Source: an uncultured Desulfohalobiaceae bacterium (GTDB lineage: Bacteria > Desulfobacterota > Desulfovibrionia > Desulfovibrionales > Desulfothermaceae). From it: a stretch of DNA of 64,000 nt. Under the pieces are notes generated by a model. That model searched no databases. It saw nothing but the letters and a program-made list of their open reading frames with translations, and had not been told where the DNA came from. The stretch spans positions 34,301-98,300 of the forward strand of contig CAZLUR010000001.1 in the NCBI GenBank assembly GCA_964562725.1, written 5' to 3'. Below, one piece after another: positions 1 through 64,000 of this stretch. Numbering within the stretch: the first letter of the stretch is position 1; the number at the start of each line of letters is the position of its first letter. The translations under genes and the position numbers were made by a program.

Positions 1-335
1 ACCCCGGTCTCGGCCCTGGTCCTGACCTCGGCCCTGACATGGACCTTGTGCCTTAGCGGATCAAGCTCGAAATCTATCTGGATGTGGGTCAGCTGGATGG
101 GATGGCACAAGGGGATAAGATCTGAGGTTTTCTTTGCAGCCTGAATTCCGGCTATTTTGGCAGTGGTCAAGACGTCGCCTTTGGGCAAGGCTTTTTCCTG
201 CAGCAGGGCAAAGGTTTGCGCAGAAAGTTCCACACAACAGGCAAAAACCGCTCTGCGCTGTGTGGCTTCCTTGGCACTTGTATCCACCATACGCAGGGCG
301 CCCTGTTCATCAACATGACTCAATTTGGCGCTCAA
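1..335 (-). CDS. moaC: Cyclic pyranopterin monophosphate synthase MoaC (3' end runs off the left edge)
   Basis: Absent from the ORF track because it has no ATG. Hand translation of the minus strand from about 335 gives ELSAKLSHVDEQGALRMVDTSAKEATQRRAV...LPKGDVLTTAKIAGIQAAKKTSDLIPLCHPIQLTHIQIDFELD, which are MoaC hallmarks (MVD.S.K, KGDVL, IAGI.AAK.T..LIPLCHP). The likely start is TTG at 335 or 323, directly after the dnaJ stop. Confidence 0.8.
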   Translation of the reverse strand, partial: MSAKLSHVDEQGALRMVDTSAKEATQRRAVFACCVELSAQTFALLQEKALPKGDVLTTAKIAGIQAAKKTSDLIPLCHPIQLTHIQIDFELDPLRHKVHVRAEVRTRAETG

Positions 336-336
336 T

Positions 337-1443
337 TCAAGAATCTCCCATGGCTCTCTTGAAGAAGTCTCTGACTTTGCGGCTGGGCTTTTCCTCTTCT
401 AGTTGGGAGAATTCCCGCAACAGCTCTTCCTGGCGTTTATTCAGCTTGGTGGGGGTCAGGACCTTGACCTGCACTATGAGGTCACCTTTTTGGCTGCTGC
501 CGAGATGGGGCACACCCAGTCCTTTTAGCTTAAAGCTTTGCCCGTTCTGGGTGCCCCTGGGAATGTTCATGGGAACCGGCTCATCCAGGCTGGGCACCTC
601 TATCTTGTCCCCCAAGGCGGCCTGGACCATGCTCAGCTCTACCGGTACTATGATGTCCTGGCCTTGCCTTTGGAACAATGGGTGCTCCTGAACATTGATG
701 ACCACGTAAAGGTCACCGTCCGGACCTCTGTTCTGCCCAGGCTCTCCCTCTCCGTGCAGGCGCAGGCGGCTGCCGTTTTCCACTCCAGCTGGAATATGAA
801 CCTTGAGATTCTTTTTTTCTTTGGTTATGCCCCGGCCTTTACATTGTTTACAGGGGTGGGCGACCATTTGCCCGCTGCCCCGGCAGATAGGACAGGGAGA
901 GGCAATGCGGAAGAATCCCTGGGTCTGGAATATCTGGCCCCGGCCGGAGCAGTGTTTGCAGACTTCAGGCTGATGCCCAGGCTCTACTCCTGAACCCTGA
1001 CAGGTTGTGCAGGGCATATCCTTGGGAATTTGCAGCTCAGTATCTGTTCCGCGTACTGCCTCTTCAAAGCTGATGGTCAGATTGTAGCGCAGGTCTGCAC
1101 CTGGTTTGGGCCTGGGCCCCTTGCGTCTGGCACCACTGAAGCCGAACACGTCGCCAAATATATCACTGAAAGTATCAAAGATGTCCTGAGCCGAAGCATG
1201 ATCGTAGTAATTCTGGCCGTTGACTCCGGCATGTCCGAATCGATCGTAATTGGAGCGCTTTTCTGGATCGCTTAAAATCTCGTAGGCCGTTTAGTGTTTC
1301 TAGAAAATTTGTTCTGCATCAGGATCATCAGGGTTGCGATCCGGGTGGTACTCAAATGCCAACTTGCGATAGGCCCGTTTGATCTCCTCCCCAGTGGCTG
1401 ATGTAGAAATACCCAGAATTTGATAGTAGTCGTTTTTGGACAT
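337..1443 (-). pseudogene. dnaJ: Chaperone DnaJ, full length in one frame (368 codons) but interrupted by two in-frame stops at codons 48 (TAG, 1302-1300) and 51 (TAA, 1293-1291)
   Basis: Hand translation from ATG 1443 gives [71 protein letters not shown]...GDVFGFSGARRKGPRP. It then continues into track ORF 337..1149, which has four CxxCxGxG zinc-finger repeats and a C-terminal substrate-binding domain. The J domain with HPD is intact apart from the 5-codon patch. Confidence 0.85.
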
Positions 1444-1445
1444 AG

Positions 1446-1661
1446 CTAATCAACCTTGATACCGGCTTCTTTTATTTGTGATTTTAAGACTATTTTACCT
1501 GCAGCTACTTCCCGCAAGGCTGTGACTACTTCCTTGTTGTCGGTCTTGATCAAGGGCGGATAGTCCTCGCGGTACATTTTGACCCTTTTGATGGCCATCT
1601 GGGCAATGACAAATCTATTGTTAACTTTCTGCAATGCATCTTCCACTGTAATACGCGCCAT
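1446..1661 (-). CDS. rpoZ: DNA-directed RNA polymerase subunit omega
   Basis: [30 protein letters not shown]... is the typical RpoZ N terminus. I used the internal ATG of track ORF 1446..1712. The TAG stop lies 2 nt before the dnaJ ATG. Confidence 0.85.
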
Positions 1662-1846
1662 ATTGCACCTGCCTTGAATATGTATGCTATAAGTTGCTAA
1701 AAACAAAGCCAAGCGAAAAAAACAGTCAGGATAATGGCTCAGCTTGACACCAGGCCTGGCTTCGTGCTTGAACTTATCTTGCTTGCCAGCGGCCCAATAA
1801 CTTAAAATTTATAAACACAATATCCAGGCTAGTCAACAGGCCGGTC

Positions 1847-2617
1847 ATGTATGCCAGGGTTGAACCAGAAATGCGCACTGCTTACAAAAAATTAAGTTTT
1901 GCCCAAAAGTCCTGCCTGAGCAAGGCGGGTAAGCTCATGTACCAGACTTCAATGCTCAGGCCAGGGGCCAGGCTGGGGGTGGCTGTCTCCGGGGGCATGG
2001 ACAGCTGGGCCCTTTTGCAGGTGCTTTTACTGCACAGGAAAAAGTTGCCCTTTAGAATAGAATTATTAATCCTGCACATTAATCCGGGATTTTGCCGGAG
2101 CAACCATCTGCCCTTGCTGGATTGGCTGCGCAGCAATGGACTTGCCGGGCATGTACAGTTAGCGGACATGGGACCCAGGGCCCATTCTGCTGAAAACAAG
2201 AAGAACTCGCCTTGTTTTTTTTGCAGCTGGCACAGACGCAAAAGGCTTTTTTATCTGGTCAAAAAATATGCCTTGACCCATTTGGCTCTGGGCCACAATG
2301 CAGATGACCTGGTGCAGAATTTTTTCTTGAATATCTTTTATGCCGGCCGGATAGAGGGCATGTATCCCAGGGAATCTTATTTCCAGGGTGAATTCGAATT
2401 GATCAGACCCTTGCTCTTGCTGGAAAAGCGAATCATTCAGAAGGCTGTCCAGGACTGGAAATTGCCGGTCTGGGACAATCCCTGCCCCTCTGCAGAAAAA
2501 AGTAAAAGGAGCGAGACAGAGCTTTGGCTGCAACAGATTTGGGGCCGGAACAAGCGGCTGCGTAAGAATGTGTTCAGTGCATTGCAGCGCTGGCAGATGC
2601 AAAACCCTATGCCCTAA
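1847..2617 (+). CDS. PP-loop ATPase, TtcA-like tRNA 2-thiocytidine synthase family
   Basis: Has the SGGMDS PP-loop, CFFCSWHRRKRLF (the CxxC-S-x-x-RR motif of TtcA) and LALGHNADD. Confidence 0.7.
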   Translation: MYARVEPEMRTAYKKLSFAQKSCLSKAGKLMYQTSMLRPGARLGVAVSGGMDSWALLQVLLLHRKKLPFRIELLILHINPGFCRSNHLPLLDWLRSNGLAGHVQLADMGPRAHSAENKKNSPCFFCSWHRRKRLFYLVKKYALTHLALGHNADDLVQNFFLNIFYAGRIEGMYPRESYFQGEFELIRPLLLLEKRIIQKAVQDWKLPVWDNPCPSAEKSKRSETELWLQQIWGRNKRLRKNVFSALQRWQMQNPMP

Positions 2618-2640
2618 CTACAGGCCTCATTTGGAGCAGC

Positions 2641-3639
2641 ATGTCAGACAATTATTTACCCATAGCCCAGGATCAACCCTGGCTGGCACCCATGGCCGGG
2701 TTTTCAGATCTGCCCTTTAGGCTGCTCTGCAGGGAATTGGGCTGTAGCGCGGCCTGTACAGAAATGGTCAGTGCCAAGGGTTTGGTGCTGGGCCAGGTCA
2801 GCTGGAGGCTGCTTAAGACCTGTGACCTGGATGCTCCCCTTGTGGTCCAGGTCTTTGGCTGGGAAAAGCAATTTATCAGGCAGGCCTTGACCATGCTTCT
2901 GGATAAGGGGTTTTGCTATTTTGACTTGAATGCCGGCTGTGCAGTGAAAAAAGTGACCAAAACCGGAGCAGGGGCGGCCTTGCTGCAGGAACCTTCCAGA
3001 CTGGTTGATCTGGCGGGGGAAATGAGCAGCCTGGCAGGGCCCGGCAGGGTGGGGGTCAAACTGCGCACTGGTTGGGAAACAGGCCAAAAGACCTTTCTGG
3101 GTTTGGGCCGGGAACTGGAAAGCTTGGGCCTTGGCTGGATCACCCTGCATCCAAGGTCTGCCAAACAGGGATTTACAGGCTATGCGGATTGGTCTTTGCT
3201 CAAAGAACTACAAACCAGTGTGGGTTTGCCTGTAATGGGCAGCGGGGACCTGTTTACAGCCTGGCAAGGCAGGCAATGCCTGGAACAGACTGGGATCCAA
3301 GGAGTGATGTTCGCCAGGGGAGCTTTGAGCAATCCTGGTATTTTTTTGGAATTCAAGGATATTTTGCGTAAGGGCCAGGATTTTGAGCAGCCCAGTAGAC
3401 AGGAGCCAGCAGTCAGGCTGCAAAAATTACAAAGCATCATGCTGCGTCATATACAACTTAGCAAAAAGTATGCCCAAGATCCCGGAAACTTTTTAAAGAT
3501 GCGTACTGTACTTCCCAAATATCTGAAAGGTGTGCATCAGGCCAGGATGCTGCGTTCCAGAATTATAACCTGCCGGGACTGGGGGGAATTACAGTCCTTG
3601 GTCCAAGGAAACCGGGACGGTATCCCATTTGCAGATTAA
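2641..3639 (+). CDS. dus: tRNA-dihydrouridine synthase
   Basis: LAPMAGFSDLPFRLLCRELG, DLNAGC..KKV and the TIM-barrel Dus pattern; 332 aa. Confidence 0.85.
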   Translation: MSDNYLPIAQDQPWLAPMAGFSDLPFRLLCRELGCSAACTEMVSAKGLVLGQVSWRLLKTCDLDAPLVVQVFGWEKQFIRQALTMLLDKGFCYFDLNAGCAVKKVTKTGAGAALLQEPSRLVDLAGEMSSLAGPGRVGVKLRTGWETGQKTFLGLGRELESLGLGWITLHPRSAKQGFTGYADWSLLKELQTSVGLPVMGSGDLFTAWQGRQCLEQTGIQGVMFARGALSNPGIFLEFKDILRKGQDFEQPSRQEPAVRLQKLQSIMLRHIQLSKKYAQDPGNFLKMRTVLPKYLKGVHQARMLRSRIITCRDWGELQSLVQGNRDGIPFAD

Positions 3640-3696
3640 TTCAAAGGCATAACCTGTTCTGCTCTTAGATATACCCAGGCTGAGGAGTAAAAAGCT

Positions 3697-4563
3697 ATGC
3701 CCGAGATAATACGCGCTCAAAGCGCTGGTTTTTGTATGGGAGTTGATTTGGCCTTGCGTAAACTGGACCAGGTGCTGGCCAGCAGAAGCGGGGATCAGGC
3801 GGTTTGTACCCTGGGACCGATCATACACAATCCCCAGGTTCTGGAGTATTATGCCTCGCAAGGAGTGCGCCAGATTCAGGATATGGCTTCGGTGCCAGCC
3901 AGGAGTAAGTTGGTGATCCGGGCCCATGGCATACCAAGACATTTGCAGCAGGCGCTGCAACTAAAAGGCGTGGATATTGAGGATGCTACCTGTCCCAAAG
4001 TGCAAAAGGCCCAGAAGCTGATCCAGGAACAATGCAGCAAGCGCCGGCATCTGCTTTTATTTGGAGAAAGAGAACATCCAGAAGTTGCTGGTCTGCTTAG
4101 CTATGCCTGCAACAGCGCCTTTGTATTTGAAAATCTGCAAGAACTGCAGGAGCTGCAATTGTTGCAGCATGGTTCTTTCTTCCTGGCGGCCCAGACCACT
4201 CAGGATAGAAAGGAATTCAATCAGATCAAAGAGTATTTGCAGGGTTGGATTGATCCTTACCTACCAGTGTTTGATACAATCTGCGACACTACCAGACAGC
4301 GCCAGCAGGAGGCCTTGGAGCTGGCCCTGGCCGTGGATCTGGTGGTGGTAGTTGGAGGCTTTGACAGCGGCAATACCAGAAGGCTGGTGCAAGTGGTGCG
4401 TTCAGTTGGAGTGCAGGGAATGCATGTGCAGGATGAACAGGATCTCAGCCCGGAGAAGCTGCAGGGTAGAACAAAGATCGGCCTGACTGCTGGGGCTTCT
4501 ACTCCAAAATTTGTTATAGACAGGGTACACAGCGCTTTGCAGGGCTTTATGACGCAGGGATAG
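3697..4563 (+). CDS. ispH: 4-hydroxy-3-methylbut-2-enyl diphosphate reductase
   Basis: AGFCMGVDLALRKL, GPIIHNPQV, ATCPKV and VVVGGFDSGNT (IspH/LytB motifs); 288 aa. Confidence 0.9.
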   Translation: MPEIIRAQSAGFCMGVDLALRKLDQVLASRSGDQAVCTLGPIIHNPQVLEYYASQGVRQIQDMASVPARSKLVIRAHGIPRHLQQALQLKGVDIEDATCPKVQKAQKLIQEQCSKRRHLLLFGEREHPEVAGLLSYACNSAFVFENLQELQELQLLQHGSFFLAAQTTQDRKEFNQIKEYLQGWIDPYLPVFDTICDTTRQRQQEALELALAVDLVVVVGGFDSGNTRRLVQVVRSVGVQGMHVQDEQDLSPEKLQGRTKIGLTAGASTPKFVIDRVHSALQGFMTQG

Positions 4564-4593
4564 TCAAAGGGTTGATCAGCCAGGAGCAAGACT

Positions 4594-5286
4594 TTAGGCG
4601 GAGTCCAGTTTTTGCAAGGCCTGTCGGGCTGCGTCCTGCTCAGCCTTTTTCAGGCTGGATTCACTGGCCATGAAACTTCTGCCGTCAGGCAAAGTCAACT
4701 GTACGCAATAGGTCTTGGCATGCTCCGGGCCGAAACTGTTCTGCAGGATATAGACCGGCCTGGACTTGAACAATTGCTGGGTCATTTCCTGCAGCCTGCT
4801 TTTATAGTCTTTTTTGTCAGGCAGATTCGGAGTGTGGGGCCAAAGATTCTGGAAAAGTTGCAAAATAAGCTCTTTTGCCCTTGCGTAGCCAGCGTCCAGG
4901 AACACCGCTCCGAACAGGGACTCCAAAGTATCGCAGAGCACCGCCTCCCGCTCCCTGCCACCCTGGTTTTCCTCGCCCCGGCCTAAAAATATGTGCTCTT
5001 GCAAATGCAGCTCCCGGGCCAAAAAAGCCAGAGTTGGCTCGCTGACCAGGCGTGATCTGATTCGGGTCAGGTCACCTTCTCTGGCATGCCTATAGCGATG
5101 GAAAAGCTCCTCAGAGATGCAGAGTTCCAAGACAGCATCCCCCAAAAATTCCAGACGCTCGTTATTTTGGGCCCGGGAGTCTGTCTCGTTGGCGTAGGAG
5201 CTATGGGTCAGGGCCTGCAGCAACAGGTCCTGATCCTGAAAGGCATAACCAATATTTTTTTGTAAAATCTGCAATCCTTGCTGCAT
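4594..5286 (-). CDS. rnc: Ribonuclease III
   Basis: NERLEFLGDAVLEL RNase III signature plus a C-terminal dsRBD; 230 aa. Confidence 0.92.
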   Translation of the reverse strand: MQQGLQILQKNIGYAFQDQDLLLQALTHSSYANETDSRAQNNERLEFLGDAVLELCISEELFHRYRHAREGDLTRIRSRLVSEPTLAFLARELHLQEHIFLGRGEENQGGREREAVLCDTLESLFGAVFLDAGYARAKELILQLFQNLWPHTPNLPDKKDYKSRLQEMTQQLFKSRPVYILQNSFGPEHAKTYCVQLTLPDGRSFMASESSLKKAEQDAARQALQKLDSA

Positions 5287-5288
5287 GG

Positions 5289-5765
5289 CTATCTTCCTGG
5301 GTCCCGGGGTAGATCCCGGCGGGAGGCCTGTTCCCTGGCCAGGCGGTCGCAGAGTTCATTCTCAGTCTGGCCCTGGTGGGCCTGCACCCAATGCATTCTG
5401 ACCTCGTGCCTGTCCAAGAGTTTTTGCAGTTCCTGCCAGAGGTCCTGATTTTTTACAGGTTTGCCTGTAGAGGCCTTCCAGCTGTTTTTCCGCCAGCGTT
5501 TCAGCCAGCCTTTGTGTAAAGCATCATGCAGATATCTTGAATCAGTATACAGATTGACCAGGCACTTTTGTTGCAGGCTCTGCAGGCCTTTGATTGCGGC
5601 CAGGAGCTCCATGCGGTTGTTTGTAGTCTCCGCCAGGCCGCCGCTGATCTCTTTTTTATTTGCGCCGCAGGACAAGACAGCTGCCCAGCCCCCAGGGCCT
5701 GGATTGCCCAGGCAGGAACCGTCGGTATAGATGGTTACCTGCGGCATGTTTGACTCTTCAGGCAT
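5289..5765 (-). CDS. rnhA: Ribonuclease HI
   Basis: VTIYTDGSCLGNPGPGGWAAVL, TNNRMEL, TDS.Y; 158 aa. Confidence 0.9.
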   Translation of the reverse strand: MPEESNMPQVTIYTDGSCLGNPGPGGWAAVLSCGANKKEISGGLAETTNNRMELLAAIKGLQSLQQKCLVNLYTDSRYLHDALHKGWLKRWRKNSWKASTGKPVKNQDLWQELQKLLDRHEVRMHWVQAHQGQTENELCDRLAREQASRRDLPRDPGR

Positions 5766-7149
5766 GTCGGCCCTTTTCCAGGCTGTGGATAATCCTCTGC
5801 AATGGTTCTTGCATCAAAGCTCTGATCTCTTGCAGACGGTTCTCAGTTTGGGCCTCGAAGCGCAGCACCAAAACAGGCTGGGTATTGGAAGCCCTGACCA
5901 GGCCCCAGCCATCAGAAAAATTGAGCCGGACCCCATCAATGTCCAGCAGCTCATATGAGCCATTGGCCTTTTGGAAATATTCCAGCAACTGCTGTACAGC
6001 TGTGAACTTGAATTCTTCTGGGCATTGCATCCTGATTTCAGGAGTAGATAGCACCTGGGGCCAATCCTGCAGGTAAGTGCTCAAAGGGGTTTCAGGATTG
6101 CGATCCAGGATTTCCAAGAGCCTCTGGGCTGCGTACAAAGCATCGTCATAGCCATAATAACGTTCTGCAAAGAACATATGACCGCTCATTTCGCCGGCCA
6201 GCAGGGCACCGGTTTCCTGCATCCTGGCTTTGATCAGGGAGTGGCCTGTTTTGTACATCTCAACCTGTCCGCCATGGGCCTGGATGTCTTTGTACAATAA
6301 GTGGCTGCATTTTACTTCCCCCAAGATCAAGGCCCCAGGTCTGCGGGTCAAGAGGTCCCGGGCATAAATGGCCAGGAGTTTGTCCCCGTAGATAACCTGA
6401 CCATTTTCATCCAGTACTCCCAGCCTGTCCCCGTCCCCGTCCAGGCCCAGACCCAGATGGGCCTGGTGTCTTAGCACCTCGACCCGCAGATCCTCCAAGT
6501 TTTCCAGTGCTGTAGGGTCGGGATGGTGGTGCGGAAAGTCGGGATCTGGGCGGCAGTAAAGTTCAATGACCTGCGCTCCAATGCGGCGCAAAAGCTCTGC
6601 GCAGAGCTCTGCAGCGCTGCCGTTGCCGCCATCCAAGACCACCCGCACGGGGTGCTGCAGCCTGGTCTGGCCAGAGAGCTCCTGTAGATAGTCCCGGGTC
6701 AGGTCAAGTTCGCAGGCCAGGCCCTGGCCCTGGGTGAACTCGCCTTTTTGCATGATATGCAGGATTTTTTGGATCTCTTGGCTATGGATGGTGTTGTCCT
6801 GACACCAGATCTTAAAGCCATTGAAATCTGGCGGATTGTGGCTGGCGGTGATCATAATCCCGGCATTTTTTTGCAGTTTTTTGATTGCAAAATAAAAAAG
6901 CGGTGTAGGCCCCATAGGCAAAAAGATTACGTCCAGCCCGCAGGAGGTCAGGCCTTGGACTATGTTTTGCTGATACTGTGGGGAGCTGCGCCTGCAGTCT
7001 CGGCCCACTACTGCGCTGGTGCAGCCCTGCTGCAGAAAATATGTACCACAGGCCCGGCCCAGGGTGTAGACCCAGTGCGGGTCAAAGTCTTGGCCCACCA
7101 GGCCCCGGATGTCATAGGCCCGGAATACATGGGTATTAATCTGCAGCAT
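5758..7149 (-). CDS. Phosphomannomutase/phosphoglucomutase (alpha-D-phosphohexomutase family)
   Basis: FRAYDIRG, the active-site loop TASHNPPDFNGFK and the metal loop DGDGDR; 463 aa. Confidence 0.88.
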   Translation of the reverse strand: MLQINTHVFRAYDIRGLVGQDFDPHWVYTLGRACGTYFLQQGCTSAVVGRDCRRSSPQYQQNIVQGLTSCGLDVIFLPMGPTPLFYFAIKKLQKNAGIMITASHNPPDFNGFKIWCQDNTIHSQEIQKILHIMQKGEFTQGQGLACELDLTRDYLQELSGQTRLQHPVRVVLDGGNGSAAELCAELLRRIGAQVIELYCRPDPDFPHHHPDPTALENLEDLRVEVLRHQAHLGLGLDGDGDRLGVLDENGQVIYGDKLLAIYARDLLTRRPGALILGEVKCSHLLYKDIQAHGGQVEMYKTGHSLIKARMQETGALLAGEMSGHMFFAERYYGYDDALYAAQRLLEILDRNPETPLSTYLQDWPQVLSTPEIRMQCPEEFKFTAVQQLLEYFQKANGSYELLDIDGVRLNFSDGWGLVRASNTQPVLVLRFEAQTENRLQEIRALMQEPLQRIIHSLEKGRHA

Positions 7150-7369
7150 TGTTTTCTCCTGGTTAGGCTTTTAGGAAACTTGCAGAAACTTTGCAAAACA
7201 CTGCTTGTCCGGGCAAGTGTAAGGCACTTTTATTTCTGGCGCAAGCTTAGCAATGCTGTAGGGGGTTATTAGCAAACCAGTTCAGGCATCTTGGCCTAAG
7301 CGCAGTTTGTCTTTGCAGTAGAAAAATATTTGCTTGACCCAGAGTCAGGACTAAGGTATAGCTCTAGAC

Positions 7370-8452
7370 ATGAACTGGGATTGGGAAAAACTACAGGAAA
7401 GGCGGCAAGGGCGAAGCCCTGGAGGTTCAGGAAGACCTCCGGGCCCGGATTTCGATGCCTTGAAAAATAAGCTTCAGAATCTGAAGTGGTTCAGGTCTTC
7501 TGGTCTGATGCTGCTTGTGGGATTGGTGGCACTAATCTGGCTGGCTTCAGGCTTTTATATTGTCAACCCGGATGAAGTCGGGGTGGTGCAGCGCTTCGGG
7601 GCATTTACCCGCATCACCCAGCCTGGTCCGCACTATCATCTGCCCTATCCCTTGGAGAGGGTCAGCACGCCGAGCGTGACCGAGATCAAGCGGCAGGAGA
7701 TAGGCTTCAGGTCTGCGGCTGATCCAGGAGAAATTGGTCAGATTGAGTACAGGCATGTGCCAAAGGAAGCTTTGATGCTCACTGGTGATGAGAATATCGT
7801 GGACGTGCGCTTTATCGTGCAGTATAGGATCAGGGAGGCGAAAAACTACCTGTTTAATATCAGCTCCCCGGAAAAGACGGTCAAGGATGCGGCAGAGGCT
7901 GCCATGCGCGATGTGGTGGGCAAGAATGAAATCGATCCCATCCTGACCACGGCCAAGATGCAGATCCAAAACGAGACCCAGGCCCTGCTGCAGCAGATGA
8001 TGAATGACTACAAAAGCGGCATCCAGATCAATGCGGTCAAGCTCCAGGACGTGCACCCCCCCCAGGATGTGATAGAGGCATTCCGGGACGTGGCCAGCGC
8101 GCGCGAGGACCGTATCAGACAGATCAACCAGGGCATGGCCCACCGCAACCAGATTCTGCCCCAGGCCCGGGGCAGGGCCGCTAGCATAACCAACGAGGCA
8201 GAGGCCTACAAGGAATCCAAGATCAGGCAGGCCAAGGGTGAAGCCCAGAGGTTCAGCGATCTCTGGCAGGAATATTCCCAGGCCCAAGGTGTGACCAGGA
8301 AGCGCCTCTACCTGGAAACCATGCAGAAGGTACTGCAGGATTCAGGGGCCAAAGTGCTGTTCTCCAGGGATGCGGCTCAGCAGGTGGTGCCCTACCTCCC
8401 ATTGGAGGAGCTGCGCAGGCCTGGCAGATCAGCTGCAGAGAACAAGGAATAG
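7370..8452 (+). CDS. hflK: FtsH protease modulator HflK (SPFH/band 7)
   Basis: Gly/Pro-rich N terminus, one TM segment, SPFH domain, and hflC immediately downstream. Confidence 0.88.
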   Translation: MNWDWEKLQERRQGRSPGGSGRPPGPDFDALKNKLQNLKWFRSSGLMLLVGLVALIWLASGFYIVNPDEVGVVQRFGAFTRITQPGPHYHLPYPLERVSTPSVTEIKRQEIGFRSAADPGEIGQIEYRHVPKEALMLTGDENIVDVRFIVQYRIREAKNYLFNISSPEKTVKDAAEAAMRDVVGKNEIDPILTTAKMQIQNETQALLQQMMNDYKSGIQINAVKLQDVHPPQDVIEAFRDVASAREDRIRQINQGMAHRNQILPQARGRAASITNEAEAYKESKIRQAKGEAQRFSDLWQEYSQAQGVTRKRLYLETMQKVLQDSGAKVLFSRDAAQQVVPYLPLEELRRPGRSAAENKE

Positions 8453-8538
8453 GATGTACATGCAGCTGCAACTGGCCAAGGCAGGTTTGATTTGGCCCAG
8501 GCTTCAAGCAGAACAAAGAAAAGGAGTGGATTGATTAT

Positions 8539-9414
8539 ATGGCAGTGCAAAAATCTCCGATAGCAGTGATAGTGGTCCTGGCCCTGTTGCTGCTGGGGAT
8601 CAGCCAGAGCTTTTATACCGTGGACGAAAAGGAAAGGGGGGTCCTGTTGCAACTGGGTAAGCCACTGGGAGAGACTGTGGGCCCTGGATTGCACTTCAAG
8701 CTGCCCTTTGTGCAAAGCGTGGTCAAGTTTGACCATCGGATCCTGGGCTATGACGCAGAGCCTGCAGAGATCATCACCAAGGACAAGAAAAACATGCTGG
8801 TGGATAACTATGCCCGCTGGCGCATAGCAGATCCCTTGAAGTTTTACCGCACCGCCAGGACATATGCAGGAGGGGCCTCCAGGCTGGACGACATAGTCTA
8901 TGCAGAGCTCAGGGTGGAGCTGGGCCGCTACGAATTGGTGGAGATCGTGTCTACAGAGCGGGATGCGATTATGGAAAAGGTCACTGATACAGTAAGGCAG
9001 GAGCTGGAAGATTACGGCATACACCTGGTTGATGTGCGCATCAAGCGCACGGATCTGCCCCAGGAGAACAGGCAGGCCATATTCTCCAGGATGCGCTCTG
9101 CCCGGGAGAGGCTGGCCAGGCAATACCGCTCAGAGGGTGAAGAGGAGATGACCAAGATCAAGGCAGAGGCAGAGCGGGACAGGGATATCCTTTTGGCTGA
9201 TGCCAAGCGCGAGGCAGAGATTCTGCGCGGCGAGGGGGATGCCCAGTCCACCAAAATCTACGCCCAAGCCTATAGCCAAGATGAGGAATTCTACGCTTTC
9301 CTGCGCAGCCTGGATGCCTATGAGAAAAGTTTCGGGGAAAATACCAATCTTGTACTGAGCCCGGAGTCAGAGTTCTTCAGATACTTTGACCAGGATCCAG
9401 AAAGCATGCACTAG
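8539..9414 (+). CDS. hflC: FtsH protease modulator HflC (SPFH/band 7)
   Basis: N-terminal TM segment, FYTVDEKERGVLLQLGK, SPFH domain; paired with hflK. Confidence 0.88.
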   Translation: MAVQKSPIAVIVVLALLLLGISQSFYTVDEKERGVLLQLGKPLGETVGPGLHFKLPFVQSVVKFDHRILGYDAEPAEIITKDKKNMLVDNYARWRIADPLKFYRTARTYAGGASRLDDIVYAELRVELGRYELVEIVSTERDAIMEKVTDTVRQELEDYGIHLVDVRIKRTDLPQENRQAIFSRMRSARERLARQYRSEGEEEMTKIKAEAERDRDILLADAKREAEILRGEGDAQSTKIYAQAYSQDEEFYAFLRSLDAYEKSFGENTNLVLSPESEFFRYFDQDPESMH

Positions 9415-9560
9415 CCAGATGCCTGGGCCTAGACAGTTATTCATTTGATATCGAGGTTAAGGAAAGGGTCCCCATGACGACCCTCCCCATTGTTTTGCCT
9501 GTTCAGCTCTGGCGGCAGGTGCCAGCTTGCTTCGACGGCTAGCTGGCCTATGAGCAGTAG

Positions 9561-9580
9561 GGGCGAATAATCATTCGCCC
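9561..9580. terminator. Hairpin between convergent hflC and the Gfo-family gene (gggcgaat-aatc-attcgccc)
   Basis: Perfect 8-bp stem with a 4-nt loop read directly. It is followed by tcttt on the + strand and sits 8 nt beyond the minus-strand stop at 9589. The U-tract is weak. Confidence 0.45.
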
Positions 9581-9588
9581 TCTTTGGC

Positions 9589-10578
9589 TCACAGCTCCGG
9601 GTGCTTGATCTTGTCCAGGATGGTATGGGCCAGCTCCAGCGCTTGGAGTCCATCCTCCCCAGTGACTAAAGGCTGGGTATCTTTTTGCACTGCCAGGGCA
9701 AACTCCTGCAACTCCTTTTGCAATGAGTTTACCTCTGGGCTGGGCGGGTTTTGCAGGATCACCTGCCTGGCATTTTCTCCGTTGCCAATCTGACCCAGAA
9801 CCAGGGCATCAGCCCCGCAGTCCTGTTTTTCTCCAGAGTCTAGGGAGATGATCTGGCTTTTTTGTTCCAAGAAATCTATCCCGATATAGCAGTTCTTCTG
9901 GAAGATGCGCATCTTGCGCATATCCTTTGTAGAGATGCGGCTGGAGGTCAGGTTGGCTACGCTGCCGTTGGCAAAACCAAGCCTGACATTGGCTATGTCT
10001 TCCCCTTCCGAGACCACTGAGACCCCACAGGCCTGTATTGAAACCAGTTCGCTTTGCGCCAGATGCAGGATAATATCCAAATCATGGATCATCAAATCCA
10101 GGATGACACTGACATCCGTGCCCCGAGGATTATAGCGGCAAAGCCTGTGGCATTCCACGAATAAGGGCTGAATATGCATGTCCTTGAGGCAAAGAAATGC
10201 AGGGTTAAAGCGTTCAATATGCCCCACTTGAAGTTTTTTGCCCTTTTTCCTGGCCAGCTGGTTGATTTCTCGGGCTTCCTTAACTTGGTAGGCCATTGGC
10301 TTTTCAATGAACAAATGGCAGTCTTGTTCCAGGGCCTGCATGGCTACAGGGAAGTGGGCTGCAGTGGGCACCACAATGCTCACTGCCTCCACTTGCTGCA
10401 ACAATTCCTGGGCTGAAGAGAAAGCCAAAGTCCCGAATTGTTCTGCTACTAAGCGGCACCTGATCCGGTCTTGATCATGGATGCCCACCAGGTTGATTTC
10501 TTCTATTTTTGAGGCCAATTTGGTATGGATTCGGCCCAGATAGCCCACACCGATTATACCCAGGGATAGTTTGCGCAT
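9589..10578 (-). CDS. Gfo/Idh/MocA family NAD(P)-dependent oxidoreductase (adjacent to lpxB)
   Basis: LGIIGVGYLGRIHTKL Rossmann N terminus and EKPMA motif. Its start abuts the lpxB stop. Confidence 0.8.
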   Translation of the reverse strand: MRKLSLGIIGVGYLGRIHTKLASKIEEINLVGIHDQDRIRCRLVAEQFGTLAFSSAQELLQQVEAVSIVVPTAAHFPVAMQALEQDCHLFIEKPMAYQVKEAREINQLARKKGKKLQVGHIERFNPAFLCLKDMHIQPLFVECHRLCRYNPRGTDVSVILDLMIHDLDIILHLAQSELVSIQACGVSVVSEGEDIANVRLGFANGSVANLTSSRISTKDMRKMRIFQKNCYIGIDFLEQKSQIISLDSGEKQDCGADALVLGQIGNGENARQVILQNPPSPEVNSLQKELQEFALAVQKDTQPLVTGEDGLQALELAHTILDKIKHPEL

Positions 10579-11868
10579 CTAGCCCACCTCCTGTGTAATG
10601 GGCAGATGGTTTGCAGCCTGCAGCTCATTTAAGATGATGCTGGCGCTGGTTTGGGAGGCCTTGCTTTGGCCCAGCAAGTATTGCAAGGCGTCCAACTTGG
10701 TTCTTATTTTTTCTGCCTTATGCGGATGCTGCAGCCAGTCCAAAGCCTGGGCAGCCAATTTCGGACCGCTGACTGCAGACTGGATAAATTCAGGATAGAC
10801 CTGAGATTGCAGGATCAGATTAGGGATGCTGATATATGGGACTTTGATGAACATTCTGCCCACCAGATAGCTGATCCAGGAAAGCCTGTAGGCTACTATG
10901 GCCGGGACTTGCAGCAGGGCGCATTCCAGACTGGCTGTGCCTGAGGCGGTGATCACCAGTGCGCAGGATTTGATCTGGGGATAGCGGCTGGAAAATGGGA
11001 TCAGATCGCAGGGCAAGTCAGTAGGCCAGTGTCTGTGCAACAGTTCAGAGGGCACAGCCGGGGCCTGGATAAGTTTGAACCTGGCCTGGGGCCTATGGCT
11101 GTGGATGATCCTGGCCGCAGAGGCAAATCTGGGCAGCAAGGAGGAGACTTCCTTGTTTCTGCTGCCCGGCAGGATGCCTATTGTCTCTGCTTGTGGTTCT
11201 ATTTGCTCCAGATCCATCTTTTCCATTTGCTGCAAAATGGGGTGGCCCACAAACTCAACATCAATGCCGTAGTCGATGAAGAATTGTTTTTCAAAGGGCA
11301 AGATGCATAAAATCTTGCGTATATATTTTTGCAGGAATTTGACCCGGTTTTTGCGCCAGGCCCAGACCTGGGGACTTATATAATAATAGACTGGTAAACC
11401 CATTTTGAAAGCTATTTTAGCCAGGTGGAAATGGAAGTCCGGGGCGTCTATAAGCACTATGGCCAGAGGCGGATCTGTTTGCAGGGACTTTTTTATCCTT
11501 TTGTAGAGCAGAAAAACCTTGGGCAGTTTGGACACGGCTTCAGTCAGGCCCACGATGGATAGTTCCTCCGCCCTGTACAAGGCCTGAAAATTCTGTCTGC
11601 GCATCTGGGCCCCGCCCATGCCAAGACAGCGCAGTCCGGGAGCCTGCTCTTGCAGGGCCTGAACCAGCCTGGCCCCGTGCATGTCTGCCGAGGTCTCTGC
11701 TGCACTGATCCAAATGCTGGGTCTTGGCTCCAGGTCTTGCACCTTTAGCCTAGTTATAGGCAGTTTCAGGGGCCTTGGAATTTTGGGCCGGGTTCCTGAG
11801 ATAGGCTGCTCTTGGCAATTAGAAGCAATACAAGCTGCACTTGGGGTTTTAAGTCCAGGCCGGGGCAC
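10579..11868 (-). CDS. lpxB: Lipid-A-disaccharide synthase
   Basis: IWISAAETSADMHGARLVQAL matches the LpxB N-terminal motif (ISAGE.SGD.HGA), with a GT-B fold downstream. The maximal ORF is given. The true start is probably GTG at 11742 (VQDLEPRPSIWIS), which gives about 387 aa. Confidence 0.85.
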   Translation of the reverse strand: MPRPGLKTPSAACIASNCQEQPISGTRPKIPRPLKLPITRLKVQDLEPRPSIWISAAETSADMHGARLVQALQEQAPGLRCLGMGGAQMRRQNFQALYRAEELSIVGLTEAVSKLPKVFLLYKRIKKSLQTDPPLAIVLIDAPDFHFHLAKIAFKMGLPVYYYISPQVWAWRKNRVKFLQKYIRKILCILPFEKQFFIDYGIDVEFVGHPILQQMEKMDLEQIEPQAETIGILPGSRNKEVSSLLPRFASAARIIHSHRPQARFKLIQAPAVPSELLHRHWPTDLPCDLIPFSSRYPQIKSCALVITASGTASLECALLQVPAIVAYRLSWISYLVGRMFIKVPYISIPNLILQSQVYPEFIQSAVSGPKLAAQALDWLQHPHKAEKIRTKLDALQYLLGQSKASQTSASIILNELQAANHLPITQEVG

Positions 11869-11931
11869 TGTTTTTAGCTCATGCAGTCAAGACGGGCTGC
11901 TAATCACTGTTTATTTAGACCCTTCATTGAA

Positions 11932-14145
11932 TTACCTGCCATCCTGATTTCTGCCCCGGGGAGGCCTGGGGCCTCTTCTGTCCCCTGAACGGGGCTTATT
12001 GCCTCTGGGACCGGGCTCGTCCTGGAACTCTTCCCCTCTTTCTTCCATCAACACTGCCTTGCGGCTGAGCCGGATTTTACCACTGCCTTGTTCAATCTCA
12101 ATGACCTTGACCTGGATCAAATCTCCAAGATTCAAGGCTTCATGTATATTTTCCACACGCTTGGTGTCTAGCTGGGAGATGTGCATCAAGCCCTCTACTC
12201 CAGGCAGAATCTCCACAAATGCCCCAAAATCCTTGATGCTTTTGACCTTGCCTTGGTAGGTCTGGCCTACTTCTGCTTTCTGATCGTAGAATAAGATCAT
12301 GTCTACAGTTTCTTGCAAAGAAGCGTTGTCTGGAGCAAATATGGAGATCTTCCCGCTGTCCTCGATATCTATGGAGGCGCCGGTGGCCTTGGTGATAGCC
12401 CGGATATTCTTGCCACCCGGACCGATGACATCCTTGATACGTTCGGTATCCACCTCAATGATTTTGAGCTGCGGGGCGTGTTCTGAAAGGCTTTGTCTGG
12501 GCCTGTCCAACTTCTTGCCCATTTGTTCCAGGATGTGCAATCTGGCCTCTTTGGCCTGGTACAGCGCCTTTTGCAGGATATCTTCTGGAATTCCTGCAAT
12601 CTTGATATCCATTTGAATCCCGGTGATGCCCTCCCTGGTGCCTGCCACCTTAAAGTCCATGTCTCCCAGGTGGTCTTCGTCGCCCAGAATATCGGTCAAG
12701 ATGTAGTACTGGCCCTGTTCCTGAATCAAACCCATGGCTACGCCAGCCACCGGGCCTCTAACCGGTACGCCTGCGTCCATCAGGGACAAGCTGCCTGCAC
12801 AGACTGTGGCCATGGATGAAGATCCGTTGCTTTCCAGAATTTCAGAGACTATGCGTATGGTGAAGGGGAATTCCTCTGCTGAAGGCAAGATGGGCTGCAG
12901 GGACCTTTCAGCCAGGGCGCCATGCCCGATTTCCCGGCGGGCCGGCCCGCGCATCATCTTAACTTCGCCTACGCAATAAGGCGGAAAATTGTAATGCAGC
13001 ATAAACCTCTTGCTTTGCTCTCCAATCAAGGTCTCTACATGTTGCTCGTCCCGGGTACCTCCCAGAGTAGTCACGCCTAAGGCCTTGGTCTCTCCGCGAC
13101 CAAAAATTGCCGAGCCGTGCACTCGGGGCAGACAACCAACTTCTATGTCAATATTCCTGACCTCTTGCAGGTTCCGGCCGTCGATACGCACCTGCTTTTT
13201 GCAGATCCAGGACCTAACGATTTCAGCTTCAAGTTCTTTGAGCAGCTCAGGTATGTTTTTCAGTCTTTGCTGGTCATCCAGGCCTTGTTCCTGCAGGGTT
13301 TCGATAAGTTTATTCCTGGATTGTTCCAGGGCCTCCTTACGCCTGGTCTTGTCCTTAGTCTGCAGCGCTTCCTGCAGTAAAGGCCGGCCAAGAGTACGCA
13401 CCTTTTCCTGCAGCTCCAGGTCAGGCGGCACTGCTGGCACCTGGATTTTGGGCTGTCCAGCCTTTTGTCTGATTTCATCCTGCATAGCGAGCAGGGGCTG
13501 GATCTTTTGCTGACCCCAGGAAATGGCTTGGGCCATGATCTCTTCTGAGGCGAACTCGGCCTGGCCTTCCACCATGACCACGGCATTTTTCGATGCAGCC
13601 AGGATCAGATTGATTTGACTGTGGGCAAGCTGGGCCTGGTTTGGGTTGAAGATGAAATGTCCGTCCACATAAGCTACCCTGCCTGCAGCTATGGGACCCA
13701 GAAAAGGTATCTTGGATACGTGCAGGGCAGCCGAGGCTCCGGTGATGGCCAGCATGTCCGGGTCATTGTCTGGTTCTGCCGAGAGCACTGTAGCTATGAT
13801 CTGCACTTCCTGGCGGAAATTCTCCGGGAACAAAGGGCGCAGCGGGCGATCTATCATGCGGGAAACCAGTGTCTCCCGTTCGCTGGGCCGGCCGATTTCT
13901 CTACGGAAGTAGCTGCCAGGTATGCGGCCACTGGCGTAAGACATCTCTTGGTAATCCACGACCAGGGGCATGAAGTCCAGTTCTCTTTGGGAGGGTTGGG
14001 TCACAGCTGTAACCAGCACCACGGTGTCACCGCTTTGGACCCAGATTCCTCCATGGGCCTGGTTGGCCAGTTTGCCAGTTTCCAGCAGGTATTCCTGGTT
14101 TTCGATGCGAGTAGCGACCTTGATGCTATTGGACATATTGCTCAT
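11932..14145 (-). CDS. pnp: Polyribonucleotide nucleotidyltransferase (PNPase)
   Basis: Two RNase PH domains, KH and S1 domains and a basic Arg/Gly tail; 737 aa; follows rpsO. Confidence 0.95.
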   Translation of the reverse strand: MSNMSNSIKVATRIENQEYLLETGKLANQAHGGIWVQSGDTVVLVTAVTQPSQRELDFMPLVVDYQEMSYASGRIPGSYFRREIGRPSERETLVSRMIDRPLRPLFPENFRQEVQIIATVLSAEPDNDPDMLAITGASAALHVSKIPFLGPIAAGRVAYVDGHFIFNPNQAQLAHSQINLILAASKNAVVMVEGQAEFASEEIMAQAISWGQQKIQPLLAMQDEIRQKAGQPKIQVPAVPPDLELQEKVRTLGRPLLQEALQTKDKTRRKEALEQSRNKLIETLQEQGLDDQQRLKNIPELLKELEAEIVRSWICKKQVRIDGRNLQEVRNIDIEVGCLPRVHGSAIFGRGETKALGVTTLGGTRDEQHVETLIGEQSKRFMLHYNFPPYCVGEVKMMRGPARREIGHGALAERSLQPILPSAEEFPFTIRIVSEILESNGSSSMATVCAGSLSLMDAGVPVRGPVAGVAMGLIQEQGQYYILTDILGDEDHLGDMDFKVAGTREGITGIQMDIKIAGIPEDILQKALYQAKEARLHILEQMGKKLDRPRQSLSEHAPQLKIIEVDTERIKDVIGPGGKNIRAITKATGASIDIEDSGKISIFAPDNASLQETVDMILFYDQKAEVGQTYQGKVKSIKDFGAFVEILPGVEGLMHISQLDTKRVENIHEALNLGDLIQVKVIEIEQGSGKIRLSRKAVLMEERGEEFQDEPGPRGNKPRSGDRRGPRPPRGRNQDGR

Positions 14146-14287
14146 AAATGCAGTTTTTCCTATTAGTTAAAGATAATGTATCAGGGCAACACCCTGGCAG
14201 AGCTGGTCTTAATACACAGAACTGGTCATATTGTCCTGGATGCAGGGCAAGTTTTTGCTTTGCTCCTGCCGGGATCCCGCCCCCAGG

Positions 14288-14557
14288 CTATTTGCGCAGA
14301 TTGAGTTTGCCAATAATGTCCCGGTAGCGGTGGACATCTTTTTTGCGCAGGTAATTAAGCATCTTTCTGCGTTGTCCCACCAGCTTGAGTAAACCGTTTC
14401 TGGAATGAAAATCCTGTTTATGCTCCTTGAAGTGCTCAGTGAGATAGGTAATCCTGTGCGTAAGCAAGGCAATTTGCACTTCTGGAGAACCTGTATCGTT
14501 TTCGTGCTGTTTGTGGTTTGCAATGATTTCCTTTTTTTTATCCACAGTCAGTGCCAC
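14288..14557 (-). CDS. rpsO: 30S ribosomal protein S15
   Basis: [36 protein letters not shown]; 89 aa. Confidence 0.95.
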
Positions 14558-14614
14558 AGCGATTCCTCCTTGTCCTTATTGTTTGTGGTTTTACAAAAGC
14601 GGCGCTTTATGATC

Positions 14615-15565
14615 CTAGAGCCTGCTGTGGGCAGAGGCAAAACCGCGCAGGATTTCCCAGAACGGTGTCTGGCTGCCGGCCTGGGCCTGAACCAGGGCTA
14701 CAGGCTGTTCCCTCCAGTTCAAGAACAAGGCCTTGGTCCCTGGAGGACAGGATTCTCCCCCTGCAGTGTCTTGCAGTCTGAGCTTGCAGCCTTGCATCAC
14801 CTGTCTGGCCTGTTCATTTTGGAGATAAATTTTGGGCCAGTGGGCTAGAGCCTCTGCAATGCTGAACAACCGGGATTCCAAATGTTGCGGCTCTTGCAGG
14901 ATCTCTTGCAGGCTGTAAGCCTGCTGCAGGCCAAATGGAGGGCAGGCCTCCCTGAGCAGATCTGTAAGGACCGCGCCGCAATTCAAGCGCTTCCCCAGGC
15001 TGTGGGCCAGGGAGCGGATAAAGGTCCCTGCGGAGCAGGCGACCCGGAAACGTACTTCTGGTAAGCATAGGTCCAAAACCTGAGCTTGGTCAATAGCAAT
15101 TTGTTTATATTTTTCAGGGGGCTCCTTGCCCTGTCTTTTTAGTTTGTAAAAGGCCTGGCCCTGGTGTTTGGCAGCAGAATAGGCAGGGATCTGCTGAGTA
15201 TGCAAAGCTCTCCAAGACTCGATTTCCTGCTGCAAATCCTCTGGACGCACATGCCGCCACTCATAGCGGGCCAAAACCTGGCCCTGGATGTCAAAGGTAT
15301 CAGTTTCCAGCCCCAGCCTCAGGCAGCCTTGGTAAATCTTTTGTCCTGCAGTCAGAAAAGGGGACAGCTTGGTGCCTTGGCCCAGCAGGACCAGCAAAAC
15401 CCCGCGGGCCATGGGGTCCAACGTTCCAGCATGCCCGATCTTTTTTTGCTGCAGTACGCCTTTTATCTTCTGCAGGCACGCTGCAGACGTAGGTCCTTGG
15501 GGCTTATCCAGGACTAAAAGTCCGTCTGGCTGTCTGGAATTGGTTTTTGTGTTTTGCAACGTCAT
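14615..15565 (-). CDS. truB: tRNA pseudouridine(55) synthase TruB
   Basis: GLLVLDKPQGPTS and GHAGTLDPMARGVL. I chose ATG 15565 (MTLQNTK...) because the longer ORF start at 15643 would overlap the upstream gene. Confidence 0.9.
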   Translation of the reverse strand: MTLQNTKTNSRQPDGLLVLDKPQGPTSAACLQKIKGVLQQKKIGHAGTLDPMARGVLLVLLGQGTKLSPFLTAGQKIYQGCLRLGLETDTFDIQGQVLARYEWRHVRPEDLQQEIESWRALHTQQIPAYSAAKHQGQAFYKLKRQGKEPPEKYKQIAIDQAQVLDLCLPEVRFRVACSAGTFIRSLAHSLGKRLNCGAVLTDLLREACPPFGLQQAYSLQEILQEPQHLESRLFSIAEALAHWPKIYLQNEQARQVMQGCKLRLQDTAGGESCPPGTKALFLNWREQPVALVQAQAGSQTPFWEILRGFASAHSRL

Positions 15566-15632
15566 GAAATATATAATGTCCCTGCTGGCCTGTATCTGGC
15601 CAGCAGTGTCAATAAACCTATTTTTACCAGCA

Positions 15633-16628
15633 CTAGCAGCCACCTTCTGCAGTGATGAACTGTTCTGTTTGTGTATTCAGTGTGTGATCCAGTACCTGTA
15701 GAATGCGTGCTAGGGCCTGTTTCATGCTCAAGGGCAGCTTGCCCCCTGCTGCATTGCGATGACCTCCGCCGCCAAGCTGCATGGCAACAGCGCTGACGTC
15801 CACTTCTCCCCAGGAACGTAGGCTAAACTTGATATTTTCCTGTTCCTGCAACAGGCTGACTGCAACTATTACGCCGCGGATCTGGCGCATATAATTTACC
15901 AGGCCCTCAAAGTCCTCAGAAGTTGCCTGAAAGCGGCGCAGGATCTCACTGTCCGCAGTGATTATCCCTGCCTTGCCCTGCAGGTAAAGCCCGGCTCTCT
16001 GCATGGCCATGCCGTGCGCTTGGACTTTGCGCAGGGACCATTGCCTCTGCATACGGGCATTGAAGCTGTCCAAATCCAGGCCAGAGGCCACAATTTGCGC
16101 AGCAATCTGCAAGGTGCTGCCCCGGGTATTGCTGTAAGTAAATGACCCTGTATCAGTGACCAGAGCCAGGTACAGGGATTCTCCCAATTCCAGGTTCAGC
16201 TCCAGGCCCAGATCCAGGGCAAGACAGGCCACCATTTCCCCTACTGAGGATTTTTTCGTCTCCACCCAGTTAAGTTGCCCAAAATGTGGATTGCCCAGAT
16301 GGTGATCAATATTGATCACTTGCATGAAGGCCAGCGTTTGGGACAGCTCCGGACCCAAACGCTGCTCATTGCCGCAATCCAGGGCAATTAGCCACTCGGG
16401 CCAGCTGTGTTCCGGGCTCTGGAGGATAGGAGCAGGCGGATTCAGCCAGGCAAACCTTTCAGGCAGGCCTTGTTTAGAGTACAACCCAAAGCGTTTACCC
16501 AGGCGCTTCAGGATATGGCCCAGGGCAAACATGGAGCCAATAGCATCCCCGTCTGGATCCAGATGGGAGGCGAGCAGGAAATTATCCTCCCGGGCCAGAA
16601 TTTCAGCTATTTCTTTCCGGGCCTGCAT
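15633..16628 (-). CDS. nrnA: DHH/DHHA1 phosphoesterase, NrnA-like oligoribonuclease/pAp phosphatase
   Basis: HLDPDGDAIGS, NIDHHLGN and GGGGHRNAAGG motifs. I chose internal ATG 16628 (MQARKEIAEIL...). Confidence 0.8.
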   Translation of the reverse strand: MQARKEIAEILAREDNFLLASHLDPDGDAIGSMFALGHILKRLGKRFGLYSKQGLPERFAWLNPPAPILQSPEHSWPEWLIALDCGNEQRLGPELSQTLAFMQVINIDHHLGNPHFGQLNWVETKKSSVGEMVACLALDLGLELNLELGESLYLALVTDTGSFTYSNTRGSTLQIAAQIVASGLDLDSFNARMQRQWSLRKVQAHGMAMQRAGLYLQGKAGIITADSEILRRFQATSEDFEGLVNYMRQIRGVIVAVSLLQEQENIKFSLRSWGEVDVSAVAMQLGGGGHRNAAGGKLPLSMKQALARILQVLDHTLNTQTEQFITAEGGC

Positions 16629-16953
16629 AAATTGTCTCCTCCAGAAATTCGTCCCATTGAAAGCGCAAACTGGGAACATGTCGCAGGTGCAGTCTCTTGC
16701 CCAGCCTGGTACGCAGATATCCCTGTGCTTTGTGCAAAACCATCTCCACTTCCAGTCTTCTGCCGGGCTCTCCACCGTGGGTATACAAGACCTCGGCTAC
16801 ACTGAGATCTTTGTTCAATCTGACACCGCTTATGGTCACCAGCTCTAATCTGGGGTCCTGGACTTCTTCAATCAAGATACTGCCCAGTTCGACCATGATG
16901 AACTCTTCCAGCCTTTGAGACCTGCGGGAGCTTGCCTTGCGCATAACATTCAC
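16603..16953 (-). CDS. rbfA: Ribosome-binding factor A
   Basis: DPRL..VTI..V.L..DL..A.V and LRHVP.L.F..D; positioned downstream of infB. Confidence 0.88.
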   Translation of the reverse strand: MNVMRKASSRRSQRLEEFIMVELGSILIEEVQDPRLELVTISGVRLNKDLSVAEVLYTHGGEPGRRLEVEMVLHKAQGYLRTRLGKRLHLRHVPSLRFQWDEFLEETIYAGPERNS

Positions 16954-16971
16954 CTCCCGGGACCGGATGGC

Positions 16972-17259
16972 TTAGGCCCCGAAAATTTCCGTGGAGACAT
17001 CCAGGATCTCTTCTGTATTACTGGCTTCAATCTGGCTGAGCACCTTGCTCAAGGTGCTTTGGATATGTTTGGTCTCGTTGGAGACCATGATCACAGCCAG
17101 CACCAAGGACTGCAGGCTCTCCAGATCCTCGATCTCGGCTACAGATACGTTGAATTTATAGCGCACCTTGTCTTTGAGCTTACTAGAGATGCTCCTTTTT
17201 TCTTTTTTTGAAAACACGGCGTGCAGACGGAATTCAATGCGCAGTGTGCCGATCAGCAT
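16972..17259 (-). CDS. DUF503 family protein (YlxP-like)
   Basis: A 95-aa ORF in the conserved slot between infB and rbfA. MLIGTLRIEFRLHAVFSKKEKRSI is typical of DUF503. Confidence 0.7.
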   Translation of the reverse strand: MLIGTLRIEFRLHAVFSKKEKRSISSKLKDKVRYKFNVSVAEIEDLESLQSLVLAVIMVSNETKHIQSTLSKVLSQIEASNTEEILDVSTEIFGA

Positions 17260-17363
17260 GTCAAAATGATCCTTTGGGCGCTTAAACCAAGGGCAAAAAG
17301 TTTTGCAGCAGGCTTACTGGACGTTATCCAGGCAAAAATAATATTTGATCAGGCCTGGGACTA

Positions 17364-19979
17364 TTATTCCAGGCTGGCCTTTTCCTGCACTTCCTCGAAG
17401 GCTTCGATGATGTCTCCAATCTTGATATCGTTGAAATTCTGCAAACCTGCTCCGCATTCGTATTCCTTACTCACTTCTTTGACATCCTCCTTGAACCTCT
17501 TCAGGGAGTTCAGCTTGCCGCTATAGATGACCACTCCCTCCCGGAGCAAGCGGATGCCGGCATTTCGCCTTAACTTTCCGTCCAGGACGTAACACCCGGC
17601 TATTGTGCCTGCCTTGGGCACATTAAATGTTTCCCTGACTTCAGCCTGACCCAGGTAGATTTCTCTGGTTACAGGTTCCAGCATGCCAGCCATGGCCTCT
17701 TTGACATCGCTGACCAGCTGGTAGATGATGTTGTAGAATCTGATTTCTACGCCTTCTTGTTCAGCGATGTCCTTGATTCTGGAGGTGGGGCGTACATTAA
17801 AGCCTATTAATACCGCAGATGAGGCATTGGCCAGCTTAATGTCTGATTCTGTAATTGCGCCGATGCCGCCGTGCACAATGTTGACCTTGACTTCTTCCGT
17901 GGAGAGCTTTTGTACAGAATCCGAGACCGCTTCCAGGGAACCGTGCACGTCTGCCTTGAGCACCAGGTTCAGAGTCTTGATCCCTTCCTGGGCCTTGGCT
18001 GCAAAAAAGCTCTCCAAAGTGACTTTGGTCTCCTTGGCCAGCTCTTTTTCCCGGTGCTTGCTCAAGCGTTCTTCTGCGATACGCTTGGCTAATTTGTCGC
18101 TTTCGACCACTACGAACTCATCCCCGGGGTTGGGCACGCCTTCGAAACCCTGTACTTCCAGGGGCATGGCTGGCCCAGCGTGGTCTATTTTGGCCCCGGT
18201 GTCGCTGAAAAGGGCGCGGGCCTTACCATGGTATAGACCGCAGACAAAGGCATCTGCAGTGTGTAAAGTACCTTCCTGGATAAGCACTGTACCCACTGGA
18301 CCTCGGCCTTTGTCCAGCCTGGATTCCACTATATGGCCCCTAGCCCGTTTGTTCGGATTGGCCTTGAGTTCCAGAATCTCAGCCTGCAAAAGCAGCATCT
18401 CCAGCAGGTAATCCAATCCTTCATGGTTTTTCGCAGATATATGGCAAAAAATGGTGTCTCCGCCCCATTCTTCGGAGATTAAGCCCTGGTCAGCGAGTTC
18501 CCTTTTAACCCTTTCCAGGTCAGCGTTTTCCTTATCGATCTTGTTTATGGCCACCACAATGGGCACGCCTGCAGCCCGAGCGTGGTTGATGGCCTCTTTG
18601 GTCTGGTCCATTACTCCGTCGTCTGCAGCAACGATTAAGATGACTATATCCGTGACCTGGGCCCCTCTGGAACGCATTTCAGTGAAGGCTTCGTGGCCCG
18701 GGGTATCCAAAAAAACAATGGATCCTGTACTCCTTTGCACGTGGTAGGCCCCGATATGCTGGGTAATACCTCCGGCCTCCTGGGCTGTGACATGGGATTC
18801 GCGTATTGCGTCCAGCAGGGAGGTCTTGCCGTGGTCTACATGACCCATAATGGTCACTACTGGAGGTCTTGGCTGCAGCTCTTCCTGTTTATCCTCTTTT
18901 TGAGGCAAGATGAACTCTTCCTCTGAAAAGCCCACATCCTCAACTTCATATCCAAATTCCGCAGCTACCAAAGTGGTGGTGTCCAGGTCCAGGGACTGGT
19001 TGATAGTGGCCATGACGCCCAGGCTAAGCAGGGATTTGATGATGTCCTGGGCCTTGATGCCCATTTCCTGGGCCAGCTCCGAGACCCTGATGGCCTCTTC
19101 CATCTTGATCTTCTTCTTGCTGGCCCTTAAGGGCTGTGGTTTGGGCTGAGGCGGTGCCTGGGGAGGTTTGTGCTCCCTGCCTGGGGCAGGCCTTTTCCTG
19201 CGTTGAAGCTTGCCTCCGCTTTTTTCCTTAACCTCTGTTTGTTTGGTTTTTTTCCATTCAAGCTTGTCCTTGCGCTGGTCTGTTTCTTCGTACAGGGCAG
19301 AGACATCCACAACTCTTTTGTCTTTTTTGCCTTTTTTCTTGACCGCAGGTTTGCTTTCTCCCTCTGGCAAGGCTGGTTCTTCAGCTTTAGGAGCCGCAGT
19401 GGCCTGGGCCTGCTGTTCAGGCTCGGGCTCTGGCCTGGAAATAATTGTCACCGATGGTGCAGCCTGCTTTTTTTTGGTCTTTTTCTTGCGCCCGGGCTTT
19501 GTGGGGGACTTTTTTTCCCGCTCTTGCACTGCTTTTTCCAGGGACTCTTCCTGACTGGTCTCCAGGCTAGCTTGTTTTGCAGTACTGGATTTTGTCTGGT
19601 CCAAAGAGATTTCCGCCTGTTCGGAGCCTTGCTCTGCTGCCTGCCCAGAATCTGTCTCTGTACTGGGTGCGGCATGCACAGGACTTTCCAAGCGGTCTTC
19701 TTTTGGCAAGGCTGACTGAGCCTCTGGCTCTTTGTGCGTGGTCTGGCGTTCCCTTCTGCGCCTGCGGACAATGACTCCTGAGGCAGTGAGGGTATCTCTG
19801 GCCTGCTTTTGTTTTGGGCCGGAGTTTATCTTATTGCGGACCAAATCCACCTGCTCCTGGTTTAAGCCGCTCATATGGCTCTTGACCTGGATATTCTCCT
19901 GTCTCAAGATATGTATGAGTTCTTTGTTGGAGATGCCCAACTCGGCTGATAATTCTCTTACCCTCATTGTAATGCTCAT
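17364..19979 (-). CDS. infB: Translation initiation factor IF-2
   Basis: Lys/Pro/Glu-rich N-terminal region, then the GTPase domain ([24 protein letters not shown]); 871 aa. Confidence 0.95.
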
Positions 19980-19982
19980 GCT

Positions 19983-20255
19983 TTATTTCCCCCTACACTT
20001 CTTCTGCCAGGCCCGGAACTTGTATATTTTGGACCGGCAATCAGCTGAGCAAACATAAAAGCCTCTTCCAGTCAATGTCTTGCTTTTGTCCTGGAGCAGG
20101 TGCTGCCCATCAGCATCATGTCTGCAGACAAAGCGCATCAAGTTTGCCTTGGGCTGCTTTTGCCTGCAGATCATGCATGTTCTGTAGGCGATGTGCTTTG
20201 GTTTATACATGGACCCCTGGGTCAAACAAGGACTCTTAATGTTCTGATTCCTCAT
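19983..20255 (-). CDS. ylxR: YlxR/RnpM family RNA-binding protein (DUF448)
   Basis: RTCMICRQKQPKANLMRF and GRGFYVC; sits between nusA and infB. Confidence 0.8.
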   Translation of the reverse strand: MRNQNIKSPCLTQGSMYKPKHIAYRTCMICRQKQPKANLMRFVCRHDADGQHLLQDKSKTLTGRGFYVCSADCRSKIYKFRAWQKKCRGK

Positions 20256-21495
20256 CTTTGGCCTGGTTCTCTGTCAAAAAATTTATGGCTGATCTGAGGT
20301 CTGCAATCTTATCCTGGGTCAAGCCCTGGACGGCATGCAGTTCAGTATCAGATGCATCTTGCAGTTGCTGTATGTTCTGGAAGCCAGCAGCCAGAAATTT
20401 GTCTGTGGATACTCCGGTTACATTACTGGCTTGCTCCAGGTCCTGCTGGCGATTGTAGAGTTCTCCATATCTGCTTTCAGTAATGATATCAATATTCCAG
20501 CCCAAAAGCTTGCTGGCCAGCTTGACATTCTGGCCCCGACGGCCAATAGCCAGCTGGTGCTGATTGTCCGGGACCACCACTTCCAGGCTGTTTTCATCTT
20601 CGTCAACAGTTATACTGGAAATCCTGGCCGGAGAAAGGGCGTTGACTGCATAGGTAGTGATATCCGGGCTCCAGAGTACCAGGTCGATCTTTTCTCCTTT
20701 GAATTCTTGGACTATCTTGTTGATCCTGGAGCCTCTGACCCCGACGCAGGCCCCTACAGGGTCCACATCCCTATCTCGGGAAAGCAGGGATATCTTGGCC
20801 CTGTATCCCGGATCCCGGCTGACTCCCATGATTTTGATGGTGCCATCGCTTATTTCCGGTACCTCCAGCTTGAACAAGGCAGCCATGAAGTCAGGATGAG
20901 AACGGGAAAGAACTATCTGCGGGCCCCTGCTCTCTTTGAGTACATCCACGATATAGCCTTGGATCCTGTCCCCTCGGCGGTAATGCTCCCTGGGGATTTG
21001 TTCCTCCTTGGGCAGTACCGCCTCTGTGCGGCCCAGGTTGATGATCCATCCGGCCCGGTCTCTGCGTTGAATGGTTCCGCTGATGACGTCGTGCCTGCGA
21101 TCGATGAACTCTTCATATATAATTTCCTGTTCAGCATCGCGCATTCTTTGGATGATAACCTGTTTTGCAGATTGGGCTGCAATGCGGCCCAAATCCTCTA
21201 CCACCAGCTTGAAACCCAGCTCATCCTCCAGTTCTACGTTAGGATCCAGTGTTCGAGCCTCTTGCAGACTGATTTCAGTATTGGGATCTTCGACATCCTG
21301 CAGGACCACCTTGAACTGGTAGACTTCTATATCCCCGGTTTCTTCATTGAAGTTGACCTCAATATCCAGCTTGTTGCTGAATTTTTTATATACAGCAGTG
21401 CGTACGGCCTCCTCCAGGGTGTCCACCAGCACATCCCGGTCGATGCGCCTCTCCTTGCTGATATGGTCAATGGATTTTTTGAGCTCCAAACTCAT
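20236..21495 (-). CDS. nusA: Transcription termination/antitermination factor NusA
   Basis: NusA N-terminal domain, S1 and two KH domains (DPVGACVG.RG.R, AIGRRGQNV..A..L); 419 aa. Confidence 0.95.
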   Translation of the reverse strand: MSLELKKSIDHISKERRIDRDVLVDTLEEAVRTAVYKKFSNKLDIEVNFNEETGDIEVYQFKVVLQDVEDPNTEISLQEARTLDPNVELEDELGFKLVVEDLGRIAAQSAKQVIIQRMRDAEQEIIYEEFIDRRHDVISGTIQRRDRAGWIINLGRTEAVLPKEEQIPREHYRRGDRIQGYIVDVLKESRGPQIVLSRSHPDFMAALFKLEVPEISDGTIKIMGVSRDPGYRAKISLLSRDRDVDPVGACVGVRGSRINKIVQEFKGEKIDLVLWSPDITTYAVNALSPARISSITVDEDENSLEVVVPDNQHQLAIGRRGQNVKLASKLLGWNIDIITESRYGELYNRQQDLEQASNVTGVSTDKFLAAGFQNIQQLQDASDTELHAVQGLTQDKIADLRSAINFLTENQAKDEESEH

Positions 21496-21583
21496 ATTAG
21501 ACCTCCGCTAACTTGCCTTGGGCGTTATTCATGCTTTTGTCCTGCAGTAAATCCCATTATGCCCTGGGGGTCAAAAACAGGTT

Positions 21584-22051
21584 TTATTCCGGTCTGTAGA
21601 CCAGATTGGCCTTTTTTACTCCTGCCCAGGCAATTCTGATCCGATCTCCTGGCTCTTGCTCCAAGAGCACTTCCTGGCCCTGGATACTGATCAGCCTGCC
21701 CCGCCATTTGCTTTTGCCCTGCAGCTTTTCCTTTAGCTTTAGCAGCACTTCCCGGCCTTGGTAAGCTTGCATCTGCTGCAAGTTGAAAAAAGGTCTGTCC
21801 AGACCAGGTGAAGAGACTTCCAGGGTATAAGCGCCTGGAAAGGGGTCCTGGACATCCAAGAGATAATTTAAATGCCTGCTCACTTTTGCGCACTGCTCAA
21901 CACTGACCCCTTGGGGAGAATCGATGTAGACCCGCAGTGTTCCTCCTTTGGGGGCGGCAGGTAGCTCCAGGCCCCATAAATCCAGGCCCAGACCCTGAAC
22001 CATGGGCTGGATCAGGTCCAGCAATTGCTTATAAAGATGCTCGTACTGCAT
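21584..22051 (-). CDS. rimP: Ribosome maturation factor RimP
   Basis: LEVSSPGLDRPF motif. I chose internal ATG 22051 because the longer ORF would run through the tRNA gene. Confidence 0.85.
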   Translation of the reverse strand: MQYEHLYKQLLDLIQPMVQGLGLDLWGLELPAAPKGGTLRVYIDSPQGVSVEQCAKVSRHLNYLLDVQDPFPGAYTLEVSSPGLDRPFFNLQQMQAYQGREVLLKLKEKLQGKSKWRGRLISIQGQEVLLEQEPGDRIRIAWAGVKKANLVYRPE

Positions 22052-22135
22052 TTTATAATGTTTTGTGTTGATTGCCAAAAAAAAGGTGGACCTCCGGGCC
22101 CACCCCTGTAAATACAAAACTGATTTAAAGAGGAC

Positions 22136-22211
22136 TGGAGCGGGTGACGGGGGTCGAACCCGCGACACCAAGCTTGGGAAGCTTGTACTCTACCAACTGA
22201 GCTACACCCGC
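22136..22211 (-). tRNA. tRNA-Gly (anticodon CCC), CCA encoded
   Basis: Folded by hand from GCGGGTG-TA-GCTC-AGTTGGTA-GAGT-A-CAAGC-TTCCCAA-GCTTG-GTGTC-GCGGG-TTCGACC-CCCGT-CACCCGC-T-CCA. All four stems pair; 76 nt. Confidence 0.9.
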
Positions 22212-22224
22212 TCTGGAATAGGAA

Positions 22225-22253
22225 ATGATAGGTTAAGGCATTGATTTTGTCAA
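22225..22253 (-). promoter_or_regulatory. Sigma70-type promoter for tRNA-Gly and probably the downstream rimP-nusA-infB operon
   Basis: Minus strand reads TTGACA (22253-22248), a 17-nt spacer, then TATCAT (22230-25). The -10 element ends about 13 nt before the mature tRNA 5' end. Confidence 0.6.
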
Positions 22254-22617
22254 GGGCTACTGGTTTTGCAGGGCTATGTTCTTATACTGGAGCACTATGC
22301 CCAGATTAATAATTTTTATAAAGGCTGTCCTGGCCATATTTTTGGTGGAAATTCGAAGTAAAAAGTAGTATCAGGTTTCAACCCCTGGTCTGTCAGCATG
22401 CAAAGTCTGCCTGCACACTGTGCCTTTGGCTTTTGAGGTTGCTTGTCTGTATTGCATTTTGTATGAGTTTGCAAGAAGAGGCCTGCAAGAAGACCCTGCA
22501 TGGTTTTAAGCATGTACTTTATTATTACCTGCTGTACTGGATTTTCACTGCTGGAGGTCCAAGAGCGAAAGATATGATTTATTTATCTGAAACTGGCTAA
22601 AACAAAGGGCCGGAAGC

Positions 22618-23457
22618 ATGGATTCGTCAATCAGCTATGTGTATATTTTGACTAAATCTAGACAGGAAAAGTCATATGCCTTGGGCTGCGACATAATGAA
22701 CTGGCTGAAGGCCAGAGGAGTTAAGGCCCAGGTCCAGGATCATGAACTCTTTCAGAATGGCATTGGACAGGGAACAGGCCGCCCCGATCTGATCCTTATT
22801 CTAGGCGGCGATGGTACCATGCTCAGTGTAGCGCGGAAGATTGGCCTCCAAGAGATTCCCATGCTGGGTCTGAATATGGGGCAGGTGGGTTTTTTGACAG
22901 AATTGTGCACTGAGAAATGGTCTTATATTTTGCAGGACGTTTTAAATGGTTGTTTTTCCATATCTCCCAGGATCGTGCTGGACTATCAAGTTCTCAGAGA
23001 TTGTGCAGTGCTGCATCAGGGCCGGGTGGTCAACGATCTGGTAATCAGCAGAGGAGGTATGGCCAGGCTGGCCAGGCTGAAGATCAGTTACGGGCCAAGT
23101 GAGATGTCTGAACTCAGGGCGGATGGCCTGCTCATCTCTACCCCCACCGGATCCACTGCTTACGCAGTTGCTGCTGGCGGGGCATTGATCAGCCCAGAGC
23201 TGGAAGTAGTTGAAGTATGCCCTATTTGTCCTTTTTTGAGCGGATTTAAGCCGGTAGTTCTGCCCAGCCATGAGTCATTGCAGGTGGATGTGCTCAGTCC
23301 CTCTCCGGATATGTTTTTGACCCAGGACGGTCAGGCTGGCTTACCTCTGCTGGCCGGGGATAAGATATTGATCAACCAGTCTCCAGGCCGGCTTTTCTTT
23401 GTCCAGCCCCACGGGAGCAACTATGTAAAAAAATTAAGACTCAAAGGCTACCTCTAA
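22618..23457 (+). CDS. nadK: NAD(+) kinase
   Basis: LILGGDGTML, NDLVI and STPTGSTAY motifs; 279 aa. Confidence 0.9.
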   Translation: MDSSISYVYILTKSRQEKSYALGCDIMNWLKARGVKAQVQDHELFQNGIGQGTGRPDLILILGGDGTMLSVARKIGLQEIPMLGLNMGQVGFLTELCTEKWSYILQDVLNGCFSISPRIVLDYQVLRDCAVLHQGRVVNDLVISRGGMARLARLKISYGPSEMSELRADGLLISTPTGSTAYAVAAGGALISPELEVVEVCPICPFLSGFKPVVLPSHESLQVDVLSPSPDMFLTQDGQAGLPLLAGDKILINQSPGRLFFVQPHGSNYVKKLRLKGYL

Positions 23458-23584
23458 CCAGATCTTTTAGCTCTTGCAGGAAAACGTCTCGGTTTGAATC
23501 CACAAGGCCTCATTGTTTTGCGCTGGCTGCAGCAGAAAAATGCGTATTGCTTTGGAAATGTAAAATGTATATCCTTTGGAATAG

Positions 23585-24766
23585 ATGTTTTTGAAAATAG
23601 CCAATATTTTTCTGATACTGGGGCTGCTACTCCAGAGTTGTGCATACCAAGTCCCTAAACCCGAGGAAAAAGGCCTGTTCCGGCTGAAGGAGCAAGAGGC
23701 CCTGCAGGTGGTGCAAGAGTTGGATCCCAGTAGCCAGGGGTTAACTTCCTGGCAGGACCTGGGTCCGGCATTGCGTAGAAGTCTGGAATATGTGCAGGCC
23801 AAGCCCCCGCAGGAGCAGGCCTTGCAAATCCAAGAGCTTGAAATCACCTGGGGCTGCTTGGCCCGCAACCTGGAGCTCCTCCTGGAATTGTTGCCCAGGC
23901 TGGACCAAGAGCCTGGACTGCTTGCAGAAAGTTTTGCCTGGTTTGAGTTAAGGCCCGGGCCTTTGTTCACTGGTTATTATCAGTACGAGCTGGAGGCCAG
24001 TCTGCAGCCCAGCCAGGAATATACCGTACCTCTTTTTGGCCCTCCAGAAGATTTGCAAATAGCAGATTTGGGGGATTTCCATCCCAGATGGCAGGGGCAA
24101 AGCTTGGTCTACAGGGTACATGAAGGCCGGATTGAACCTTATCCGGATCGCAAGAGCATCGAGCTGGAGAATGTACTGCAGGATAAGGCCCCGGTTCTGG
24201 CCTGGGCCAAGGATCAGATGGATGTTTTTTTCCTGCAGATTCAAGGCTCGGGACTGTTAAGACTGCCAGACGGTAGTGTGCAAAATATCGGATACGCAGC
24301 CAAAAACGACAGGCCTCACGTCTCCCTGGGTCGGGAGCTAGCCAGGCAGGGCCATCTGGAGCCTCATGATTTGAGTATGGAATCCATACAAGAATACCTG
24401 CGGCAGAACCCAGAACTAATGCCGGACATTCTGTTTTCTAACCCTAACTTTGTTTTTTTCAGGTTAACTGAAGCAGGGCCGTTTGGAGCTATGGGCCGAG
24501 AATTGACTCCCATGGTCAGTTTGGCCACAGACAGGGATATCTTGGCTTTGGGTACAGTCCTGGCCTATTCCGTGGCCTTGCCGGAAAAGGGGTCCGCGGA
24601 TAAGCTGCAGACAACTGCACTGGGCCTGGCCCAGGATGTGGGCGGCGCTATCCAGGGGCATCATCTGGATGTTTTTTTTGGTGCAGGGCAGGAAGCCAGG
24701 TACAGGGCATCCGGACTCAAAAATAAGGGCAGTGTATACTTGTTGTTGGCCGAGGAAATTTATTAA
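23585..24766 (+). CDS. mltA: Membrane-bound lytic murein transglycosylase A (lipoprotein)
   Basis: Signal peptide with lipobox LLLQSC, then MltA and 3D domains (FFLQIQGSG.L, LD.FFG.G..A); 393 aa. Confidence 0.82.
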   Translation: MFLKIANIFLILGLLLQSCAYQVPKPEEKGLFRLKEQEALQVVQELDPSSQGLTSWQDLGPALRRSLEYVQAKPPQEQALQIQELEITWGCLARNLELLLELLPRLDQEPGLLAESFAWFELRPGPLFTGYYQYELEASLQPSQEYTVPLFGPPEDLQIADLGDFHPRWQGQSLVYRVHEGRIEPYPDRKSIELENVLQDKAPVLAWAKDQMDVFFLQIQGSGLLRLPDGSVQNIGYAAKNDRPHVSLGRELARQGHLEPHDLSMESIQEYLRQNPELMPDILFSNPNFVFFRLTEAGPFGAMGRELTPMVSLATDRDILALGTVLAYSVALPEKGSADKLQTTALGLAQDVGGAIQGHHLDVFFGAGQEARYRASGLKNKGSVYLLLAEEIY

Positions 24767-24812
24767 GCAGCCATCAAGCCAGCTGTTTTGCGATTGTCTA
24801 AGGAGCTTTGTA

Positions 24813-26243
24813 ATGTTGGAATATGAAGCGGTTATAGGGCTGGAGGTGCATGCGCAGCTAAAGACAAGATCCAAGCTGTTTTGCAGCTGCTGCACCAGCT
24901 ACGGCGAAGAGCCCAACAGCAATGTTTGTCCTGTGTGTGCTGGCATGCCCGGAGCTTTGCCTGTATTGAACAAAAAGGCGGTGCAGTTTGCAGTCAAAAT
25001 GGCCTTGGCTGTGGGCTGCAAGGTGCACCGCAATTCAGTGTTTGCCAGAAAGAATTATTTTTATCCTGATTTGCCAAAAGGTTATCAGATTTCGCAATAC
25101 GAGTGCCCATTGGCCCGGGAGGGCAAGCTGGGCATCAGCGTGGATGATCAGGAGAAAGAGATCAGTATAGTACGCATTCACATGGAGGATGATGCAGGCA
25201 AGTCTATCCATGCCAAATCCGAAGATTTGAGTTATGTGGATCTGAACCGGACCGGAATTCCCTTGATTGAGATCGTGAGCGGACCTGAGCTGGGTTCTGC
25301 AGACGAGGCTGTGGCCTATCTGAAAGCACTGCGCAGCATATTGATCTATCTGGACATAAGCGAGGCCAACATGGAAGAGGGCAATTTCCGCTGTGACGCA
25401 AATGTTTCAGTCAGGCCTGCAGGCAGGGAGGATCTGGGGACCAGGACTGAATTGAAGAATTTAAATTCTTTCAGATTCGTGCACAAGGCCCTGGAATTCG
25501 AGATCAACAGGCAGATTGGGCTGTTGCTGGACGGGGAGCAGGTGGTGCAGGAGACCAGACTTTTTGACGAGGTCCAGGGAGTGACCAGGCCTATGCGGGG
25601 CAAGGAGGAGGCTCATGACTACCGTTACTTTCCTGATCCTGATCTGGCACCAGTGCAACTGCAGGAAAGGGAATTGTCTTTGTGGGCTGCCCAGCTCCCA
25701 GAACTGCCCAGGGCTAAACTGCAGAGGTTTGTCAATGATTACAGCCTGCCTGTGCAGGATGCCCAGAACTTGATTTCCGAACCTGCCCTGGCGGATTATT
25801 TCGAACAGACCGTGGCCAACTTCCCCTATGCAAGAACCGTAGCCAATTGGATACTGACTGAGATGCTGCATGAATTAAAGGCACAAAATATTTCTGTGCA
25901 GGATTGCAGGTTCGGCCCTGATTCTTTGGCTGCTTTGCTGCAACTCATCGAGATGCAGCAAATCAGCATCAAGATTGGCAAGCAGATTTTTCCTGACCTG
26001 TTCAGCTCTGGACAGGATCCTGAGCAATATGTCCAAGCGCAAGGTCTGCTGCAAATTTCCGATCAGGGGCATCTGGAGCAGATAGTGAGGACAGTGCTGC
26101 AGGAAAATCCTGATGAGGCAATGAAATTCAGGCAGGGCAAGAAAAAACTGCTGGGTTTCTTTATGGGCCGGGTAATGGCAAAGACTAAAGGCCAGGCCAA
26201 CCCCCAGTTGGTTGGTGAGCTCCTGCGGCAGGAATTGGAATAA
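24813..26243 (+). CDS. gatB: Asp/Glu-tRNA amidotransferase subunit B
   Basis: MLEYEAVIGLEVHAQL, CPVCAGMPGALPVLN, RIHMEDDAGK and a C-terminal GatB/YqeY domain. I chose ATG 24813. Confidence 0.93.
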   Translation: MLEYEAVIGLEVHAQLKTRSKLFCSCCTSYGEEPNSNVCPVCAGMPGALPVLNKKAVQFAVKMALAVGCKVHRNSVFARKNYFYPDLPKGYQISQYECPLAREGKLGISVDDQEKEISIVRIHMEDDAGKSIHAKSEDLSYVDLNRTGIPLIEIVSGPELGSADEAVAYLKALRSILIYLDISEANMEEGNFRCDANVSVRPAGREDLGTRTELKNLNSFRFVHKALEFEINRQIGLLLDGEQVVQETRLFDEVQGVTRPMRGKEEAHDYRYFPDPDLAPVQLQERELSLWAAQLPELPRAKLQRFVNDYSLPVQDAQNLISEPALADYFEQTVANFPYARTVANWILTEMLHELKAQNISVQDCRFGPDSLAALLQLIEMQQISIKIGKQIFPDLFSSGQDPEQYVQAQGLLQISDQGHLEQIVRTVLQENPDEAMKFRQGKKKLLGFFMGRVMAKTKGQANPQLVGELLRQELE

Positions 26244-26260
26244 TTTCCTAGGATCTGGTT

Positions 26261-27301
26261 ATGAAAAGGCATATCCGTTATTCAGAAAGTGAAAAAGTTC
26301 TTTTGCTCCTGGACCAGAGATACTTGCCCGGGCAGGAGAGATGGTTTGTCTGCCGCAATGTACCGGATCTGGTGCAGGCCATGCAGAAAATGGTGATCCG
26401 TGGCGCGCCTGCCTTGGGAGTCTGCGGGGCCTATGGCTGTTGCCTGGCCCTGCAGGGCCTGCAGGACGAAAACCAGAACTGGAAGCAAGAATTGTCCCGC
26501 AGGCTGGGAGTCTTGTCCAGGGCCAGGCCCACAGCTGTCAACCTGGCGTATTGTGTACAAAAGATGCAGAATGCCTGGTTGGCGGATACTGAGATTCAAC
26601 TCTACGACCTGCAATGGATGTGGCTGAAGATGGCCAAGGATATCCATGCCGAGGATATTGCAGCAAACAAGGCCTTGGGCAGGATAGGGGCCGAACTCTT
26701 GCAGACCGGGTTTAGCATTATGACCCATTGTAATGCCGGTGCCTTAGCCACAGGCGGTTATGGAACTGCTTTGGGTGTAATCAGAGCGGCCAAGGCTCAA
26801 GGCAAGGAGATTTCGGTTATAGCCAATGAAACCAGGCCAATCCTGCAGGGTGCAAGGCTGACTGCATACGAACTGCATCAGGATGGTATCCAGGTGCAGT
26901 TGGCCTGTGACAATTCTGCAGCCCTGCTCATGGCTCAGGGAGCAGTGGATGCGGTGCTGGTTGGGGCGGACCGGATTGCGGCCAACGGAGATACCGCTAA
27001 TAAAATAGGCACCCTGGGCCTGGCTGTGCTGGCAAATTATTATCTGATACCATTTTATGTAGCCGCACCTGTCTCCACCCTGGATCAAGATACTCCCCAT
27101 GGAGGGCAGATCCCCATCGAGCAAAGACCGGAACATGAAGTGATCAGGATTAATGGACAGAGCATAACCCCGGCAGGTATTAATGCCTATAACTATGCCT
27201 TTGATGTGACTCCGGCCAGCCTGATCAGGGCCATTATCACTGAAAAGGGCCTTTTGCAGCCCCCGTTTGTGGAGTCCATTGCCAAGGTTCTGGCCTCCTA
27301 A
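26261..27301 (+). CDS. mtnA: S-methyl-5-thioribose-1-phosphate isomerase (eIF-2B alpha/beta/delta family)
   Basis: LLDQRYLP, IRGAPALG, ETRP.LQGARLTA.EL and GADRIAANGD.ANKIGT. Confidence 0.88.
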   Translation: MKRHIRYSESEKVLLLLDQRYLPGQERWFVCRNVPDLVQAMQKMVIRGAPALGVCGAYGCCLALQGLQDENQNWKQELSRRLGVLSRARPTAVNLAYCVQKMQNAWLADTEIQLYDLQWMWLKMAKDIHAEDIAANKALGRIGAELLQTGFSIMTHCNAGALATGGYGTALGVIRAAKAQGKEISVIANETRPILQGARLTAYELHQDGIQVQLACDNSAALLMAQGAVDAVLVGADRIAANGDTANKIGTLGLAVLANYYLIPFYVAAPVSTLDQDTPHGGQIPIEQRPEHEVIRINGQSITPAGINAYNYAFDVTPASLIRAIITEKGLLQPPFVESIAKVLAS

Positions 27302-27366
27302 ATTGAGTTTGGCAATATTCCTGTTTAGTTCGAAAAAAGGGTGCCCAGAATTGGGCTTGGAATCAT

Positions 27367-28689
27367 ATGTTGCCTGTGATAGCAATAGTGGGCCGGACCA
27401 ATGTGGGCAAATCCACCCTGTTCAACAGGCTGGTGCGGGAAAAAAAGTCTTTGACCCATGATCAGCCCGGTGTGACCAGGGATCGGGTCTTTTGCCAGGT
27501 GCAAACAGATCAGGGCCCTTTTGCGCTGGTGGATACCGGGGGCCTGGATCTTGATTCCAGGCAAGACATGGAGCTTGAGATATTTGCCCAGGCCAGGGAG
27601 GCCCTGGAACAGGCCCAGATGATATTGCTGGTGATGGACGGCAGGCAGGGTCTGAGCTCAACAGACGCCCAATTAGCGGATTATGTGCGTAAGTCCAACA
27701 AACCTTTGCTGCTGGTGGTGAATAAAGTAGATGGACCGGAATGGGAACAGTCTTGTTTGCAAGACTTTTACTCACTGGGCCTGGAGATGATTGCGGTCTC
27801 TGCAGCCCATGGCTATAATATGCCCCAGTTAATGCAACGATTGCAGGGTTGGGTCCGGGACTTAATCCCGGAAGACTATGTATACAATCCCATACCCAAG
27901 GAGACGTTGAAGTTGGCCCTGCTGGGCAGGCCCAATGTGGGCAAGTCTTCTCTGATCAACGCCTTTTTGGGGCAAAAAAGGCTGATTGTCAGCTCCCAGC
28001 CCGGCACGACCAGGGATAGTGTAGATGTCTTGCTGCAAAAGGAAGGTAAAAGCTACATATTTCTAGATACTGCAGGGGTGCGCAGAAGAACAAAGGTAAG
28101 GGACTCTTTGGAGAGGTTTAGTGTGCTCAGGGCCCTGAAAACCAGCAAAAATGCCCAGGTGACCTTGCTTGTCCTGGACGCCTTGCAGGGCCTGCATAAA
28201 CAGGACAAGAAACTGCTTTCCTTTTTGGACCAGGAAAAGTTACCCCTGGTCATTGCAGTGAATAAGATAGACCTGATCCCCAAAAAGAGCCGGGATCAAC
28301 TCAAGAGATACTTTGAGCAAGAGCTGCGGTTTTGCGCCCATGTACCTATAATTTACACTTCCAGCGTGACCAAGGCCGGGCTAGGCGGCCTTTTGCCCCT
28401 GGCGGAAAAACTTTGGATGGAATGCAACCGCAGAGTTGGCACTGGTGAACTAAACAGGCTGCTGCATCAGGCTATCAGCAGCCATCAACCTCCGGTGGTC
28501 AAACAGAAAAGGCCGAGATTCTATTACCTGACCCAGGTCAAGGCTGCTCCCCCCACATTTATCTTTTTTGTTAATGACCATACTCTGATCCAGGCCTCTT
28601 ATGCCAGATATCTGGAAAGGCAAATTCGAAAGATTTTCGGGTTCTTCATGTCTCCTATCCAGCTTGTGTTTAGGACCAGTCAGGGCTGA
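27367..28689 (+). CDS. der: Ribosome biogenesis GTPase Der (EngA)
   Basis: Two tandem G domains (GRTNVGKSTLFNRL, GRPNVGKSSLINA) plus a KH-like C terminus; 440 aa. Confidence 0.93.
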   Translation: MLPVIAIVGRTNVGKSTLFNRLVREKKSLTHDQPGVTRDRVFCQVQTDQGPFALVDTGGLDLDSRQDMELEIFAQAREALEQAQMILLVMDGRQGLSSTDAQLADYVRKSNKPLLLVVNKVDGPEWEQSCLQDFYSLGLEMIAVSAAHGYNMPQLMQRLQGWVRDLIPEDYVYNPIPKETLKLALLGRPNVGKSSLINAFLGQKRLIVSSQPGTTRDSVDVLLQKEGKSYIFLDTAGVRRRTKVRDSLERFSVLRALKTSKNAQVTLLVLDALQGLHKQDKKLLSFLDQEKLPLVIAVNKIDLIPKKSRDQLKRYFEQELRFCAHVPIIYTSSVTKAGLGGLLPLAEKLWMECNRRVGTGELNRLLHQAISSHQPPVVKQKRPRFYYLTQVKAAPPTFIFFVNDHTLIQASYARYLERQIRKIFGFFMSPIQLVFRTSQG

Positions 28690-28827
28690 GAATGGAGATC
28701 TAAATCAACTGGCCTGGACTGAAGCATAACTGCTGCAGGTGATTTTTCATTTGTTATTTAGCCAGCTCAATCCATGTGGTCTGGTTGTATCAGGAGCGGA
28801 CATTATGAGTATAAAGGAGCGCTTAAC

Positions 28828-29751
28828 ATGTTGGAAAAGACAAAACTGATCTGGTTTGACGGCCAGTTTGTGCCTTGGGACCAAGCCCAGGTGCATGTAC
28901 TGGCCCATACTTTGCACTATGGGGTGGCAGTGTTTGAGGGTCTGAGAAGTTATGAGAGCTCAGACGGCAGGGCTGCAATATTTCGTCTGGATGAGCATGT
29001 GCAAAGGTTATTTGATTCTGCGCACATCCTGCAGATGGAAATCCCTTTTTCCTTGCAGGAAACCAGGGAAGCCGTTATCGAAACCTTAAGGATCAACAAG
29101 CTAAAAAAAGGGTATGTCAGGCCTCTGGCCTTTATCGGCTTCGGTGCGATGGGTGTTTATCCTGGAGAAAACCCTGTGCACCTGGCAATTGCTGCCTGGC
29201 CTTGGGGGGCTTATCTGGGTGAGGTCGCATTAGAGAATGGTATCCGAGTCAAGACCTCCAGTTTCACGCGCAGTCACGTGAATGCAGTTATGACCAAAGC
29301 CAAGGCCAGTGGAAATTACGTCAATTCGGTGCTGGCCAAAAGAGAGGCCTTGGCGGACGGTTACGACGAGGCTTTAATGCTGGATGCCCAGGGCTATGTG
29401 TCAGAGGCTTCCGGAGAAAACCTGTTTATCGTTAAAAGGAGCGTGCTCAAGACCCCTCCTGTAGGTTCGATTCTGTCCGGGATAACCCGCAATGCAGTGA
29501 TTACCCTGGCCAGAGATATGGATTACGAGGTTTTGGAGCAACGCTTCACCAGGGATGAGATCTATACAGCTGATGAGGCCTTTTTTACTGGAACAGCTGC
29601 AGAATTGACCCCGATACAGGAGTTGGACCGCAGAAAGATCGGTTTGGGCAAGGCTGGGCCAATAACCAAGCTTCTGCAGCAGGAATTTTTCAATGCAGCG
29701 CGGGGAGAAAACCTGAAATACGCCGGCTGGCTAACCAATTTTCAGCTCTGA
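28828..29751 (+). CDS. ilvE: Branched-chain amino acid aminotransferase
   Basis: HTLHYGVAVFEG.R, a class IV aminotransferase fold and GITR.... I chose ATG 28828, which has AAGGAG upstream. Confidence 0.88.
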   Translation: MLEKTKLIWFDGQFVPWDQAQVHVLAHTLHYGVAVFEGLRSYESSDGRAAIFRLDEHVQRLFDSAHILQMEIPFSLQETREAVIETLRINKLKKGYVRPLAFIGFGAMGVYPGENPVHLAIAAWPWGAYLGEVALENGIRVKTSSFTRSHVNAVMTKAKASGNYVNSVLAKREALADGYDEALMLDAQGYVSEASGENLFIVKRSVLKTPPVGSILSGITRNAVITLARDMDYEVLEQRFTRDEIYTADEAFFTGTAAELTPIQELDRRKIGLGKAGPITKLLQQEFFNAARGENLKYAGWLTNFQL

Positions 29752-29767
29752 TTGGCGGCAGTGCCCC

Positions 29768-31432
29768 ATGTCTGGCAAGAACCTCACATCCAACTATAGA
29801 CCGCAGGCTTTCAACCAGGTCCTGGGGCAGGAGGCAGTGTGCACCATACTCTCCAGGGCTGCAGCTAAAGACAGGATGGCCCCGGCCTATATGTTTAGTG
29901 GGACTAGAGGCGTGGGCAAAACTACTGTGGCCAGGATTCTGGCTAAGGCGGTCAATTGCAGGCAGGCCCCTGCTGCTGAGCCTTGCAATAAATGCAGTCT
30001 TTGCAGGCAGATCACTCAGGGAACCAGCCTGGATGTGCAGGAAATAGACGGGGCTTCACATACTGGAGTGGATCATGTGCGCAGACTAAACGAGGACGTG
30101 GGTTATTTCCCCCTGGAGTGCAGATATAAGATAATTATCATAGATGAAGCGCACATGCTTTCCAAATCTGCATTTAACGCCTTACTCAAAACCTTGGAAG
30201 AGCCCCCGGGGCATGCGCTGTTTGTCCTGGCCACTACTGAGCCCCACAAATTTCCAGCCACCATTGTCAGCCGATGTCAGCATTTCAGCTTTAAACTGGT
30301 GCCTGCCAAAGATCTGGTGCGGCATATGGGCAGCATCCTGCAACAAGAAACAGTACGTTGGCAGGAGCAGGCCCTGGAGCTTTTGGCCAGAAAAGCTTCA
30401 GGCAGCGTACGGGATGCTTTATCCATGCTGGATCAGGTACTGGCCCTGGGGGAAAAGGAATTAACGTCTGAGCAGGTGCGCAGCATTCTAGGTATTGCTG
30501 GGCAAAGCAGCATGCAAGACTTGTTTAAGGCCTTTGCGAAACAGGACTGTCTGGCTGTATCCAATATGGTAAGTCAGCTGCTGGAACAGGGTTTGGATTT
30601 GGGTTTTTTTCTGCAGGAACTGGTGGCATCCTGGAGAAATCTATTTATTTTGAAGCAGGCTGGTGAAAAAGGCGTGGAATTTTTGGGCCTGCCCCAAGAG
30701 GAAATCATGGTCTGGCAGGATTTGGCTGCTGTTTTGCCCTTGGCTCAGATCCACGCAGCCTGGCAGATGACCCTGGAAGGCCAAAGACAGGTAGTCAGTA
30801 GTGCTGACCCTGGATTAGCCTTAGAACTTTTACTGTTCAATATCACTTTTCTGCCGAATCTGATGCCTTTGGAACATATTTCAGGTCTGGGGCAGGGCTC
30901 TAACTCTTGGGTCCAAAATGCTATACCTGCAGGGCATAGGGAACAGACCTCAGACCGGGGGCAGCAGGGCCAGCCAGAGGCCAAGAGCAAGAGCTCAGAC
31001 TCTATTGCCTGCACAGGACCAGCAAAGTATGCAGGGCAGCAGACTCAAGACTGGGCCGGGTTCATGCAATATCTGACCCAGAGCAGCTATCATGAACAAT
31101 TACCCAGCATGAACCCTGTGCAGGGCCAGGTTCAGGGCAGTAAGCTGTTCATATTCTGCCCTAACTTTTGGAAACAAAGGCTGCAGGCCAAAGATGGCCA
31201 GCGTCTGTTGCAGGCAGCAGCCCAGGAATATTTCCAGGATTATTTGGAGTTGGAGCTGGTGCCGGTCAATAATGGCTGCCAAACTCAGGACGCGAGCCAG
31301 GAACAGGATCAGGATCTGCAAGAAAAGATATGTCAGGAACCAACAGTACAGTTAGTATTGCAGGAGTTTGAAGGCAGGATCTTGGAAGTAAGATCCAAAT
31401 TCAAGGAGAATGCCGGAAGACAAGGTCAGTAG
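29768..31432 (+). CDS. dnaX: DNA polymerase III subunit gamma/tau
   Basis: GTRGVGKTTVARILAKAVNC, a Zn module (CNKCSLC), IIIDEAHMLS and SRCQ.F.F; 554 aa. Confidence 0.92.
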   Translation: MSGKNLTSNYRPQAFNQVLGQEAVCTILSRAAAKDRMAPAYMFSGTRGVGKTTVARILAKAVNCRQAPAAEPCNKCSLCRQITQGTSLDVQEIDGASHTGVDHVRRLNEDVGYFPLECRYKIIIIDEAHMLSKSAFNALLKTLEEPPGHALFVLATTEPHKFPATIVSRCQHFSFKLVPAKDLVRHMGSILQQETVRWQEQALELLARKASGSVRDALSMLDQVLALGEKELTSEQVRSILGIAGQSSMQDLFKAFAKQDCLAVSNMVSQLLEQGLDLGFFLQELVASWRNLFILKQAGEKGVEFLGLPQEEIMVWQDLAAVLPLAQIHAAWQMTLEGQRQVVSSADPGLALELLLFNITFLPNLMPLEHISGLGQGSNSWVQNAIPAGHREQTSDRGQQGQPEAKSKSSDSIACTGPAKYAGQQTQDWAGFMQYLTQSSYHEQLPSMNPVQGQVQGSKLFIFCPNFWKQRLQAKDGQRLLQAAAQEYFQDYLELELVPVNNGCQTQDASQEQDQDLQEKICQEPTVQLVLQEFEGRILEVRSKFKENAGRQGQ

Positions 31433-31492
31433 GCAGGCGCAGGAACAAGCCTAATATTTTTTTAAATTTCACAAACCGGAGGTATATGGCAA

Positions 31493-31807
31493 ATGGGTAT
31501 GCAGGATATGATGCGTCAGGCCCAGCAATTGCAAAAGAAGATGGCCCAGGTGCAACAAGAAATGGCCAATACTGAAGTGGAGGCCAGTGCAGGTGGAGGC
31601 ATGGTAACGGTCAGCGCCACAGGCTCCCTGGAGATCAGAGCAATCAAGATAGACCCTTCAGTGGTGGACCCTGAAGATGTGCAAATGCTTGAGGACTTGA
31701 TTTTAGCCGCCAGCAATGAGGCTTTGAAAAAGGCTAGGGAAATGATGGAAAGTGAGATGTCCAAAGTGACCGGAGGACTTAACCTGCCCGGCATGGGCAT
31801 GATGTAA
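31493..31807 (+). CDS. ybaB: Nucleoid-associated protein YbaB/EbfC
   Basis: 104 aa with MMRQAQQLQKKM...GGGMVTV. In the classic dnaX-ybaB-recR arrangement. Confidence 0.9.
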   Translation: MGMQDMMRQAQQLQKKMAQVQQEMANTEVEASAGGGMVTVSATGSLEIRAIKIDPSVVDPEDVQMLEDLILAASNEALKKAREMMESEMSKVTGGLNLPGMGMM

Positions 31808-31828
31808 AGCCAGACCAGGAGGACCTCG

Positions 31829-32437
31829 GTGCAGAAATTACCCCAAGCCTTGCAGGAAGTGGTGCAACAGCTGGCTGCCTTGCCCGGTGTAGGACCTAAG
31901 TCAGCCCTGCGCATGGGATTGACCCTGTTGCAGTGGCCTGAGCACAAGGCTCGCAGCCTGGGCAAATCCATTCTCAGCCTCAGGGATTCGCTGTCTCTGT
32001 GTTCTGAATGCGGGGCCTTGTCTGATTCAGACCCTTGCGCCTTGTGTACAGATCCTGAACGCAGGGAGGATATCTTGTGTTTGGTGGCTGATTGGGATGC
32101 TTTGTTGGTCATTGAGCAGGCAGGATTTTTCCAGGGCAAGTACCTGATCTTGGGCGGGCTGCTTTCTCCCTTGGACGGGGTACAGACTGGCCAGCTTGAT
32201 GTTGAGCGCTTGAGAGCAAAATTGAGTTCGGGCCAGGTGCAGGAACTGGTTCTGGCCCTAGGTAGCACCAGGAATGCGGAAGCCACTGAATCTTTTATTT
32301 CTAATCTGGTGCACAGGGAATTCCCCCAGATCAGAATAAGCAGACTGGCTCAGGGTATTCCCGTGGGTTCAGACTTGCAATATGTGGATCAGGAGACCTT
32401 GAAGCAATCCATGCATTATAGGCAGAGACTTTGTTAG
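31829..32437 (+). CDS. recR: Recombination protein RecR
   Basis: LPGVGPKSALRM helix-hairpin-helix, C4 zinc finger (CSECG...CALC) and Toprim domain. GTG start with AGGAGG 6 nt upstream. Confidence 0.92.
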   Translation: MQKLPQALQEVVQQLAALPGVGPKSALRMGLTLLQWPEHKARSLGKSILSLRDSLSLCSECGALSDSDPCALCTDPERREDILCLVADWDALLVIEQAGFFQGKYLILGGLLSPLDGVQTGQLDVERLRAKLSSGQVQELVLALGSTRNAEATESFISNLVHREFPQIRISRLAQGIPVGSDLQYVDQETLKQSMHYRQRLC

Positions 32438-32563
32438 CCCTGCCATTAGCCCCACCTGGGCCTAACCTGTTTTGCTTGCTTGTCCTGGCAGCTTCAGTAA
32501 TTGACCGGGGTACAGATAACTTTATCAACGCGGGCCATACCCTGCTTGGCCCAGGCCGAAAAT

Positions 32564-34744
32564 ATGTGCAGCAGCCTTGTAGGTGAAATCCAGCACATCG
32601 TGTTCTATAACCCTCAGACCCAGTATGTGGTGGCTAAACTCAAATGCCCTGATGTGCTGCCCCAAGTTACAGTTGTTGGTCAATTGGGGCAATTGGCGCC
32701 TGGAGAAAAGGTGATTCTATCCGGAACATGGCAGGATCATCCCAAATTTGGCAAGCAGTTCCAGGCGGGCCGTTGCCAGCAAAGAATTTTGGCCAGTGAG
32801 AACGGAATCAGGCGCTATCTTGGTTCAGGCTTGATCAAGGGTGTTGGCCCGGCATTGGCTGCAAGGCTTGTGCAGAATTTCGGCAATTCTGTTTTGGAGA
32901 TATTGGAAAAGGAGCCGGAAAAGCTGCTCCAGGTGGATGGAGTGGGCCCCAAGAAGCTGGAGAGCATAAAGCATTCTTGGGACAAGCAAAGGGAAATTCG
33001 GGAGGTCATTCTTTTTTTGCAGGAGCATTCAGTACCCACCACTTTTGCGAGCCGTATTTTTCAGCATTATGGTGCAGAATCTGTAGACAAGCTCAAGCAG
33101 AATCCCTATGACCTGGCCTATGAAATCCGGGGCATAGGGTTTAAGACAGCCGATGCAATGGCCGGCAGGCTGGGCTTTGCTGCAGACAGCCCCCAACGCC
33201 TGGAGGCTGCGCTGGTCTATTGTTTGTTTCAATTAAGCGAACAGGGCCATTTGTTCTTTCCCAAGGAGAAATTGCTGCAGAAAGTGTCCTACATGCTGGA
33301 CATGGCGGATGAATCGGCCTTGATGCAGGCTCTGGAGACCTTGCAAGTCAAGAAAAAGATACTGATCCAGGATCTGCCTGAACAGGGTATAGAAGATGCT
33401 GTTTTTCTGCGCCATTTTTATCGATGGGAAGTGGAGCTGGCACAAAGGATAATGGATCTACTGCACCATCCAGGCAACAGCCCGGAGAAGAAGCTAATGC
33501 AGGTGGTTAAGGATTTGCAGAATAAAAAAGGGCTTTTTTTGTCCGGGGAACAGCAACAGGCTGTGCTCCAGGCCTGTTTGCACAAGATCTATATTATTAC
33601 CGGAGGCCCAGGCACGGGCAAGACCACCTTGACCAGGTTTATTGTACAGGCCCTAAGCCGTCTGCAACTCAAGGTCAAATTGGCTGCACCTACAGGGCGG
33701 GCCAGCAAGAGGCTGGCCGAGGCTACACTCAAGCCCGCCCAAACCATCCACCGCTTACTTGGCTTCAGCCCGGGCAGCGGGTTTGAAAAGGGCCCGGACA
33801 AGAAGATCAGGGCGGACGTGCTGCTGGTAGACGAGGCCTCCATGCTGGATTGTCAACTCTGTCTGCAGCTTTTGCGGGCCATGCACTTAAATGGCAGGCT
33901 GATCCTGATCGGGGATGCCAACCAGCTGCCGGCTGTTGGACCAGGTAATGTGCTGCAGGATTTGCTGCAAAGCAGGGTCATCCCCAACCTGGAGCTAAAA
34001 CAGATCTTTCGTCAAGCCAGAGAGAGTTCGCTGGTGGTTAATGCGCACCGTATAAATCAGGGCCAGTTCCCGATATCCAGCCCGAAAAAGGCACCAGAGG
34101 CAGATTTTTTCTGGGTGGAAAAAGGGGATCCTGAGCAGGTGCAGGAGATAATCTTGCACTTAGCCTGTCAGAGGGCGCCCCAGGTTTATGGTCTGGATGC
34201 AAAAAAGGATATTCAAGTACTCAGCCCCATGCACAAAGGCAAAGTGGGCACTGCAGAGCTGAACAGGCTACTGCAGGCAAGATTGAATCCAAATGCCGGT
34301 CCAGGGCTGAATGTCCGGGACAATATTTTGCGCAAAGGGGATCGGGTTTTGCAAGTGCGCAATAATTATGAAAAAAACATATTCAATGGGGATCTGGGCT
34401 GGGTAGTGAAGGTAGACGAGCAAGCCAGGGAGCTTGTGGTGGATTTTGAGGGTCAAGAGATTGCTTATGAGCAGGCCGAGCTGGATGAATTAGCTCTGGC
34501 CTACTGCCTGAGCGTACACAAAGCACAGGGCAGTGAATACCCGGCAATCATACTGCCGGTGGTTGCTCAGCATTTTTTGCTTTTGGAGCGCAATCTGATC
34601 TATACTGCTTTGACCCGGGCCAGAAGGCTGGCGGTTTTGATAGGCGAAAAAAAAGCTCTGGCCATAGGCATCAAAAATCAAAAATCCCATTTGCGTTATA
34701 CCCATTTGCAGCATCGGTTGAGTAACATGCTGTGCAGGGTCTGA
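32564..34744 (+). CDS. recD2: ATP-dependent RecD2-like SF1 DNA helicase
   Basis: GGPGTGKTT Walker A, LLVDEASMLD, IGDANQLPAVGPG and SVHKAQGSE...YTALTRAR. The start is uncertain (ATG 32564 or TTG 32501). Confidence 0.85.
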   Translation: MCSSLVGEIQHIVFYNPQTQYVVAKLKCPDVLPQVTVVGQLGQLAPGEKVILSGTWQDHPKFGKQFQAGRCQQRILASENGIRRYLGSGLIKGVGPALAARLVQNFGNSVLEILEKEPEKLLQVDGVGPKKLESIKHSWDKQREIREVILFLQEHSVPTTFASRIFQHYGAESVDKLKQNPYDLAYEIRGIGFKTADAMAGRLGFAADSPQRLEAALVYCLFQLSEQGHLFFPKEKLLQKVSYMLDMADESALMQALETLQVKKKILIQDLPEQGIEDAVFLRHFYRWEVELAQRIMDLLHHPGNSPEKKLMQVVKDLQNKKGLFLSGEQQQAVLQACLHKIYIITGGPGTGKTTLTRFIVQALSRLQLKVKLAAPTGRASKRLAEATLKPAQTIHRLLGFSPGSGFEKGPDKKIRADVLLVDEASMLDCQLCLQLLRAMHLNGRLILIGDANQLPAVGPGNVLQDLLQSRVIPNLELKQIFRQARESSLVVNAHRINQGQFPISSPKKAPEADFFWVEKGDPEQVQEIILHLACQRAPQVYGLDAKKDIQVLSPMHKGKVGTAELNRLLQARLNPNAGPGLNVRDNILRKGDRVLQVRNNYEKNIFNGDLGWVVKVDEQARELVVDFEGQEIAYEQAELDELALAYCLSVHKAQGSEYPAIILPVVAQHFLLLERNLIYTALTRARRLAVLIGEKKALAIGIKNQKSHLRYTHLQHRLSNMLCRV

Positions 34745-34840
34745 CCTGGCTGCATGCCCGAGGCCTGATCCTTTGGCGGGTTAAGGCCAAACAACAAAAT
34801 TATAGTCTGAAGGGAGCTAGTCAAGCAAGAGCCGGCAGAG

Positions 34841-34869
34841 TTGACAACTTGTAGGGGGCTGTTTAGTTT
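34841..34869 (+). promoter_or_regulatory. Candidate sigma70 promoter for tRNA-Leu
   Basis: TTGACA (34841-46), a 17-nt spacer, then TAGTTT (34864-69), about 18 nt upstream of the tRNA. The -10 element is weak. Confidence 0.3.
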
Positions 34870-34886
34870 TAAAAGTCTAGATTATG

Positions 34887-34971
34887 GCGAGAGTGGCGGA
34901 ATTGGTAGACGCACTGGACTTAGGATCCAGCGGCTTATGCCGTGGGAGTTCGAATCTCCCCTCTCGCACCA
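34887..34971 (+). tRNA. tRNA-Leu (anticodon TAG), long variable arm, CCA encoded
   Basis: Folded by hand: GCGAGAG acceptor, anticodon stem-loop CTGGA-CTTAGGA-TCCAG, variable arm CGGCTTATGCCGT, T arm GGGAG-TTCGAAT-CTCCC, then CTCTCGC-A-CCA; 85 nt. Confidence 0.9.
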
Positions 34972-34985
34972 GTGTGCGTTTCCGC

Positions 34986-35015
34986 AGCCTGGAGCTTTCC
35001 AGGCTTTATTATTTT
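34986..35015 (+). terminator. Rho-independent terminator after tRNA-Leu
   Basis: agcctgga-gctt-tccaggct is a perfect 8-bp stem, followed by ttattatttt. Confidence 0.7.
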
Positions 35016-35084
35016 CAAGGCCGGATTGGGTACTGGTTAGTATCCTGATAGGGGTGAATAACATTTAAGGGGGGCTAGAAAAAA

Positions 35085-36467
35085 ATGGAATATCAGGTGC
35101 AGGATTTGTCCTCAGTAAAGAAAAGAGTCCAGGTGCAGGTTCCTGCTGAAGAGATCAATGCTGCTTTGGAAGCCACGATTGCTGTTATGCGCAAGGATTT
35201 GAAACTATCTGGCTTCAGGAAGGGTAAAGTACCCTCCAGTGTAGTAGAGAGCAGGTTCAAGAAAGATATTTACGAGCAGGCAGGCAAGGATCTGCTTAAT
35301 GTTCATTTCAGTCAGATTTTTGGAGAATTAGGAGTGGAGCCCTTGTCTGGACTAGAAGTGGAAGAATTGGGACAGATAGAACGGGACAATGACTTAAATT
35401 ATGCCTTTAACTTTGAAATTCGGCCAGAAATTGATCTTCCGGAATATAATGGATTGCAGGCCACCCAGAGGCAGGTCAAAGTCACGCCGGAAATGGTGGA
35501 GACCATGCTCAGCAGGCTGCAAAGAGAGCAGAGCAAACTGGTTCTGGTTAAAGAAGACAGGCCAGCTAAGGACGGGGAGGTGGCTGTGATCAGTTTTGCA
35601 GCCTACAAAGACGGTCAACTGCTGTCAGGTGTCCAAAGTGAAAACATGGAACTGTCGTTGGGTGAGGGTCAGGCCCTGCAGGAGTTTGAAGATCTGGTGA
35701 AAACTTTGCACCCGGGACAAAGCGGTACAGGGCAGATCACTTTTCCTCAGGATTTTCTGAATCAGGACCTGGCAGGGCAGACTGCCCAGGTGGAAGTGAC
35801 CTTAAAGGTGATCAAACAAAGAGAACTGCCAGAATTAAATGATGAATTTGCCAGCACTCTGGGGGGATTCGAAAGTATGCAGCAGCTGCGGGAGGCTGTG
35901 CAGGACAGGTTTAAGAACTATTTTCAGCGTATTGAGCGTTCCAAGACCCAGAAGCAGCTTTTGGACCAGATTGTTTCCCAGCTGGAAGTGGAATTGCCTG
36001 ATTCCATGCTGGAATCTCAGCTGCAAAGGATGCTGGAGAACAAGAAGGCCAGACTGGAAGAGCAAGGGAAAAGCCTGGCTGCAGAAGGAACTGAGCAAGA
36101 GATAAAGGAAAAACTGCGACCCGAGGCAGAGGAAATAGTTAAGTCCCATCTGGTACTGTTGGCTGTGGCCCGCAACGAAGAGCTTGCAGTGAGCAATCAG
36201 GAAGTCGAGCAGCATTTGTACCAAATAGCCCTGGAATCTGGACAGGACCCTAAACAATTGAAAGAATATTATGAGCAGAATAACCTCATGTTTGCCCTGC
36301 GGGACAGCCTGCTGGCAGATAAGGCCATGGGAGTGATCTACGATCAGGCCCGGATAGAAGAAGCGGAATCCTCTCCAGCACCAGAAGAGCAAGGCACAGA
36401 GCCCCAAACAGAAAAGCAGGAAAAAGAAGTCCAGGAACAGACCAGACAGGAAGACTTGGAACAATAA
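35085..36467 (+). CDS. tig: Trigger factor
   Basis: Ribosome-binding motif GFRKGKVP, a PPIase-like middle domain and a C-terminal arm domain with an acidic tail; 460 aa; upstream of clpP-clpX. Confidence 0.93.
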   Translation: MEYQVQDLSSVKKRVQVQVPAEEINAALEATIAVMRKDLKLSGFRKGKVPSSVVESRFKKDIYEQAGKDLLNVHFSQIFGELGVEPLSGLEVEELGQIERDNDLNYAFNFEIRPEIDLPEYNGLQATQRQVKVTPEMVETMLSRLQREQSKLVLVKEDRPAKDGEVAVISFAAYKDGQLLSGVQSENMELSLGEGQALQEFEDLVKTLHPGQSGTGQITFPQDFLNQDLAGQTAQVEVTLKVIKQRELPELNDEFASTLGGFESMQQLREAVQDRFKNYFQRIERSKTQKQLLDQIVSQLEVELPDSMLESQLQRMLENKKARLEEQGKSLAAEGTEQEIKEKLRPEAEEIVKSHLVLLAVARNEELAVSNQEVEQHLYQIALESGQDPKQLKEYYEQNNLMFALRDSLLADKAMGVIYDQARIEEAESSPAPEEQGTEPQTEKQEKEVQEQTRQEDLEQ

Positions 36468-36556
36468 ATGACAGCAGTTTCTCGTGCCTGGGCCAAATTT
36501 GTGGATTATTTACTTGCAGTTGTGGATATAAATTTCAGAGATCAGGACATTGAATC

Positions 36557-36584
36557 TTGAAGCTGCAAGTGATAAATTTAATAT
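36557..36584 (+). promoter_or_regulatory. Candidate promoter upstream of clpP
   Basis: TTGAAG (36557-62), a 16-nt spacer, then TAATAT (36579-84), about 20 nt before the AAGGAG Shine-Dalgarno. The CTTGAA -35 element is also sigma32-like. Not verifiable here. Confidence 0.3.
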
Positions 36585-36616
36585 AACAATAATGGCTGAA
36601 AGCAAGGAGCTTGCAA

Positions 36617-37216
36617 ATGACCAGCGCCAATATACCCATTGTAATCGAGACTACAGGCCGCGGAGAAAGGGCCTATGATATTTATTCCCGGCTGTTGCGG
36701 GACAGGATTATCCTCTTGGGTACCCCCATAGATGATTATATTTCTAATTTGCTGTGCGCTCAGCTGCTTTTTCTGGAATCAGAAGATCAGGACAAAGAGA
36801 TAAATTTTTATATAAACAGCCCAGGTGGCTCAGTGACTGCCGGTCTGGCAGTATACGACACAATGCAGTACATCTCAGCCCCTGTGGCCACACTCTGCCT
36901 GGGCCAGGCCGCAAGCATGGCTGCTGTGCTTTTGGCTGCAGGCAATCCAGGAATGCGTTATGCCCTGCCCCATAGCAGAGTCCTGCTGCATCAGCCTATG
37001 GGTGGTTTCCAAGGGCAGGCCACTGACATTGACATTCAGGCCAGAGAGATTATTCGTTTAAAGGGTAAGTTGAATCAGATTATATCTGAACATACCGGCC
37101 AGAAGCTGGAAAAAGTGGAGCAGGATACTGACCGGGACTATTTTATGGTCGCGGAAGAAGCCAGGGATTATGGAGTAGTTGATCAGGTACTAACTTCGCG
37201 CAAGGAGGCTGAATAA
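36617..37216 (+). CDS. clpP: ATP-dependent Clp protease proteolytic subunit
   Basis: [28 protein letters not shown] (catalytic Ser) and LLHQP.GG. ATG 36617 lies 7 nt after AAGGAG; the track ORF starts at TTG 36611. Confidence 0.95.
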
Positions 37217-37319
37217 TAGCCCCGGTTATTTTCTGCCCAGGGCATTTGGCCTGAATGCATTTAATAGAGGCTAGTGTCCTGTATTGTCTCAAATGTTGTT
37301 AATAAGAACCCTCCCCTGA

Positions 37320-37355
37320 CCCCTCCCTACTGCCCAAAGCGGCAGCAGGGAGGGG
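37320..37355 (+). terminator. GC-rich hairpin in the 213-nt clpP-clpX spacer (possible attenuator or processing site)
   Basis: cccctccctactgcc-caaagc-ggcagcagggagggg forms a 15-bp stem with one A/C mismatch. There is no U-tract. Confidence 0.4.
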
Positions 37356-37429
37356 AACTATAAACGAGTGGGCTCTATCTGATAAGCGAAAATTAATATG
37401 TGACTAGGTACTAGTGCATAGAGGTAATT

Positions 37430-38677
37430 ATGAGCAAGGATAAGGAAGTCTATTCCCAACTTAGCTGTTCTTTTTGCGGCAAGGATCAGGAAAGCGTACA
37501 AAGGCTGATTGCAGGCCCGGATGTCTATATTTGCGATGAATGCGTCAATCTGTGCAATGATATTTTAACCCAAGACAAAATAAGCGAGCACAGTGCAGAA
37601 GGTGGCCTGATGCCTCCTTCCGAGATCAATAAGGCCCTGGATGAATATATTATGGGCCAGGAACAGAGTAAACGCATTTTGTCTGTGGCGGTCTACAATC
37701 ATTACAAGCGGGTTTATTACCAGGAGTCCACAAACAAGGATGTGCAGCTGGACAAAAGCAATATCCTGCTTATTGGACCAACTGGTTCAGGCAAGACATT
37801 GATGGCCCAAACCTTGGCCAAAATACTGGACGTACCTTTTGCCCTGGCTGACGCTACCACCTTGACCGAAGCCGGGTATGTTGGTGAAGATGTGGAGAAT
37901 ATCCTGGTCCAGCTTTTGCAAAACGCAGATTATGACCTGGAATCTGCTTCCAAAGGTATAATTTACGTGGATGAGATTGATAAGATTTCGCGCAAATCAG
38001 ACAGCGCCTCCATAACCAGGGATGTCTCCGGAGAAGGGGTGCAGCAGGCTTTGCTGAAAATCATCGAAGGCACAATGGCCAATATTCCTCCGAAAGGCGG
38101 GCGCAAGCATCCCCAACAAGAATATATTCGCATGGACACCTCTAATATTTTGTTTGTCATGGGTGGTGCTTTTATTGGGCTGGAAAAGGTTATCCAGCAA
38201 AGGGTGCAGGGCAGCACTATGGGTTTTGGGTCAGAACTAAGGATTAAAAAAAATAAAAGCCTGGGAGAAATCCTGCGTCTGAACCAGCCTGAGGATTTGA
38301 TCAAGTTCGGACTAATCCCGGAATTTGTGGGCCGCATTCCAGTAATTTCAGCCTTGGACGAACTGGAAGAAGAGGACCTGGTACATATACTCACGGCACC
38401 TAAAAATGCATTGGTCAAGCAGTATCAGAAACTTTTCGAGTTGGATAATGTGCGCTTGCGCTTTACCCAGAATGCACTCAAGGCCATTGCCAAGCAGGCC
38501 ATGCAGAGGAAGACAGGCGCCAGGGGACTGCGCAGCGTTATGGAGTCCATTATGCTGGATATAATGTATAAATTACCCAGCATGCAAGGTGTGAAGGAAT
38601 GTGTCATAAATAAGGCTGTGGTGGAGAAGAAAGCCGAGCCTTTGCTCTTTTATCAGCAGCAGGCCAAAAGCGCCTGA
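37430..38677 (+). CDS. clpX: ATP-dependent Clp protease ATP-binding subunit ClpX
   Basis: N-terminal C4 zinc domain (CSFCGK...CDEC), [18 protein letters not shown] and an AAA+ fold; 415 aa. Confidence 0.95.
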
Positions 38678-38767
38678 GCAGGCTTTCGGAACTTCCCAGC
38701 CAGGACATGCCGCTTGCTTATGCAAAGCTTAACTGCAAGTTTTCATTTATAATAATAGATAAAAGGA

Positions 38768-41221
38768 ATGAGTGTTTTTATGCAAAATAACCAGGAAATT
38801 AAAGAGACAACACTGCCCTTGATGACTCTCAGGGATGTAGTCATGTTTCCTAAGGCCATTATTCCGCTTTATGTGGGCAGACAAAGCTCTATTCAGGCCG
38901 TAGAGAATGCCTTGGTGCAGTATAAGAAAAAGATTTTTCTGGTAACCCAGAAAAATCCGGAAGTGGAAACTCCGGGCATCAAGGATCTATATGAGATCGG
39001 TGTAGTCTGTAAGGTATTGCAATTGTTGCGTTTGCCAGACGGTACGGTAAAAGTGCTCTTTGAGGGCCTGCACAGAGGCCTTTGGAGCGGGAATGAACCT
39101 TTGTTTTCTGAAGAAGGAGACTTCCCTCTGGTTCAGGTCAGCGCCCTTCCGGAAAGGGAGGTATCCAGCACAGATGAGGCCCAGGCCTTGATGCAGATGA
39201 CCAGGGACGCAGTGCAAAAATTTGCCAAGGATAACAAGCGGATTTCCCAGGAATCGGTGAAAGCCCTGAATGCAGTCCAACATCCAGGGCAGATGGCGGA
39301 CATGCTGATGCCCCATCTAAAACTGGAATTTAGCAAAAAACAGAAAGTCTTGGAGCTAGAAGACCCTCTTGCCAGGCTAGAGGAGGCCTATGGATTGCTG
39401 ATGGGGCAGCTGGAGTATTCTGAGGTGGAGCAGAAGATAAACGAAAGGGTCAAGGAACAGATTGAGGGCAATCAAAAGAATTATTACCTGAACGAACAAC
39501 TCAAGGCCATACATAAAGAGATGGGCATGGAAGATGAGCCCGGGGCTGAAGTGGATGAGCTGCTTAAGCGCCTGAAAGCCAAAGACATGCCTGAAGAAGC
39601 CAGGGATAAAGGTCTCAAGGAGATCAACAAGCTAAAGCAGATGCCGCCTTCTTCTGCAGAATATACAGTGGTGCGCAATTATGTAGATTGTATTCTGGAC
39701 CTGCCCTGGAATAATCTGAAGCAGGCCAGCTTGGATATTGAGCAGGCCAGGAGTATCCTGGATGAAGACCACTTTGGCCTGCAAAAACCCAAGGAAAGAA
39801 TCCTGGAGTATCTGGCGGTGCAAAAGTTGGTGGATAAGATGCGCGGACCAATACTTTGCTTTGTGGGACCACCAGGCGTGGGCAAGACTTCCTTGGCCCG
39901 CTCCATTGCCAGGGCCACTGACCGCAACTTCCTGCGTCTATCCCTGGGGGGCGTCCGGGACGAGGCTGAAATCCGGGGGCATAGGCGCACCTATGTAGGG
40001 GCAATGCCAGGCAAGATCCTGCAGGCCCTGAAGAGGCAGGAGTACAATAACCCAATACTTTGTCTGGATGAAGTTGACAAGATGAGCACGGATTTCAGGG
40101 GCGACCCTTCGGCTGCTCTGCTGGAAGTGCTGGATCCGGAGCAGAATTACGCCTTCAATGATCACTACCTGGATCTGGATTATGATCTTTCCAATGTTTT
40201 TTTCATCACCACAGCCAATATTCTGCAGACTGTTCCATGGGCCCTGCAGGACAGGATGGAGGTGATCACTTTGCCTGGGTATTTGGAGACAGAAAAATTG
40301 AAGATTGCCAGGCATTTCCTGATTCCCAAGCAAATAGAGAAGCACGGGTTGACAGCGGAGAATATCCAGCTTTCTGACCAGGCTGTGCAAGAAACAATAC
40401 GCAGGTATACCCGGGAGGCCGGGGTCAGAAATCTGGAGAGGGAGTTGGCTACGATTTGCCGGAAAGTGGCCAAGCGCCTGGTGGAAAAGGATCAATTCGG
40501 AGAAAAGACGGTGCAGGTCAATAAAAATAGCATTCCTGGCTTGTTGGGGGTGCCTAGATATCGTCACGGTCAAAGGGAGGAAAAGTCCCAGATTGGTGTT
40601 TCCACTGGATTGGCCTGGACCGAGATGGGGGGTGAACTCTTGAATGTTGAAGTGGCGCTTATGTCCGGCAGCGGGAAGATAGAGATCACTGGCAAAATCG
40701 GGGATGTAATGCAGGAGTCGGCCAGGGCTGCATTGAGCTATGTGCGCTCCAGGTCTGAGCTGTTTGGATTACGCTCAGAGTTCTACAAGGAGGTGGACAT
40801 CCATGTGCATGTGCCTGAGGGCGCAACTCCCAAGGATGGACCTTCTGCCGGGATCACCATGGCTACTGCCCTGGTTTCTGCCCTGCTCAATATGCCAGTC
40901 AAGAACAATATGGCCATGACTGGAGAGATCACCCTGCGGGGCAGAGTGCTGCCTGTGGGCGGTCTCAGAGAGAAGTTGTTGGCAGCTCAAAGGGGTATGA
41001 TAGACACTGTCGTAATTCCTGCTGAGAACAGTAAGGATCTCAAAGAAGTCCCCAAGGAGATATTAAAGGGTTTGAGCATAATCCAGGCTGAGCATATGGA
41101 TGATGTTTTACCCCAGGCTATGCAAGACGTTGGCTTCCAGGAAATATTCTGCGGGCAAGAGACATTTATGCCTTTTGTCTATCGTTTGTACAAGGAAGAG
41201 GCCAGGCCCAGGACCCACTAA
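38768..41221 (+). CDS. lon: ATP-dependent Lon protease (LonA)
   Basis: LON N domain, GPPGVGKTS and the protease domain PKDGPSAG with catalytic Ser; 817 aa. Confidence 0.95.
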
Positions 41222-41264
41222 AGCCGGGAGTTCCTGTACCTTCAGGGCATTGAGGGCCAATTTA

Positions 41265-41302
41265 CTGTAAGGGCCCGGCTTAAATGAGCCGGGCCCTTAC
41301 AG
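41265..41302. terminator. Bidirectional hairpin between convergent lon and tgt
   Basis: ctgtaagggcccggct-taaatg-agccgggcccttacag is a perfect 16-bp stem. It lies 43 nt after the lon stop and 2 nt after the tgt stop. Confidence 0.65.
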
Positions 41303-41304
41303 TA

Positions 41305-42441
<1,137 letters not shown>

Positions 42442-42676
42442 TTATAGGTGCAGGGATTGAAGTCTTGAGTGGCAGGTCTTTTACACCCTGCAAGGCTTGT
42501 TGACAATAAAATTTTACAGACAAAGTAAGTTGAGAGCTCAACGCTCTAGGTTCAAAGTCCAAGGTTAAGAAATAGATTCAGGCCGATAAGCCAAATACGA
42601 GCTCAGGCAGTTAGATGCTTGAATATAGCTAATAAAAACAGTTTCTGATTAAAGAACCTTTGACTGCACAGAAGTC

Positions 42677-43375
42677 ATGAACATTCCTTATTTCCCGCAT
42701 CTTGACGATTTTCCGGATCCAGCGCAGGAGGATGTGCACGAGCTTTTGGCTATAGGCGGTGATCTGCAGCCTGGAAGATTGATTGCCGCTTATTCCAGAG
42801 GGATATTTCCTTGGTTTAGCCAGGACTGCCCTATCCTTTGGTGGTCTCCGGATCCTAGAATGATCTTAATACCTGGGGAGTTGTATGTATCCAGGCGCCT
42901 GCAGCGATTCTTAAAACAGGAAAGGTTTCAGGTCAGCCTGAACCTTGACTTTCAGGGGGTAATCACAAACTGCGCATATGTCAAACGCAAGGGGGCTTCT
43001 GGGACCTGGATTGTGCCCAGCATGATCCAGGCTTATACTGAACTTTACAGGTTGGGTTATGCCCATAGCCTGGAAGTCTGGAAGCAAAAGCGTCTGATAG
43101 GCGGCATCTATGGTGTCAGCCTGGGGCGGGCCTTTTTTGGGGAATCCATGTTCTATAGGGAGTCAGGCGCCTCCAAGCTGGCCCTGGTGCATTTGGTGCG
43201 CAGACTGCAAAAGTATGGCTTCCATTTTCTGGATTGCCAGCAAAGCACCCAGCATATGCAGAGATTTGGAGCCAGGGAAGTCTCTCGCAGGGACTTCCTG
43301 CGTAGACTGCGCAAATCACAACAATATGAAGCACCAGAGGTCCAGTGCTGGCAGCCGGGCTGGATTGTGAGCTGA
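42677..43375 (+). CDS. aat: Leucyl/phenylalanyl-tRNA--protein transferase
   Basis: AYSRGIFPWF, ILWWSPDPRMIL, GESMF and DCQ; 232 aa. Confidence 0.9.
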   Translation: MNIPYFPHLDDFPDPAQEDVHELLAIGGDLQPGRLIAAYSRGIFPWFSQDCPILWWSPDPRMILIPGELYVSRRLQRFLKQERFQVSLNLDFQGVITNCAYVKRKGASGTWIVPSMIQAYTELYRLGYAHSLEVWKQKRLIGGIYGVSLGRAFFGESMFYRESGASKLALVHLVRRLQKYGFHFLDCQQSTQHMQRFGAREVSRRDFLRRLRKSQQYEAPEVQCWQPGWIVS

Positions 43376-43414
43376 AAAAGCCTGATAGATCCATCTGCTT
43401 TAGCTGCTCTAGCT

Positions 43415-43846
43415 TTAGATCTGGTAGAGCTCTTCTCCGCTCAAGACTTTGACATTGTTTTGTTTCAAGATCTCAATTGCTTGGTCAGTGCGGTCAAACC
43501 GAAAGATAAGTACCGCATTCTTGCCGCTTTGTTGCACAAAGGCATACATATATTCTACATTGATTGCGTTCTGGCTCAAGATATCCAAGATATTGTGCAA
43601 CCCGCCTGGCTTGTCCTGCACTTCCACTGGGACCACTGTGGTCCTGCCCACAGTGAAGCCGTTTTCCTTGAGAGCCTTTTTGGTCTTTTCATTGTCTGAG
43701 ACAATCAGGCGCAGTATTCCAAAATCAGAGGTGTCTGCCAAAGACAGGGCCCGGATATTGATCCCTGCCCGGCCCAAAACCTTGGTCACCTCAGACAGAC
43801 GGCCGGCCCTGTTTTCCAGAAATACAGAGATCTGCTCCACTTTCAT
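43415..43846 (-). CDS. ACT domain-containing protein (tandem ACT, PaaK-associated)
   Basis: 143 aa with two ACT-like repeats ([16 protein letters not shown]; [15 protein letters not shown]). Immediately downstream of paaK. Confidence 0.75.
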
Positions 43847-43912
43847 GTTGTTGCTCCTTGCATGTTGTTGCTCATTTATATATGGCCTTTTCGATCCAGA
43901 CTGGCCTGCAGC

Positions 43913-45217
43913 CTAGGATGGCTGCCTGTAATCCACTATGCGTTGGGCCTTGCCCTCGGAACGGGAGATGCTCTTGGGCTCAACCAGTTTGACCTGGGCA
44001 GTTACGCCCAAAAACTCCTTGATATTGTTTTGGATCCTGCCTTCTAAGCGTTGCAGGTGCTTTATCTCATCGGAAAAGAGCTGCTCGTCCACTTCCACTC
44101 GGATTTCCAGGGTGTCCATGGCACCCTCCCTGCGCAGGATAAGCTGATAATGCGGGCTCAAGCCGTCCGTCTTCAGCAGGATACCTTCAATCTGAGAAGG
44201 AAATACATTCACGCCCCGGATGATGAGCATATCGTCTGAGCGGCCCAGGACCTTGGCCATGCGCAGGTGAGTACGCCCGCATTTGCAGGGCACAGGGTTC
44301 AAGGTGGTCAGATCCCGGGTCCTGTATCTGATCAAAGGCTGGGCTTCTTTGGTCAGGGTGGTCAGGACCAGCTCCCCTGGTTCCCCCCAGGGCAAAGGTT
44401 CCAGGCTGACCGGATCAATGACTTCCACCAAAAAATGATCTTCCCAGATATGCAATCCATCCTGGGAGTTCTTGCACTCCATGGCCACTCCCGGACCCAT
44501 GATCTCGGACAAGCCGTAAATATCCAGGGCCTTGAGGCCCAGTTTGGATTCAATGTCCAAACGCATCTGTTCTGTCCAGGGTTCAGCGCCGAAGATTCCG
44601 GTGTGCAGGCTAAGCTCCCTGAAGTCTATGCCAGTGCTCTGGGTTACTTCGAAAAGGTGTAAGGCGTAGGATGGGGTACAGCACAGTACTGTGGGCTTGA
44701 AATCGTTCAAGAGCATGACTTGGCGTTTGGTGCCTCCTCCAGAGACAGGTAGAATGGTGGCACCCAGTTGTTCAGCTCCGTAGTGTGCACCAAGCCCACC
44801 TGTAAACAAACCATAGCCGTAGGCATTGTGAATGGTGTCTTTGTGGGTGACACCTGCGGCTAAAAAGCTGCGAGCCATAAGTATGGCCCAATTGCGCACA
44901 TCTCTTTGGGTATATCCTACCACTGTGGCCTTGCCAGTGGTCCCGGAGGAAGCATGAATGCGCACCACGTTTTCTTTGGGTGCAGCAAACAGTCCAAAGG
45001 GATAGTTGTTGCGCAGGTCCTGCTTTTCAGTTAAAGGCAGGTATTTGAGATCGGAAAGGCTGCGTATGTTCTCCGGTCCCAGGTGCAGGGCATCGAATTT
45101 GTCGCGGTAAAAAGGTACATTATAATAGACCCTCTGCAGCTGGTATCTCAATCTTTTAAGTTGCAGTTGTTCCAGTTCTTCCCTGGGCAAGGTCTCTTTT
45201 TCCATGTCATAGATCAT
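43913..45217 (-). CDS. paaK: Phenylacetate--CoA ligase family protein
   Basis: [21 protein letters not shown] and the adenylate-forming fold. ATG 45217 has AGGAG 8 nt upstream. Confidence 0.85.
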
Positions 45218-45654
45218 GCTTTTAGCTCCTGTATACAAATATTGAATTGAACCTGGGCAATGTGAGGGTATTGCCGGGTTTGTTGCAAAGCTGTCCAATA
45301 TATTTAGTCAAGTTTTCTTCTGCAAAGCATATTTGGTCCGCAGGCGAGTTTCTTCAAACTCATGGCCAAAAATGGCAATTTTGGCATCGAATGCCCTGTC
45401 TGCTTGATTCAGCTGTTGAAAATGATTGTCTTTGATACAACAGCTTAAGTCAAGTTTAAGGGCCAGGGTCAGGGTTGTTTTGGGCCAAAAATGGCTTGTG
45501 TCCAGTAATTGGGATGTAATAATCAAGTATTGCTTTCAGGGCCAGAATAATTTATGCAGAAAGTCATATTAGTTAGGCTAGTGAAATTTGTAGACTGTAC
45601 AGGGTGCAGCAACTCAAGTAAATCTATGGCCATTCAACAGAACTTGATCAGGGG

Positions 45655-46104
45655 GTGCGGACAATATTAATGCCCAAGATAAAGATTAATAATGTTTCAA
45701 GTGATGTGCTGGCCAAGGTGCGCAGGGTTGCCCTTTGGCTGCAGGAAAAGCAGGCGTCCAGGATTTTGGCTTTGGATCTGGGCTATCTGAATTCAGTCTC
45801 AGAGGCAGTGTTGATTGCTTCTGCCGCCAACAAGAGGCATGCCCAGGCCCTTGCGGACTGGCTCTTACAAAAGCTGGGCGAGCAGTGTTGGGAATTTATG
45901 AACATGGAGGGTTATCAGGCTGGGACCTGGATTCTCTTGGATCTTAACGATCTGGTAGTGCATATTTTCCAGCAGGAGTACCGGGATTTTTATAACCTGG
46001 AGGGGCTTTGGTCTGAGGCCAGCATCCTTTGGCAGGATCCGGAGGCCCGGAAAGATTTTGAAAAACCCGGGCTCAATTTTAGTCAGGACCAAGGAGAGGT
46101 CTAA
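45655..46104 (+). CDS. rsfS: Ribosome silencing factor RsfS (iojap)
   Basis: ILALDLGYLNSVSEAVLIASAANKRHAQALAD and W.L.D..D.VVHIF....R..Y.LE.LW. The start is GTG 45655 or ATG 45670. Confidence 0.82.
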   Translation: MRTILMPKIKINNVSSDVLAKVRRVALWLQEKQASRILALDLGYLNSVSEAVLIASAANKRHAQALADWLLQKLGEQCWEFMNMEGYQAGTWILLDLNDLVVHIFQQEYRDFYNLEGLWSEASILWQDPEARKDFEKPGLNFSQDQGEV

Positions 46105-47673
46105 ATGATTTCACCAGAGCCTGTTTTGCTCCTGATACTGGATGGCTGGGGATATGCCCCTCAAAGCCCCGGTAATGCGCTGTATTTTGCCCAGACGCCT
46201 CATTTGGACTGGATTATGGAGAATTATCCGCTTTGTCTGCTGCAGTGTTCAGGCCGGGCGGTAGGACTGCCTGAGGGGCAAATGGGTAATTCCGAGGTAG
46301 GACATCTGAACATCGGTGCAGGGCGTGTGGTTTATCAGGATATTCTGCGAATAGACCAGGCTATAGAAAATAAGCAGTTGGCCAGAAATCCAGCCGTGCA
46401 TGATGTTTTGACCCGGGTCAAGGCCAAGGGCAGCGCCTTGCATTTTTTGGGCCTGCTCTCCAATGGCGGGGTACACAGCCATATAAGACATCTATATGCC
46501 CTACTGGAGGTTGCCCGGGACTTTGGCCTGCAAAAGGTGTTTGTGCATGCCTTCTTGGATGGGCGGGACACCTCACCCTGGGCCGGACTAAGCTTTGTGC
46601 GGGGGCTTGAGCAGAAGATGCAAAACCTGGGCATCGGCAGGATTGCTTCACTAAGCGGCAGGTACTATGCCATGGACCGGGACAAGCATTGGTCCAGGAC
46701 CAAATCAGCCTACGATACATTGCTGCATGGTGCAGGGCAGCGTTTCCATGATCCGTTGCAGGCGGTGCAGGCCGGTTATGATCAGGGTATAAGCGATGAA
46801 TTCCTGCCTCCTGCCTTGATAGTGGACAGCACAGATCAGCCAGTGGGCCTGCTGCAAGAGGATGACGGCCTGTTTTTTTTCAATTTCCGGGCAGATCGGG
46901 CCAGACAATTGGCCAAGGCTTTGAGCAGGGATGATTTTGATGACTTTCAAAGGGGGCGAAGACCAAAGTTTTGCTCCCTGGTGAGCATGACCGAATACGA
47001 TCCGGAATTGGAGCTGGACGTGGCTTTCCCCCAGGAGAGCCTGAAGAGAATTATGGGCCAGGTCTGCTCCGAGCAGGGCCTGAGACAGCTCAGGCTGGCG
47101 GAAACAGAAAAGTACGCCCATGTGACTTACTTTTTTAATGCTGGCCGGGAAGAACCTTTTGCTCTGGAGGATAGGATCTTGGTGCCTTCGCCCAGGTCTG
47201 TAGCCACCTATGACCAAAAGCCAGAAATGAGCGTATTCGAGGTCACGGAAAAATTGGTTTCAGCTTGGCAAAGTGGCAGGTATGCCTTTATAGTCTGTAA
47301 TTTCGCCAACCTGGACATGGTGGGTCATACCGGCAATTTTAAGGCCACATTGCAGGCCTGTGCAGCAGTGGATAGCTGCCTGGGCCGGACTTTAAAGATG
47401 ATCCTTCAAGGAGAAGGCTGCCTGATCTTGACTGCCGACCATGGTAATGCAGATTGCATGCTGGATAAAAACCAGCAGCCGCATACTGCGCACAGCAAAA
47501 ATCCTGTACCTTTTTTTTTGATCCGCAAGCAGGGGCTACCCTTGGGCTTCAGGCTGCGCAAAAAAGGGGCTTTGGCGGACATTGCCCCGACTATTCTGGC
47601 CTTATGGAATATGGTCCAGCCAGAAGAAATGACCGGCGACAGTCTGTTGCAGACTGAGGATGGAGATGAATAA
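46105..47673 (+). CDS. gpmI: 2,3-bisphosphoglycerate-independent phosphoglycerate mutase
   Basis: LLILDGWG, NSEVGHLNIGAGR, LLSNGGVHSH, DGRD and ADHGNA; 522 aa. Confidence 0.93.
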   Translation: MISPEPVLLLILDGWGYAPQSPGNALYFAQTPHLDWIMENYPLCLLQCSGRAVGLPEGQMGNSEVGHLNIGAGRVVYQDILRIDQAIENKQLARNPAVHDVLTRVKAKGSALHFLGLLSNGGVHSHIRHLYALLEVARDFGLQKVFVHAFLDGRDTSPWAGLSFVRGLEQKMQNLGIGRIASLSGRYYAMDRDKHWSRTKSAYDTLLHGAGQRFHDPLQAVQAGYDQGISDEFLPPALIVDSTDQPVGLLQEDDGLFFFNFRADRARQLAKALSRDDFDDFQRGRRPKFCSLVSMTEYDPELELDVAFPQESLKRIMGQVCSEQGLRQLRLAETEKYAHVTYFFNAGREEPFALEDRILVPSPRSVATYDQKPEMSVFEVTEKLVSAWQSGRYAFIVCNFANLDMVGHTGNFKATLQACAAVDSCLGRTLKMILQGEGCLILTADHGNADCMLDKNQQPHTAHSKNPVPFFLIRKQGLPLGFRLRKKGALADIAPTILALWNMVQPEEMTGDSLLQTEDGDE

Positions 47674-47902
47674 GAAAAAACTGGCCCCGGTCAAGCCTGA
47701 GGGCATGGAGATAGTTTTTTATTATCCCTGTCCTTACTGCGGGCGAAAGGTTCCCTTGGCAGCACCCTTGCAGCCTTGTATGACAAAATGCGATTCCTGT
47801 CGCAGACAGTTTCCTGTTGCCCCGGCAGATGCTAAAGGTATTAAGTTTATTAAGCTCATCCTGGATCAGGGTCGGGCCGCTATAGATCCGGATTTTATTT
47901 GA
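47660..47902 (+). CDS. Hypothetical small zinc-ribbon protein (CPxC...CDSC)
   Basis: A 78-80 aa ORF overlapping the gpmI stop. The likely start is ATG 47666, 6 nt after GAGG. CPYCGRK...KCDSCRR is a 4-Cys ribbon. No family assignment is possible by eye. Confidence 0.5.
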   Translation: MEMNKKKLAPVKPEGMEIVFYYPCPYCGRKVPLAAPLQPCMTKCDSCRRQFPVAPADAKGIKFIKLILDQGRAAIDPDFI

Positions 47903-48326
47903 CCAGCATCACCGGGCACGGGGCCAAAATACCCACTTTATGACTTATAGTCCCCCAGCCCTGGGTGGGGTTCTGGTAATCGATTTTGTGTGAATTAAGG
48001 ATAATCAAGTCCACCTCGTTTTCCTGGGCAAAATGCAATATCTCCTGCACCCTGTTGCCAAGCAGGATCTTCTGCACGATTGGGGCGTCTTGCGGGCAAT
48101 CCTGGACCAAGGCCTGCATTTTTTTGCGCGCCTTTTTTTGCAAAGAAAGGTAAAATTTTTCAAATTCCGGGCCTGCATCATCAGTAATAGTCTCAATCAC
48201 ATGTAGTATAGTAATTCTGTCCAGCCCAGCCTGATTTTTTTCCAGTTGGTATAGTCTAAGGCCTATTTGCAGGGCATTTAGAGTACGTTCAGTGCCATCC
48301 GTTGGTATCAGGATATGTTTGAACAT
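47895..48326 (-). CDS. Universal stress protein (UspA family)
   Basis: MFKHILIPTDGTE..., a conserved C-terminal G-2x-G-9x-GS-like region (GWGTISHKV) and PVMLV; 143 aa. Confidence 0.8.
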   Translation of the reverse strand: MFKHILIPTDGTERTLNALQIGLRLYQLEKNQAGLDRITILHVIETITDDAGPEFEKFYLSLQKKARKKMQALVQDCPQDAPIVQKILLGNRVQEILHFAQENEVDLIILNSHKIDYQNPTQGWGTISHKVGILAPCPVMLVK

Positions 48327-48412
48327 TCGACTCCCCCTGTTTTTTGCTTGGGAAAAAGTCCTTTTCAGGTCACGGAAGCAGAATAATGCTAGTTGTTATA
48401 GCCTGCTTGAGA

Positions 48413-49084
48413 TCAAAAAAAGACCTTTTTGCTTTTTTTTCTGTTTATCCTGCCCAGGATGAAGCCTGTCAGAGCTGCCAGGGCTATTGTGCCTGCGCCG
48501 GCCAAAAACCAACGCAGTTCTTGCTGGCTGCGCAATTCCTGGTTTTCCGCCCGGAACCTGCTTAATTGATCCCTGTTTAGATCCAGGGCAGTTTGGGTAT
48601 AACGCAGTTCTTGCTTGATATTCTTAATGTTTCCAGAGTCTTCCAGCAAGGTTTGGTGTTTTTGCTCTAAATTTTTCAGTTCTTGCTGCACCTTTTGCAG
48701 CCGGGATTGCAGTTCGGTTTTTTCCTGTTCTAATCTGGCTGTTTTTTGTTCGCTTTTCTGGAGCTTGTCCTGCAAAGTATCAAATCTGTCCTGCAGTTGC
48801 CTCAAGGCTTCCTTATTAGGCAATCTCTGCATGGTGTAATGTTTGAGGACCCAGCCCTGTTTACCTTCAGGGGTGCGGATTTGGAGCCATTCAGGCAGTT
48901 CTTCCAAGACCTCAAGAGGCATGCCAGAAGCCAGCATGCCGATCACTTTGTTCTCCAGGCTGGGTCCTGTGCGCATGGTGATCTTGAAATCGTCTGTTAC
49001 ATAAAGGGTTTTACCCAGGCCAGTCACAGGTATAAGACTGAAAACCAAAACCAGCATGATCAGTATGAGCTTATTCAGAGCCAT
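48413..49084 (-). CDS. SH3 domain / coiled-coil / C-terminal TM protein (YgiM, TIGR04211-like)
   Basis: Signal peptide, SH3b segment (MRTGPSLENKVIGML..G..LEVL), a long Q/E/L/K heptad region and a terminal TM segment plus a basic tail. Confidence 0.7.
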   Translation of the reverse strand: MALNKLILIMLVLVFSLIPVTGLGKTLYVTDDFKITMRTGPSLENKVIGMLASGMPLEVLEELPEWLQIRTPEGKQGWVLKHYTMQRLPNKEALRQLQDRFDTLQDKLQKSEQKTARLEQEKTELQSRLQKVQQELKNLEQKHQTLLEDSGNIKNIKQELRYTQTALDLNRDQLSRFRAENQELRSQQELRWFLAGAGTIALAALTGFILGRINRKKSKKVFF

Positions 49085-49239
49085 GAAAACTATCCGGCCT
49101 TTGTCAGAAGTTTTTACAATGTTTTATTTTTTCCATGTATTTGTCAATAGGTAGTCAGAGTCTTGATTCTTCCGGGACACCTCTTGCTCATTTCACTTCA
49201 GGTTTGCCAGCTGGGCTGATCAGTTGTATCTATAAAGAC

Positions 49240-50049
49240 ATGCAACCTAAAACTGCGGTCTGGACCATGCAAAGAAGTGCTTTTTGTCAGAGACGGGCCA
49301 GAGCCTTGGCCCTGGAGTTTGGTCTGTCTCTGGCCGGAGGAGGCTATAGGCAAAAGGATTTTTTGCTGCTGGTTAATGTGCAGCGTCTGGGCTTGGCATC
49401 TGGGCTGGAGGTGCATTCCAGCCAGAGCCTTTGGCCTGATCTGGGAAGTTTGGACATCAGTACCAGTGCGGGTGCAAGAACCAGGCAGCCTTTATACAGA
49501 GCGGTTCTGGGCAGAAAGAAAATACAGAACTCCCCCCTGGTCCTGGACCTGACTGCTGGTTTAGGCCGGGATGCCTGGCTGCTGGCTGCTGGAGGTGCTC
49601 GGGTTGTGGCCCTGGAACGCAGTTCTCCTATTTTTGCATTGCTCAGGGACTCCCTTGCCAGGGCAGGTATAGACAGACCAGATATTGTGCAGAGGATAAA
49701 ACCTATACATGCTGATGCCTGGCAGGCCTTAGGCTGTTTAGCCCAAAAGAGAGGAAAAAATATTCACAGCCTGCTGCAGGCTTTGCCAGACGTAATTTAT
49801 CTGGATCCTTTCTTCTCAGATTATAAAAGGAAAGGCGCGCCTAAAAAAGAAATACAACTTTTGCGCAGCTTAGCAGACAAGGACGATCAGCAGTGGGGCA
49901 TGTTTTTAGCAGCGGCCCTGGGCCTGGCCCGGAAAAGGGTGGTGGTCAAGCGGCCTGCGCACGGACCTGTCCTGGAGTTTTCAGGACTTGCAGAGCCCTC
50001 CCTGCAAATAAAGTCCAGGGCTTTGCGTTTTGATGTCTATTTGACTTGA
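49240..50049 (+). CDS. rsmJ: 16S rRNA (guanine1516-N2)-methyltransferase RsmJ-like SAM methyltransferase
   Basis: VLDLTAGLGRDAWLLAAGGARVVALERSP..ALL.D.LARA matches the RsmJ core (DATAGLGRDAF.LA..G..V...ER) and YLDPFF. The start is uncertain (49135, 49240 or 49267). Confidence 0.7.
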   Translation: MQPKTAVWTMQRSAFCQRRARALALEFGLSLAGGGYRQKDFLLLVNVQRLGLASGLEVHSSQSLWPDLGSLDISTSAGARTRQPLYRAVLGRKKIQNSPLVLDLTAGLGRDAWLLAAGGARVVALERSSPIFALLRDSLARAGIDRPDIVQRIKPIHADAWQALGCLAQKRGKNIHSLLQALPDVIYLDPFFSDYKRKGAPKKEIQLLRSLADKDDQQWGMFLAAALGLARKRVVVKRPAHGPVLEFSGLAEPSLQIKSRALRFDVYLT

Positions 50050-50178
50050 TTGGAAAAAAATATGTATTGACAACTATCTACTGATATGGACAGAATCTGA
50101 AGTAGAAGCTAACCTGGCCAAGGGGTTTGGGTGTCTGTTGAAGACTGCTGTTAAAAAGGTTTTATAGCTCAGGGTATC

Positions 50179-50919
50179 ATGGGCCTGGACAGACTAAAAC
50201 ATATGCTCTGTAGTGCGCAGAACTTGGTGGCCTTTACCGGGGCCGGGGTCTCTGCGGAGAGCGGCATTCCCACCTACCGGGGGGCCAGCGGGTTATGGAA
50301 CCGGTTTGACCCGGAGAAATATGCGAACATCAGCTATTTTCTAAAAGAGCCAGCGTACTATTGGCAATTTTTTCAGGAGGTCAGATATCCATCTCTGGAA
50401 AAGGCCCTCCCTGGCAAGACCCATGAGACATTGGCCCAGCTGGAGAGAAATGGGCAGCTGCAAGCGGTGATAACCCAAAATGTTGATGGTCTGCACCAGG
50501 CTGCTGGCTCCAGCCGGGTTTTGGAGCTGCACGGTAGTTCGCGCAGCTTTCATTGCCTGCACTGCAAAAGCCGATACAGCCTGTATGAAGCATACGCCCT
50601 GCTCCAGGATAGCCTGCCCCCAAAATGCACTGAGTGTGAATCCTTGATTCGGCCGGATACGGTATTGTTTGGAGAGGCCCTGCCGGCCGATGTCCTACAG
50701 GAAGCCAGCCAGGCAGCAGAACAATGCGATCTGTTCCTGGCTCTGGGCAGTTCACTGCTGGTACAGCCAGCTGCTTCTTTGCCCTTGCTGGCCAAAAGAA
50801 ATAGGGCCAGCCTGATCATAATCAACAAAGACGAGACCCCTTTGGATCCTGAGGCAGATCTGGTCTTACATGCCTCAGCAGGCCAGACCTTGTCCCAGGC
50901 ATTGGAAGACTTGTCCTGA
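50179..50919 (+). CDS. cobB: NAD-dependent protein deacylase (Sir2 family)
   Basis: [26 protein letters not shown] and a Zn-ribbon CxxC...CxxC; 246 aa. Confidence 0.9.
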
Positions 50920-50981
50920 ACTCCTGACTGGCTTACTCCCATGCAGGTTGGTCTCAAACCTATGCAAGAAGGAATAAAGAC

Positions 50982-52325
50982 ATGCGACTGGTGATTATCG
51001 GAGGAGATGCTGCAGGCATGAGCGCGGCCAGTTTGGTCAAACGCAAAATGCCGGACTGGGAAATCACAGTCCTGGAAAAGACCAGGGATGTCTCCTTTAG
51101 TGCCTGAGCAATGCCCTATGTGATTGCTGCTCCCGGGAGGAGCATGCAGGAACTTGTGGTGCGCTCGGCAGATTTTTTTCAGGAAAAGCTGGGGCTGGAT
51201 CTCAGACTGGGTCAGGAAGTAAAAAAGATAGACCCCAGGGCCAAACAGGTCAAAGGCCTGGACTCGTCAGGCCGTACATTCTCCTGCAGCTATGATCGGT
51301 TGCTGATTGCCACTGGGGCTGATGCGATCAGACCTGATCTGCCTGGTATAGATCAGGAAGGGCTGTTTGTGCTTAAGCATCTGCAGCAGGGCAGATTGAT
51401 CCAAGAGCGTTTGGATTCTGGGCAGGTCAGGAAGGCAGTGATCTTGGGCATGGGCTATATAGCTATGGAGATGGCAGAGGCCTTGCGGCTAAGGGCCATA
51501 GAGGTAAATATGGTCAAGCCCCGGGCTGAAGTTCTGCCCTGGCTGCATCCGGCACTTTCCGAACTGGTCAAAAATGAGCTTAAGAATAATCAAGTGGGAC
51601 TCTACCCGGGATACCAGATTTTAGAGATTAAAAGCCATGAACACGGCCTGCAGGTTAAATGCGCACACGATCTGGTCCTGGAGGCTGATTTGGTCTTGGC
51701 AGCCACTGGTGTGTCCCCCAACAGCAACCTGGCTGCTGAGGCCGGGCTGGAGTTGGGCCCTGCCAGATCCATTGCCGTAGACAGCAGCATGCAGACCAGT
51801 GACCCCAATATTCTTGCGGCCGGGGACTGCGCAGATGCTTGGCATGTGGTCAGTGGACAAAAGACATGGATACCCTTGGCCCTGAGAGCGAATCGTTCCG
51901 GCAGAGCTGCTGCCCAGAATCTGCTCGGCAAGCAGGCCAAGCTGTCTGGGGTGGTTGGGAGCGCAGTATTTAAGGTCTTTGGCCTGGAAGTTGCCCGCAC
52001 AGGCCTTAGCTTCCAAGAGGCTGAGCAGTCCGGATTTAGCCCGGTCTCCATGCAGATAGAGGTCCCAAGCCGGGGACACGGCTATCCAGGCGCCAGCCCC
52101 CTGCGTGTCTGCCTTTTGGCAGACCAGGATTCAGCACGGCTCTTGGGCGCTCAAATCACAGGCCGTGAAGGGGCTGCTCACCGCATTAATGCTGCTGCAG
52201 TAGCCCTGCACAACCATATGAACCTGGCGGAATTTGCCCAAAGCGATCTGGCTTATGCCCCGCCTTTCGGTCCGGTCTGGGACCCGCTTATTGTTGCAGC
52301 CAATCAACTGCTCAAAAAATTTTGA
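50982..52325 (+). CDS. CoA-disulfide reductase / NADH oxidase family flavoprotein with in-frame UGA (predicted selenocysteine) at codon 42
   Basis: ATG 50982 (AGGAA upstream) encodes MRLVIIGGDAAGMSAASLVKRKMPDWEITVLEKTRDVSFSA, then TGA (51105-07), then AMPYVIA... in the same frame as track ORF 51111..52325. The TGA aligns with the catalytic Cys of the SFANC(A/G)LPY motif. The total of 447 codons fits the family size. Confidence 0.8.
51107..51144 (+). promoter_or_regulatory. Candidate bacterial SECIS region immediately 3' of the UGA
   Basis: Two adjacent hairpins read by eye: agcaat-gccctatgtg-attgct (51107-51128) and tgctcc-cggga-ggagca (51128-51144). The G-rich apical loop lies about 27-31 nt from the UGA. 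Not scored with any SECIS model. Confidence 0.35.
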
Positions 52326-52343
52326 ACCTGAGCAGCCCGCAGC

Positions 52344-52622
52344 TTAGCCCATAAGGTAATGTTTTTTTATGGGCTTGGTGATCTTCCAAGTACAGGACAA
52401 ACCTTGGGGAAAATTGACCAGATCACCCTGCTTTATGGTCACTGGCTGCCCGCCTTCCGGGGTCACAGTGACCTGGCCTTCTATTATATAGCAGGTTTCA
52501 GGTTGATCATAGCTCCAGGGGAATTCAGAGACTTCCTTTTCCCAGGTAGGCCAGGAGAAAATGTCCAGCTTATCCAGAGTCTCCTGGTCCGGATTGGAAG
52601 TGATCTTTATTTCTTTGGCCAT
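52344..52622 (-). CDS. Cupin domain protein (DUF861 / cupin_3-like)
   Basis: 92 aa with FSWPTWEKEVSEFPWSYDQPETCYIIEGQVTV.P.GG..V.I..GDLV.FP.G..C.W, typical of small single-domain cupins. Confidence 0.7.
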   Translation of the reverse strand: MAKEIKITSNPDQETLDKLDIFSWPTWEKEVSEFPWSYDQPETCYIIEGQVTVTPEGGQPVTIKQGDLVNFPQGLSCTWKITKPIKKHYLMG

Positions 52623-52647
52623 AATTCATCTCCTTTTGTAACTGTTC

Positions 52648-52656
52648 ATTATAGCA
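52648..52656 (-). promoter_or_regulatory. Candidate extended -10 promoter (TGCTATAAT) for the cupin gene
   Basis: Minus strand reads TGCTATAAT about 25 nt upstream of the AAGGAG Shine-Dalgarno and ATG 52622. The -35 element is poor. Confidence 0.35.
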
Positions 52657-52676
52657 ACAACATCTTATCCAGTGGC

Positions 52677-52720
52677 CCGGGGATTCGGCCAGCAGGAAGC
52701 CCTGTTGGCCGAATCCCCGG
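52677..52720. repeat. 44-nt inverted repeat (20-bp arms, 4-nt spacer) in the cupin / Mo-oxidoreductase divergent region
   Basis: ccggggattcggccagcagg-aagc-cctgttggccgaatccccgg, with one G:T position. Read directly from the sequence. Confidence 0.7.
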
Positions 52721-52925
52721 ACTTTGGCCTTACCAGTTCCGAAATTTTAAGCACAACAGGTGGTGAATAACTACCTCCTTTTTTTGTTTTGAATGGCTAA
52801 GGGGATAAATTGATTATAATCATTATACAGGCTGGAATTCAACCCTTTCATGAATTTTAGCGGCTTGGAAAGGATTTATTTGCAGGTGCACAAGATAGCA
52901 CTGACCAGCAATACAGGAGGCCTTA

Positions 52926-55025
52926 ATGGACGCCCAAAGGGTTAAGAGCATCTGTTTTGAATGTCATTGCAGGTGCGGAGTCCTGCTTAAGCTGCAAAAC
53001 AGCCGGCTAGTGGGGGTGAAAGGAGATAGAGATCATCCCATCAGCCGGGGCTATATCTGCCCTAAGGGGGCGGCTGCAGCCGAGATTGTTTACCATAGGC
53101 AGCGTATAACCAGGCCTATGCTCAAAACACAAAAAGGCTTTGAAACCGCTTCCTGGGACCGGGCTCTATCTATTATTGCTGAAAACATGGCTAAAGCCAG
53201 GGACAAGTATGGCCCTGAATCCATTGTCTTGGGGACAGGTACCACCAGGGGGATTGCTCCTTACCTGAATCGTTTTCTGTCAGTCTGGGGCTCGCCCAAC
53301 TTCATGGCCCCCTCCAATATGAGTGGAGGACCTATTGTTATGGGCAGTCTGGCTACAAGCGGGTTCGGCATGTCAGATCCTGATTTTGTCAATAGCCAAT
53401 GTATCCTGCTTTGGGCTCACAACCCGGAAAAATCCTGGCCCGGGCTGTATATGAACGATATACAGCAGGGCCTGGATCAAGGGGCCAGGCTCATCGTGGT
53501 GGATCCTCGGGGCACCGGCCCGGCCCGCAAGGCTGACCTCTGGCTGCAGATTCGGCCGGGCACGGATGTGGCCCTGGCGCTATGCTTTATACGTTGCATC
53601 ATTGAAAATAGATTGTATGACCAGGATTTTGTGCAGGAGTGGACCCAGGGCCTAGAGGCATTAGAGGAGCATGTTTCCAGGTATACTCCAGAAAAGACAG
53701 CAGATATCACCTGGATACCAGCCAAGCAGATTGAAGAGGCAGCCTGGATTTTTGCCCAAAACGGACCTGCAGCCATCGGTGCCGGCATGGGCGGGGTTTG
53801 TCAGGCCAATGACGCCTTTGATCTAAGCCGCGCCCTGACAATTTTAAGTGCGATCAGCGGCAACCTGGAAGTATCCGGAGGGAATCTGCGCTGTCCTTCT
53901 CCGCTTAGCAAGCGCAGCTGTTATGGTCCTGATCATGATCCGTTTTTTAATTTGCCCCGGGAACAGGCTCAGAAAAAATTAGGCCTGGACCGGTTTCCAT
54001 TGCTGGAGTTTATCCCTGTTCCTTGTCCGCCCCAGGCGGTCTGGCCAGCCATAGAGAAAGGCCAGCCCTATCCGGTCAGGGTTATGGGCCTTTTTGCCAA
54101 CAACAGTGTCTGTGCCTATCCCAACTCCATGCGGGTGCGGGATACCCTGCAAAAATTGGATTTTTTGTTTGCAGTGGACTATTTCCAGACCCCAACCACT
54201 GAACTGGCAGATGTGATCCTGCCTCCTGCGCATTGGACCGAGCGCGAGGATGTAGAGGATCTTTTGATGAAAAGCCATGTCTTTTGTCAGCGCAAGGCCC
54301 TGGAACCGGTTTTCGACTGCCGGGATGAAAAGCAGATCCTGATTGACCTGGCCCGGAAGATTGGCCTGAGCGGTTATTTCAGCACAGTGACTGAAATGCT
54401 GGATTATCGCTTGAAATATGCTAATATAAGTTTTGCTGAACTGAAACAAAAGGGCTGGCTGTTTGGCGGATTTAAGTACAAGAGCTACCTGGATAAGGGC
54501 AAATTTCGGACCCCAACCGGCAAGGTGGCACTTTATGCAGGCTATCTTCAAGCCCTGGGCATTCCAGCCTTGCCAGAGTTCTGTGAACCACCGGAAAGTC
54601 CTATCAGCAGACCGGATTTGTTCCAGGAATATCCTTTAGTGTTGACTACCGGGGCCAGATTGCTGGTCTATTACCATTCCTCGCACCGCAATATCGACTC
54701 TCTGAGGAAAAGGGTCCCTGACCCTGAATTGGAGATCCATCCTGATACAGCCCACAAGCTGCAAATATCAGATGGTGAATGGGTCTATCTGTCGTCTCCC
54801 CGGGGCCGGATAGAGATCAAGGCCAGCTTTTGCAAGGATATAGACCCCAGGGTAGTACACTCGCCGCACGGGTTCTGGTATGGAGTAAAAGACGGCTGGC
54901 AGCGGGTTAATATTAATGTACTCACTGATGACCAAAAACTATGTCCGGTTAGTGCCTCTGTATCCATCAAGGCCCTGCTCTGTCGGGTGGAAAAGAAGGC
55001 TGATCAAACAGATCAGAGATTCTGA
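52926..55025 (+). CDS. Molybdopterin-dependent oxidoreductase (MopB/DMSO-reductase superfamily), cytoplasmic, substrate unknown
   Basis: N-terminal 4Fe-4S motif CFEC-HCRC...YICPKG starts at residue 11 with no twin-arginine signal. Followed by a molybdopterin-binding core and a C-terminal MGD-binding beta-barrel; 699 aa. Confidence 0.85.
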   Translation: MDAQRVKSICFECHCRCGVLLKLQNSRLVGVKGDRDHPISRGYICPKGAAAAEIVYHRQRITRPMLKTQKGFETASWDRALSIIAENMAKARDKYGPESIVLGTGTTRGIAPYLNRFLSVWGSPNFMAPSNMSGGPIVMGSLATSGFGMSDPDFVNSQCILLWAHNPEKSWPGLYMNDIQQGLDQGARLIVVDPRGTGPARKADLWLQIRPGTDVALALCFIRCIIENRLYDQDFVQEWTQGLEALEEHVSRYTPEKTADITWIPAKQIEEAAWIFAQNGPAAIGAGMGGVCQANDAFDLSRALTILSAISGNLEVSGGNLRCPSPLSKRSCYGPDHDPFFNLPREQAQKKLGLDRFPLLEFIPVPCPPQAVWPAIEKGQPYPVRVMGLFANNSVCAYPNSMRVRDTLQKLDFLFAVDYFQTPTTELADVILPPAHWTEREDVEDLLMKSHVFCQRKALEPVFDCRDEKQILIDLARKIGLSGYFSTVTEMLDYRLKYANISFAELKQKGWLFGGFKYKSYLDKGKFRTPTGKVALYAGYLQALGIPALPEFCEPPESPISRPDLFQEYPLVLTTGARLLVYYHSSHRNIDSLRKRVPDPELEIHPDTAHKLQISDGEWVYLSSPRGRIEIKASFCKDIDPRVVHSPHGFWYGVKDGWQRVNINVLTDDQKLCPVSASVSIKALLCRVEKKADQTDQRF

Positions 55026-55033
55026 GCCAGGGG

Positions 55034-55549
55034 GTGTTTTTTATGCCCAAGAACATTGCAGCTATTTGCAGGTATGAACAGCCCTACAGCTCTGTGCAGC
55101 AGGCAGTAGAGCTTTGTGCAGGGCTAGAACATATGCCCAGGCAGGCCAAGGTCTTTATCAAGCCCAATATAGTATATTGGACCAGGGTCTGCGATTTTCC
55201 CAAGTGGGGTGTGATCATCACCTCCAGAGTGGTGCAGGACATGGTCCAGCTGCTTAAAGATCATGGTCTACAGAGCATTACCATCGGCGAAGGCATTGGG
55301 GGCAGGGCGGAGGTGCTCACAGGCAAAGCAATGCAGCCCAGCCCTGGCATGAAGCCTACCATCCTGCTGGGACAGTGCATGTACCAGAAGGACAAGGATA
55401 ACCCGGATATTCAGAAGATGTTGGCGGTCAAGGGCTGCCCTCCAGACCCTGGGCAAGTACAGCAGGCCTTGCACCAAGCAGGTATCGAGGTGGATCCCAG
55501 ATTGTTTAGCCAACTGGATACCCTGCCAGGCTTTTTCCTGAAGGGTTAA
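55034..55549 (+). CDS. DUF362-like protein, unusually short (possible gene remnant)
   Basis: VFIKPNIVYW...ITIGEGIGG resembles the DUF362 N terminus and KGCPP its C-terminal part, but the ORF is only 171 aa. The TAA stop is followed by 15 more in-frame sense codons. Confidence 0.5.
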   Translation: MFFMPKNIAAICRYEQPYSSVQQAVELCAGLEHMPRQAKVFIKPNIVYWTRVCDFPKWGVIITSRVVQDMVQLLKDHGLQSITIGEGIGGRAEVLTGKAMQPSPGMKPTILLGQCMYQKDKDNPDIQKMLAVKGCPPDPGQVQQALHQAGIEVDPRLFSQLDTLPGFFLKG

Positions 55550-55636
55550 CAGGACAAACCGGAGTTTAAGGCCTCGTTTTTTTCGGTACAGGAATAGACC
55601 TGAGTACCAGAGCCATATCCCAAGCCAATTCTAGAC

Positions 55637-56740
55637 TTATTTTGCCTTGTTGGTATGAACGCAGTATATGCCTTCACCGTTTAGAATCGGCTTGAAACAT
55701 TTGTTATCTGAAATGCAGGCTGCTGGTCGTTTGTCCCCGGATTGCCAACGCTGCACAAGTTCTGGTTCGCGAATAAGCGGCCTGGCCATGGAAATCAGAT
55801 CAGCCTTGCCTTGAGCTACCAGGTCTTCTGCCACATCCAGGGACCTAATGCCTCCGACCAGGATCAGGGGCAGGTTAACCTCTTGTTTGAACCTGGAAGC
55901 CTGTTCTGAGTAATATACCTCGTCTTGAGCATCATTTATGGGTGTGGTCCTGGGGGGGATATATTGTCCAGAATCCCTGGTTCCGCCGCTCATCTCTATA
56001 CCGTGTACGCCCTCTGCGGCCAGCATCTTGGATAAGGCCAGCATGTCCTGCACTGAAAACTCAGGAGACAAAAAATCTTGAGCGTTTAGCTTGATCAAAA
56101 CTGGGTATTCTGTACCAGCTCCCATTTTAATGGCCTGTATGACCTCCAGCAAGATTCTAGCCCGTCCCTGGATATCTCCTCCGTATTCGTCTTGGCGCTG
56201 ATTATAATAAGGGGACAAAAATTGACTCAGGCAGTAGCCATGGGCTGCATGGACCTGCACTGCATCAAAGCCAGCCTTCTTGGCCCGCATGGCAGCCAGG
56301 GCAAAAGACCTGACCAGAGTCTGGATCTCCAAGTGTTCCAGGCTGCGGCAGCTTAAGTCCTGATCCAATTGCCATTCGCTGGGTCCTACAGGTTGCTTTC
56401 CTGTCAGCTTGCTTGCAGCAAAGTAGCCGGCATGTGCAAGTTGGGCAGCAATCTTGCCTCCGGCCCGGTGCACTTTGCCCACCATATCCTTTAGATCGCG
56501 CAGCAGGTCATCATTGTGCAGACCCAGTTGCCATGGTCCAGCCTGGCCTTCTTGGCTTACATAAGCGTGGCTGCTGATTATCAGGCCTAAACCGCTCTGG
56601 GCCAGTCCTACATACATATCAGTCAATTCCTTGGTACAGGCACCATCATCCTGGGCCAGTCCTTCCCAGGTGGCGGAACGGACAAACCTATTGGCCAACT
56701 CCAATTTGCCCAGGTTCACGGGACTGAACACAGCGGTCAT
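55637..56740 (-). CDS. NADH:flavin oxidoreductase (Old Yellow Enzyme family)
   Basis: LANRFVRSAT, GFDAVQVHAAHGYCLSQFLSPYYNQRQDEYGG and a TIM-barrel FMN-binding pattern; 367 aa. Confidence 0.88.
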   Translation of the reverse strand: MTAVFSPVNLGKLELANRFVRSATWEGLAQDDGACTKELTDMYVGLAQSGLGLIISSHAYVSQEGQAGPWQLGLHNDDLLRDLKDMVGKVHRAGGKIAAQLAHAGYFAASKLTGKQPVGPSEWQLDQDLSCRSLEHLEIQTLVRSFALAAMRAKKAGFDAVQVHAAHGYCLSQFLSPYYNQRQDEYGGDIQGRARILLEVIQAIKMGAGTEYPVLIKLNAQDFLSPEFSVQDMLALSKMLAAEGVHGIEMSGGTRDSGQYIPPRTTPINDAQDEVYYSEQASRFKQEVNLPLILVGGIRSLDVAEDLVAQGKADLISMARPLIREPELVQRWQSGDKRPAACISDNKCFKPILNGEGIYCVHTNKAK

Positions 56741-57010
56741 AATATCCTCCTGAAATTTTTGCCTTGTTTTTAGGGTATTCAGTGCAACAAAGAAGGAATA
56801 TTAGCCTCTGAGCATGTTTCTTGTAAAGCTTGTCTGGCGGCATGAACCTATTTTTTTTATTAGAATGCCCTGTATATATAATTTGCATTGAGGCCAAAGA
56901 TGTGCAAACCTTATCAGAGTTCTGCACCCTGGAATTAAATAAAGCCATTCCCAGGGCTGCTGCCCTGGTGCGCTGGAGATTACAAGAGATTTTATGCGGA
57001 GGTAGCTGAT

Positions 57011-58858
57011 ATGAACCAGAATATTCAGAGATCCAATCGCTTGGCCCTGGAGAAAAGCCCATACTTACTGCAACATGCTAACAATCCTGTCTATTGGTAC
57101 CCCTGGGGGCAAGAGGCTTTTGAACTGGCCTTAAGTCAAGATAAGCCGATATTTTTGTCCATTGGCTACGCCACATGCCATTGGTGCCATGTCATGGCCA
57201 AGGAGTCCTTTGAGGACGAGGAGGTGGCAGAGCTCATCAACCAGACTTTTATCCCGGTCAAGGTGGACCGTGAGGAGCGGCCGGACATTGATGCAGTATA
57301 CATGAAAGCCTGCCACCTGGTTTCCGGTCATGGAGGTTGGCCCTTGACCGTTGTGCTCACCCCTTATAAAAAGCCTTTTTTCACAGCTACCTATATACCC
57401 AAAAAAGCGCGGCCGCCCCAGAATGGCCTTCTGGAAATCATACCTAAACTGGAGATGCTTTGGAAAAACGAACGCCAAAAAGTTTTGCAGATATCTGAAT
57501 CCATCGTACAGAATCTGCAGGAATCTGAATCCTCCGCCAAGGACGGAGTTCCTGATCAGAGCCTTTTGCAGCAGGCCGCAGAAGAGTTAAGGCAACGCTT
57601 CGATTTTGCAAACAGCGGTTTTGGAGAAGCACCCAAATTCCCTTCTGCTCATAACCATCTGTTTTTGCTGCAGTACTATGAGCAGTATCAGGAATCCGAT
57701 CTTTTGGAAATGGTGGAAAAGACCCTGCGCGCCATGCGCCTGGGCGGGCTTTTTGATCACCTGGGCTTTGGTTTCCACCGTTACTCCACTGATAAAAAAT
57801 GGCTGGTACCGCACTTTGAGAAAATGCTCTACGACCAGGCCATGTTGGCCCTGGCCTATTTAAGGGCCTTTGAGCTGACCAGGGATAATTTTTATGCCAC
57901 TACAGTCCGGGGGACCCTAGAGTATGTGCAGCGTGAACTGCTCTCAAAGCAGGGCGTATTTTATTCAGGCCAAGATGCGGATAGCGAGGGCGTGGAAGGC
58001 AAGTTCTACGTCTGGAAAGAGTCAGAGATCAAGGAACATTTATCCCAGGCTAAATCTGAATTGGCAATTTTGGCCTTTGGTATAAAAGAGCAGGGCAATT
58101 TTCAGGATGAGGCCACCAAGCAGAAGACTGGACAGAATATCCTGCATCGTTTGTCTATTCCGGAAAAGGAATTGGCTGCAAACCTGGGTCTGGGCCAGGA
58201 AGAGGTTGAAAAAAGCCTGGAGGAGGTGCGCAAGGAACTGCTTGCAGCCAGACAGGCCAGGCAGCCTCCGCAACTGGATGACAAAATCCTCACAGACTGG
58301 AACGGCTTGATGCTTGCTGCCCTGGCCGCGGCCGGCAGGATACTGCAAGATGCGCAGTACACTCAGGCTGCAATAAGCTCGGCACAATTTTTGATCAGCC
58401 GCATGCAGGACAAACAGGGCAGGCTGCTGCACCGCTACAAAGACGGCGAGGCCGCTATACCAGGCTTTTTAGACGACTATGCCTTTTTTGTCTGGGGCCT
58501 GCTGGAACTCTATCAGACCACAAATCAGCAGGAATACCTGCAGCAGGCCTCCAGGCTGACCCGGAGTATGCTAAAGCATTTCCAGGACCAAAAGCAAGGC
58601 GGGCTCTTTATGTGCGCGGATGATGCGGAGACAGTCCTGTACCGGCCCAAAGAGATCCTGGACGGGGCCATCCCTGCAGGCAATTCTGTGGCCTTAAACA
58701 ATCTGGTTTTGTTGTATAAGCTGGGCCAAGGCCAGGAATTCCGGGAGCAGGCCAAGGCATTGATCCAGGCCTGTTCTGGACTGGTGCAAAAGCACCCTTT
58801 AGGCTTTACCCACTTCCTGAGCGGCCTGGATAGTTTTTTGCGGCTTGAAAAAACATAA
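57011..58858 (+). CDS. Thioredoxin-domain protein, YyaL/DUF255 family (N-terminal Trx-like plus six-hairpin glycosidase-like domain)
   Basis: [37 protein letters not shown] and [11 protein letters not shown] closely match the YyaL family N terminus; 615 aa. Confidence 0.85.
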
Positions 58859-58870
58859 GGGGCCTAATCA

Positions 58871-59218
58871 ATGGGAGAGCTGATTCAGATCAGGGTCAGT
58901 GCAGGCACATTGTACCCGGAAAAAGCCCTGCAACGGTGGCCCAAACTGGCCAAACTGGCCTTTGGCGCTCTGGAGGATAGAGATTTGGAGCAAAGAGAGC
59001 TTGTGCAGATGCTAATTGATGCCCTGCAGGACAGGATGCAAACGGCCCAGCTGCCTGAAGACCTGGACCAGTCCCTTTTTCAGGACATAGCCCAAGCTTA
59101 CTTTTTGAAGAAAAGACTTATTTATTTCCTTGGCCAGTGGAACGCTAGGGAAGCAGATAAGACTGCTTACCAGATTGAAGATCAGCTGGATGCCATGGAG
59201 GACAAACTATTGGCTTAG
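58871..59218 (+). CDS. Hypothetical acidic helical protein
   Basis: A 115-aa ORF 12 nt after yyaL-like with AAGGGG upstream. No recognisable motif. Confidence 0.45.
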   Translation: MGELIQIRVSAGTLYPEKALQRWPKLAKLAFGALEDRDLEQRELVQMLIDALQDRMQTAQLPEDLDQSLFQDIAQAYFLKKRLIYFLGQWNAREADKTAYQIEDQLDAMEDKLLA

Positions 59219-59243
59219 GCTGTCGATACTTGCGCACTTGGAG

Positions 59244-60308
59244 CTATGTATTTGCCAGAGTTTTCCTGATCACTTCTGCAAAGTCAAGGATGTCTTCTTC
59301 AGTGGTATCATAATTGGTGACCAGCCTGACTTCAGATTTTCTGGAATCAAAGACATAGAAAAGGTAATGCTCCCTGATCCTGCTGATGGCCTGGGAAGGG
59401 ATGGTACAATAGACCATATTTGTCTGCACTACTCTCGTCAACTCCAGACCCGGAATTTTGGAGAGTTCGTGTTTTAGTCTAGAAGCCATATAGTTGGCAT
59501 GCCGCGCATTGCTCAGCCAGAGATCATTTGTGAATAAGGCTTCCATCTGCACAGCCAGAAAACGCATTTTGCTCGCAAGCTGCATGCCTTGTTTCCTGAT
59601 GTACTTGAAATCGTGTGCAAGTTCGGGTTTAAAGAATACCACTGCTTCAGCGCCCAACAGGCCGATCTTTGTGCCCCCCAGGGAGAGGAGATCCAGACCG
59701 GTGTCAGCGGTCATCTCTGGCAGGGAGGCCCCAAGAGCAGCACAAGCTGTATAAAGTCTGGCCCCGTCCATATGCACGTAAAGGCTGTTTTGATGAGCAA
59801 CCTTGCAGATTTGTTTGATTTCTTGGGGTGTATAGCATAGGCCAAAATCTGTGGCTTGCGTTAAAGAGACCACCTTGGGCTGGGCATGGTGTTGATCGCC
59901 ATTGTAGTCTAAAAAGGCTTCAATATCGGCAGCATTAATTTTACCAGTCCTGGAAGGTACAGTATACAGCTTTACACCGGCAAACTTTTCAGGAGCGCCA
60001 CATTCTGCCCCATTCAAGTGGGCGTTTTCTGCACAAATCACTGCCTGAAAGGAGCGGGTCAGCGCAGATAAGCAAAGGACATTCGCACCTGTACCAGTAA
60101 ACACGAAAAATGGATCGCAGGCTGTTTTGAATGTCTGTTTTAGCCTTTCAGAGGCCCTTTGGGTATAATAGTCATCACCATAGGCAAGCACATGGCCCTG
60201 ATTGGCGGACAAAATGGCCTGCATGATATCTGGATGTACTGGTGAATTGTTGTCGCTGGCAAAATGTTTTCTGGGCCTTTTGCTATGTTGGAGTCCATTA
60301 ATTTTCAT
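59244..60308 (-). CDS. ltaE: Low-specificity L-threonine aldolase (PLP-dependent beta-eliminating lyase family)
   Basis: FASDNNSPVHPDIM.A, YGDD and GTGANV, with a PLP Lys region (SLGGTKIG); 354 aa. Confidence 0.85.
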   Translation of the reverse strand: MKINGLQHSKRPRKHFASDNNSPVHPDIMQAILSANQGHVLAYGDDYYTQRASERLKQTFKTACDPFFVFTGTGANVLCLSALTRSFQAVICAENAHLNGAECGAPEKFAGVKLYTVPSRTGKINAADIEAFLDYNGDQHHAQPKVVSLTQATDFGLCYTPQEIKQICKVAHQNSLYVHMDGARLYTACAALGASLPEMTADTGLDLLSLGGTKIGLLGAEAVVFFKPELAHDFKYIRKQGMQLASKMRFLAVQMEALFTNDLWLSNARHANYMASRLKHELSKIPGLELTRVVQTNMVYCTIPSQAISRIREHYLFYVFDSRKSEVRLVTNYDTTEEDILDFAEVIRKTLANT

Positions 60309-60536
60309 GCTGTCCTCTGTAATCCTTAAGGCATGTTTCCTAGAACAGAACTATCCTTCTACACCAAGAAATAGGCATAATATATTTCACTTGGGGGTAT
60401 TTGAGGTCAGGCTTGGGGAGTTTAGGCACAGAGCAACCTGTCGTTATCGGTAACTGGTTCAGTTGCTAATAGTCAATATTAATTGGTTTGCTGCTTCGGC
60501 ACTTGTAAGTAATTTGGGAATTATAGCAGGCATAAT

Positions 60537-60568
60537 CCCCAGGGGGAAGTTGCAACTTCCCCCTGGGG
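60537..60568 (-). terminator. Perfect 32-nt palindrome 10 nt after the PFOR stop
   Basis: ccccagggggaagttg/caacttccccctgggg forms a 14-16 bp GC-rich stem. There is no U-tract on either strand. Confidence 0.5.
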
Positions 60569-60577
60569 CCGGGCGGT

Positions 60578-64000
<3,423 letters not shown>

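Follow-up and report, generated by a model that had tools for sequence, protein, structure and literature searches.

A UGA codon at the catalytic position of a flavoprotein reductase gene: a predicted selenocysteine enzyme and its hairpin in a Desulfohalobiaceae bacterium

Positions 50982 to 52325 of the 64,000-nucleotide stretch of DNA analysed here (the window), which comes from a relative of sulfate reducers, very probably constitute one gene, specifying a 447-residue flavoprotein reductase in which UGA, as codon 42, is recoded as selenocysteine (Sec42) by way of an RNA hairpin; we put the probability of this at close to nine in ten (0.88). It is because the UGA stands exactly at the catalytic Cys of relatives, and is accompanied by a conserved RNA hairpin, that selenocysteine is very probably what is encoded. 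The reading is well supported, as the TGA is kept in orthologues, has a SECIS-like hairpin 3′ of it and lies between stretches under purifying selection, and as TGA ends ordinary genes. The original prediction had the UGA decoded as Sec, and this now has the backing of Sec/Cys pairs among orthologues, of a hairpin that fits the SECIS model and of dN/dS values on both sides of the codon.

Because the UGA is taken for a stop, public gene calling yields fragments of 41 and 393 aa instead of one product of 447 residues. These are the forms in which the public protein collection holds the gene, the longer entry starting at Met55, and the suspicion that it would be mis-annotated was well founded. 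The gene call is here corrected to a single (predicted) selenoenzyme, and the same error is present in every close relative found.

Table 1. Features of the gene and of its putative recoding region (positions in the window)
Feature	Position	Strand	Basis
Shine-Dalgarno-like AGGAA, 7 nt before the ATG	50970..50974	+	read from the sequence
Complete CDS, predicted 447-residue FAD/NAD(P)H pyridine-nucleotide-disulfide-oxidoreductase of CoADR/Nox type, codon 42 UGA	50982..52325	+	single frame, Pfam, PDB, NCBIfam
First dinucleotide (FAD) binding motif GGDAAG, residues 7-12	51000..51017	+	translation; kept in 45/45 orthologues
In-frame UGA, predicted selenocysteine codon 42, at the catalytic-Cys position	51105..51107	+	alignment to 6ruz, 3kd9 and 4fx9; codon comparison
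SECIS-like hairpin: lower stem 51124-51127/51146-51149, bulged U 51145, upper stem 51128-51133/51139-51144, apical loop CGGGA 51134-51138	51124..51149	+	folding, bSECIS constraints
23-nt invariant block GCTCCCGGGAGGAGCATGCAGGA	51129..51151	+	identical in all five close relatives (window gene and four others), wobble positions included
Second dinucleotide (NAD(P)H) binding motif GMGYIA, residues 156-161	51447..51464	+	translation; inside Pyr_redox domain 151-222

The reading frame and its codon 42

From the ATG, whose distance from the AGGAA had been given as 8 nt and is actually one less, 41 sense codons (MRLVIIGGDAAGMSAASLVKRKMPDWEITVLEKTRDVSFSA, ending ...DVSFSA) lead to the UGA, after which the frame continues unchanged with AMPYVIAAPG... 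until a stop TGA at 52323-52325. Translation bears out the claim of one frame from end to end, the TGA at codon 42 being its sole interruption. A mechanical ORF list breaks the frame into 50982-51107 (41 aa) and 51111-52325 (404 aa), the second opening with an ATG two codons past the UGA; the joined product has 447 residues.

Where in the protein does the UGA fall? In phmmer alignments to solved structures its column is that of the catalytic Cys of 6ruz (VSYGAC-GLPYV), 3kd9 and 4fx9, with VSHAPC-GIPYV another of the aligned motifs, and so the proposal that the TGA fills the catalytic-Cys slot of CoADR/Nox flavoproteins holds. The active-site motif, SFSA-U-AMPY, fits S-x-x-x-C-[GA]-x-P-Y, and there is no CxxxxC disulfide. 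Only one other residue, Cys283 in a GDC motif far from the active site in sequence, is Cys in all 45 orthologues described below.

A protein search, run with U replaced by C, gave as the four closest database entries one that is 93% identical (P0001) and three at 71-74% (P0002-P0004). All four entries at 71% identity or above are gene calls that lack the N-terminus (393-411 aa), and full-length relatives (about 446 aa) begin only at 62% identity. The contigs of these four close relatives (L001-L004) each have a 41-codon ORF directly ahead of the truncated call, and their translations read ...S[FY]SA*AMPYV... in one frame, with the TGA kept in 4/4. More distant orthologues came from a scan of one genome per GTDB species, among whose representatives the source genome is not included and where the best match is 62%. 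It yielded 42 related loci at 52-62% identity, all in Desulfobacterota MAGs, of which 40 cover the N-terminus; codon 42 in these is TGA in 13 (hereafter group B), TGC in 20 and TGT in 7. The overall set, with the window gene included, is thus one of 45 orthologues, 18 with TGA vs 27 with TGC or TGT, and in a neighbour-joining tree the TGA forms are scattered among the Cys forms in no fewer than four clades. Cys-containing orthologues collinear across the TGA, which it had been proposed to look for, accordingly number 27, every one of them a single, full-length protein. Metagenome pattern scans for further close relatives gave no match with a first pattern and, with a second, seven unrelated chance matches (L047-L053). 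Separately, the Cys-type homologues in three MAG loci (L042, L044, L046) extend for only 105-133 residues before a stop, and could be frameshifts, pseudogenes or assembly errors.

Might the gene nevertheless be split or shortened, the 41-aa peptide ending at the UGA and a separate protein being made from ATG 51111 or ATG 51144? The gene callers do yield exactly entries of 41 and 393 aa, and an ATG is on offer two codons past the UGA. However, a product from either ATG would have neither the FAD-binding beta-alpha-beta fold nor the catalytic residue; that a start at 51111 removes both had been foreseen, and the Pfam domain limits and structure alignments agree. The ATG at 51111 is the Met of the conserved C-[GA]-[MI]-P-Y motif, and in most group-B Sec orthologues its place is taken by Ile (ATT or ATC in 10/13, with ATG as in the window in the remaining 3/13), while the 27 Cys orthologues are undivided. 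Between TGA-bearing genes so diverged that their synonymous sites approach saturation, dN/dS is 0.06-0.20 over codons 1-41 and similar past the UGA, from which it follows that both parts are maintained as protein and that the TGA has been kept through the divergence. Homologues genuinely starting at the equivalent of 51111 were a worry of the original prediction; none such was found. Two separate products from this locus are, on these grounds, highly improbable.

A lone in-frame stop in an otherwise intact gene is also what a recent nonsense mutation would look like, and a pseudogene, or an error of sequencing or assembly, has to be weighed. Against this, 18 assemblies, independent of one another and divergent at the majority of synonymous sites, all have the TGA, dN/dS is far below 1 on both sides of it, and it co-occurs with the conserved hairpin considered below. 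Mistaken reading of a TGC or TGT had been raised at the outset, but independent assemblies keep the TGA, in all four close relatives and in 13 of the 40 distant orthologues. Mutation or error is effectively refuted already, and of the alternatives considered here it is the one to which we give least credence.

The hairpin 3′ of the UGA

The hairpin begins 16 nt past the UGA. Its lower stem pairs UUGC with GCAG and its upper stem UGCUCC with GGAGCA, its loop lies 26 nt past the UGA, and its minimum free energy was computed as -12.9 (z=-2.57 vs shuffles) and as -13.1 kcal/mol. The published bSECIS model allows an apical loop of 3-9 nt with G in the first or second loop position, an upper stem of 4-16 bp, a spacing of 16-37 nt between UGA and loop, and an MFE of -7.5 or lower (PMC13188914). 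With a 5-nt loop, G at loop position 2 followed by another G, a 6-bp upper stem, 26-nt spacing and the energy just given, the window hairpin lies within every one of these bounds, which answers favourably the call for a bacterial SECIS check 3′ of the UGA. A permissive Rfam scan of 51060-51220 found no SECIS family and gave chance matches only (Flavi_CRE, E=2.4; P1, E=4.2).

Among the five close relatives (group A) the invariant block that takes in most of this hairpin is the longest nucleotide-invariant run of the whole 1.3-kb gene, the next longest being 13 nt. Gene-wide, 22% of the degenerate codons whose amino acid is invariant are also invariant as codons, vs 6/6, all consecutive, within the block. 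Group B has a hairpin at the same place but of unlike sequence, e.g., CGACCCCC-GGC-GGGcGGUCG. Its 7-bp helix is paired in 91/91 cells across the 13 sequences; two of the pairs alternate between C-G and U-A, in 3 and in 6 sequences, with zero half-changes. The resulting covariation score was reached by 0/500 shuffles, and registers slid along the alignment pair at just 27-60%. In both hairpin versions the loop has GG at +32/+33 counted from the U of the UGA.

On the same columns the 27 Cys orthologues are 44-52% paired, and their mean folding energy is -6.4 kcal/mol vs -11.6 and -14.3 for the Sec groups (Mann-Whitney p=3e-7), a figure for which related sequences were treated as independent, as they were in the other contrasts of Sec with Cys hairpins, though these contrasts hold across several clades. 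With a bulge-tolerant bSECIS model a fitting hairpin is present in 17/18 Sec loci, its loop 26-28 nt past the UGA, vs 3/27 Cys loci, where the fitting hairpins sit at other positions. A strict implementation of the model, with a contiguous upper stem of at least 4 bp, fails most group-B hairpins, whose upper stem is of 3 bp and then a bulge. A single register for both clades was tried and rejected, as the helices are offset by about 1 nt; fitted crosswise, group A is 43% paired on the group-B structure and group B 55% on that of group A.

A stem-loop conserved 3′ of the UGA, on which the original prediction had set store, is therefore found in the TGA-bearing orthologues, with compensatory changes, and is absent from the Cys orthologues. 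Of the two hairpins that it had placed at 51107-51144, the second (UGCUCC/GGAGCA, 51128-51144) is the conserved one, and in fact extends to 51124-51149. The first (GCAAU 51108-51112 with AUUGC 51123-51127) is not conserved, being mismatched in 3/5 close relatives (at pair 3 in L001 and L003 and at pair 5 in L004), and competes with the lower stem of the conserved hairpin.

Decoding of the UGA, use of TGA and the genes nearby

On the pattern of the established bacterial pathway, the hairpin would bind SelB:GTP:Sec-tRNA(Sec) during translation and the UGA would thereby be recoded as selenocysteine. No selA, selB or selD was found in the 64-kb window, and ARAGORN found no tRNA-Sec in the window or in 46 related loci; an Rfam scan of the window at gathering thresholds gave two tRNAs and nothing else. 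Other selenoprotein genes in the window were also looked for and none was found, the frame interrupted at 51105 being the sole credible one of its kind, and the NiFe hydrogenase that adjoins the flavoprotein relative on L002 is a Cys form (DPCLAC). That the genome has the machinery for Sec insertion is suggested by the conserved UGA with its hairpin and by the lineage, the nearest named relatives of the window, as judged by its Der protein, being MAGs of the Desulfohalobiaceae (75-76%), then Desulfovermiculus (63%) and Desulfohalobium retbaense (61%).

Could near-cognate or suppressor decoding instead insert a standard amino acid (Cys or Trp) at the UGA, the hairpin doing no more than stimulate such read-through? 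The lack of Sec machinery in the window would suit such a reading. It sits badly, though, with the SelB-type bSECIS geometry, in which two hairpin versions unrelated in sequence hold their loop GG equidistant from the UGA, with the prior listing of the family among selenoproteins, and with the host group, deltaproteobacteria having been the most selenoprotein-rich bacteria in a 2006 survey (PMC1794560). Insertion of a standard amino acid is improbable, if a little less so than the alternatives dealt with above. Neither is TGA reassigned in this genome, where it is an ordinary stop: 20 of the 53 long ORFs in the window end in TGA, and for Der, Tgt and RecD2, all closed by TGA, the match to the family profile runs to its very end.

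The genes around the flavoprotein gene can be described briefly. Upstream is a Sir2/CobB-type NAD-dependent deacylase (50179-50919, +) and downstream, convergent with the flavoprotein gene, a 92-aa cupin (52344-52622, -). These flanks are shared by the window, L001 and L003 alone and are not those of L002, and no functional link is evident. The neighbourhood varies among loci, and no sulfur-transfer partner was found in it. Seven group-B Sec loci (L022, L027, L028, L035, L036, L037, L045), and one Cys locus (L032), have just downstream on the same strand a conserved ORF, about 155 aa long. In the window, the gap separating the convergent flavoprotein and cupin genes has a 9-bp inverted repeat (AGCCCATAA...TTATGGGCT, 52346-52375) enclosing a loop of 12 nt that is rich in T; this may serve as a bidirectional terminator, and was not flagged by a consensus scan. 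Further on, a 699-aa molybdopterin oxidoreductase (52926-55025, +) resembles formate dehydrogenase alpha and PhsA at scores below every equivalog cutoff. Its unbroken frame means that this is no Sec form; its homologues adjoin Cys-type flavoprotein genes in L005 and L008.

Elsewhere in the window some gene boundaries deserve comment. The mechanical GatB ORF (24636-26243, +) overlaps by about 130 nt the ORF of 393 aa that precedes it (23585-24766, +), for which there was no NCBIfam match at 1e-40; as the GatB profile begins only at residue 60-62, the true start of GatB is probably further downstream. A 615-aa ORF (57011-58858, +) had no NCBIfam match at 1e-5. Pyruvate:ferredoxin oxidoreductase (60578-63970, -) matches TIGR02176 with 1761 bits, but from model position 87, and so the true N-terminus probably lies elsewhere than at the listed TTG.

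The enzyme, its family and comparison with known systems

To judge by its sequence, the product of 50982-52325 belongs to the single-cysteine CoA-disulfide-reductase / NADH-oxidase / sulfur-reductase group and is a predicted homodimer-type, FAD-dependent NAD(P)H oxidoreductase. The Pyr_redox_2 plus Pyr_redox_dim architecture, with its FAD and NAD(P)H dinucleotide folds, is present in the 447-residue product. In Pfam, Pyr_redox_2 takes up residues 2-306 and spans the UGA position without a break, Pyr_redox residues 151-222 and Pyr_redox_dim residues 330-430 (1.8e-55, 1.9e-15 and 1e-12 for the three matches). The first FAD fold had been described as having GxGxxG; this is not strictly the case, the actual motif being GGDAAG, but that motif is conserved in all orthologues. 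Among solved structures the best match (phmmer vs PDB) is the Thermus thermophilus NADH oxidase 6ruz (E=2.6e-93, residues 2-442), followed by Pyrococcus horikoshii CoADR (3kd9/4fx9), Archaeoglobus fulgidus 6pfz, Bacillus anthracis CoADR (3cgb), Staphylococcus aureus CoADR and Enterococcus faecalis NADH peroxidase. The best NCBIfam match is to TIGR03385, CoA-disulfide reductase, with 376.3 bits vs a cutoff of 578.8, the equivalog NF007123 giving 359 bits vs 458, and the 447-residue protein reached the trusted cutoff of none of the CoADR and Nox equivalog models. Since the scores are under the CoADR cutoffs, they support relatedness at the family level only and do not assign a substrate.

By analogy with homologues, hydride would pass from NAD(P)H to FAD and from there to Sec42. 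The resting form of Sec42 would be either a selenenic acid or a selenenylsulfide made with a small thiol, for which CoA is the likeliest candidate; in turnover Sec42 would alternate between the selenolate and one of these two forms, the thiol of the selenenylsulfide being CoA or some other. The enzyme may reduce a disulfide, persulfide or polysulfide, or else peroxide or O2. No biochemical study of a Sec form was found in searches of an open-access library.

How new is such a gene? Actually, ‘NADH oxidase / CoA-disulfide reductase’ selenoproteins with the motif UGxP have been catalogued since 2004-2006 (PMC1794560, PMC1976440; reviews PMC9312934, PMC13188914). A ‘NADH oxidase’ selenoprotein family was listed in Geobacter metallireducens (Zhang et al. 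2006, PMC1794560), and a member in the Olavius delta-1 symbiont (Zhang & Gladyshev 2007, PMC1976440). The original prediction had rightly guessed that the family was probably not new, Sec at the active-site motif of the CoADR/NADH oxidase family being in the literature. The family, the position of Sec and the recoding mechanism are all already catalogued, and what we have is a solid but expected selenoprotein and no new kind of biology: a probable new member of a known selenoprotein family, set apart by a small departure in the motif (UAMP) and by a SECIS peculiar to its clade. What is added to the family is a well-documented orthologue set of 18 Sec and 27 Cys forms with two versions of the hairpin, of use in annotation and for comparing Sec with Cys.

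The occurrence of Sec forms in at least four separate clades makes repeated gain or exchange of Sec possible. On a tentative view, to which we give rather less than even chances, the window gene and its four close relatives are an all-Sec, Desulfohalobiaceae-type clade with UAMP and its own SECIS, and Sec has been gained or exchanged repeatedly at a single catalytic position, a new hairpin evolving on every occasion with its GG equidistant from the UGA. Were that so, the family would be a natural experiment on how a SECIS originates within coding sequence and on the role of Se in CoADR/Nox chemistry.

Comparison with systems already known places the gene more exactly. The Cys-type CoADR/Nox structures (6ruz, 3kd9/4fx9, 3cgb, the S. 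aureus CoADR 1yqz and the E. faecalis NADH peroxidase 1joa) have full-length collinear similarity to the window protein (E of 2.6e-93 to 1e-40), the same three-domain layout and a single redox-active residue after the first Rossmann unit, but that residue is Cys, whereas the window protein is predicted to have Sec at the same site. The Npsr / CoA-persulfide reductases (A. fulgidus 6pfz, Shewanella 3nta, E. faecalis 8a56) are homologous to it in the FAD domain and at the active site (E=1e-77 to 1e-64). Npsr enzymes are found in sulfur-metabolising anaerobes, and their defining feature is a rhodanese domain, about 100 aa long, at the C-terminus (PMC7969121). The window protein is without it, a Pfam search of the 447-residue product giving no rhodanese match, and ends after the dimerisation domain at residue 447. 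As for the RNA signal, the E. coli fdhF-type SECIS and the bSECISearch consensus are alike in being a hairpin within the CDS just 3′ of the UGA, with a small GG-bearing apical loop, a single-nucleotide bulge and a spacing inside 16-37 nt; the fdhF-type element differs in having no sequence similarity to the window hairpin, which also has no Rfam model match and whose counterparts here have a loop-UGA spacing of 26-28 nt. Closest of all is the catalogued CoADR / NADH oxidase selenoprotein family itself. It is related to TIGR03385, the best NCBIfam match of the window protein, Sec in it replaces the active-site Cys of C-G-x-P-Y, and its hosts, as here, are deltaproteobacterial / Desulfobacterota. 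The likeness to the Geobacter member WP_011365774.1 is by description. The catalogued motif is U-G-x-P, to which group B, with U-G-[IM]-P, conforms; the window gene, with U-A-M-P, and its four relatives at 71% identity or above, all of them Sec forms, have a hairpin sequence of their own.
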